Below, piece by piece: positions 1 through 35,452 of a stretch of DNA of 35,452 bases. How positions within the stretch are numbered: the stretch's first letter is position 1; each line of letters starts with the position of its first letter. The notes under the pieces were generated by a model. That model did not search any database, was not told the origin of the DNA, and was given only the letters and a program-made list of their open reading frames with translations. The position numbers and the translations under genes are program-made. This DNA comes from a virus (lineage: Duplodnaviria; Caudoviricetes): positions 1-35,452 of IMG/VR virus record IMGVR_UViG_3300016675_000057; one strand, 5' to 3'.

Positions 1-1011
1 AAGTTTGCTGGTGAAGCTCACGATGCGTTGCAAGGTGGCTACGAAGCTGCCTCTCGTCTGCTGGACAAATACCGCTCTGCTGCTGGCAAAAAGGCTACTG
101 CACTTGACCGATTTGACCCCACACGCTTCAAAACAGACGCTTCTGCCCTGCCTTCTGACTACTTCAGTAGTAAACAATCAGTAAAGGACTTGGTTGATTT
201 GACTGGTGGCGACGTTGGTTTGGTGACCAAGGCCGCACAAGACTTTACTGCTCGTCAGTTGCGTGACATGAACAGCAAGCAAGTTCGTAGCTGGCTGAAC
301 AAAAACGATGATTGGCTGACTGCGCCTGAGTTGAAGGGCGTGAAACAAAACGTCGAGTCATACATCAAGACGCTTGAGCGTGGTGAACGCATTGCTGGCA
401 AGACTGGCGAAGCAGCCAAGATTCTTGCTGCCCGTGAACCCAAGGTTTTGCGGGAAGGTGAACGTGCGCTGGCTACCGCTGAGAAAGAAGCTGGCGCTAT
501 CACGGCTGAAGCTGAGAAGCGTGTGAAAACCATCTTGGGTGACGCAAGCCCTGCCAAGCGTGTGCGTGAGATTATTTTGGGCGGCAAGGAATCCGAGTGG
601 AAAGAAGTCGGCCCGATACTGGCTCAATACCGTGAAGGCGTTGACTACATTGCTGACGCTGTGCGGCAAGTTATTGCCCCTGAAGAGATTGGCGGCTTAA
701 TCAAAGTCACCAAGTTCCGTGAAGATGTTGCGCCTTTCTTGGAAAAGTCTGGCTTGATGACTAAGCCACAACTAGACAAACTGGAGGCCGATATTCGTTC
801 AATCTACAACTCCGCTATGGGCGAAGAGGCCAAGCTGACATTTATCCAACGTGCGGTCAAAAACGCCCTTGTTGGCGTTGCCTCTACCCCCGTTGGCGGT
901 GGCGTGGTCAATGTCGGTCAAGGCGCTTACAACCTTATGAATCCCAAGTCCTCACAAGACGTTATCAATCGTCGTGGCGCAGTTGGCTCTGTTTCTCCGA
1001 GGTTCCAATGA
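1..1011 (+). CDS. C-terminal part of a large internal virion/DNA-ejection protein (continues from 34130..35452 across the window ends; ~777 aa in total)
   Basis: Frame 1 is open from base 1 (KFAGEAHDALQGG...) and in frame with the unterminated ORF starting at 34130. Ala/Lys/Glu-rich helical composition; last of the large ORFs after the tail genes. Confidence 0.65.
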   Translation, partial: KFAGEAHDALQGGYEAASRLLDKYRSAAGKKATALDRFDPTRFKTDASALPSDYFSSKQSVKDLVDLTGGDVGLVTKAAQDFTARQLRDMNSKQVRSWLNKNDDWLTAPELKGVKQNVESYIKTLERGERIAGKTGEAAKILAAREPKVLREGERALATAEKEAGAITAEAEKRVKTILGDASPAKRVREIILGGKESEWKEVGPILAQYREGVDYIADAVRQVIAPEEIGGLIKVTKFREDVAPFLEKSGLMTKPQLDKLEADIRSIYNSAMGEEAKLTFIQRAVKNALVGVASTPVGGGVVNVGQGAYNLMNPKSSQDVINRRGAVGSVSPRFQ

Positions 1012-1220
1012 GCAAGAAGAAAGACAAGGGCATTAACCCCGACCTAGAGAAAGCCATTTCTGACCTGCTGATAGCGACGATGGCTGACCCTATGGCTAGT
1101 CTGACGGACAAGACAAAGGTGCTTGACCGTGCCCTGAAGCTAGAACAACTCAAAATGAAGATGTCTGATGACGAATGGGGTTCTGGCTTTGGGTTAGATG
1201 ACGATGACGAAGAGAAGTGA
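1008..1220 (+). CDS. hypothetical protein (basic N-terminus, acidic C-terminus)
   Basis: 70-aa ORF; ATGA overlap with the upstream stop. Confidence 0.6.
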   Translation: MSKKKDKGINPDLEKAISDLLIATMADPMASLTDKTKVLDRALKLEQLKMKMSDDEWGSGFGLDDDDEEK

Positions 1221-1226
1221 TAACAT
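1218..1226 (+). promoter_or_regulatory. possible extended -10 promoter (TGnTAACAT) upstream of the lysis-region genes
   Basis: TGATAACAT in a short intergenic gap; no clear -35. Confidence 0.25.
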
Positions 1227-1252
1227 GATTATCCCGACATTAAGGAATAGTT

Positions 1253-1465
1253 ATGGATGCAGCATCAATCATTCGCCTAGCGTTAGAGGTCATCTCAGAC
1301 CGCTTGATTACTATTTTGGCTCTGCTTACTTCATGTGGCCTTGGCTGCTGGACGATGTGGGGGCCAACATGGGAGCGAGTGGCAACACTAGCAATTTACG
1401 TGGTTTTCAGTTACCTTACGGTAAGAGCAAAGGAGCAATCAAATGGCACTAATCCCCAAAATTAA
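1253..1465 (+). CDS. small two-TM membrane protein (holin/antiholin-like)
   Basis: TAAGGA SD; two hydrophobic segments (LITILALLTSCGLGC, VATLAIYVVFSYLTV); close to the lysis genes. Confidence 0.55.
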   Translation: MDAASIIRLALEVISDRLITILALLTSCGLGCWTMWGPTWERVATLAIYVVFSYLTVRAKEQSNGTNPQN

Positions 1466-1670
1466 GCCCTGCGGCGCTGGCGGCATTCCCGGTCAGGGAC
1501 TAGGTTCTGGCGTTTGGGAAGACAAGTTATCCAAGCGTGGTGAGCATCAGTCTGGCAAGCTGCCTTCTGGTGGCTTTAACCCTGTCTGGAACTTCAAGAA
1601 CGACCAGCCCAACGACTACTTCACCCGCAAGTTCTCACCCACTTCTGGCGGTGGCAAGAAGGTGTACTGA
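1443..1670 (+). CDS. hypothetical Gly-rich protein
   Basis: AAGGAG SD; stop overlaps the next start (TGATG). Confidence 0.6.
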   Translation: MALIPKIKPCGAGGIPGQGLGSGVWEDKLSKRGEHQSGKLPSGGFNPVWNFKNDQPNDYFTRKFSPTSGGGKKVY

Positions 1671-2026
1671 TGGCTAATAACATCGCTTTTCAAGCGTCTG
1701 GCCCTACCTACAAGGCTAACGCTACAACAACCTCACAGACCATCACAATCACGCCTGATGGCCCTTGTAATCAGTTGTTGGTGGCAAGCCATGAAAACTC
1801 TGCTGGCACGGGTAAGTCTGTTTACATTCGTGTAAGCAATCTTTCAAACGTGACCGTGACCCCTCCCGGCAATGGGACTCCTCAATACTCATTCGTTATT
1901 GTTCCCGGACAGAATAGGGTTTACACCATTCCCTACCAGTTCAACCCGAACAATCCTATGTATGTTGCTTTCATCACAGAAAGCTCTACTGGCGAATGCT
2001 ATTTGACCCCCGGAGAAGGCCTGTGA
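1670..2026 (+). CDS. putative beta-rich structural/decoration protein; paralog of 27611..27943
   Basis: Thr/Asn/Ser-rich; shares the N-terminal F.xSG.T..ANT and C-terminal Y[LI]TPG[ED]G motifs with 27611..27943. Confidence 0.6.
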   Translation: MANNIAFQASGPTYKANATTTSQTITITPDGPCNQLLVASHENSAGTGKSVYIRVSNLSNVTVTPPGNGTPQYSFVIVPGQNRVYTIPYQFNPNNPMYVAFITESSTGECYLTPGEGL

Positions 2027-2190
2027 AAGACTACATCCTAGCCCGTGCAAAAGAGCCATCGTCGTGGCGTGGCTTCATCCTGCTGCTTACCGCTGCGGGT
2101 TTGCCTATTGCTCCTGAATTGGCTGATGCCATCATTTCCGTTGGCTTGGCTGTTGCAGGTTTGATTGGCGTTGTTACACCTGACAAATGA
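2023..2190 (+). CDS. putative holin
   Basis: GTG start overlapping the upstream stop; 55 aa with two TM segments (KEPSSWRGFILLLTAAG..., IISVGLAVAGLIGVV); directly upstream of the endolysin. Confidence 0.65.
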   Translation: MKDYILARAKEPSSWRGFILLLTAAGLPIAPELADAIISVGLAVAGLIGVVTPDK

Positions 2191-2525
2191 GCCTGTCGGA
2201 AGAACAAGCAGAGTTTCTGCTAGATGCCTGTAAGCTGATTGAATACGCCACTCAGCGGGGCTGGACTGTTACGGGTGGCGAGTTATACCGCACCCAAGAG
2301 CAGCAAGAGATTTATTTCAAACAAGGCAAGAGCAAGACCATGCAGAGCAACCATCTGCGTAGGCTTGCTATTGACCTCAATTTCCTGCGTAGTGGACAGC
2401 CAGTATGGGATAAGGTAGCCTTGGCTGAAATAGGAGCCTTCTGGGAGTCTCTAGACCCCAAGAATCGGTGGGGAGGCAACTTCAAGTCCCTGCCAGACGT
2501 TCCCCACTTTGAAAGGAATGTGTGA
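2187..2525 (+). CDS. endolysin, M15-family (L-Ala-D-Glu type) zinc peptidase
   Basis: Motifs GELYRT.EQQ, SNHLRRLAIDL (SxH...D), RWGGNF, DVPHFE. Confidence 0.85.
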   Translation: MSLSEEQAEFLLDACKLIEYATQRGWTVTGGELYRTQEQQEIYFKQGKSKTMQSNHLRRLAIDLNFLRSGQPVWDKVALAEIGAFWESLDPKNRWGGNFKSLPDVPHFERNV

Positions 2526-2755
2526 TGCCAAGAAAGAAAAGCCCAAACCTATCTGTCGGCAGAGGCGAAAAGCTGTCTGTCAAAGCTGGTGGTGGCCTGA
2601 CTGCTAAAGGTCGTGCCAAGTACAACAAGGCTACTGGCAGCAAGCTCAAAGCGCCTACCAAGTCTGGCCCCCGTCACAAGTCTTTCTGTGCCCGTTCTAA
2701 GAACTGGAAGGGCGAGAGGGGTAAAGCAGCAAGAAGGAGATGGGGATGTCGGTAA
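2525..2755 (+). CDS. highly basic conserved phage protein (DUF6321-like)
   Basis: GGLTAKGRAKYN...SFCAR...RRWGC motif; AAAGGA SD. Confidence 0.65.
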   Translation: MPRKKSPNLSVGRGEKLSVKAGGGLTAKGRAKYNKATGSKLKAPTKSGPRHKSFCARSKNWKGERGKAARRRWGCR

Positions 2756-2892
2756 AAAAAGGCTTGTACTACAACATCAACAAACGCAGGAAAGCTGGTT
2801 TGCCAGCGAAAAAGCCCGGACAGAAGGGTTACCCAACTGCCGAGGCTTTCCGTCGTTCTGCAAAGACAGCCAAACGCAAGAAGCGTCGTTAA
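2746..2892 (+). CDS. 48-aa highly basic protein (not in the ORF track)
   Basis: MSVKKGLYYNINKRRKAGLPAKKPGQKGYPTAEAFRRSAKTAKRKKRR*; AAGGAG upstream; overlaps the previous gene end. Confidence 0.65.
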   Translation: MSVKKGLYYNINKRRKAGLPAKKPGQKGYPTAEAFRRSAKTAKRKKRR

Positions 2893-3440
2893 TCCTTTTG
2901 GATGGCTAACTGATAGTTCATGCAAAGTAATTTGCACTTGTGTCTGTGAGTCACCAAGAATGCGTTGATAGCTGTCATCATATCTTCAGTCCCCTCGTAG
3001 TCATCAAATAGCATGACACCACCGGGCTTGAGAAGCTGGAAAGCCATACAAGCGTCTGTGATGACATCCTGTATTTCATGGCTACCATCCACATAAATGA
3101 AGTCAAACAGATACTCGGACGTTATAAGAGTAGCCAACATCTTGTAGCTGTAGCCTTCAGCAATCGTTACTGATTGAAAGTGCTTTTTGCTTGCTGCTAT
3201 GTTTTCTTCAAACACATCACGTAGCTTGCTCAAGTTCAAATCAGAATGCTCTTGACCGCCTTTGAACGTATCTATGCATACGATAGTTCCATCATTGGCA
3301 AGCATATTCTCAAGCATCCAACAAGTAGCCCTGCCCTCAAAGCATCCTATCTCTAGGAATAGCTTGTTGTCGGGCAAGACTAGCTTGGCTGCTTCAAAGT
3401 TTCCTATGTTGCTTGTGAACCAGTCTTGTGTAAACTTCAT
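2889..3440 (-). CDS. class I SAM-dependent methyltransferase (Methyltransf_24-like)
   Basis: Motifs FLEIGCFEG, FDFIYVDGSH, LKPGGVMLFDDY. Confidence 0.85.
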   Translation of the reverse strand: MKFTQDWFTSNIGNFEAAKLVLPDNKLFLEIGCFEGRATCWMLENMLANDGTIVCIDTFKGGQEHSDLNLSKLRDVFEENIAASKKHFQSVTIAEGYSYKMLATLITSEYLFDFIYVDGSHEIQDVITDACMAFQLLKPGGVMLFDDYEGTEDMMTAINAFLVTHRHKCKLLCMNYQLAIQKD

Positions 3441-4180
3441 TACGGTGCTGGCACTAAGCCGCCCTCAAAGAGATACGTTCCGAAGTGTCCAAGGGTTACC
3501 CAAGGTGCAGCATAAATCTTGTAGCCATTCAACCTAGCGACACGGCAGAAATGATAGTCCTCAGACAACAGACGTTCAGTACCCGGTTCTATGCTACAAG
3601 CAAAGTATTCAACGATTCGCTCGGTGATGTTACCGTTGATGATGGTCACATCGTTGTTATAGCTACCCACCTTGTCAGCCAAGCCCTCCAGTACTTCACG
3701 CTTTATAAGCATGAACCCTGTGCCACCTGCCCAAATCTCAACGGGTTTATCAACCGGGACTGTGACTGCGCCAGCATAATCAACCAGATTGACGACCAAT
3801 GAGCCTGTGCGCTTGGCTAAGTCTTTGGCCTCTACGCCCTCATCAGACGCTCTCTTGACGCTATTCCAATCAATTTCTTTCTTGGGATAGATACCGCAAA
3901 TGATGTCAACATCAGCCTCAACCATCGGAGGAATGTGGTTAGGGTCAAACTTGATGTCAGCGTCAATGAACATCAGGTGTGTGCATTTAGTCTTTAAGAA
4001 CTGATGCACAAGGGCGTTACGTCCACGCTGGATAAGGCTCTCATTGAACATAGAAGAGAAGCTCATATCCATGTTGTGATGCCGCATCACGTTAGTCATA
4101 GAGACTAGCGAGTTAGTGAAGTAACCCGTGCACATTCCACCATACATAGGTGTGCAGACAAAAATATGAGTTTTAGACAT
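3440..4180 (-). CDS. GT-A fold nucleotide-diphospho-sugar transferase-like protein
   Basis: TPMYGG, ESLIQRGRN, THLMFIDADI (DxD), GTGFMLIKR, LSEDYHFC, LGHFG. Confidence 0.75.
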   Translation of the reverse strand: MSKTHIFVCTPMYGGMCTGYFTNSLVSMTNVMRHHNMDMSFSSMFNESLIQRGRNALVHQFLKTKCTHLMFIDADIKFDPNHIPPMVEADVDIICGIYPKKEIDWNSVKRASDEGVEAKDLAKRTGSLVVNLVDYAGAVTVPVDKPVEIWAGGTGFMLIKREVLEGLADKVGSYNNDVTIINGNITERIVEYFACSIEPGTERLLSEDYHFCRVARLNGYKIYAAPWVTLGHFGTYLFEGGLVPAP

Positions 4181-4643
4181 TTATGTAACTCCAAAGTTTA
4201 TTGTTTCTTATGTTATTGATTGTTTGTCTTATCACATCAAATTGGTTTGCCAACTCTGTGTCTGTTTTTCCGTCTTTGAATCCTTGCTTGATAAGCCTGA
4301 TTTTTTCTTCATCTAGCTTTGCCATTGGATTTTTCTCGCCCCAAGTGCTTCTTCCTTTATTCGCCATATCTTGCAAGTTTTGCTTCTGTGTTCCTAAAAA
4401 GAGATGGTTAGGGTTGACGCAATAAACATTGTCACAAGCATGGCAAACATACATACCAGCAGGTATAGGGCCAACAAAAGCCTCGTATGACGCTCTATGT
4501 GCGTAATGCTTTCTTTTGTTTGACTCAATCTGACCATATCCACGAACAGTTGTTGTTCCCATCCAGACCCAACATCCGGCCTCTGGTATCCGTAGGACTT
4601 TTTCCTCTATTCGTTCTTTGGTAATTGGTTTGGTTCTGACCAT
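4173..4643 (-). CDS. HNH homing endonuclease with C-terminal HTH
   Basis: GCWVWMG...GYG...AHRASYE...HACDN..CVNPNHL..GT...N..D; C-terminal ELANQFDV.RQTINNI; visibly AT-richer than its neighbours. Confidence 0.85.
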   Translation of the reverse strand: MVRTKPITKERIEEKVLRIPEAGCWVWMGTTTVRGYGQIESNKRKHYAHRASYEAFVGPIPAGMYVCHACDNVYCVNPNHLFLGTQKQNLQDMANKGRSTWGEKNPMAKLDEEKIRLIKQGFKDGKTDTELANQFDVIRQTINNIRNNKLWSYINV

Positions 4644-4822
4644 TACTGCACTCCTTTTTGGTCAGTCTTCATAATCTCCATAGCGTCACCATAGCCACTT
4701 GTGTAGCCAATGTTCCACATCTGTTGGAGCATCTGAGCAATCATGTTCAAAGAGTAGTCGTGTGCGTTCTTAGCCTTTTCCAATGATTGTTGGCTAGGTT
4801 GGATTTGAGTTTGTTCAGTCAT
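4643..4822 (-). CDS. 59-aa hypothetical protein (not in the ORF track)
   Basis: MTEQTQIQPSQQSLEKAKNAHDYSLNMIAQMLQQMWNIGYTSGYGDAMEIMKTDQKGVQ*; fills the gap exactly with a TAATG overlap. Confidence 0.6.
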   Translation of the reverse strand: MTEQTQIQPSQQSLEKAKNAHDYSLNMIAQMLQQMWNIGYTSGYGDAMEIMKTDQKGVQ

Positions 4823-4824
4823 GT

Positions 4825-5169
4825 TTACTCGATTGTTTCAATGGTTACTAACATTCTTCCACCTTTGACTTGCTCACCACGCATGATGTGCAGGTCGTCA
4901 ATGTGAAAGTCATCGTCAAAGACACCAGCTTCTTGTAAGCTGTCCAACACGCATTTGATGCGGTTGTCTATGTCTATCTTTCGTTTGTCCCTCGGCTGGA
5001 GAATCATTGTTATCTTCAACTTCTTATCTCCGTATTTGGTGACATTGTTTTGGGCAACATACTCGGCTACCTTCAGTTTGTATTCCCTTCCCGCTTTCGA
5101 TAGAACGGTTCGCCCTCTGAAGTTTCTCCAGTAGGTGTTCATGGATGGCGGGAAAGGGAGTACTAGCAT
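4825..5169 (-). CDS. rusA: RusA-family Holliday junction resolvase
   Basis: LPFPPSMNTYWR, DKRKIDIDNRIKCVLDSL..AGVFDDD. Confidence 0.9.
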   Translation of the reverse strand: MLVLPFPPSMNTYWRNFRGRTVLSKAGREYKLKVAEYVAQNNVTKYGDKKLKITMILQPRDKRKIDIDNRIKCVLDSLQEAGVFDDDFHIDDLHIMRGEQVKGGRMLVTIETIE

Positions 5170-5594
5170 CAGAATTCCTCATTTAGCTCTTTGTGCCGCT
5201 GCTTGTGACAGGGTTGACAGAGCCACATGACATCCAACGGTTTATCGTAGTCTTCATGGTGTGCCAAAGATTTTGCTTCTCCACATCTGACGCATGGCTG
5301 GCGAACCAAATCTCCAGTCCGTATTGCCCTTCCCACGGCACTATGGGCCGCTGTACGGCGACTATCTTCCCGTCGCCACGCCCTCGTAATCTCCGTGTTC
5401 GCCTTGATGCGCTCTGGGATTTTTCCCCTCTCACGGTCATAGGCACGGATTTTTTCAAGATTCTCAGACCTGTGTTTTGAAACATCATGCTTCGTACACT
5501 CCTTGCACTTGTTGAGATGACCGTCAGCCATACGACTGTGCTTGTAAAACTCAGTCAATGGCTTCTCGGTCTTGCATTTGAAACAGGTTTTCAT
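5169..5594 (-). CDS. Zn-finger/HNH-like nuclease
   Basis: N-terminal CxxC...EFYKH...CKEC; C-terminal CVRCG...AHHEDYDKPLDVMWLCQPCH; GGAGG SD. Confidence 0.7.
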   Translation of the reverse strand: MKTCFKCKTEKPLTEFYKHSRMADGHLNKCKECTKHDVSKHRSENLEKIRAYDRERGKIPERIKANTEITRAWRREDSRRTAAHSAVGRAIRTGDLVRQPCVRCGEAKSLAHHEDYDKPLDVMWLCQPCHKQRHKELNEEF

Positions 5595-5612
5595 ACTTCA
5601 CCTCCGTGAAAT

Positions 5613-5618
5613 ATTATA
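5613..5618 (-). promoter_or_regulatory. -10 box (TATAAT) upstream of the HNH-like gene
   Basis: Perfect TATAAT in the intergenic gap; no consensus -35. Confidence 0.35.
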
Positions 5619-5628
5619 CCCGTTTTGA

Positions 5629-5931
5629 CTAAAAGGGAATATCCCCTCCATCGTCAAAACGCTTGTGAGTCACTTTGTTGTAGGCAGGTTCCACTTCCTT
5701 GTGTTGCTCACGTTGTTTCTTGCTCCAGTTGTCTTCAGACAATGAAATCAAGTCGTATCCTCGGCTGGTTGGCTTTTTCCAAGCAGCCAGCTTTAGTTTC
5801 TCGCCAGCCTTGTAGTCCATCTCAAGGACTAGAAAGCCTTTGAAGTCTGGCGCTTTATCGTTCTTGCGTTGGGATTCTTCCTCCCAGTACATCACGCCTT
5901 TGCCGGGTCGTTCGTTGTGTAAGTTACTCAT
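5629..5931 (-). CDS. putative single-stranded DNA-binding protein
   Basis: KAPDFKG...LAAW core and acidic C-terminal DDGGDIPF tail typical of SSBs; lies in the recombination module. Confidence 0.65.
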   Translation of the reverse strand: MSNLHNERPGKGVMYWEEESQRKNDKAPDFKGFLVLEMDYKAGEKLKLAAWKKPTSRGYDLISLSEDNWSKKQREQHKEVEPAYNKVTHKRFDDGGDIPF

Positions 5932-6166
5932 GTTTTGCCTTTCTGTATGAATATTGGGCGAACTCTGTGTTGCCCTGCTTTACCATCGTTGTGTGAATCG
6001 GATGTCCCTGTCTTCTCAAGTATTCGATATGGGCTGCTAACCTAAAGCTACCAAACTTCTCTAGTGCTTCCTTGGGGGTTAGCGGCCCTATCTCTTGAAG
6101 GTGTCTCAGGATGTTTTCTCGTTGGGTTCCTGTTCTTGAGAGGATGGGGACTTTGACGCTTTTGGG
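5924..6166 (-). CDS. winged-helix HTH domain (HTH_39-like) with no canonical start; probable -1 frameshift extension of the RecT-like protein
   Basis: ...TQRENILRHLQEIGPLTPKEALEKFGSFRLAAHIEYLRRQGHPIHT...HE*; no ATG/GTG/TTG between the upstream in-frame TGA and the domain; C CCA AAA at 6166-6160. Confidence 0.75.
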   Translation of the reverse strand, partial: PKSVKVPILSRTGTQRENILRHLQEIGPLTPKEALEKFGSFRLAAHIEYLRRQGHPIHTTMVKQGNTEFAQYSYRKAKHE

Positions 6167-6978
6167 CCTTGTGGCACTCCCATAGCAACAAGCTCTGTGC
6201 GGAGTTTGAGTTTCTGGAATGAGTCCAACTTCTCACGCATCTCGATGTTGCAGTTATCCAACATGGCTAACTTCTCTTCTTTAGCTTCCTCGGTGAACTT
6301 TGGCGAGTTAAAGATTTTGAAGACCATCTGAGCGTAGCCTGTCACCCATTCTTCTTTGGTGTGATAGGCGGCATAAGGCTCTTCTGTGTTGGGTAGGTAT
6401 AGTTTGAAGGCTCCGTCTGCTTCCTGAATATCCTGTATCTCAGTCGTAGATACGTCCTCCACCCGCTCTGCCATGCCCATATCTTTGGCTGGTGCAGGAC
6501 TTGGGGGCGTAAAGTCTTGCACCTCTTCAGGTGTATAGACCCCGACAACACACCCGGGATATACGCTACGGATGCCTTCCGATACAACTCTAGCCCGTAG
6601 CATCGCTCTTGGGTAGTTCTTCCAATTATCCTTATTGGCAATGCCGATTGCTTTTGCTTGAGCGAGGCTCCATGACACCTCAAGACTACCCCCCTGCGGG
6701 TGGCTAAAAAGCCCCGTGACTTTTGCATCTGTGTATTCCTTCCATTCAACTTTACCGCCAGCCTGTTGGAAACGGGCAAGCATTGCATCTGCTTTAAGGG
6801 CAGGTCGTCCTTGGATTAGGTGGTAATCCCTAGCAGCAATCGCTGGATGTAAACCCTCTGCTTGACACAAAAGCATCAAAGCTACGGCTTGGTCTTTGTT
6901 GTTTATTCCAAACAACTTTGAAGCAGCAACAGATGTTGCCATTTGTTCAATTTCATGGAACGGTACGAGATTGCTCAT
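6106..6978 (-). CDS. recT: RecT/Red-beta-like single-strand annealing recombinase
   Basis: GLHP....DYHLIQGRPALKADAMLA, WKNYPRAMLRAR..SEGIR..YPG....YTPEE; paired with a YqaJ exonuclease. Confidence 0.75.
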   Translation of the reverse strand: MSNLVPFHEIEQMATSVAASKLFGINNKDQAVALMLLCQAEGLHPAIAARDYHLIQGRPALKADAMLARFQQAGGKVEWKEYTDAKVTGLFSHPQGGSLEVSWSLAQAKAIGIANKDNWKNYPRAMLRARVVSEGIRSVYPGCVVGVYTPEEVQDFTPPSPAPAKDMGMAERVEDVSTTEIQDIQEADGAFKLYLPNTEEPYAAYHTKEEWVTGYAQMVFKIFNSPKFTEEAKEEKLAMLDNCNIEMREKLDSFQKLKLRTELVAMGVPQGPKASKSPSSQEQEPNEKTS

Positions 6979-7061
6979 AGAAACTTCTCCAAAAGTGTGA
7001 TTGCGGTATCAATGACAGAACTGACTGCCATGATGTAGATTGCTAGGTCAGTTGTTGTCAT
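6975..7061 (-). CDS. 28-aa hydrophobic peptide (not in the ORF track)
   Basis: MTTTDLAIYIMAVSSVIDTAITLLEKFL*; GGGAGG SD; ATGA-coupled to the recT start. Confidence 0.55.
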   Translation of the reverse strand: MTTTDLAIYIMAVSSVIDTAITLLEKFL

Positions 7062-7278
7062 GCTTGACCTCCCTAGCTTTTAGCATTGCGTCTGCTACCG
7101 TGTATGCGTATGAGCCAATCCAAGTATGAACTTCGTCAACTGCTGTTGATTCTCTGTCTGAATTAACAATTACTGCTTGCATAGCTTGAGCAGCAAAGTA
7201 GTCCCGTAAGTCCATACCTTCTGATTCAGAGACTAAGCCAGAGGTAGGGTTCTTGTGTTGGAATGGATATGCTTTCAT
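7048..7278 (-). CDS. conserved small phage protein
   Basis: AYPF...GMDLRDYFAAQAMQA...AYTVADAMLKAR motif common in proteobacterial phages. Confidence 0.75.
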   Translation of the reverse strand: MKAYPFQHKNPTSGLVSESEGMDLRDYFAAQAMQAVIVNSDRESTAVDEVHTWIGSYAYTVADAMLKAREVKHDNN

Positions 7279-7526
7279 GCTTTATCCCCTTTTGTTTGCG
7301 CTTTGAAGATTGCGTAGTCGGCAGTAGTTTGTGAGCCTACTTCAATCGTAATTTTCATTACTGGTTCTGCATCTATCCAAACTGGCAAAGCAAAACTTTC
7401 CGGAACAGAAACTCCGGCATCTTTGTAGGCTTGCTCCGTTCTTGACACAATCTCAGATGCCGATTCGTACAGCTTGTGCATAGGATGCTCTTTGGAAACC
7501 TTCCCTTTTGCTTTTGAAAATCTCAT
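7275..7526 (-). CDS. hypothetical protein
   Basis: 83 aa; GAGG SD; ATGA overlap with the next gene. Confidence 0.55.
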   Translation of the reverse strand: MRFSKAKGKVSKEHPMHKLYESASEIVSRTEQAYKDAGVSVPESFALPVWIDAEPVMKITIEVGSQTTADYAIFKAQTKGDKA

Positions 7527-7535
7527 TTGTGAACC

Positions 7536-8432
7536 TCACTTGATTAAAAAACGGCGTGAGCCGGGAACTTCTCGCATAAACTGCTTGTAGATGTCTGGCA
7601 TAGCCTTCTCAAACAGTTTGGCATCGAACTTGATGGATGGTTTGGCTGATTTCCAAGTCGCTAGGACATTGCCCTCAATGGTGGCTAACGTATCTCTGTC
7701 ACCCATATAGCCTTCAATAAGGGTCTGTAGCTGGTCTTGGCGAGTCTCTAGAGCCTTTAATTCTTGCTTGATGAGGTATAGGGTGCGACAAGCCTCTTCA
7801 ACGCTCTGTGAGGCTGTTTTAACGCCTTCTGTGGATACTGGATATATGAGCTTGGCTTGCTCAACATCTTCCGGTGGAAACGGGTTTTTAGTCATAACCC
7901 GTGCCCAGACTTCAGCCATTTGCTTGATTAGCTCAAGTTTCTGTTCTTCGGAGATGTTGAAAGACGCAAGGAAAAACTCCTGACCACCGAATAGAACCGC
8001 CAGATAAACCTTGTCCACTCCGAATACTGTGGCTTCGTGTATGAGTTGAGCCATATCCGCAGCAGGGATGATTCCAGTTTCCGCATCAAACTTAGAACGC
8101 ACAGCAGCGTTGTAGTTCTTACATTCAACCAGAACAGTCTTACCATTTTCTTTTCCTGCAAAGTCAAAGTGTGAGCGTAGCCATGCTTCTTTGGGGTGGG
8201 TGAGGGCTTCTTCAATCTTGGTTAACTCAATGCCAAGTTTGGATTGAGCAAGTCTGCCGATGACGGGTTCCATAACGTGACCCATTTGGACAGCTTCAAC
8301 GTCTGACAGGTCGGGTATCTCCATCATGCCTAGCTTGGTCAAGATGACTTCATTAGCACGGCCTTGGGCTACCTTGCGGCTGTCGCCAGACCAGATAGCA
8401 GAGTTACGGGTTTCGGGTGAGAAGTCAGACAT
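7536..8432 (-). CDS. YqaJ-like (lambda-exo fold) recombination exonuclease
   Basis: Start reassigned to the ATG at 8432 (GGAGG SD); GHVMEPVI, HP...WLRSHFDF, LVECKN, AQLIH, C-terminal SRRFLIK. Confidence 0.85.
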   Translation of the reverse strand: MSDFSPETRNSAIWSGDSRKVAQGRANEVILTKLGMMEIPDLSDVEAVQMGHVMEPVIGRLAQSKLGIELTKIEEALTHPKEAWLRSHFDFAGKENGKTVLVECKNYNAAVRSKFDAETGIIPAADMAQLIHEATVFGVDKVYLAVLFGGQEFFLASFNISEEQKLELIKQMAEVWARVMTKNPFPPEDVEQAKLIYPVSTEGVKTASQSVEEACRTLYLIKQELKALETRQDQLQTLIEGYMGDRDTLATIEGNVLATWKSAKPSIKFDAKLFEKAMPDIYKQFMREVPGSRRFLIK

Positions 8433-8661
8433 TTGGAACCTCCGTTGTATAGGCTGACAGGGTTGGGTCGGTGTGGAGTTTGCCAGCAACCCCACAGGGG
8501 TTGTGGGGCAGACGTTCTACCGATGCGAAGTTGGATAGGGGTTTCTTGGGCTTGCCAGTTATGAGACTTAACTGGGGTGGTATGCGGTTGCATAGCCCGA
8601 ACTCTGGGTCGGGATGTTCAGAGTTCAGCTCAAAGTGTGAGCAGGTGATACACAGATTCAT
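8425..8661 (-). CDS. Cys-rich (Zn-binding) hypothetical protein
   Basis: CITCSHF...C...ER...CG..GK; AAGGA SD. Confidence 0.6.
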   Translation of the reverse strand: MNLCITCSHFELNSEHPDPEFGLCNRIPPQLSLITGKPKKPLSNFASVERLPHNPCGVAGKLHTDPTLSAYTTEVPNV

Positions 8662-8694
8662 AGGATACTTCCTTGTCTAGTTAGGGGAGATTGG

Positions 8695-8700
8695 ATTATA
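8695..8700 (-). promoter_or_regulatory. -10 box (TATAAT) for the recombination operon
   Basis: Perfect TATAAT in the intergenic gap ~35 nt upstream of 8661; no -35 consensus, so possibly activator-dependent. Confidence 0.45.
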
Positions 8701-8711
8701 CAGTTAGATGT

Positions 8712-8936
8712 TTAGTCTTCTTGTTGGTTAGTCTCCTTTTCTTTTAGGATTTGTCGGATTGTTACAACAGCCTCTAGGCGTTTGTGTTTGGCTATGTGTT
8801 CCTTGGGTTCTTCCAATGCGTCTAGGGCTAGTTTAAAGGCCTCTATTTGACGTTTTCTCCAGCCTTGTGAGGGTTGGGTTGTCTTAGCCTTTAAACGCCT
8901 TTCTAGGGCTTCAAACTCTTCATCTTCTGGTGTCAT
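8712..8936 (-). CDS. hypothetical protein
   Basis: MTPEDEEFEALERR...; GAGGA SD. Confidence 0.6.
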   Translation of the reverse strand: MTPEDEEFEALERRLKAKTTQPSQGWRKRQIEAFKLALDALEEPKEHIAKHKRLEAVVTIRQILKEKETNQQED

Positions 8937-8937
8937 G

Positions 8938-9051
8938 TTAGTCCTCTAGCAAGAATAGGTAAAAGCCTAAGACACCAAAGAAACCTAGAGCGCCTATGCC
9001 TAAGACCATACTGATTAGGACTATGTTTAACAGGTCATCAAAGATATCCAT
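8938..9051 (-). CDS. 37-aa single-TM peptide (not in the ORF track)
   Basis: MDIFDDLLNIVLISMVLGIGALGFFGVLGFYLFLLED*; fills the gap between flanking genes. Confidence 0.55.
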   Translation of the reverse strand: MDIFDDLLNIVLISMVLGIGALGFFGVLGFYLFLLED

Positions 9052-9366
9052 TTACTTTGCCCTTTCAATCTCTGCTACTGTTTCAACGATAGCCCGTCTT
9101 GTAGCTGCGTAAGGATTTTCTTTATGCTTAACTGGCCTTACATCTCTAAATGGAACTATTGTTTCGATTCCACGAATGTGAACATCTAGTCTTAACTTAA
9201 CAGCTAGGTTAAATGCTTGAGTGCTGTTATCAAGTGGGTTCCACCTAACAACGGAAAACCACCCATCCTCATCGTTTGGCATAACCCAACAATCTAAAGA
9301 TTCATCCCATTCAATTTCAATTCCAGCCGCTTTAGCAGCCAGTTCAAGTAGTTTTTTGTCTGTCAT
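9052..9366 (-). CDS. conserved hypothetical phage protein
   Basis: LLELAAKAAG...WNPLD....AFNLAVKL...YAATRRAIV. Confidence 0.7.
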   Translation of the reverse strand: MTDKKLLELAAKAAGIEIEWDESLDCWVMPNDEDGWFSVVRWNPLDNSTQAFNLAVKLRLDVHIRGIETIVPFRDVRPVKHKENPYAATRRAIVETVAEIERAK

Positions 9367-9596
9367 GCTACAAGTCTCCCGTTACTATCAAGGCGTGGGT
9401 TACGGCTATGGGGTTTTGTCTGACACCTTGCTTCTGTAGGTTGAGAATCTGGTGTGCAGCTTGTTTGGTCATAGATGCGTTTGAGTAGGTAGTCCAGTTC
9501 AGACTTCCTGATGTAGGTATGTATGGTTGGGGTTCTTTTGTATTGGGCATCTAGGTTCTTCTTTCGTTGTATGAGTAGGGCTAAGACTTCATTCAT
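9363..9596 (-). CDS. hypothetical protein
   Basis: ATG at 9596 with AAGGA SD (MNEVLALLIQRKK...). Confidence 0.5.
   Translation of the reverse strand: MNEVLALLIQRKKNLDAQYKRTPTIHTYIRKSELDYLLKRIYDQTSCTPDSQPTEARCQTKPHSRNPRLDSNGRLVA
9368..9472 (-). CDS. 34-aa peptide nested in an alternative frame of 9363..9596
   Basis: MTKQAAHQILNLQKQGVRQNPIAVTHALIVTGDL*; protein-like composition; stop abuts the next start. Confidence 0.4.
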   Translation of the reverse strand: MTKQAAHQILNLQKQGVRQNPIAVTHALIVTGDL

Positions 9597-9840
9597 GTTT
9601 TGTCCTTGCTCTGATATTGTGTGCAATGAGTGCAGAAAAGTTATGCTCTAAATCTTGGTCAGCAAGTCTGTCGGCAATCTGAGCACACGCCTCACGCTCG
9701 GCCTCTACTGCTTTGCGTATCTCGGCCTCTAAGCCACTTTTAGACCATAGGGACAATGGGCCTAGAACGTCAGAGACTTTACTGATGTAGTGTGGCTTTG
9801 CGGCTAACTCACGCAAGGCCATCTCTTCTTCTTTTGTCAT
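9589..9840 (-). CDS. conserved hypothetical phage protein
   Basis: AVEAEREACAQIAD...IRAR motif; GAAAGG SD. Confidence 0.7.
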   Translation of the reverse strand: MTKEEEMALRELAAKPHYISKVSDVLGPLSLWSKSGLEAEIRKAVEAEREACAQIADRLADQDLEHNFSALIAHNIRARTKHE

Positions 9841-9940
9841 GGGTAACTACCTTTCATCTGTAGGTTAGGAATGCTATCTCTGCATTCCCATTAACCTTTT
9901 TTTTAATTAAGACGTAGACGAAGCACCCACGTACAGGGAC

Positions 9941-9959
9941 TGTGGGTAACTTATCCACA
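9941..9959. promoter_or_regulatory. inverted pair of DnaA boxes
   Basis: TGTGGGTAA-C-TTATCCACA: one perfect TTATCCACA (9951-9959) and a 1-mismatch inverted box (9941-9949); AT-rich tract at 9891-9910. Confidence 0.6.
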
Positions 9960-10150
9960 AGGGATAACTGACTCTCGTTTATCTAGGCTAGGTTCATCGG
10001 GGTTTCAATCCCTTGTTGACCTCCCACTTGGTACTCACCCGAAAGATGCTCACTTAGGGATGACAAGGCAGGTTCGCCACGTTTATCTGTATTGGTCGTC
10101 AGAACCGTTACAAGGGGTGGGTGATGCCCCCGTGTATTGTGATGACCAAC

Positions 10151-10247
10151 AAAAAAAGCCACTTACTACTGCCCCGTAGTGGTTCCCCTAAAACGGGGCG
10201 AGGCATGAGTAAATGGCTTTCACTTGTTGACCACTACGACAACGGTG
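10151..10247 (-). ncRNA. c4/CI-like structured antisense RNA with terminator-like U tail
   Basis: 5' hairpin with loop GTAGTGGT, then a 13-bp stem AAAGCCATTTACT/AGTAAGTGGCTTT, a 7-bp stem TGCCTCG/CGGGGCA, an inner CCCC/GGGG hairpin and a bulge ACCACTA complementary to the 5' loop; ends in T7; G-U pairs work only on the minus strand. Confidence 0.65.
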
Positions 10248-10250
10248 CGA

Positions 10251-10281
10251 ATGATAACCTAAGTCATTGGGGCTTTGTCAA
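10251..10281 (-). promoter_or_regulatory. sigma70-like promoter for the ncRNA locus
   Basis: TTGACA (10281-10276), 19-nt spacer, TATCAT (10256-10251); spacer is longer than optimal. Confidence 0.45.
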
Positions 10282-10414
10282 CTGGTTTCTTCATTGTCTT
10301 AACCTTTCGGGGTTTATTGGGGCATTTGGGGCATTGTCTAGACTGACAGACCCCCAACGCATCACAGGTGCGTGTGGGGGCGTGTAGGGGTTGCCAATGG
10401 GTTTTTACAGCCAT
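10259..10414 (-). CDS. 51-aa Cys-containing peptide
   Basis: Start reassigned to MAVKTHW...RTCDALGVCQSRQCPKC; overlaps the upstream stop. Confidence 0.5.
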   Translation of the reverse strand: MAVKTHWQPLHAPTRTCDALGVCQSRQCPKCPNKPRKVKTMKKPVDKAPMT

Positions 10415-10545
10415 AGCAGGGCTATCACTAGACCCCAACCCACGCCTGAGAGCCACAAAACCACTAGGTCGGGGGTTGTCCATTCTGTAACCTCTTGGGG
10501 TTCAGCAGGGGCGGGGTTGTAGTTTTCTCTGAACTGGTGGTTCAT
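10405..10545 (-). CDS. 46-aa C-terminal-TM peptide (not in the ORF track)
   Basis: MNHQFRENYNPAPAEPQEVTEWTTPDLVVLWLSGVGWGLVIALLWL*; ATGA-coupled; GGAG SD. Confidence 0.55.
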   Translation of the reverse strand: MNHQFRENYNPAPAEPQEVTEWTTPDLVVLWLSGVGWGLVIALLWL

Positions 10546-10862
10546 TTGTAATCTTCTCCGGTGATGGTTTTGTATACGTCCATAGCCCTTTGGATTTCTG
10601 GGGGTTGGTTGTCATAGGGGCTTATGTTGTGCCCGTCAAGCCGATTTGAGTACCATTTCAACATGGACAACAGACACCCGAAAAGCTCCGGGGATGCGGC
10701 TATCAATCTGGCATTGGATTCTTTCTGGTCATCGGGTATCGAGCGCCTATTTGGGATGTTGGCTATTGTGGATTTGTTGCTTGTAACGCTCAAGGGATTG
10801 GTTTTCCAATTAAAGGCTCGATTGTCTCGAAACCTCCAAGGGGCAGGGGTAGGGTTAAACAT
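10542..10862 (-). CDS. conserved hypothetical early phage protein
   Basis: TPAPW...NARLIAASPEL motif. Confidence 0.75.
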   Translation of the reverse strand: MFNPTPAPWRFRDNRAFNWKTNPLSVTSNKSTIANIPNRRSIPDDQKESNARLIAASPELFGCLLSMLKWYSNRLDGHNISPYDNQPPEIQRAMDVYKTITGEDYK

Positions 10863-10900
10863 GGTTAGCCTTTCATGCCCCCGTGGGGGCGTATGGGGGT

Positions 10901-11077
10901 TTACAAGGTCATAAGGTCAACGGGTGAACCGTCAACATGGTGCGTATGGTGAACCTTGCAAAAATACTCATTGTCGAACTGGTCAACGAAATAGGCATTT
11001 TCTGAACCTCGCTCGGTTTCGGTAATAGCCCCAGTTCTGAGCCATGTTTGCATTGTCTTGACTTCGATTTCTCTCAT
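10901..11077 (-). CDS. hypothetical protein
   Basis: ATG at 11077 with TAAGGG SD (MREIEVK...). Confidence 0.5.
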   Translation of the reverse strand: MREIEVKTMQTWLRTGAITETERGSENAYFVDQFDNEYFCKVHHTHHVDGSPVDLMTL

Positions 11078-11087
11078 GTCTAACCCC

Positions 11088-11273
11088 TTATGCGTGGGCG
11101 AAAAGAGAACGGTAAACGTCACAGCCCGTATTGTTGCCATATACGTGGTTATTTGCGTTGAAATAGGCCTCGATGTACTCTCTCACGCTCATATTGTCAT
11201 TCCACTTGGGAAAGTTACGTTTCCCGCTGGTCAAGCGTGGTTTTGCTGGTTTGCGTGGTTTCGTGGTTTTCAT
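11088..11273 (-). CDS. hypothetical protein with basic N-terminus
   Basis: ATG at 11273 with GGAG SD (MKTTKPRKPAKPR...). Confidence 0.55.
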   Translation of the reverse strand: MKTTKPRKPAKPRLTSGKRNFPKWNDNMSVREYIEAYFNANNHVYGNNTGCDVYRSLFAHA

Positions 11274-11349
11274 GGTCACAGACTCCAATGGTTAACAGTA
11301 GCAAGGCGCTACCGCAAAAGGCTAGCCCGTAGCCTTTCACGTTATGCCC

Positions 11350-12204
11350 TTATGCGGCGAGCGGGAGGGCTGTAGCGTCAAGCCCGTTGATGTAATCGGC
11401 GGCCTTTTGAGCCAATGCTGATGCCTTAAAGATAGCCTTTGAATCGTCTTTAAGGGCTTTAAGCCACGATTGGATATATCCAGCGTGTCTTAGTTCGCCT
11501 TGAATGCCATAGTCTTGACAGAGGAATGCCGCTCCCATTTCAGCCACTAATTCCTCAAAAGCATAGGCGGGATTCCCGTATTTGCCTTTTAAGTCACGTT
11601 TACAGCGTGTTTCATGCCCTGTCCAATGCACTAATTCATGGAATGCTGTCGCATAGTAATGACATTCAGCATCAAAGGCGGTCTTATGCGGTAATTGGAT
11701 GCGGTCTTGAGAGGGCATATAAAAGGCGGCATCACTACCATGCGAGATTAAAGCCCCAGTTTTAACGATTCTTTCCTCTGCTAACTGGTTAGCTGTGAAT
11801 GGCTTTTCTTCTGGTTCAACTGTCGTTATTGTTAAGCCCTCTACTTGGCTAGCGTTGAACACTACATAAGACTTTAATACGCTGTAGCTTTCGGTTTCGC
11901 CCGTTTGTTTGTTTTCTTTGCTGACAGGGCTGTAAAACACGATTCGAGTGCCCTTTTCGCCTTTTTTGACGTAAGCCCCCAAGGACTCCCATTGTTTGAA
12001 GCTAGCCCATGCGGGAACCGTGTAGCCCTTGACCATGGCTGTCATGCCTAAGATAAGGCGGTTTATCCCTTGATAGGGCTTTTGAGAGATGACGTTTTTG
12101 TCAGCGCTACTGTCAGCTTTCCAAGGCTTAACCCATGGAATTGCACCCTTTTCGAGTTGCTCGATGATGCTGTTTGTCACTTCTTCATAGATTGATTGAG
12201 ACAT
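11350..12204 (-). CDS. ardC: ArdC-family antirestriction ssDNA-binding protein (DUF1738 + zincin-like MPTase)
   Basis: IYEEVT..II..LE.G..PW.KPW, YQGIN, W.SFKQW, VKKGEKG, VFNASQ, HELVHWTGH, YAFEELVAE.GAAFL, HAGYIQSWL. Confidence 0.92.
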   Translation of the reverse strand: MSQSIYEEVTNSIIEQLEKGAIPWVKPWKADSSADKNVISQKPYQGINRLILGMTAMVKGYTVPAWASFKQWESLGAYVKKGEKGTRIVFYSPVSKENKQTGETESYSVLKSYVVFNASQVEGLTITTVEPEEKPFTANQLAEERIVKTGALISHGSDAAFYMPSQDRIQLPHKTAFDAECHYYATAFHELVHWTGHETRCKRDLKGKYGNPAYAFEELVAEMGAAFLCQDYGIQGELRHAGYIQSWLKALKDDSKAIFKASALAQKAADYINGLDATALPLAA

Positions 12205-12238
12205 AGTGGAACTTCCTTTTGATTAGTTGACGATTAGA

Positions 12239-12436
12239 TTATAGCAAATCAATGACTAGCCCATAATCATTGCTAGACACTTCTATTTCACCAAGGGTTA
12301 CCAAGGCATCAATGACGCTTAGAAAACCTACTGTAGAGAGTTCTAGCTGGTCTTGAACCCATAAGGCAACGCTGAACATAGAGCAAGGCGCTGACGCTTC
12401 TATGTGTGTTCTGATGTCGTGAATGTATGTTTGCAT
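12239..12436 (-). CDS. hypothetical protein, first gene of the leftward arm
   Basis: 65 aa; AAAGGAAG SD. Confidence 0.55.
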   Translation of the reverse strand: MQTYIHDIRTHIEASAPCSMFSVALWVQDQLELSTVGFLSVIDALVTLGEIEVSSNDYGLVIDLL

Positions 12437-12489
12437 GGAAACTTCCTTTCAAAGTAGAGGGCTAAAAATCTAGCCCTTTCATATATATA

Positions 12490-12541
12490 GCATAATAGAA
12501 TCGTGCCAGCTTTTGAAATAGTCTTATAAATCAACAACTTA
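12490..12541 (-). promoter_or_regulatory. sigma54-like -24 element with upstream IHF site
   Basis: Minus strand reads TGGCACGATTCTATTATGC (12508-12490); AATCAACAACTTA at 12529-12541 matches the IHF consensus WATCAANNNNTTR; GC lies 14 rather than 10 nt from GG. Confidence 0.45.
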
Positions 12542-12589
12542 AATGTTGTAAGCAAAACCCTAATGTCTTTTTATCCAGTAGTTTATATT

Positions 12590-12670
12590 CCTAGACTGTT
12601 AAGTTTATAGATGTTAGATATACTATGTATCTATATAGACTTAAACCTATACAGTAATACATAGTCTAGG
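12590..12670. repeat. nested AT-rich imperfect inverted repeats
   Basis: CCTAGACT/AGTCTAGG enclosing TTAAGTTTATA/TATAGACTTAA and TAGATATA/TGTATCTA. Confidence 0.6.
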
Positions 12671-12911
12671 TGTGTGTATCTATCTAAGTCTATGCCTGTC
12701 TGTCAGACAACGGGAAACGAATGGGGGTTCTCACGCTTTTCTCACTACAGAAAAACGTAAGACGCTACCCGCTACCCGCCTAGTCTTGGGGCATGGGAAT
12801 TCCCTTGCATAGTCATTACACGCAACGACATCACGCCCACTCGATTTGGGTTTGGGATTAGAAAAGGGTGTGCCCCCAACCTATCCCCCCCCAAAAAAAA
12901 TTTATGTTTTC

Positions 12912-12920
12912 TGATACAGT
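12912..12920 (+). promoter_or_regulatory. extended -10 promoter for the tRNA
   Basis: TG-A-TACAGT 5 nt upstream of the tRNA 5' end, preceded by an A/T tract. Confidence 0.5.
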
Positions 12921-12925
12921 CTAAG

Positions 12926-13000
12926 TGCGGTGTGGAGAAGAAGTATCTCGTCAGCCTCATAAGCTGAAGAACGCTAGTGCGAGTCTAGCCACCGCAACCA
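12926..13000 (+). tRNA. tRNA-Met (CAT), initiator-like but atypical
   Basis: Acceptor TGCGGTG/CACCGCA + A + CCA; D stem GAGA/TCTC; anticodon arm TCAGC-CTCATAA-GCTGA; T arm GCTAG-TGCGAGT-CTAGC. Confidence 0.85.
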
Positions 13001-13023
13001 ATGCAGTTGACCTAAGAGAGTTA

Positions 13024-13059
13024 GGCTACGTGAGTACCCACTTGCGTAGCCCTTTTTTT
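13024..13059 (+). terminator. intrinsic terminator after the tRNA
   Basis: GGCTACGTGAGT-ACCC-ACTTGCGTAGCC followed by C and T7. Confidence 0.8.
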
Positions 13060-13099
13060 GCCTGTAATATATGGTTATAGATAGAGGGGTAGAGATGCT

Positions 13100-13318
13100 A
13101 TGCAAGTTATTGAAGTAGAACGTGGAGTAGTAGTTCCGATGCCGAGGGTGGTTTATTCGTACCCGTATCAGGAGATGGATGTGGGTGACAGTTTTACTGT
13201 GCCTGTGGCTGCTCGTCAGAAGGTTTTGAATGCCAATTACCGGGCTTCTAAGAGGCTTGGATTGAAGTTTATGGCTAAGACTGAGGGTGATGTAGTCCGG
13301 GTGTGGAGGGTGGCTTAA
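13100..13318 (+). CDS. small putative DNA-binding protein
   Basis: YPYQEMDVGDSF...VRVWRV motif seen in small phage proteins; GAGG upstream. Confidence 0.65.
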   Translation: MQVIEVERGVVVPMPRVVYSYPYQEMDVGDSFTVPVAARQKVLNANYRASKRLGLKFMAKTEGDVVRVWRVA

Positions 13319-13320
13319 AG

Positions 13321-13533
13321 ATGGCTCAAGTGGACTGGTTATGGATGGAGGAGGATGAGCTAAGAGCGGTGTGCTGTCTCTTGGCTGACCTTTTGCGCCA
13401 GTCTGAGATAAGAAGGGTGGTTTGCATAAATGAAGCACTACAACACGGATACAGAGAAGGATATGCAGATGGAGCTTTACAACTCCCGTCTGCGCTTGAA
13501 GAGAGAGATGCAAAGAGCCTTGTCCTGCATTAG
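13321..13533 (+). CDS. hypothetical protein
   Basis: ATG at 13321 just after the previous stop; EALQHGYREGYADG motif; overlaps the next ORF. Confidence 0.5.
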   Translation: MAQVDWLWMEEDELRAVCCLLADLLRQSEIRRVVCINEALQHGYREGYADGALQLPSALEERDAKSLVLH

Positions 13534-13672
13534 CCCTGCGGCTAAGAGGAAGCTGGCACGGGAGTGGGAGGAAACCTACTCAGCCTTGTTTTACAAAGAA
13601 CTGCTCTCATGTGCAAAGAACAAGTTGGTGGCTATGGAGATAGCTGACTGGACAGATGAAAGAATGAAATGA
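13430..13672 (+). CDS. hypothetical protein (start uncertain)
   Basis: Helical ORF ATGA-coupled to the glycosyltransferase. Confidence 0.55.
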   Translation: MKHYNTDTEKDMQMELYNSRLRLKREMQRALSCISPAAKRKLAREWEETYSALFYKELLSCAKNKLVAMEIADWTDERMK

Positions 13673-14364
13673 AGGTTGCTGTTATCACGCCCTACTACAA
13701 GGAAGACCTCAACACCCTAGCTCGGTGTCACAAGTCCGTTGTGAGCCAGACCTACAAGGATGTCAAACACTTTATGGTGGCTGACGGACATGAGAGAGAC
13801 TTCATTGATACGTGGGAGTGCGAACACATCAAACTGCCAAACTGCGGGGATACTGGCGACACGCCGAGGGTTGTAGGTTACGCCGTTGCCGCTGCCAGAG
13901 GCTACGATGCTATTTGCTTTCTGGATGCTGACTGCTGGCTAGAGCCTGAACACATAGCCAACATGGTTGACATCATGCAGCATTCAGACAAAGCCTTGGT
14001 GACCTGCCCCCGCAACCTCTACACCCTTGATGGCGCATTCATGGCTGTGGATACCGAGTCAGATGGTGTGAACTTCAACGACACCAACTGCTACCTGATT
14101 CACCGCAACGCCTACCTGCTCATCCATTCTTGGATATGCAAACCCAACGGACAGGGCTTGATTGGTGACAGATACTTCTGGTTTGAGGTGTGCAAGTCAG
14201 GCATCCCTATGGCTCGTTCTGTCAAGCCTACTGTCAACTACACAACCACCTACGCCTTTCACTACGAACTCAACGGATTGCCCGTTCCCGACCACGCCAA
14301 AGTCATTGCTGACCTTGGTGACGGATACAAGACTTACAACCACAAAGAGGTCATCAGAGTATGA
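13669..14364 (+). CDS. family 2 glycosyltransferase
   Basis: VAVITPYY, SVVSQTY, MVADG, ICFLDADCW (DxD), GDRYFW. Confidence 0.85.
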   Translation: MKVAVITPYYKEDLNTLARCHKSVVSQTYKDVKHFMVADGHERDFIDTWECEHIKLPNCGDTGDTPRVVGYAVAAARGYDAICFLDADCWLEPEHIANMVDIMQHSDKALVTCPRNLYTLDGAFMAVDTESDGVNFNDTNCYLIHRNAYLLIHSWICKPNGQGLIGDRYFWFEVCKSGIPMARSVKPTVNYTTTYAFHYELNGLPVPDHAKVIADLGDGYKTYNHKEVIRV

Positions 14365-15017
14365 CAACAGTAGAGATATACACCCTTGCTTGGCCTGAGA
14401 CTGACGCTAAGTTAGTGCAAGCTCACACGGATGTTTGCAAGCACCTTGGCATTGAAGTGAACTACCACTTGCAAAAGCTCCCCCACGGCGGCTGGATGAA
14501 TCACATCATGGACAACAGCAAGGCCGATGTTGTTGGCTTTCTGGATATTGATTGCATCCCGACCAACAAGGCTGTGGTGGACGAGGCCATTGCTTACTGC
14601 GTTGAAAACAAATCCTTTGTCGGCATTGCTCAAGCCAGCAACCACATCCCGCCAAAGTCCCATATCTTTGCTGCCCCCGCCTTCTTCTTCATGTGGCGTG
14701 AGACTTGGGAAAAGCTCGGCAAGCCCACCTTCTCTGAAACGCCGAATGCAGACGTAGCCGAGAACGTCAGCTACTCCGCTGAGATGGCTGACATCCGCTA
14801 CAAGACCCTCTACCCTGTCTGCTACACCAAAGACCCAGACGAGGGCGCTTGGCATCTCCATACCTACGGCAAGTACGGCATCGGCACTTACTTTGAGGAC
14901 GGGGTGTTCCACCTCTACCAAGCCCGGATGAACAACAACGTAGAGTTGTTCTTGGACACGGCAAAGAACATAATGAACAACAATCCCCTGCCACCTAACT
15001 TGAAACAGAGCCGATGA
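14361..15017 (+). CDS. GT-A-like glycosyltransferase
   Basis: HGGWMN, VVGFLDIDCIP (DxD), DVAE, VFHLYQAR; coupled between GT2 and terminase. Confidence 0.6.
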   Translation: MTTVEIYTLAWPETDAKLVQAHTDVCKHLGIEVNYHLQKLPHGGWMNHIMDNSKADVVGFLDIDCIPTNKAVVDEAIAYCVENKSFVGIAQASNHIPPKSHIFAAPAFFFMWRETWEKLGKPTFSETPNADVAENVSYSAEMADIRYKTLYPVCYTKDPDEGAWHLHTYGKYGIGTYFEDGVFHLYQARMNNNVELFLDTAKNIMNNNPLPPNLKQSR

Positions 15018-16768
15018 AGTTTGACCTCAAAAAGTTCTACAAGTTTTGTAGCGAACTGAAAATCGAAACCAAAGAGGAAGGCCTAAAGAAGATGGGCAAA
15101 CTCTTGGGGACGCAGACTTATGTGATGGATGAAATTGCGAAAGGATTGGAAGAAGATGTCCACTTCTATGTCATTCTCAAAGGTCGTCAGCTTGGTATCA
15201 CAACCATTTCACTCGCTCTCGACCTCTACTGGCAGTTTACGCACCCCGGATGGCAAGGAACATTGGTTGCTGATACAGAAGAGAACCGAGATATGTTCCG
15301 TTCAACTCTTGCTATGTATATGGAAGGACTCCCCAAAGAGTTCAAGATTCCGCTGGTTGCCCACAATAGGAACCAGATGGTACTCAAGAACCGAAGCCGC
15401 CTCTTCTATCAAATCGCTGGCAATAAGTCTCGACTGGGGCAGGGCAAGGCCATCACTTACTTGCACGGTACTGAAACAGCCTCATGGGGTAATGAAGAGG
15501 GATTGGCTTCCCTCATAGCCTCTCTTGCCGAGAAGAACCCCGAACGCCTCTATATGTTTGAATCTACGGCGCAGGGCTTCAATATGTTCCACGATATGTA
15601 CAAGACCGCTAAGAACGCACGAACACAACGTGCTATTTTCTGCGGCTGGTGGCGCAATGAGTTCTATACCGTTGACCCTGAGAGCAACATCTACAAGGTG
15701 TACTGGGATGGCAAGCTCACGGGCGAAGAGAAAGAATGGGTCAAAGACATCAAGAAACTTTATGGCGTAGAGATTAACTCACGCCAAATGGCTTGGTGGC
15801 GCTGGAAAATGCACGAAGGTATCAAGGACGAAAGCCTGATGTATCAGGAGTTCCCGCCTACTGAGGACTATGCCTTTGTGATGACAGGTACAAGTTTCTT
15901 TTCCAACAGTAGGTGTACTGATGCAGCCAAGAAAGCCAAGAAAGAAGACCCTGACCATTTCCGTTACGTCTTTGGACAACTGTTCCAAGATACCCAAGTC
16001 ATCCCGTCAACAGAGCGCCTTGGCACTCTCAAGATATGGCAAGAGCCTATTGACACAGCGTATTACGTCATCGGTGCTGACCCTGCGTATGGAAGCTCTG
16101 ACTGGGCTGACCGATTCTGCATCCAAGTGTTTCGTTGTTATGCAGATGGACTTGACCAAGTAGCTGAGTTCGCAACCAGCGAGATGAACACCTACCAGTT
16201 CGCTTGGGTGATTGCTCACCTTGCTGGCGCTTACAAGAACAGCACTCTGAACTTGGAAGTCAACGGCCCCGGTCAAGCTGTCATCAACGAAATCCGAAAC
16301 CTGAAGCGCCAAGCCGTTGCTATGGGTGGCCCTGTCGGTCATGGACTGCTCGACGTTCTTGGCTCCATGCAAAACTATATCTGGCGACGCAACGACACTC
16401 TCGGCGGCTTGTCCAACAGCATTGGCTACTTGACCACAAGCTCAACCAAAGAGCGGATGCTCAACTACATGAAGGACTATTTCGAGCGGGAGATGATGAC
16501 CATCAAGAGCATGGACACGCTTGAAGAGATGAAGAGCATCGTTCGTGAAGATGGGTTCATCGGCGCACCCGGCAGAGCCAAAGATGACCGAGTAATCGCT
16601 GCTGCTCTGGCCTCCGTTGCCTACGCCGAGCAGGTTCAGCCACGCTTGATTGCCCAACGACTGACCCGAAATATTAGCCAAGCACAAGAAGATTTCACGC
16701 CAGAGCAAATTTCTGTAGGCAGAAACGTAAGTGACTACCTCAAACGGATTGGTATGTATGGCAGTTAA
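15014..16768 (+). CDS. terL: terminase large subunit
   Basis: ATPase ILKGRQLGIT, YLHGTE (Walker B variant), FESTAQG; nuclease IGADPAYG, EVNGPG, DDRVIA. Confidence 0.9.
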   Translation: MKFDLKKFYKFCSELKIETKEEGLKKMGKLLGTQTYVMDEIAKGLEEDVHFYVILKGRQLGITTISLALDLYWQFTHPGWQGTLVADTEENRDMFRSTLAMYMEGLPKEFKIPLVAHNRNQMVLKNRSRLFYQIAGNKSRLGQGKAITYLHGTETASWGNEEGLASLIASLAEKNPERLYMFESTAQGFNMFHDMYKTAKNARTQRAIFCGWWRNEFYTVDPESNIYKVYWDGKLTGEEKEWVKDIKKLYGVEINSRQMAWWRWKMHEGIKDESLMYQEFPPTEDYAFVMTGTSFFSNSRCTDAAKKAKKEDPDHFRYVFGQLFQDTQVIPSTERLGTLKIWQEPIDTAYYVIGADPAYGSSDWADRFCIQVFRCYADGLDQVAEFATSEMNTYQFAWVIAHLAGAYKNSTLNLEVNGPGQAVINEIRNLKRQAVAMGGPVGHGLLDVLGSMQNYIWRRNDTLGGLSNSIGYLTTSSTKERMLNYMKDYFEREMMTIKSMDTLEEMKSIVREDGFIGAPGRAKDDRVIAAALASVAYAEQVQPRLIAQRLTRNISQAQEDFTPEQISVGRNVSDYLKRIGMYGS

Positions 16769-17165
16769 TACAACAATGACCCCTCTTTACAAAGAAGAAC
16801 TCAAACGTCAGATGGCTAAGTTCATTGCTGACAAGGACAGAGGCATCAGCATCGCCCTGTTTTGCGAACTTGCAGGGGTGTCAAGCTCTCATTTTCTGGA
16901 TGTTTTCCAGAAACAGTCCGAACCATTGACGGAAACAGTCCAGCGCAGGGTCAACAAAGCCTATATGCATTGGAAAGCGGGTAAGGTAAAAGTAATGAAA
17001 CGCCCCGATAACACCCGCTATGTGGACTACAGACGGGAGCCAAAACCCGCAATTTTGCCCAAAATGGGGCTAAAACTAACGTCAGAAGGCATCAAGCTGC
17101 GTGTCGGCATGGTCAACCGCCACGATTACAGCGAATCCGACCTAAACGAAGCACTAAGAGGGTAA
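16758..17165 (+). CDS. putative HTH DNA-binding protein
   Basis: GISIALFCELAGVSSSHF HTH-like segment; start reassigned to the ATG at 16758. Confidence 0.55.
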   Translation: MAVNTTMTPLYKEELKRQMAKFIADKDRGISIALFCELAGVSSSHFLDVFQKQSEPLTETVQRRVNKAYMHWKAGKVKVMKRPDNTRYVDYRREPKPAILPKMGLKLTSEGIKLRVGMVNRHDYSESDLNEALRG

Positions 17166-17167
17166 CT

Positions 17168-17674
17168 ATGGCTGTTTTGAAAGACTATTGCTGTGACCAA
17201 CACGGATTATTTGAAGCATGGGAGCCAAAGTGCCCCATAAAGTTCTGTAAGGGCGAAATATCCGTCGTTTTCCTAAAACCAGTCAGTTTGAAGTCAGATA
17301 AGACCAAATCAACGGACAAAAACCTCAAACAACTGGCGATTGAGTACGACATGACGGACATCAAGACCACCAGAGAGGGTGAACACCAGACTGGCTACAT
17401 GAAACGCAAGAACAAGCTGACTGATAAGCAGTTTGCAGAGGCGACAGAAGCTATGGCGCACAATAATCAGATGCAAGCTGCCCAACCACGCCCCGGCGAC
17501 TCGGTTATCTGGGGCGGCGGCGGCAACATCAACATGAAATCGGTCATGGCTGGACAATTCAAGTCCGTTGCCGGAGAATCCGTGGGAATTAACCCCAAGT
17601 CAGCTGGTAACTTGTCTGGCCCTGCCCCCGCAAGTTATATTGCTGACCACGAAAACCTATCTGTGAGTAAGTAA
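17168..17674 (+). CDS. N-terminal zinc-ribbon protein (FmdB-like)
   Basis: DYCCDQHGLFE....KCPIKFC; lies between terminase and portal. Confidence 0.6.
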   Translation: MAVLKDYCCDQHGLFEAWEPKCPIKFCKGEISVVFLKPVSLKSDKTKSTDKNLKQLAIEYDMTDIKTTREGEHQTGYMKRKNKLTDKQFAEATEAMAHNNQMQAAQPRPGDSVIWGGGGNINMKSVMAGQFKSVAGESVGINPKSAGNLSGPAPASYIADHENLSVSK

Positions 17675-19317
17675 TGAGAATACCCAACAACCCAGAAGAC
17701 CGTGAATATTTCTATCTTGACCTGATTCAGAAATGTATGGTTTCCCGTGAAGAGCGGAAAACCGATTACGGCTCCCTGCGGAGTTGGTACTTATTCGGTA
17801 ACGGGCCGGACGAAGCTCCGGCTCTGTACAACAAAATCTACCCACACATTGACCAACTGACCTCGTTCCTCTACTCAGCCGAGACAACAAGGTTCAGCAT
17901 CAATACTGGCGCTGCCGTGCCGGACTCAGAACAGGTCAAGGTTCCCGCTTTGACCCGTGCGCTGAACGATGAGTGGCTAAATAGCAACGCTGACCAAGTG
18001 TTCGCCTCGGCTGTGACTTGGGCGCTGGCCTATAACTCGACGTTTGTGAAGCTCGTCATCAAAAACGGCATCCACCCCTATATGGTTGAACCCGCTTGCA
18101 TGGGCGTGTTGCGGGAAGATACGGCCTACACCGACAGGCAAGAAGCGATTGTCCAGACCTACTACATCACAAAGTCTGAACTCTATGACCGCCTCTACTC
18201 TCACCCCAAGCGTGATTCCATTGTCAAGCGAATCACGACAATGCAGCACCAGCGCACAGAAGTAGCCAACGGCATTGAGCGCATCGTCCTCTCGCAGTCC
18301 AACCCAACCATGTACGGTAACGTCAACCTTGACCTTGCTGGCATGAACAGGTTTAAGGCTGAAGTCTCAGAGGAAACCGTCGAGATGACAGAACTCTGGG
18401 TGTGGAACGACGACACCAAAGATTACCAAGTGGTTACCAAGGCTGACCCCGATGTCATCATTTATGACCGCCCCGGTGAACAAATCTTCATCAAAGGCGA
18501 GTTGCCATTTGTGCAAATCTGCCCCAACCCGCTCTACGACTACCTCTGGGGTATGTCAGAAGTCCAGCGTCTTGTGTTCTTGCAGCAGCTACGCAACAAG
18601 CGCATGACTGAAATCCTTGACCTGCTCTCCAAGCAAGTCTCCCCACCCACCGCAATGATTGGCTTTACAGGCATCATTGACGAAAAGAACTTTGCTCTGA
18701 ACCGCTCTGGCGGCGTGTTGGCGACAGATATGCCAAACGCCAAGGTGGAAAAGTTGGCCCCAGAAATCCCGCCAGACCTGTTCCGTGAAATCCAAGAGAT
18801 TGACGCAATGTTTGAAGAAGCATCAGGCATTGTCAGCGTTTTGCAAGGTAAGGGCGAAAGCGGTGTGCGCTCGTCAGGCCACGCCTCGCAGCTTGCCCGT
18901 CTGGGTTCTAGCCGTGCCAAGAAACGTGCCCTCGTCATTGAGGACAGCTTAGAAAAACTGGCTACCTTGTACCTCAAGTGTATGCAGGTCTATGACCCAA
19001 CGCACTTCACAGACATGGAAGGCCGCAAGTTCATTGCCGAGCAGTTTACCAAAGACTTTGTGGTCAAGGTCGATGCTCACTCCAACTCGCCCATCTTCAT
19101 GGAAGATATGCGCCAGCTTGCGTTCCAGTTGTTTGACAAGCAGGTGATTGACAAAGAATCGTTGCTTGACTTGCTTGAACCACCGATGAAACAATTACTC
19201 AAAGACCGTCTGAAAAAGATGGAAGAAAAGCAAGAACAAGCAGCGGCGGCTAAAGCTGCACAAGAGCAAAAGCCGCCAAAGCCAGAGGGCAAACCAGAAC
19301 TTAGACAGGTGGGATGA
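17674..19317 (+). CDS. portal protein
   Basis: 547 aa; position after terL; YNKIYPHIDQL, ELWVW, P....LWG.SEV..L..LQ, MFEEASGI...LQG. Confidence 0.8.
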   Translation: MRIPNNPEDREYFYLDLIQKCMVSREERKTDYGSLRSWYLFGNGPDEAPALYNKIYPHIDQLTSFLYSAETTRFSINTGAAVPDSEQVKVPALTRALNDEWLNSNADQVFASAVTWALAYNSTFVKLVIKNGIHPYMVEPACMGVLREDTAYTDRQEAIVQTYYITKSELYDRLYSHPKRDSIVKRITTMQHQRTEVANGIERIVLSQSNPTMYGNVNLDLAGMNRFKAEVSEETVEMTELWVWNDDTKDYQVVTKADPDVIIYDRPGEQIFIKGELPFVQICPNPLYDYLWGMSEVQRLVFLQQLRNKRMTEILDLLSKQVSPPTAMIGFTGIIDEKNFALNRSGGVLATDMPNAKVEKLAPEIPPDLFREIQEIDAMFEEASGIVSVLQGKGESGVRSSGHASQLARLGSSRAKKRALVIEDSLEKLATLYLKCMQVYDPTHFTDMEGRKFIAEQFTKDFVVKVDAHSNSPIFMEDMRQLAFQLFDKQVIDKESLLDLLEPPMKQLLKDRLKKMEEKQEQAAAAKAAQEQKPPKPEGKPELRQVG

Positions 19318-19481
19318 TGGCAACAACACCAGCAGCAAGAGGCACAGCACCCAAGGCAGACCAGCCACGGGTTGACACAAGTTCGCTGAAAAGAAGCGAA
19401 GCGAGTCCTAACTTGACATACCGCACTACTGGGGTTAAAAATACATCAGGGCGTAGTCAAAGGGACTATTCTCGTCGTTAA
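19317..19481 (+). CDS. 54-aa basic peptide (not in the ORF track)
   Basis: MATTPAARGTAPKADQPRVDTSSLKRSEASPNLTYRTTGVKNTSGRSQRDYSRR*; TGATG-coupled to the portal. Confidence 0.55.
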   Translation: MATTPAARGTAPKADQPRVDTSSLKRSEASPNLTYRTTGVKNTSGRSQRDYSRR

Positions 19482-19498
19482 TTAACAAAGGAACCACT

Positions 19499-19543
19499 AT
19501 GTACCGCAAGATGGCTAAGAAAGGTCGCAAGACCCGTCGTTAA
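19499..19543 (+). CDS. 14-aa protamine-like micropeptide
   Basis: MYRKMAKKGRKTRR*; AAGGA SD at 19488-19492. Confidence 0.55.
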   Translation: MYRKMAKKGRKTRR

Positions 19544-19620
19544 GATTTTCCCGCAAGGAAAAAGGGTATGGCTGCTTCCCCTGTTTAAGTAAGTGGCCGC
19601 TGTTTTAAGGAGTCATTAAC

Positions 19621-19662
19621 ATGGCACGTAAAGCTCGCAAAGGTCGTAAGAGCCGCAAGTAA
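19621..19662 (+). CDS. 13-aa protamine-like micropeptide
   Basis: MARKARKGRKSRK*; strong TAAGGAG SD at 19606-19612. Confidence 0.65.
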   Translation: MARKARKGRKSRK

Positions 19663-19742
19663 TTAACTGGGGGCAACCCCGTTAATTGCGGTTTGACCGT
19701 TCAAAGTTCTTTGGGGGACGGAATTAAAATGTCCCCCACCTA

Positions 19743-19771
19743 TTGACAGCAGGTTTGTAAGTGGTTACAAA
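19743..19771 (+). promoter_or_regulatory. sigma70-like promoter for the capsid operon
   Basis: TTGACA, 17-nt spacer, TACAAA, followed by AAGGAG SD and the ATG at 19790. Confidence 0.55.
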
Positions 19772-19789
19772 CTCGACCAAGGAGTTTTT

Positions 19790-20269
19790 ATGAGCGTTCC
19801 GCAAGACAAGTTGATGGAGTTAATGCGTAGCCCCCGTTCGGCTGGTGGCGGCACTCCCTCTGGAATCAATATGCCCGGCGAAGGTATTGCACCACCCCCC
19901 GGAGCTATGTCAGATGCAGAAACTCCACCAATGGCTTCTCCAATGTCTACTCCCGAACCAAAGATGGGAAGCAAAGAAGCCGCAATGATTAACTTGGGCA
20001 TGGCTCAAGACTTGCTAGAGCAATCGTTGCCAGCAATCGGTTCAGATACAGATGCGGGTCGTGCAATCCTTGCAGCTATCGGCGCAATCAATAAGACGCT
20101 TGGCCCACGCAAAAACAAAACAAACGAACTTCAGCAATCTGAGATTCTTCAGATGTTGCAAGCATTACCTCAAGCTGGTGGCGCAACGCCTGAAGGTAAC
20201 GCAATCGCAAAAGCGCCGATTCCCGGTATGCCCCTAACTGGCGGCGCACCACAACCACCCGCAATGTAA
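19790..20269 (+). CDS. Pro/Gly-rich head-module protein
   Basis: 159 aa with disordered ends and a helical core; AAGGAG SD. Confidence 0.65.
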   Translation: MSVPQDKLMELMRSPRSAGGGTPSGINMPGEGIAPPPGAMSDAETPPMASPMSTPEPKMGSKEAAMINLGMAQDLLEQSLPAIGSDTDAGRAILAAIGAINKTLGPRKNKTNELQQSEILQMLQALPQAGGATPEGNAIAKAPIPGMPLTGGAPQPPAM

Positions 20270-20279
20270 GGAGTCCATC

Positions 20280-20462
20280 ATGGATTTATTCAAACCCCGT
20301 GGCGCAGCCGCACCCCGTCGTCCTACTGATAACAATCAGCAGCACGGCGTTGTAACAAACACACCTCGCTTCTCGCAGCTTGGCGGTTTGTCAGCCCCTA
20401 ACAAGGTTGGCAAAACTGGCATGGCTGTGCAAAAGCCCGGTGACGGTAAAAAAGTTATCTAA
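20280..20462 (+). CDS. small basic head-module protein
   Basis: TAAGGAG SD; 60 aa. Confidence 0.65.
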   Translation: MDLFKPRGAAAPRRPTDNNQQHGVVTNTPRFSQLGGLSAPNKVGKTGMAVQKPGDGKKVI

Positions 20463-20483
20463 TTCAGATAAGAGGGTAAATTT

Positions 20484-21014
20484 ATGTCACTTGAAAACGT
20501 ATCACTAGAAGCCCGTGATGAGCTTGCTGCCTTGGCGCAATCTCTAGCGGATAACCCTGCAACTCGCAAAGAGTTCTTACGCATGACCAAAAAAGTCAAG
20601 CCAGACCTCTTAATCCCCGAACTTGAGATTGAAGACAACACTCAACGTGCTGTTTCCAAAGCTGAAGAGCGTGTGATGCAGTTGGAAGCCAAGCTCCGTG
20701 AAAAGGACGCTGTGGACGAACTCAACAAACGTCGTCAGGCATTGTTGAAAAAGGGTTTGATTTCTTCTGAAGATGAAGTCAAGGATGTAGAAAAAATCAT
20801 GCTGGAGCAAGGCATCACAAGCCATGAAACAGCGGCTCAGTATCATCAATGGATGAAGCAAGCAGCGGTTCCTACATCGTCTGGTTACAACCCTTCCGCT
20901 GTGAAGAAGTTTGACCTGAACAAGTATTGGAAAAACCCTGCGGCAGCAGCCAGAGATGAAGCAATGAATGCACTCAATGACCTGCGTAAACCAAGCAGAC
21001 CCATTGGGTTGTAA
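20484..21014 (+). CDS. putative capsid scaffolding protein
   Basis: Charged coiled-coil protein directly upstream of the capsid gene. Confidence 0.6.
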   Translation: MSLENVSLEARDELAALAQSLADNPATRKEFLRMTKKVKPDLLIPELEIEDNTQRAVSKAEERVMQLEAKLREKDAVDELNKRRQALLKKGLISSEDEVKDVEKIMLEQGITSHETAAQYHQWMKQAAVPTSSGYNPSAVKKFDLNKYWKNPAAAARDEAMNALNDLRKPSRPIGL

Positions 21015-21043
21015 GAGGGTATTTTTTTAACTAAGGAGGCCTT

Positions 21044-22045
21044 ATGGCTATTGGCGGCGGCATCCTACCAGCAACAGGGTCAAGTCAGTTTAATGAGTTG
21101 ACCTACGTTACTCGTAGAGCCTTCATCCCCAAGCTGGTTGTCCAGCTTTATAACTCGACACCTCTAATGGCGGCTCTGATTGCCAACAGTCAGCAAGCCT
21201 CTGGCGGTGTTTCTTCTGTAACCGTTCCCGTCCAAGGCGCACAGTTTGTGAACGCTCAATGGTCAGACTACAGCGGCTCGTTCGCTCAACCGTCTGTCCA
21301 ACAAGGTGCTTACAACGCTGAATACGACCTGAAGCTGATGATTTCTCCCGTGCCGTTCCTTGGTATGGAAGGTGCAGTTCAGCAAGACGCAGCCATTATT
21401 CCGTTGATTGAAGCTCGTATGAACGACGCAACCAACGTGATGATGGACGCAATGGCTACAGCCTTGTACAACAACACCACTAACACTCAGCAGTTCATCG
21501 GTTTGCCAGCCGCCGTGTCTTCTTCAGGCACATACGGCAACATTGACCGTTCGACCTATAGCTGGTGGCAGTCCAAGCAGTACGCTGCTGGCTCTGTGAA
21601 CCCAACCCGTCAAAACATCTTGCAGTACATCTCTGGTACTGTGAAGAACGGTGCAGAAATGCCTTCGTTCGGTGTTTGCGGCTTCGGCACATGGACACTC
21701 TTGGCTCAAGACTTTGTTGGTCAAGAGCAATACGTCATCACCCCCGGTTCTGGCTTTGACAATGACCCCAACGGCCCTCAAGCTGCATTCCGTGCATTGA
21801 TGGTTGCTGGTGTGCCAATCTACCCAGACCCATACTGCCCAGAAGGTACTGTGTACTTCCTGAACACCAACTACTTGTCGTTGTACATCCACGAACAAGG
21901 CTCGTTTGTGTTTACAGGTTTCGAGTCCACACTCCCCAACTGGCAGATTGGTTATGTTGGTGCTGTTTTGATGATTGCCGAATTGGTGAACGTCAAGCCA
22001 AAAGCCATGACCAAGGTGACTGGTTACAACTACCTCTCGCTGTAA
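21044..22045 (+). CDS. major capsid protein
   Basis: 333 aa; TAAGGAGG SD; HK97-like cues (LYNN...QFIGLPAAV, GVPIYPDPYCPEGTVYFLNTNYL, ELV..KP). Confidence 0.85.
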   Translation: MAIGGGILPATGSSQFNELTYVTRRAFIPKLVVQLYNSTPLMAALIANSQQASGGVSSVTVPVQGAQFVNAQWSDYSGSFAQPSVQQGAYNAEYDLKLMISPVPFLGMEGAVQQDAAIIPLIEARMNDATNVMMDAMATALYNNTTNTQQFIGLPAAVSSSGTYGNIDRSTYSWWQSKQYAAGSVNPTRQNILQYISGTVKNGAEMPSFGVCGFGTWTLLAQDFVGQEQYVITPGSGFDNDPNGPQAAFRALMVAGVPIYPDPYCPEGTVYFLNTNYLSLYIHEQGSFVFTGFESTLPNWQIGYVGAVLMIAELVNVKPKAMTKVTGYNYLSL

Positions 22046-22055
22046 GGAGTAAAAA

Positions 22056-22427
22056 ATGGCATTAGCACTAAATAAAATCATCCTTGCAAATGCAGCGACC
22101 AACACCGCTGGTGCGTACCTCCAAGGCGTAACAATCTCTAGCATCGGTATCGGTAACACTACCGCTATGAATGCTGGTGCTTCTAGCGCCCAGTTGGTTC
22201 CCGCTGGTGTGTACATCTTGCCTCAAACCACTAACAACGTGGCTATTGAAGTGAATGCGTACACAGGTTCTGCTAACGCTTGGACTACTTATATTGCAGC
22301 TAACACAGGCGGTACTGTCATTTCTGACGGTTACAACGTCCGTGCAAACGCAACTACAAGTACCCAAACCTTGACTTTGTATACTGTCAACGGCGGCAAC
22401 TCCGCTACTGGCACTTACAACACTTAA
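22056..22427 (+). CDS. putative capsid decoration/structural protein
   Basis: Ala/Thr/Asn-rich beta protein right after MCP; TAAGGAG SD. Confidence 0.6.
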   Translation: MALALNKIILANAATNTAGAYLQGVTISSIGIGNTTAMNAGASSAQLVPAGVYILPQTTNNVAIEVNAYTGSANAWTTYIAANTGGTVISDGYNVRANATTSTQTLTLYTVNGGNSATGTYNT

Positions 22428-22436
22428 GGAGTTGGC

Positions 22437-22841
22437 ATGAATTCGAACCATGTAGGTGCAAATTACCCAGACAGTTTTGGCAACTATGCCATCGCTTCTG
22501 CTTCTGCTGTTCCAATCAACGCAGCAAGCAACGTGGCGGCTACCATGTCTGTTACGGGTACGTCATACATTGTTCGCCGTGTCACTTTCTCTAACGCAAA
22601 CGCAAGTTGCGCTACCGCTAACGTCAGCATTATTCTGACTAACGATGGCGCAACTGCTAACGCTGTTTTTGCAAAAACCAAGCTGTCAAACATCACAAAC
22701 ACAACCACTTTCCAAGACATTGCCCCAGTAGCAAATGCCGTTTCTAACGTCTACTCGTCTGGCGCTTTGTTCTTGAAAGTTGAAAACCCCGTGGATGCGA
22801 CTGTTGACGTTACGGTTTACGGTGACATTGTGAATCTATGA
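22437..22841 (+). CDS. putative structural protein
   Basis: Beta-rich, C-terminal VDVTVYGD; TAAGGAG SD. Confidence 0.6.
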   Translation: MNSNHVGANYPDSFGNYAIASASAVPINAASNVAATMSVTGTSYIVRRVTFSNANASCATANVSIILTNDGATANAVFAKTKLSNITNTTTFQDIAPVANAVSNVYSSGALFLKVENPVDATVDVTVYGDIVNL

Positions 22842-23185
22842 CCGAACTTGTCTATGTAACCAACACAACCGACAAGGAACTTGTTTCTGAGTTTAATTAC
22901 GAAGAATACAAGTTTCCTGCTGGCAAAACTGTTGCTTTGTCGCCCAACGCTGCAAAGCATATTTTTGGTTACGGACAAGAAAACAAGGAACCGTATTTAG
23001 CTCGTTTGGGCTTTATACGGCTCCACTCCGAATTAGAACAAGCATTGGAGAAGCTGGCGAAGTTTGAGATTTCGACAGAGGCTCCAGTTGAAAAGAACCG
23101 CTCGTTACCCTCGGCGGTCGGCGTAGTACCTCTGCACGTTGAGAAACGTGCCGGGGGAAAGTCGTCCCATGCTAGGGCAGCATAA
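22838..23185 (+). CDS. hypothetical protein
   Basis: 115 aa; ATGA-coupled. Confidence 0.55.
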   Translation: MTELVYVTNTTDKELVSEFNYEEYKFPAGKTVALSPNAAKHIFGYGQENKEPYLARLGFIRLHSELEQALEKLAKFEISTEAPVEKNRSLPSAVGVVPLHVEKRAGGKSSHARAA

Positions 23186-23197
23186 TATGGACGCTAC

Positions 23198-24043
23198 ATG
23201 GCAACCCTTTCATCCTACATTACGGATGTCCAAAGACTATTGCATGATGCAAACTCGGTCTTTTGGTCAACAACGGAGCTAACGGACTACATCAATCAAG
23301 CCCGTGAGCGAGTTGTTAGGGATACTGGTTGCCTACGCACTATTCAGTCGATATACACCCCCATTTCCACAACTGGGGAAACAGCAATATCTTGGGCTGA
23401 AGGGACTGTAGTATCTGCCGGAGACTATGTGTTCTCTGGCATTTTTGTCTATCAGGTCATTACTGGCGGCGTTTTGCCAAGTGATGTGCCTCCGTACCCA
23501 TACGGCAACCAAGCCTACCCACCAAGCACGACTTTCTTTGTGGGTAGCATTGAGTTGCAATATGACTCGCCCTGCGAAATCATCCCTTACGCATCTTTGC
23601 CACAAGGCTTGCAGACGCTCGACGTTTTGAACGTCAATTTGTACTGGGGCAACAGCCGCATTCCTTTGCGCTACCTCCCTTGGACAAACTTCAACGCTCA
23701 GTTGCGCTACTGGCAAAACTACGTAGGCCGACCCGTGTGCTTCAGCATCTACGGTCAGTCTCAGATTTACATTGGCCCTGTGCCAGACCAGTCTTACGCC
23801 GTTGACCTTGACACGGTTATCTTGCCAACAGCATTGACGTTGGCTAATCCGAATGAGGTTGACCCCATCAATGACCCCTACACCAACCCTGTGCCTTACT
23901 ATGCGGCCTACAAAGCCAAGTTTAAGGAACAGAGCTACGGTGAGGCTGAAATCTACAAGCAGCAGTACGACAAGCAAGTTAATGCCGTGTTGAACTCGGT
24001 ATTCACCCGTCGTATCCCAGACCCTTACTCTAATCCGTACTAA
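23198..24043 (+). CDS. head-tail adaptor protein
   Basis: TLSSYITDVQRLLHD...W...ELTDYINQA; IYIGPVPDQSY; YYAAYKA; position before the nozzle. Confidence 0.7.
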   Translation: MATLSSYITDVQRLLHDANSVFWSTTELTDYINQARERVVRDTGCLRTIQSIYTPISTTGETAISWAEGTVVSAGDYVFSGIFVYQVITGGVLPSDVPPYPYGNQAYPPSTTFFVGSIELQYDSPCEIIPYASLPQGLQTLDVLNVNLYWGNSRIPLRYLPWTNFNAQLRYWQNYVGRPVCFSIYGQSQIYIGPVPDQSYAVDLDTVILPTALTLANPNEVDPINDPYTNPVPYYAAYKAKFKEQSYGEAEIYKQQYDKQVNAVLNSVFTRRIPDPYSNPY

Positions 24044-24045
24044 TC

Positions 24046-26274
24046 ATGGCAGCAGCAGAGCAAAAAAAGTCCTATGCTGTCATTAAGAACTTCAAAGGCC
24101 TAAACACCAAGGCCAACAGGACGGCTATTGATAAGGAAGAATTTGCATGGATTGAGAATGCCATGCCGATTGGCTACGGCAACATCAAAATTGTTCCGCA
24201 TCAAAAGACCGTGGTGGATTCCGGCAATACTGCTGTGGCGTGGGCTAACACGACCACCTACCTTACGTCAGGAAACATCAATGTTAGTGATTACATACTT
24301 TCATTCCAAGACAATGGTGCAGCGCAATACTTCAATCTATCTACGCTGACACAAGGCAACGTAGCACCTGCTGGAACATTCTCATCCTCTGGCGTATCAA
24401 CAGCCCAGTACAAGAACGAGCGTGTCATCATTGGCGACCCCGACAAGGGCTTGTTTTCTTGGGATGGGGCTAACCTAATCTCTATTGGTTCTGTGGGTCT
24501 TATTGGCATCACAAACCCCGGTAGCGGCTATACAACAGCCCCGACTGTTACTATTTCAGCCCCAAACCAGTCCAACGGCGTACAGGCTACGGCTGAAGCA
24601 AGTATCACGACGGGTGCTGGCGGGGTGCAAAGCATTCAAGTTACGGCTATTGGCAACAGCTATACGTCCGTTCCTACCGTCACAATAGGCGCACCAAACG
24701 TAACTGGCGGGGTTCAGGCCACCGCTAGTGCCACCATTTCCGGCGGTAATGTGGTTGCTATTACCGTTACCCAGTCTGGTTCAGGCTATACCTCTATCCC
24801 TTCTGTGAGCATTACAGGCGGTGGCGGGTCTAGCGCAACCGCAAATGCAACGCTCAGTTCCGGCATTGTGAACAGCATCACGCTAACAAACGCTGGCACG
24901 GGCTACACCTCCCCTCCAACCATCACAATTTCTGGCGGTGGCGGCGCTAACGCTACTGCATTGGCTCAACTGACCACGTTTGCAAAGGGAACCGTAACCG
25001 TTTTGGTTACGAATGGCGGCGTAGGTTACACATCCGTGCCTACTGTGACCATCTCTGGCGGCGGTGGGGCAAGTGCTAACGGCATAGCTATTGTTAGCGG
25101 CGGTCAAGTCACGCAAGTGGTTATGACAAACCCCGGCTCTGGCTACACAAGTCTGCCAAGCGTCACGATTACGGGCGGCGGGGCTACAACCAACGCTACA
25201 GCCAAGGCTGTCGTCAATTTGGACTCTATTGTGGACGTTTCGACGTTCTCAGGCAGGGTTTGGGTGGGTGCTGGACGCACGGAGACATACTCTGCGGCGG
25301 GGTCTTACAGCGACTTTACAAGCGTTTCTGCGGGTTCTTTCACGCTGACTGACTCTACCCTACACGGAAACATCAAATCAGCCTTGTCAGCCAATAACTT
25401 CTTGTATGTTTTTGGCGACGACAGCATCAACGTCTTTTCTGACCTGCGTGTGACCGCTACAGGCTCTACTGTGTTCACAAACACCAACGTCAGCGCCTCT
25501 ATCGGCAGCCGTTTGCCCTATGCTGTTTTTCCGTATTTCCGCTCAGTTTTGCTGATGAACGACTACGGGATGTATGCCCTTGTAGGCTCGACCACAAGCA
25601 AGATTTCTGACCAGTTGGACGGGATTTTCCCGTTGATTGACTTCACTTTGCCCGTTTCTGGGGGGCAAGTGCTGCTCAACAACATCTTGTGTGCAGCCTT
25701 TTCGTTTACTTACAACGACCAAACAACATCTCCAGCTACGCCAAGAGCCGTGCAAGCGGTATTTTTTGAGAAAAAATGGTTCATTACAAGCCAAGGTGCG
25801 CTCACCTATGTGACCTCTGTTCCTCTGTCTGGCCTTATCAATATGTATGGCACAACAGGCAAGGATTTAATCCGTCTGTACGGGGATTCTGCCGCCAACA
25901 TCAACAGCACGATTAAGACTGCGCTTGACCCGATGGGCGACACCATCAGGACTAAGCAAGCTCTAAAGTTTGGCATTGAAGCCACCCTAACTTCAGGCGG
26001 TACATTGAATGTGACGGTGGACAGCGAGACTGGTTCAAGTCCACAATACACCCTAAACAACAGCGTTACTTGGCTGAACAATTCCCAACAGACAATCCCG
26101 TGGATAAACAACTCTTCTGCGACGATTGGCTGGCTTACAAGTAATGGTTATGCGCTCTACAAGTCAGACGCACAACAATACGGTAAGTATTTGGGATTAA
26201 CAATTACGTCAAGTGACCCTGCATTGACGTACAACACGTTTGAGTTTGAACACGAATTGAGAGTGAGGTTCTAA
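24046..26274 (+). CDS. tail nozzle/stabilization-like protein with inserted GSGYT repeat region
   Basis: NFKGLN N-terminus, beta-propeller-like segments, six internal repeats; position after the adaptor. Confidence 0.65.
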   Translation: MAAAEQKKSYAVIKNFKGLNTKANRTAIDKEEFAWIENAMPIGYGNIKIVPHQKTVVDSGNTAVAWANTTTYLTSGNINVSDYILSFQDNGAAQYFNLSTLTQGNVAPAGTFSSSGVSTAQYKNERVIIGDPDKGLFSWDGANLISIGSVGLIGITNPGSGYTTAPTVTISAPNQSNGVQATAEASITTGAGGVQSIQVTAIGNSYTSVPTVTIGAPNVTGGVQATASATISGGNVVAITVTQSGSGYTSIPSVSITGGGGSSATANATLSSGIVNSITLTNAGTGYTSPPTITISGGGGANATALAQLTTFAKGTVTVLVTNGGVGYTSVPTVTISGGGGASANGIAIVSGGQVTQVVMTNPGSGYTSLPSVTITGGGATTNATAKAVVNLDSIVDVSTFSGRVWVGAGRTETYSAAGSYSDFTSVSAGSFTLTDSTLHGNIKSALSANNFLYVFGDDSINVFSDLRVTATGSTVFTNTNVSASIGSRLPYAVFPYFRSVLLMNDYGMYALVGSTTSKISDQLDGIFPLIDFTLPVSGGQVLLNNILCAAFSFTYNDQTTSPATPRAVQAVFFEKKWFITSQGALTYVTSVPLSGLINMYGTTGKDLIRLYGDSAANINSTIKTALDPMGDTIRTKQALKFGIEATLTSGGTLNVTVDSETGSSPQYTLNNSVTWLNNSQQTIPWINNSSATIGWLTSNGYALYKSDAQQYGKYLGLTITSSDPALTYNTFEFEHELRVRF

Positions 26275-27282
26275 ATGGCAGTTCCGTATACCTTTGGCAG
26301 CGCAACATCTTCTATCCCTTTGTCGCAGTTGGATAGCAACTTTGCGACCACTATTACGTTGGGCAACACGGCTATCCAGCTTGGCAACACCGTGACCACG
26401 CTCAACAACATGACGTTGGCTAACGTGACTGTTCAATCAGGAAACGTAACTATCGGTCAAGCCAATGCTGTTGTGTACACAAACAGCAGTAACGTAGCTA
26501 CTGCAAATGCTAGTGCCATTGCTTTCGATGGAACAAATTTAAGTGTTGGAGCAACTCTTAGCTCATGGCAAACATATAAAGCCATTCAAATGGGAGCTGG
26601 TTCACAGGTTTCATACAGCACAAACGATTATAGGATGGTGCAAAACGCATTTTATAGCGGTGGCGTATGGAAATATGTCGCAAATGGTTATGCAAACTTA
26701 TATCTTCAAGACGGTCTTGCTGGTGGTCACATTTGGCAATCTGCTGACAGCGGAACAGCTAATGGAACCATTAGCTTCACTCAAGTAGCCGCAGTTGAAA
26801 AAGGAAAATCATTTGCACTTCAAGGTGCAACACCCCAAACAGGCACAGGAATTACTTTTCCTGCTGCGTTTAATGATTCATCCAATGTAAACACACTTGA
26901 TGATTACGAAGAAGGAACTTGGACTCCAAGAATTCAAAATTCCAGCGGTTCGCAATATGTTGATTTGGCGAATGGGAGTTACACAAAAATTGGTCGTTTG
27001 GTGTATGTGACCATTGTTTATTACAGCGCAAACATTTCATCCATTACCGCATCGTCACAGTTGTATCTTGGCAACTTGCCATTTTCTGTTGTCTCTTCTG
27101 AGCCGCAATGTATTTTTGGAAACAACCCGAACAATCCAATTTCCTCGGTTGACGGTTCAGGTACAGCAATTCCTCTATATGTCCCACAAAATACAGTTGA
27201 TTATGCGACCTGCACAAGAAACACTTTTAGTGGAACATCATATATGTCTTTTAGAGGTGTATTTACTTACAAATCAAGTTAA
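26275..27282 (+). CDS. tail fibre / receptor-binding protein
   Basis: IPLSQLDSNF N-terminal anchor; NTLDDYEEGTWTP...GSYTKIGRLV C-terminal domain. Confidence 0.75.
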   Translation: MAVPYTFGSATSSIPLSQLDSNFATTITLGNTAIQLGNTVTTLNNMTLANVTVQSGNVTIGQANAVVYTNSSNVATANASAIAFDGTNLSVGATLSSWQTYKAIQMGAGSQVSYSTNDYRMVQNAFYSGGVWKYVANGYANLYLQDGLAGGHIWQSADSGTANGTISFTQVAAVEKGKSFALQGATPQTGTGITFPAAFNDSSNVNTLDDYEEGTWTPRIQNSSGSQYVDLANGSYTKIGRLVYVTIVYYSANISSITASSQLYLGNLPFSVVSSEPQCIFGNNPNNPISSVDGSGTAIPLYVPQNTVDYATCTRNTFSGTSYMSFRGVFTYKSS

Positions 27283-27346
27283 AAAAGTTCATTGACCTAA
27301 TTTAATTGGTTAGGTTAGATACAGCGCAAACTTTTAGGAGAAACTT

Positions 27347-27610
27347 ATGGCACTCGAAAAAACAACGTCTGTTGACCAGATTACAGTTATTGAAGATGGA
27401 ACAGTTTTGTTTCGTGAAGCAACACGAATCATGGAAGACGGTAACGAAATCAGCAAAACTTATCACCGAACTTCATTAACACCCGGACAAAATTTGGCTG
27501 GTGTTCCAGATAAAGTTAAAGCAGTTGCAAACTCAGCATGGACTGAAGATGTTGTGAATGCTTATGCTGTTGCACAAGCAGCGGCAGCAGCAAGACGAGA
27601 AGGTGCGTAA
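27347..27610 (+). CDS. fibre-associated small protein (possible chaperone)
   Basis: DQITV.EDG....R.AT.I.EDG.EIS..YHR..L.PG...AWT motif; directly after the fibre gene; AGGAG SD. Confidence 0.6.
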   Translation: MALEKTTSVDQITVIEDGTVLFREATRIMEDGNEISKTYHRTSLTPGQNLAGVPDKVKAVANSAWTEDVVNAYAVAQAAAAARREGA

Positions 27611-27943
27611 ATGTCTGTTAACGCACCATTCTGTCCTTCTGGTAATACCGTAACCTTTACGGCAAATACCAGCGCACCTACCCCTATTCAAGCAGCGTCC
27701 ACCACTCTTGGTGGCAACCAATACCGCATCTTGAATGCTGGTTCTGTAACTGTTTTCTTAGGGATTGGGACTACCTCTGCACAAGCAGCAGCAAGTGCAA
27801 CCATAGTCAGTTCTACGGCTAATTGCATACCAGTTCTTGCAGGGACGGATGAGATTATTTCTTTTCCTCCAAACGCTTACTTTACTGGTATCACAAGTAG
27901 CAGTACTGCTGTCATCTACATCACTCCCGGAGATGGTTCGTAA
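27611..27943 (+). CDS. structural protein; paralog of 1670..2026
   Basis: F.PSGNT...ANT...NQYRI.N...YITPGDG. Confidence 0.6.
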   Translation: MSVNAPFCPSGNTVTFTANTSAPTPIQAASTTLGGNQYRILNAGSVTVFLGIGTTSAQAAASATIVSSTANCIPVLAGTDEIISFPPNAYFTGITSSSTAVIYITPGDGS

Positions 27944-28932
27944 TGTTAAAAACGGTAAGCTCATTAGGCAACATTATTGGCGCACTTGTCTATCAAGGCT
28001 CATGGAACGCCAGTACAAACACGCCTACGCTTACCTCTAGTGTTGGCAACAAGGGTGATTACTACATCGTTTCTGTTGCTGGCACAACAAACCTTAACGG
28101 CATTACTGATTGGCAAGTAGGTGACTGGGCTGTGTTTAACGGCTCTGTCTGGCAAAAAATTGATAACACCGATGCTGTTCAGTCAGTTAACGGTCAGACT
28201 GGCGTTGTTGTTCTTACCGCAAACATGGTCGGTGCAACACCTAATACGTCCTATATCAATGTAGGCACAGGATTGTCAGGTGGCGGTCAGCTTAACGGAA
28301 ACGTCAGCGTTTCTGTCGGCACAGTTCCAGTTGCTAACGTATCTGGCGCAGTACCCAACACGGTCAACGTCATTGCTGGCACAGGTATGTCCGGCGGTGG
28401 TGCGTTAACTGGCAACGTCACAATCAGCCTCGCAAATACAGCCGTTACAGCCAATACTTACGGAAATGCAAGCATCATCCCAGTCTTTGCTGTAGATGCA
28501 CAGGGGCGCATAACTTCTGCATCAAACGTAGCCATTGCTATTGCTAACTCTGCTGTTAGTGGCCTTGGCACGATGTCGGTTCAGAATGCCAACGCAGTAG
28601 CAATTACTGGCGGCACGATTAACGGCGTGACAGGTAATGTGGTCGGCGCTGTGCCAAACGCCACCATAACCAATACGTTGTTGCAAAACAGTACAACCAC
28701 ACTTGGTAATACCACCATCACTTTGGGTGGCACGACTACTTCTGTCGGCAACCTCACGCTCTTAAACGCAACAATGAGTACGGGCACTATTGCTGCCAAC
28801 GTGGTCAATCACACAGCAAATACGGCAACAACAGCCACCTTTGCCACAGCCAGTTTGCCCCTTGTTCCTGCTGGTTACATCAACTTCAACCTTAACGGCA
28901 CAATCGTCAAAATCCCTTACTACGCTGTCTAA
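27943..28932 (+). CDS. second fibre/spike-like protein
   Basis: YQGSWNASTNTPTL...GDYY.VS.AG...W.VGDW; GTGLSGGG repeats; VDAQGRITSAS. Confidence 0.7.
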   Translation: MLKTVSSLGNIIGALVYQGSWNASTNTPTLTSSVGNKGDYYIVSVAGTTNLNGITDWQVGDWAVFNGSVWQKIDNTDAVQSVNGQTGVVVLTANMVGATPNTSYINVGTGLSGGGQLNGNVSVSVGTVPVANVSGAVPNTVNVIAGTGMSGGGALTGNVTISLANTAVTANTYGNASIIPVFAVDAQGRITSASNVAIAIANSAVSGLGTMSVQNANAVAITGGTINGVTGNVVGAVPNATITNTLLQNSTTTLGNTTITLGGTTTSVGNLTLLNATMSTGTIAANVVNHTANTATTATFATASLPLVPAGYINFNLNGTIVKIPYYAV

Positions 28933-28933
28933 C

Positions 28934-29170
28934 ATGGAATTTCAATCAATTTTCAATCTTGTCGGAGGCGCAATACTGGTCGCTATTGGCTGGTGGTGCA
29001 AAGAAATATGGGACTCTGTGAAGTCTCTGAAGAACGACATCAAGGATATTGAAGTTGCTTTGCCGACTAGCTACGTCCGTAAAGAGGACATTAACGGCAG
29101 ATTTGACAAGATTGACAACGTGCTAGAACGCATCTTTGACAAGCTGGATGAGAAGCAGGATAAGCCATGA
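28934..29170 (+). CDS. N-terminal TM + coiled-coil protein (holin-like)
   Basis: Start reassigned to the ATG at 28934: MEFQSIFNLVGGAILVAIGWW...YVRKED...IFDKLD. Confidence 0.6.
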   Translation: MEFQSIFNLVGGAILVAIGWWCKEIWDSVKSLKNDIKDIEVALPTSYVRKEDINGRFDKIDNVLERIFDKLDEKQDKP

Positions 29171-29505
29171 ACATGGAATCGCTCTCCTATGTAAAGTTCG
29201 GTGACAAAGACGGACTGGGAGAGTTTTCGTTTGAAAACGGTGTGCAGCATCAGTTGTTCTACGAAATCCTTGCTGACAGAGGCGTAGCCATTCAGAAATA
29301 TCCCTTGACGGATATTGATACAGCCAACATTGACGACTGGCTACTTATCCACAATCAAGAGCATGAGGCGCTGGCTACTGCTCTGGGATTGGATAATCCT
29401 TTCCAGTTGTTAGATGCAGATTGGAATGTTGAAGACAGTTTTTATGACTGGATTGGTGTTCACCAGACCATTCATCAACAGATTGCAGCGCAATTAGGAG
29501 TTTGA
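29167..29505 (+). CDS. hypothetical acidic His-containing protein
   Basis: DDWLLIHNQEH and DWIGVHQTIH internal repeats. Confidence 0.6.
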   Translation: MNMESLSYVKFGDKDGLGEFSFENGVQHQLFYEILADRGVAIQKYPLTDIDTANIDDWLLIHNQEHEALATALGLDNPFQLLDADWNVEDSFYDWIGVHQTIHQQIAAQLGV

Positions 29506-29506
29506 T

Positions 29507-31738
29507 ATGGTAATGATGATTGTTTCATACGACCCGAATAAACCGGGCGATTACGAGAGAGCGCAGAAAGAAGCAGCAAGCTCCAGAATCATTGGTGGCA
29601 CAGCGGTGATGACTCCGCAGCAAATTGCAAATATAGGTTCTGGTGGTGGTTTGCTTGACAAAGTTACTGGCGCTGTTGGTGATGTTGTTGCTCCAGTATT
29701 AGACCCTGTTGCCGATGTTGCAAGCAAAGCCACAGAAGCAGTTGGCAAAGTCGCTGCTCCTGTTGTTGACAAAGCTCTAGAGTTTGCTCAATCACCCGCT
29801 GGTCAAATCCTTATTGCCTACTACGCACCTGTCCTTGGCGCAGAAATTGGTTCTGGATTGTTTGCTGCCGAAGTAGCAGCAGGAACAATGACCGCTGCTC
29901 AAGCGACTGCTTTGGGTACAGCTTTGGCAAGCACGGGCATTCAAGTTGCAAACGGTGTCCCGCTTGATGACGCACTAAAGAATGCAAGCGCAAGTGCTGC
30001 TGTTTCTTATGGTTCTCCAGAAGCAGCAAAACTGATTAACGAAAAAATTAACATCCCAGAAGTCTCTAACGCTTTGGCTTCTGTGGGTGGTTCTGTCACA
30101 AAGACACTTGCGACTGGCGGCAATCTTGAAGATGTGCAAAAGAATGCTTTGGCAGCTTTGGCGGCTTCGGGAGCGGAATCGTTAACAAAAGACAGAATGA
30201 TTGGCGCTGCTGTCGGTGGCGGCGTTACTGGTGGCGCATTAGGTGCGGCTACTGGTGCGGCAGGTGCATTAGGCGGTGAGGCAGCTAAAACTACTGGACA
30301 AGCTCCAGTTAGTGATGCTGCACCTACTCCAGTTGCAGAAGCTCCTGCTCCAGAGCCAGAAGTTGTTGCTCCCGCACCTGTTGACCCTGTTCAGCAATTT
30401 AATGACTCTATTGCTCAAGGCATCATTCCAGTTAACGTAGCGCAAGATGTTCAAGTTGCGGCTGCTGATGGCTTTGTGCCGCCTGACCAAACAAAGCTAG
30501 GCATTAACCAATTCAAGAATGGCACTTATGCAACATTCCAAGAGACTGATGGAACGCTACGCTCTGTGCCAGTTATTGTGGACGCAGAGGGTAAAGTCTA
30601 TTCTGCTACTGGTTCTGCTGCTGATGTTGATTTCCTGATTAAGAACAACGTCAACATTTTGCGTGTTGACCCTGCTGGCTTGAACAGCATATTTCTCGAC
30701 AAGTCACCGATTGACCCTCAGTTGACACCAGAGGAAATTAACGCCCTCAAGAACATTACCAACACCCGTGTTGAGATTGCTCAAAAGTTCCCAGACCTTG
30801 CCAACTTGTTGAAGAGTTACGGCAGCTTAGATGCTGCTGAAGCTGCTATTGGTTTGGATGCGCTGACAAAGATACCCGGCGTGATGCAAGCCATGAACGC
30901 AAGCTACGTGCGTGAATTGGAAGCTGGCCTTGCAAAAGACCCAACATACGCACCGTATCTTGAGGAATACAAGAAGATTACTGGTCGTGACTACTCTCCA
31001 GCTACGCCAGCCACGGACTTGGGAACCATCGAAATTGTTGGTGAAAAGCTAAAAGATGTGCGCCAGCCTTACACACCAAGCACTCTGGTTCCAGAATCAT
31101 CGTTGGTGGTTGATGTTGATACCAAAACAGGCAAGGCTTTGGTTATGAACAACCAAGGCAAGGTGACTGTTGTTGACATTACTGGTGACATTGCCAAAGA
31201 CCAATACGTGAATGTTGACCCAACAACAGGCAAAGCCACGGCTGCAAGGACATATCCAACGGTTACTGGCGACACTACAACTGCTGTTGCCCCCGGCTCT
31301 GAGACTGTGTTCAAGGGTCAAGCAGCGCCAAGAACTCCTATTTCTGACATCCCTACCCCTCCCTCCGGCGGGGGTGGTAAGCCTCCTACTCCACCATCTG
31401 ACAGCGGATTTACTGGCGGCGTGACTGACAAGCCCACCACAACCGCTGCTGACAAAGCTACAGAGCCAAAGATTGTGGAAAAAGGGGATACGACTGGCGG
31501 CACGGACGCTGTGACAGGCAAAGGCAAGTACAAGCCTGAATTGTTCATCTACGGTGGACAATACCCTAGTGCGCTGTCCAAGTCTCTTGGCACAACCTTG
31601 CAAGCACCTACCCCGACAGCCACAACAGGCTTGACTTCTTACCGTGCCGAAGGTGAAATTGAGGGTGAATCTGGCATCAATCGTGAAAACGTCTGGAACG
31701 AGGCATCACTACGTCTGAAAGACGCATTAGGACTGTAA
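29507..31738 (+). CDS. putative internal virion/DNA-ejection protein
   Basis: 743 aa; Ala/Gly-rich hydrophobic N-half and Pro/Thr-rich linkers; position after the tail genes. Confidence 0.55.
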   Translation: MVMMIVSYDPNKPGDYERAQKEAASSRIIGGTAVMTPQQIANIGSGGGLLDKVTGAVGDVVAPVLDPVADVASKATEAVGKVAAPVVDKALEFAQSPAGQILIAYYAPVLGAEIGSGLFAAEVAAGTMTAAQATALGTALASTGIQVANGVPLDDALKNASASAAVSYGSPEAAKLINEKINIPEVSNALASVGGSVTKTLATGGNLEDVQKNALAALAASGAESLTKDRMIGAAVGGGVTGGALGAATGAAGALGGEAAKTTGQAPVSDAAPTPVAEAPAPEPEVVAPAPVDPVQQFNDSIAQGIIPVNVAQDVQVAAADGFVPPDQTKLGINQFKNGTYATFQETDGTLRSVPVIVDAEGKVYSATGSAADVDFLIKNNVNILRVDPAGLNSIFLDKSPIDPQLTPEEINALKNITNTRVEIAQKFPDLANLLKSYGSLDAAEAAIGLDALTKIPGVMQAMNASYVRELEAGLAKDPTYAPYLEEYKKITGRDYSPATPATDLGTIEIVGEKLKDVRQPYTPSTLVPESSLVVDVDTKTGKALVMNNQGKVTVVDITGDIAKDQYVNVDPTTGKATAARTYPTVTGDTTTAVAPGSETVFKGQAAPRTPISDIPTPPSGGGGKPPTPPSDSGFTGGVTDKPTTTAADKATEPKIVEKGDTTGGTDAVTGKGKYKPELFIYGGQYPSALSKSLGTTLQAPTPTATTGLTSYRAEGEIEGESGINRENVWNEASLRLKDALGL

Positions 31739-31740
31739 AC

Positions 31741-32703
31741 ATGGCAACCACAATCAAAAAACTGACAGGCATGGGCGGTGACGTTCGCAAGATTGCTGCG
31801 CTCTTACAAAAGAAAGCTCCTCCCGGACACAGACTGGCCTACATCAACGATGAGGAAGCTGCCCTGCTCAAAGCCCGTGGCGGTTCTGGCAAGCCTCATG
31901 CCGATACTGGCATTCAGTCTTTTGAGCCTGAAGACACCAGTTATGGCGGCTATGACATCCAAGGCGGTCAAGACTTTGCGCCACCTACTGAGCCAACCAC
32001 GCCAGTTTATGACATTGGTTTTGGCGCAGATACGTTTGCCCCTCCCCCTGCTGCTCCCGCTTTGACAGGCGAAGCAGCACAACTCTCAAGTTTTCCACAG
32101 CCTATTGACACAGGTGTTTCGCCCGATGCTGCTCGTTTGCAAGCAGAAGGCGCTCGTTTGCTGTCTGCTCAACCTGCTGCACCTGCCGCTGGCGCTGGCG
32201 CTGGAAAAGATGAAGGAATCAGTAAGGACACCCTCACCCGCCTTGGTTTGGCTGGCACACTTGGCTTGATTGGTTCTCGCACAGCTTCTAGGGCTGCTGC
32301 ACAAGGTCAAGCTGGCAAAGCAGAAATGCAAGCTCTGGCTGCACCTTATCAGAAGCAGGGTGCTGAAATCCAAGCCGCTGCTCAACGTGGCGAGTTAACC
32401 CCCGCTGGTCAACAGTCCTTACAAGCTGCCCGTGCCCAAGCTGCTCAAGCTGCCGAAACCCGTGGAGGTGTCGGTGCTGCACAGGCCATGCAACAGGTCG
32501 AGGCTTTCCGTCAGCAGTTGTTGGCACAGCAATATGACTACGGCCTCAAGCTGTCTGGTATTGGCGACAATATTGCTTTGGGCGCTATTAAGACAGGCTT
32601 GCAAGCTGACCAGTATGTGAACCAGTTGAACAATGCGTTCTACACCAACATGGCTTACATTGCTTCTGGTACAAGTCCCGGCATTCGTATTGGAGGTCAA
32701 TAA
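31741..32703 (+). CDS. putative DNA-ejection (pilot) protein
   Basis: GHRLAYINDEEAALLKARGGSG motif; Gln/Ala-rich helical C-half. Confidence 0.6.
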   Translation: MATTIKKLTGMGGDVRKIAALLQKKAPPGHRLAYINDEEAALLKARGGSGKPHADTGIQSFEPEDTSYGGYDIQGGQDFAPPTEPTTPVYDIGFGADTFAPPPAAPALTGEAAQLSSFPQPIDTGVSPDAARLQAEGARLLSAQPAAPAAGAGAGKDEGISKDTLTRLGLAGTLGLIGSRTASRAAAQGQAGKAEMQALAAPYQKQGAEIQAAAQRGELTPAGQQSLQAARAQAAQAAETRGGVGAAQAMQQVEAFRQQLLAQQYDYGLKLSGIGDNIALGAIKTGLQADQYVNQLNNAFYTNMAYIASGTSPGIRIGGQ

Positions 32704-34130
32704 TGGCTGAAGAACTGGCACAAATCCCAAAACCAACGCTACCTGCTGGCGGTGGTCGTATTGGCTTCAAGGAAGCTATGGGTGTTCAAGAACCTTTCCT
32801 GAAAAGGAAGGCCGAGCTACAGCCACAAATTACCGCTGCTGAAGGCGATATTGCAAAAGCACAGCAAGCACAGCAGGAAGTCCTTTCCGCTGGCAAATTG
32901 GAAGCTCAACAGGCTTTTGGCGCTGCCGAACAAAAAGCCAAAGAAGAATTGCAAAGCAAGCTAGAGGCCGAGCCATTACCTGCCTTTGTCCCTACTAAAG
33001 ACACAGCGCAAGATATTGCTGGCTTGTTTGGTTTGATTGGCGTTATTGGCATGGTTGTCGGTAAGGGCAACGCTATGCAAGCTATGGGCGCTATGAACGG
33101 TATGCTGGAAGGCCACCGCAAAGGTCGTGCTGACTTGTATAAGCAACAGTTGGCTGAGTTCGACAAGAACTTTAAGTCCATGCTGCAAAAGCACAATGAG
33201 TTCCGCAAAGAGATGGAAGACGCTGTTAAGTTAGCTGCTACCAACAAAGAAGAAGGTATGCAGAAGGCTGAACTAGCGGCAACCAAAGCTGGCAGCGACA
33301 TTGTGAAGGCTCAGCTGCGTAAAGGTGACTTGCTCGGCGCTTACAAGTTAGTGGACGAATCTGCCAAAGGTGCTGAGAAGGCGCTTGAGTTGGAGAGCAA
33401 AGCCCGTGAAGCTGCATTGCGTGAAGCTGCTGCTGACCGTCGTGCCAAGATGCAGATTGATGCAAGGGAAAAAGCAGCCGGATTGAAGGCTTTGGGAGGC
33501 CCACGTTCTGCTATCAATGAGCGTTATGCCAACACCGTGTATCGTTCGGCTAACGAAGTCTTGCGTAGTCTTGAGCTTATTGAACAGATTGGCATTTCTA
33601 CTGGTGGTGGCGCACTTGGTGGCGTTGTTGGCAAGGGTTCTATACCTTCTGAGGTTCAGCGTTACATTGGTCAAGCCATGACTGAAGAGCAGCAGAAGAA
33701 CTACAACACAGCTATGTCTGGACTTGCCCTTGAGTTGGCTTACGTGCTTAACGGCGGTTACAAACCTGATGTGACAACAACCAACAAGATTGAAACTCTC
33801 TTGTCTGTTGGCCCGAACGATACTGCTGGAAACGCTGCTTACAAGTTTGCTGACGCTGCGGCTAAGTTGAAAGCTGCGATTGAGGTTTCTCCCGCTTACA
33901 CGGAAGACCAAAAGAAAACACGGGATATGCTGTTTAACAAGCTCGATAGATACGCTACTCCAGAAATTGTGTATGAACGTGCTTATGGTGTTCCAGAGCG
34001 TCGTGAACCTATGGTTCGTGCTGGTCAGTTCCCAACGCCACAAACTCAAGAAGAGTTTGATGCTTTGGCTCCGGGTGCTGAATACATCGACCCTGATGAT
34101 GGAAAAATATACAAAAAGAGGGCTAAGTAA
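32703..34130 (+). CDS. putative DNA-ejection protein with TM-like segment
   Basis: Coiled coil; IAGLFGLIGVIGMVVG; C-terminal EEFDALAPGAEYIDPDDG. Confidence 0.6.
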   Translation: MAEELAQIPKPTLPAGGGRIGFKEAMGVQEPFLKRKAELQPQITAAEGDIAKAQQAQQEVLSAGKLEAQQAFGAAEQKAKEELQSKLEAEPLPAFVPTKDTAQDIAGLFGLIGVIGMVVGKGNAMQAMGAMNGMLEGHRKGRADLYKQQLAEFDKNFKSMLQKHNEFRKEMEDAVKLAATNKEEGMQKAELAATKAGSDIVKAQLRKGDLLGAYKLVDESAKGAEKALELESKAREAALREAAADRRAKMQIDAREKAAGLKALGGPRSAINERYANTVYRSANEVLRSLELIEQIGISTGGGALGGVVGKGSIPSEVQRYIGQAMTEEQQKNYNTAMSGLALELAYVLNGGYKPDVTTTNKIETLLSVGPNDTAGNAAYKFADAAAKLKAAIEVSPAYTEDQKKTRDMLFNKLDRYATPEIVYERAYGVPERREPMVRAGQFPTPQTQEEFDALAPGAEYIDPDDGKIYKKRAK

Positions 34131-35452
34131 TGGCACGTTTTGAAGGCGAACCCGTAGAGCAAGAGAAGAAGCCTCGCTTTGGTGGTGAGCCTACTTCTGC
34201 CGCACCTGCAACTCCTGCTGCACCTAAACCAGAGCCTACTGAAAAACCTATGACCGCTATGGAGCGTATGGGTGAAGTAGCTAAGAGCGGTTTAGGTGGT
34301 TTGGCTATAGGTGCTGCTGTACCTGAACTTACAGAGTATGCTGGCAAAGGTATGCAGTTGTATGCACCTGCCCGTATTCCCGGCATGATGGTTGAGCAAG
34401 CTGGTCGTGCGATGAAGGCAACCCGTGGCACTCAAATGGGTGCTGGCGCTGTTGGTGGCATGACTAGCGAGATTGCTGGTCAACAAGCAAAAGTCCGTGG
34501 TGCTTCTCCCCCTGTTGTTTTTGCTGCCGAACTTGCTGGCGGTATGGTTGGCCCTGAGTTCATCAAAACCATTACAAACGCAGTCAAGTATGGCGCTCGT
34601 AAGTTGTTGGGAATTGAACCTGTCAGCGCAGTCAAGACCGTTGCAGATGACTTGGGATTGGATGTCAAAACCTTATCCCCAAGCCAAAAAGAGTTCATCA
34701 AGAAACAGATTGAAGCCTTGCGTGGCGCACCTCCCGGTGGCGAAGAGCAAAAAACAATTTACGATGTGTTGAGGGCTGGCTCTTTTGACATTACTCAAGA
34801 GGCCGAAAGAAAGGCTGCTGCCGCCCGTAAGGTTGGCGAAGAAGCCATGACCGAGGCCGAGCGTCGTGCTGAGAAGATGCGTCTGGCTGAAAAGAAAACC
34901 GCAGATATTGGCGCAGCGGCAACAGAAGAAGCCCGTGCAGCCCGTTCAAAGATTGGTCAAGAACGTGAAGCGTCTGACATTGGACGCAACTTGCGGGACA
35001 AAATCATGTCTGTGTTTGGCGCACAGACAGAGGCTCGTTCTGCTCAGTATCAGGCACAAAAGAAAATCCGTGATGACATCGTGAACCAGAAGGAAGCTGC
35101 TGGTCAGTTGGTCAAGGATTTGCCTGAATATCAACAGTTGATTGACAGCCTCAAAGGTAAGCTGCTGATTGGCGCTGAAGCTCAGAAGGCCAAGACTGCC
35201 CCTGTGACTGAAAAGGGTGTCTTGCAAGCCTACCAAAACATCTACGATGCGGTTAGCAATCGTCGTGTGCAGGTCGGTATTGACCAGTTTGGAAACCCCA
35301 ACTACAAGACTTTCCCAACGTCTTTTGAGGCTTTGGATGATGTGCGTCGTCGTTTGGGTGACGTTGCGTTTGGCAAAGAGGTGGAGGGCTACTCCGCTAT
35401 CGGTGCAGACATTGCCCGTAAATACTATGCCGACATCAGCAACATCCAGTCT
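34130..35452 (+). CDS. N-terminal part of the large ejection protein (open at the right edge; joins 1..1011)
   Basis: ATG at 34130 (TAATG overlap); 441 codons ending ...ADISNIQS exactly on a codon boundary; absent from the ORF track because no stop lies inside the window. Confidence 0.7.
   Translation, partial: MARFEGEPVEQEKKPRFGGEPTSAAPATPAAPKPEPTEKPMTAMERMGEVAKSGLGGLAIGAAVPELTEYAGKGMQLYAPARIPGMMVEQAGRAMKATRGTQMGAGAVGGMTSEIAGQQAKVRGASPPVVFAAELAGGMVGPEFIKTITNAVKYGARKLLGIEPVSAVKTVADDLGLDVKTLSPSQKEFIKKQIEALRGAPPGGEEQKTIYDVLRAGSFDITQEAERKAAAARKVGEEAMTEAERRAEKMRLAEKKTADIGAAATEEARAARSKIGQEREASDIGRNLRDKIMSVFGAQTEARSAQYQAQKKIRDDIVNQKEAAGQLVKDLPEYQQLIDSLKGKLLIGAEAQKAKTAPVTEKGVLQAYQNIYDAVSNRRVQVGIDQFGNPNYKTFPTSFEALDDVRRRLGDVAFGKEVEGYSAIGADIARKYYADISNIQS

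Follow-up and report, generated by a model that had tools for sequence, protein, structure and literature searches.

A predicted programmed −1 frameshift in a phage recT gene that appends a winged-helix domain to the annealase

The recT-like gene of a group of uncultured aquatic phages very probably encodes two proteins by means of a programmed −1 ribosomal frameshift. In the 35,452-nt stretch of viral DNA analyzed here (IMG/VR record IMGVR_UViG_3300016675_000057, positions 1 to 35,452; hereafter the window), this frameshift would yield a minority 351-amino-acid form bearing a winged helix, which would co-assemble with the unshifted 290-amino-acid form and likely anchor the annealase on double-stranded DNA (dsDNA) or seed its assembly there. 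We place the probability of this reading at about 0.8. Comparative support for the frameshift itself, which comes from sequences, is strong: a conserved heptamer, Shine–Dalgarno (SD) motif and phase, the lack of an ordinary ATG before the appended domain and the lack of an assembly indel all favor the original prediction of a −1 shift. The relevant features of the window are as follows.

5629..5931, minus strand: gene for a 100-amino-acid protein with an acidic ...DIPF tail, overlapping the final 8 nt of the HTH frame
5924..6160, minus strand: −1 frame extension of 78 amino acids, consisting of a linker of about 11 residues and a basic HTH_39 winged helix, without its own start
6106..6159, minus strand: 0-frame tail of 17 codons, dual-coded with the linker and the first helix of the HTH
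6106..6978, minus strand: recT-like single-strand annealing protein gene (290 amino acids; Pfam RecT, PHROG 561)
6160..6166, minus strand: slippery heptamer C CCA AAA, formed by the third base of codon 271 together with codons 272–273
6177..6181, minus strand: internal SD-like GGGAG, a putative frameshift stimulator that precedes the heptamer by 10 nt
7536..8495, minus strand: YqaJ/RecE-like exonuclease gene (Pfam YqaJ; PHROG 434, E = 1.5e-43)

The anatomy originally proposed for this junction (the HTH frame, the heptamer, GGGAG, the 10-nt gap and the product lengths) agrees with the sequence base for base. The −1 reading frame stays open between 6232 and 5924 and contains no ATG, GTG or TTG from the upstream stop through Leu20 of the extension; the predicted products are 290 amino acids without a shift and 351 amino acids with it (273 codons read to the shift site plus 78). 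The heptamer C CCA AAA is reportedly also that of the Lactobacillus phage A2 frameshift. Among the 8238 codon positions of 29 long open reading frames in the window, an in-phase X XXA AAR occurs five times, and only that of recT has an SD motif upstream or a −1 frame of more than 38 codons.

The extension matches Pfam HTH_39 (PF14090) at residues 12–70 of the 6160–5924 frame (6127–5951; 34.8 bits, cut-off 21.3, E = 1.5e-8), which upholds the proposal of a start-less HTH_39-like domain in this frame, and in a protein atlas it scores 0.95, with clusters that are 90–96% PF14090. Its AlphaFold model (pLDDT 82) has three helices and a two-strand wing (H15–25, H31–38, H43–52, E57–64, E67–74), and superimposes on a model of a stand-alone phage HTH with an rmsd of 0.9 Å. 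Structure matches include 2cwe (the best, Z 8.7, rmsd 4.4, 67 aligned residues) and Stf76 (Z 8.2, rmsd 3.0, 69 aligned residues); such winged-helix matches denote a common fold rather than DNA binding, which is presumed for the HTH_39 family. The net charge of the extension is +4 to +8 in 65 of 66 clusters of recT genes, its value of +7 in the window being no more than suggestive of DNA binding, and the RLAAHIE recognition helix and the wing are invariant. When the HTH profile of this clade was compared with 1.8 billion representative proteins, the best match reached just E = 1e-25.

For the comparative survey, 264 distinct complete recT genes were collected, 156 with an adjacent HTH_39 frame and 108 without, and clustering of recT at 90% identity gave 66 clusters. 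In 155 of the 156 genes the HTH is in the −1 phase and is preceded by an in-phase X XXA AAR heptamer, although counts in this survey overstate the independent evidence because the lineages are related; in the remaining gene (L262) there is an indel upstream, but the junction is the same. Only four of the 108 HTH-less recT genes bear such a heptamer. In the set retrieved with only the RecT query, the HTH was present at 53 of 80 loci, all 53 of which had C CCA AAR. A GG[AG]G motif ends 9–13 nt upstream of the heptamer at 142 of 155 junctions (13 have no SD motif), against an in-phase background of 4.5%, and anti-SD pairing energy is strongest for 7-nt windows ending 8–9 nt upstream; the junction spacing agrees with the 9–14 nt described for −1 shifts (PMC5009743). 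The expected conservation of heptamer, SD motif and −1 phase in relatives was thus borne out.

Codon usage singles out the same site. In 58 distinct recT genes, C CCA AAR was found at none of 14633 codon positions in the gene bodies and at all 58 junctions. The codon that supplies the first C of the heptamer takes 11 forms encoding nine amino acids and is C-ended in all 58 junctions, and the junction Pro is CCA without exception, whereas all four Pro codons are used in recT bodies. The heptamers of the 66 clusters are C CCA AAG (55), C CCA AAA (9) and A AAA AAG (2); the last, encoding Lys-Lys, occupies the equivalent site in six genes and has GGGG or GGAG 10 nt upstream. In Escherichia coli, C CCA AAG and A AAA AAG rank among the three most efficient heptamers, and C CCA AAA is among the motifs that exceed 0.10% without a stimulator (PMC4066793). 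The cassette occurs on RecT annealing domains with a mutual identity of just 25–27%.

Natural in-frame RecT–HTH fusions, which the original prediction had also suggested looking for, were not found among the loci or proteins examined. A search for longer proteins with the HTH gave none among 59 candidates (a result of low weight); the best 120 of 7338 RecT matches are 225–294 amino acids long and none is annotated HTH_39, and among the best 150 of 8579 HTH relatives, the only protein as large as RecT has 377 amino acids and contains three HTH repeats.

Both reading frames of the overlap bear marks of selection. The HTH core in the −1 frame is under purifying selection, as judged from a dN/dS of about 0.19 over 934 non-independent pairs. 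Upstream of the recT stop, amino-acid entropy at G, T, Q, R and I of the −1 frame is 0.2–0.8 bits, compared with 1.0–2.2 bits in frame 0, and by this measure the −1 frame is already under selection there; pN/pS in the overlap did not separate the two frames. The 0-frame tail has the predicted length of 17 codons, but its description as only low-complexity does not hold, and it appears to be selected for acidity: it is acidic in 64 of 66 clusters, with a mean net charge of −2.5 against +0.35 under synonymous resampling, and ends in Phe in 38 of 66 clusters against 15.6 under resampling. From these sequence patterns the 0-frame tail, and hence both recT products, looks to be selected. By analogy with SSB tails, the acidic, often Phe-ending tail of the short form might recruit partners, a suggestion that we make tentatively.

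A conserved 3′ RNA stimulator was rejected at the family level. RNAalifold found no consensus pairs across 66 junctions, the 65 nt 3′ of the heptamer in the window fold no better than shuffled sequences (z = +0.99), and a candidate GTCCC/GGRAC helix shows a double change at only one of five pairs. Downstream z was below −2 in 11 of 66 clusters compared with two of 66 control windows. The junction is therefore not a full dnaX-type cassette, as it has no conserved 3′ stem-loop or pseudoknot, an element that is present in dnaX and is not universal in prokaryotes.

The 290-amino-acid product matches Pfam RecT at 26.5 bits (cut-off 24) and PHROG 561 (RecT-like) at E = 6e-21. Its AlphaFold model (pTM 0.36) suggests an annealing domain at about residues 1–155, a flexible linker, a helical C-terminal domain at about residues 190–265 and a short tail. 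The top PDB match is 7ujl, the N-terminal domain of lambda Red-beta (probability 1.00, but weak at E = 0.055 over 78 columns). Since Red-beta forms a helical assembly in this nearest solved structure, the annealase may form filaments instead of the rings first envisaged. The YqaJ/RecE-like exonuclease, for which both the Pfam and PHROG scans started at 8432, is presumed to be the partner of the annealase. The 100-amino-acid protein, whose gene directly follows recT in HTH-less relatives, matched no family in Pfam or PHROG and is probably SSB-like. It falls in one atlas cluster in which DUF736 is found on 10% of members, which serves as a lead only.

By analogy with known bacterial −1 sites, pairing of GGGAG with the 3′ end of 16S rRNA would stall or strain the ribosome, and tRNA-Pro and tRNA-Lys would slip from CCA-AAA to CCC-AAA. 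A minority of ribosomes would thus step −1 and replace the acidic tail with the basic HTH_39 winged helix. Probably only a few per cent of ribosomes shift, given that the heptamer in the window ends in the weaker AAA and that a stable 3′ hairpin is lacking. The long form would then co-assemble with the short form and would likely tether or nucleate the annealase on dsDNA. For this last part taken separately, namely that the winged helix binds dsDNA and that long subunits, present in sub-stoichiometric amounts, position the RecT oligomer, the odds are about even.

The frameshift may instead be real while the HTH is a protein-binding adaptor, or an HTH_39 regulator dosed low and at a fixed ratio to RecT; we consider this somewhat unlikely. 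Outside this group HTH_39 is a separate small protein: 62 of 65 distinct matches to a profile of stand-alone members have their own start within 20 codons, the remaining three start-less matches all lying on recT C CCA AAG with GGAG(G) upstream. In some relatives a stand-alone HTH_39 gene also precedes the exonuclease gene within this operon (MW202722.1; L434), and nine relatives have a short peptide resembling a binding motif in place of the HTH. Moreover, the C-terminal domain of lambda Red-beta binds the proteins Exo and SSB (PMC6393309). Against an adaptor stand the uniformly basic charge of the extension, its invariant recognition helix and wing, and the fact that its nearest folds are mostly DNA-binding regulators; as for dosing, a weak ordinary start would be a simpler way to supply a free HTH.

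The HTH is dispensable across the group, being absent beside 108 of 264 recT genes, and a quick tree of the C-terminal domain (86 columns) implies 3–8 gains or losses. HTH_39 was absent genome-wide from all of five HTH-less relatives with 92–100% completeness, and likewise from one of another five genomes. Nine distinct relatives and L267 retain the slippery signal and append a different short peptide, V[SG]G[FW]xxIGxI, which resembles a linear binding motif; that this second cargo is an HTH remnant is unsupported (hhalign probability 1%). A distant HTH-like gene lies about 1.7 kb downstream in 12 of 37 HTH-less loci and none of 101 fused loci with enough flank. This complementary distribution of fused and stand-alone HTH was given little weight because the gene is confined to one clade and is weakly similar (hhalign 54%).

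In a broader form of the frameshift reading, the recT 3′ end would be a mobile recoding cassette with swappable cargo, in which an acidic SSB-like tail is exchanged for a targeting module and a small number of long subunits seed annealase assembly at a defined genome site, starting recombination-dependent replication. This proposal is doubtful enough to be offered as speculation. The targeting module would be the winged helix in most lineages and the short peptide in others. No iteron-like or target repeats were found in 8600–13700, where only two-copy families at chance level occur. If true, this form would describe a natural site-directed annealase in small phages without a recognizable initiator, helicase or primase.

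Production of the HTH solely by reinitiation, at a TTG or CTG over the recT stop or at an ATG or GTG several codons before it, would make the heptamer incidental and the product a free, N-terminally shortened HTH. Of the 66 clusters, 33 do have TTG and 28 CTG as the Leu20 codon, and in 62 a 0-frame stop lies inside it; ATGA occurs at the recT stop in seven clusters, three codons before the Leu20 overlap, and L294 and L295 have GTG immediately before TQR. However, the Leu20 codon is CTA, TTA or CTT in five of 66 clusters, an SD motif precedes Leu20 in just 13, and the seven ATGA clusters retain both heptamer and SD. Conservation in the −1 frame extends to the residues that precede Leu20, which make up the first half of helix 1, and reinitiation leaves unexplained the heptamer swap and the SD motif 10 nt upstream. 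As the sole source of the HTH it is very improbable; as an additional route that adds free truncated HTH to the frameshift product it is merely unlikely.

An ordinary ATG just before TQR in homologs, named in advance as a finding that would count against the frameshift, was not seen: ATG, GTG and TTG are absent before the QR motif in 148 of 155 genes. A non-canonical upstream start, named likewise, is excluded in 17 of 155 genes because a −1 stop lies within two codons upstream of the heptamer. Between the heptamer and helix 1, no candidate non-canonical start position before the QR motif is common to more than six of 66 clusters.

RNA polymerase slipping on the A run, and so adding a base, would give an identical fusion, and the A AAA AAG lineage does have a six-A run; in most members, though, there are just three or four A, and the invariant CCC and an SD motif at ribosomal spacing fit tRNA re-pairing, so that slippage is highly improbable. 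An assembly error, or decay of a former in-frame fusion or stand-alone HTH, would account for a missing start codon, typical of pseudogenes, and for GenBank MW202825.1, which annotates only a 37-amino-acid stump at the HTH position, but is already refuted by comparative sequence data, namely the same phase in 155 distinct genes, the low dN/dS and contigs from four of four other runs, which have no inserted or missing base over 5800–6500 and dispose of the suspected indel. Loci L187, L188 and L189 also align without gaps over 400 nt.

The frameshift signal resembles those of dnaX and of IS3/IS911-type elements in combining an in-phase X XXA AAR with an SD-like stimulator 9–14 nt upstream (PMC5009743; PMC6771820), and one recT lineage bears the dnaX heptamer A AAA AAG itself. 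The recT junction differs in having no conserved downstream stem-loop and in lying in a phage annealase gene, and whereas the dnaX shift shortens the protein (PMC4066793), that of recT would lengthen it. The predicted recT case resembles lambda gpG/gpGT and the capsid proteins of Lactobacillus phage A2 and of T3, which gain Ig-like domains, in that a minority of ribosomes adds a C-terminal module and short and long forms arise at a fixed ratio (30:1 in lambda); in those known cases the added domain recruits a partner (PMC5009743). Those are virion or tail-assembly proteins, whereas RecT is an early DNA-recombination protein with a winged-helix cargo.

Likeness to RecT and Red-beta extends to Pfam and PHROG membership, the adjacent YqaJ/RecE exonuclease and the predicted annealing and helical C-terminal domains; the window recT differs in its putative second, frameshift-dependent C-terminus. 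In-frame shuffling of C-terminal domains between annealase families has been described in a study whose main text does not contain the word "frameshift" (PMC8093625). HTH_39 proteins such as gp18 of Burkholderia phage JC1 share the profile match, a near-identical predicted fold and a place in replication/recombination modules, and in Bcep22-like phages HTH_39 genes head the initiator cluster (PMC9144972); 10 of 15 sampled loci with stand-alone HTH_39 genes have replication or recombination neighbors within 1.5 kb. These are normally separate proteins of 70–100 amino acids with their own start, whereas here the domain is start-less and could be reached from recT by the −1 shift.

At the level of titles and listings, no frameshifted annealase is described in the open-licence literature, and the original claim that no frameshift-regulated SSAP–HTH fusion had been described stands within the open-licence literature searched at that level. 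"RecT" does not occur in the main texts of PMC3711429 and 10.1101/2025.10.02.679949, and the supplementary cluster tables of PMC4066793 and PMC3711429 could contain a related case. Of the 2476 joined genes in the PRFect SEA-PHAGES set, tail assembly chaperones account for 2397 and hypothetical genes for 79 (PMC10885494).

Described phage frameshifts thus nearly all concern tail chaperones or virion proteins, and the recT mechanism appears to yield a recombination protein in two forms, of which both endings look to be selected and the cargo varies between lineages. Gene callers overlook or shorten the HTH domain at the recT junction. For the uncharacterized HTH_39 family, the frameshift would provide a physical link to DNA annealing, and the recT junctions offer a natural series of heptamer and SD variants from which the rules of bacterial frameshifting may be read. 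Positioning of an annealase by a minority DNA-binding subunit becomes testable, which bears on recombineering.

All coordinates in the original prediction, which proposed a programmed −1 frameshift from a RecT-like annealase gene into a winged-helix (HTH_39; PF14090) frame, were re-checked in the sequence and are correct. The junction and its surroundings in the window are arranged as follows:

+ strand: terminase, portal and major head genes
− strand, leftward early module, in order: ArdC-like protein, small genes, YqaJ/RecE exonuclease, recT, HTH frame; then a 100-aa protein ending DIPF, endonuclease, RusA, HNH, glycosyl- and methyltransferase
8495-7536, − strand: YqaJ/RecE exonuclease
6978-6106, − strand: recT
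6181-6177, − strand: SD-like GGGAG, 10-nt spacer to the heptamer
6166-6160, − strand: heptamer C CCA AAA, 273 codons up to the shift
17 codons, following the shift site, − strand: 0-frame tail
78 codons, − strand: −1 extension, HTH_39 at 34.8 bits (cut-off 21.3)

HTH_39 is matched nowhere else in the window's genome. In-phase X XXA AAR heptamers occur at 5 of the window's 8238 codon positions, and of these five the one at the recT junction alone comes with an SD or opens a long −1 frame. An assembly indel, as an artefactual source of the frame change, is countered by contigs from four other runs, which differ by substitutions without any indel.

A RecT-only query retrieved 80 loci. In all 53 that have the HTH, its frame is −1, overlaps the 3′ end of recT and follows C CCA AAR. 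The remaining 27 have a recT that ends approximately where the heptamer would sit, with the next gene starting immediately. Further searches, after exclusion of 9 genes too near a contig end, brought the total to 264 distinct complete recT genes, a set enriched for the HTH because part of these searches used it as the query. Of these genes, 156 carry the HTH, and the heptamer predicted as the slippery site is in phase in 155; the remaining one (locus L262) has an identical junction downstream of an indel. Among the 108 HTH-less genes, four have X XXA AAR within the last 45 codons: three open dead-end frames of 4-5 codons, and the fourth, L267, is described below. At 90% RecT identity the 155 genes form 66 clusters (55 with C CCA AAG, 9 with C CCA AAA, 2 with A AAA AAG); as the lineages are related, these heptamer and HTH counts are not independent trials. 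Five loci (L001-L005; e.g., L001:2295-2310) have C CCA AAA followed three codons on by C CCA AAG, both in phase, and the HTH is reachable from either. In GenBank, one homolog (MW202825.1, 3442-3555) is annotated as a 37-aa HTH stump only, and the recT region of another (MW202753.1) lacks any annotated gene.

The heptamer is conserved as nucleotides. Across 58 distinct junctions CCCAAA is invariant with variable flanks, and the codon giving the first C encodes nine amino acids with C always as its third base. C CCA AAR occurs at none of 14633 recT body positions, which include 39 Pro-Lys pairs. One lineage has A AAA AAG instead, replacing Pro by Lys while keeping the slippery pattern and the SD 10 nt upstream. 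In E. coli, C CCA AAG and A AAA AAG reportedly rank among the three best heptamers, and C CCA AAA belongs to those that exceed 0.10% without a stimulator (PMC4066793). The predicted upstream SD recurs: of the 155 genes, 113 have a GG[AG]G ending 10 nt before the heptamer, 20 at a distance of 9 nt, 4 at 11 nt and 5 at 13 nt, and 13 lack the motif, against an in-phase background of 4.5%; the spacing described for −1 shifts is 9-14 nt (PMC5009743). Many HTH-less recT genes (L059-L080) overlap the following gene by ATGA, with GGAG(G) a few nucleotides ahead of this overlap and roughly where the internal SD lies in the fused genes; the frameshift stimulator may derive from the ribosome-binding site of such relatives.

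Conventional initiation of the HTH frame finds little room, as predicted: in 148 of 155 genes the −1 frame has no ATG, GTG or TTG from its upstream stop to the QR motif, and in 17 that stop lies within 2 codons of the heptamer. As a control, 62 of 65 distinct hits to the stand-alone HTH_39 profile have a start within 20 codons, and the other three are each found at a recT heptamer preceded by GGAG(G). In the overlap, the −1-frame G-T-Q-R and Ile are conserved with variable third positions in that frame, and past it the HTH has a dN/dS of 0.19 (pairs picked by RecT identity). Reinitiation at the recT stop may add a free, shortened HTH as an extra route, because 61 of 66 clusters encode Leu20 of the extension by TTG or CTG, the 0-frame stop falls within this codon in 62, and seven have an ATGA overlap. 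However, it is not the sole route, since conserved helix 1 residues would be lost, five clusters lack TTG/CTG at Leu20, and an SD precedes this codon in only 13.

Downstream structure is not a family-wide component of the frameshift signal: RNAalifold finds no pair across the family, and the window's 3′ fold is no better than those of shuffled sequences. In a GTCCC 8 nt 3′ of the heptamer (6151-6147, − strand), the nucleotides themselves are conserved (entropy 0.39 for the third-position C). This motif could pair with GGRAC about 16 nt further on (6130-6126, − strand), a helix rejected as a conserved stimulator for want of covariation; alternatively, a conserved frame-0 Ser may account for the conservation. 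Stable hairpins occur in 11 of 66 clusters versus 2 of 66 control windows. The 11 include L293, from an SD-less lineage (L293-L296) in which a stable hairpin begins 6 nt after the heptamer (L293:2176-2247, z −3.1), possibly as a replacement stimulator; two of its members, L294 and L295, have GTG immediately before TQR.

The two predicted products differ in their ends. The long-form C-terminus is a predicted winged helix (pLDDT 82), nearly superposable on models of stand-alone phage HTH proteins and resembling many DNA-binding regulators (Z 7-9), matches that establish fold, not function. The extension is basic in 66 of 66 clusters and the short-form tail acidic in 64, and therefore the shift would swap an acidic end for a basic domain. 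Mean net charge of the 0-frame tail is −2.5 versus +0.35 under synonymous resampling of the −1 codons, and 38 clusters end in Phe versus 15.6, with significance inflated by relatedness of the clusters; the window's own tail ends in Ser. The acidic tail presumably resembles SSB tails.

The junction appears, from sequence comparison, to be a cassette that moves and changes cargo. It is found on annealing domains only 25-27% identical, and a tree of the C-terminal domain mixes rows assigned to different annealing-domain types and implies 3 to 8 gains or losses of the HTH (a quick tree of 112 of 130 clusters and 86 columns, with many forks open). A last search yielded 44 distinct complete recT genes. 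Two have heptamer and HTH, one has a separate HTH lying upstream of the exonuclease gene, 32 have neither, and in nine C CCA AAG or C CCA AAC opens another −1 cargo of 59-60 aa. Such frames (L417, L419-L422, L426-L431, L468, e.g., L430:2301-2477; and L267:2949-3101, whose peptide is related) span 51-60 aa including L267, mostly with an SD. Their core, V[SG]G[FW]xxIGxI, is conserved with synonymous changes in the interval from recT to the following gene, whose start overlaps the end of the cargo in all but L267; L426 has GTA where other loci have a possible GTG start. An origin as an HTH remnant is not detectable. In an HTH-less sister clade (L408:1465-1671, L059-L080), a distantly HTH-like, stand-alone gene lies between RusA/HNH and the glycosyltransferase; none of 101 fused loci with enough flank has it.

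The 35,452-base virus record is rated 100% complete (CheckV), and runs containing it come from freshwater, estuary and other aquatic metagenomes. Pfam or PHROGs scans of 62 reading frames recognised no polymerase, primase, helicase or initiator. An ArdC-like anti-restriction protein (ArdcN plus zincin-like metallopeptidase; 11350-12204, − strand) lies near the early region start, and the gap separating the early region from the divergent late region contains a 19-nt imperfect inverted repeat (12635-12693). The glycosyltransferase-like (2889-4180, − strand) and methyltransferase (13669-14364, + strand) genes possibly modify DNA or virion; a glycosyltransferase gene also follows the recombination module in relatives L293, L297 and L408.

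Given the observed anatomy, conservation and selection, the recT-HTH junction is very probably a real, programmed frameshift. The probability is roughly 0.9 that tRNA-Pro and tRNA-Lys slip in tandem, assisted by the SD, to yield a minor 351-aa product; the window's site presumably shifts at a low rate. The dnaX and IS911 signals work in the same way but have a 3′ hairpin that is absent here (PMC5009743, PMC6771820). In-frame C-terminal domain shuffling among annealases is already described (PMC8093625); a search of open-licence literature found no frameshifted annealase. Of 15 stand-alone HTH_39 loci sampled from the 65, 10 have replication or recombination genes as neighbours, and in Bcep22-like phages HTH_39 genes stand first in the initiator cluster (PMC9144972). 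Site-specific initiation by the long form is possible but unsupported, because no repeats marking a target site were found in 8600-13700 and HTH_39 is absent from six near-complete or complete relatives. In lambda G/GT and in the A2 and T3 proteins with Ig-like extensions, some of the subunits likewise carry an appended module (PMC5009743, PMC6771820). There is about an even chance that long subunits enter the RecT oligomer and tether or nucleate it on duplex DNA.
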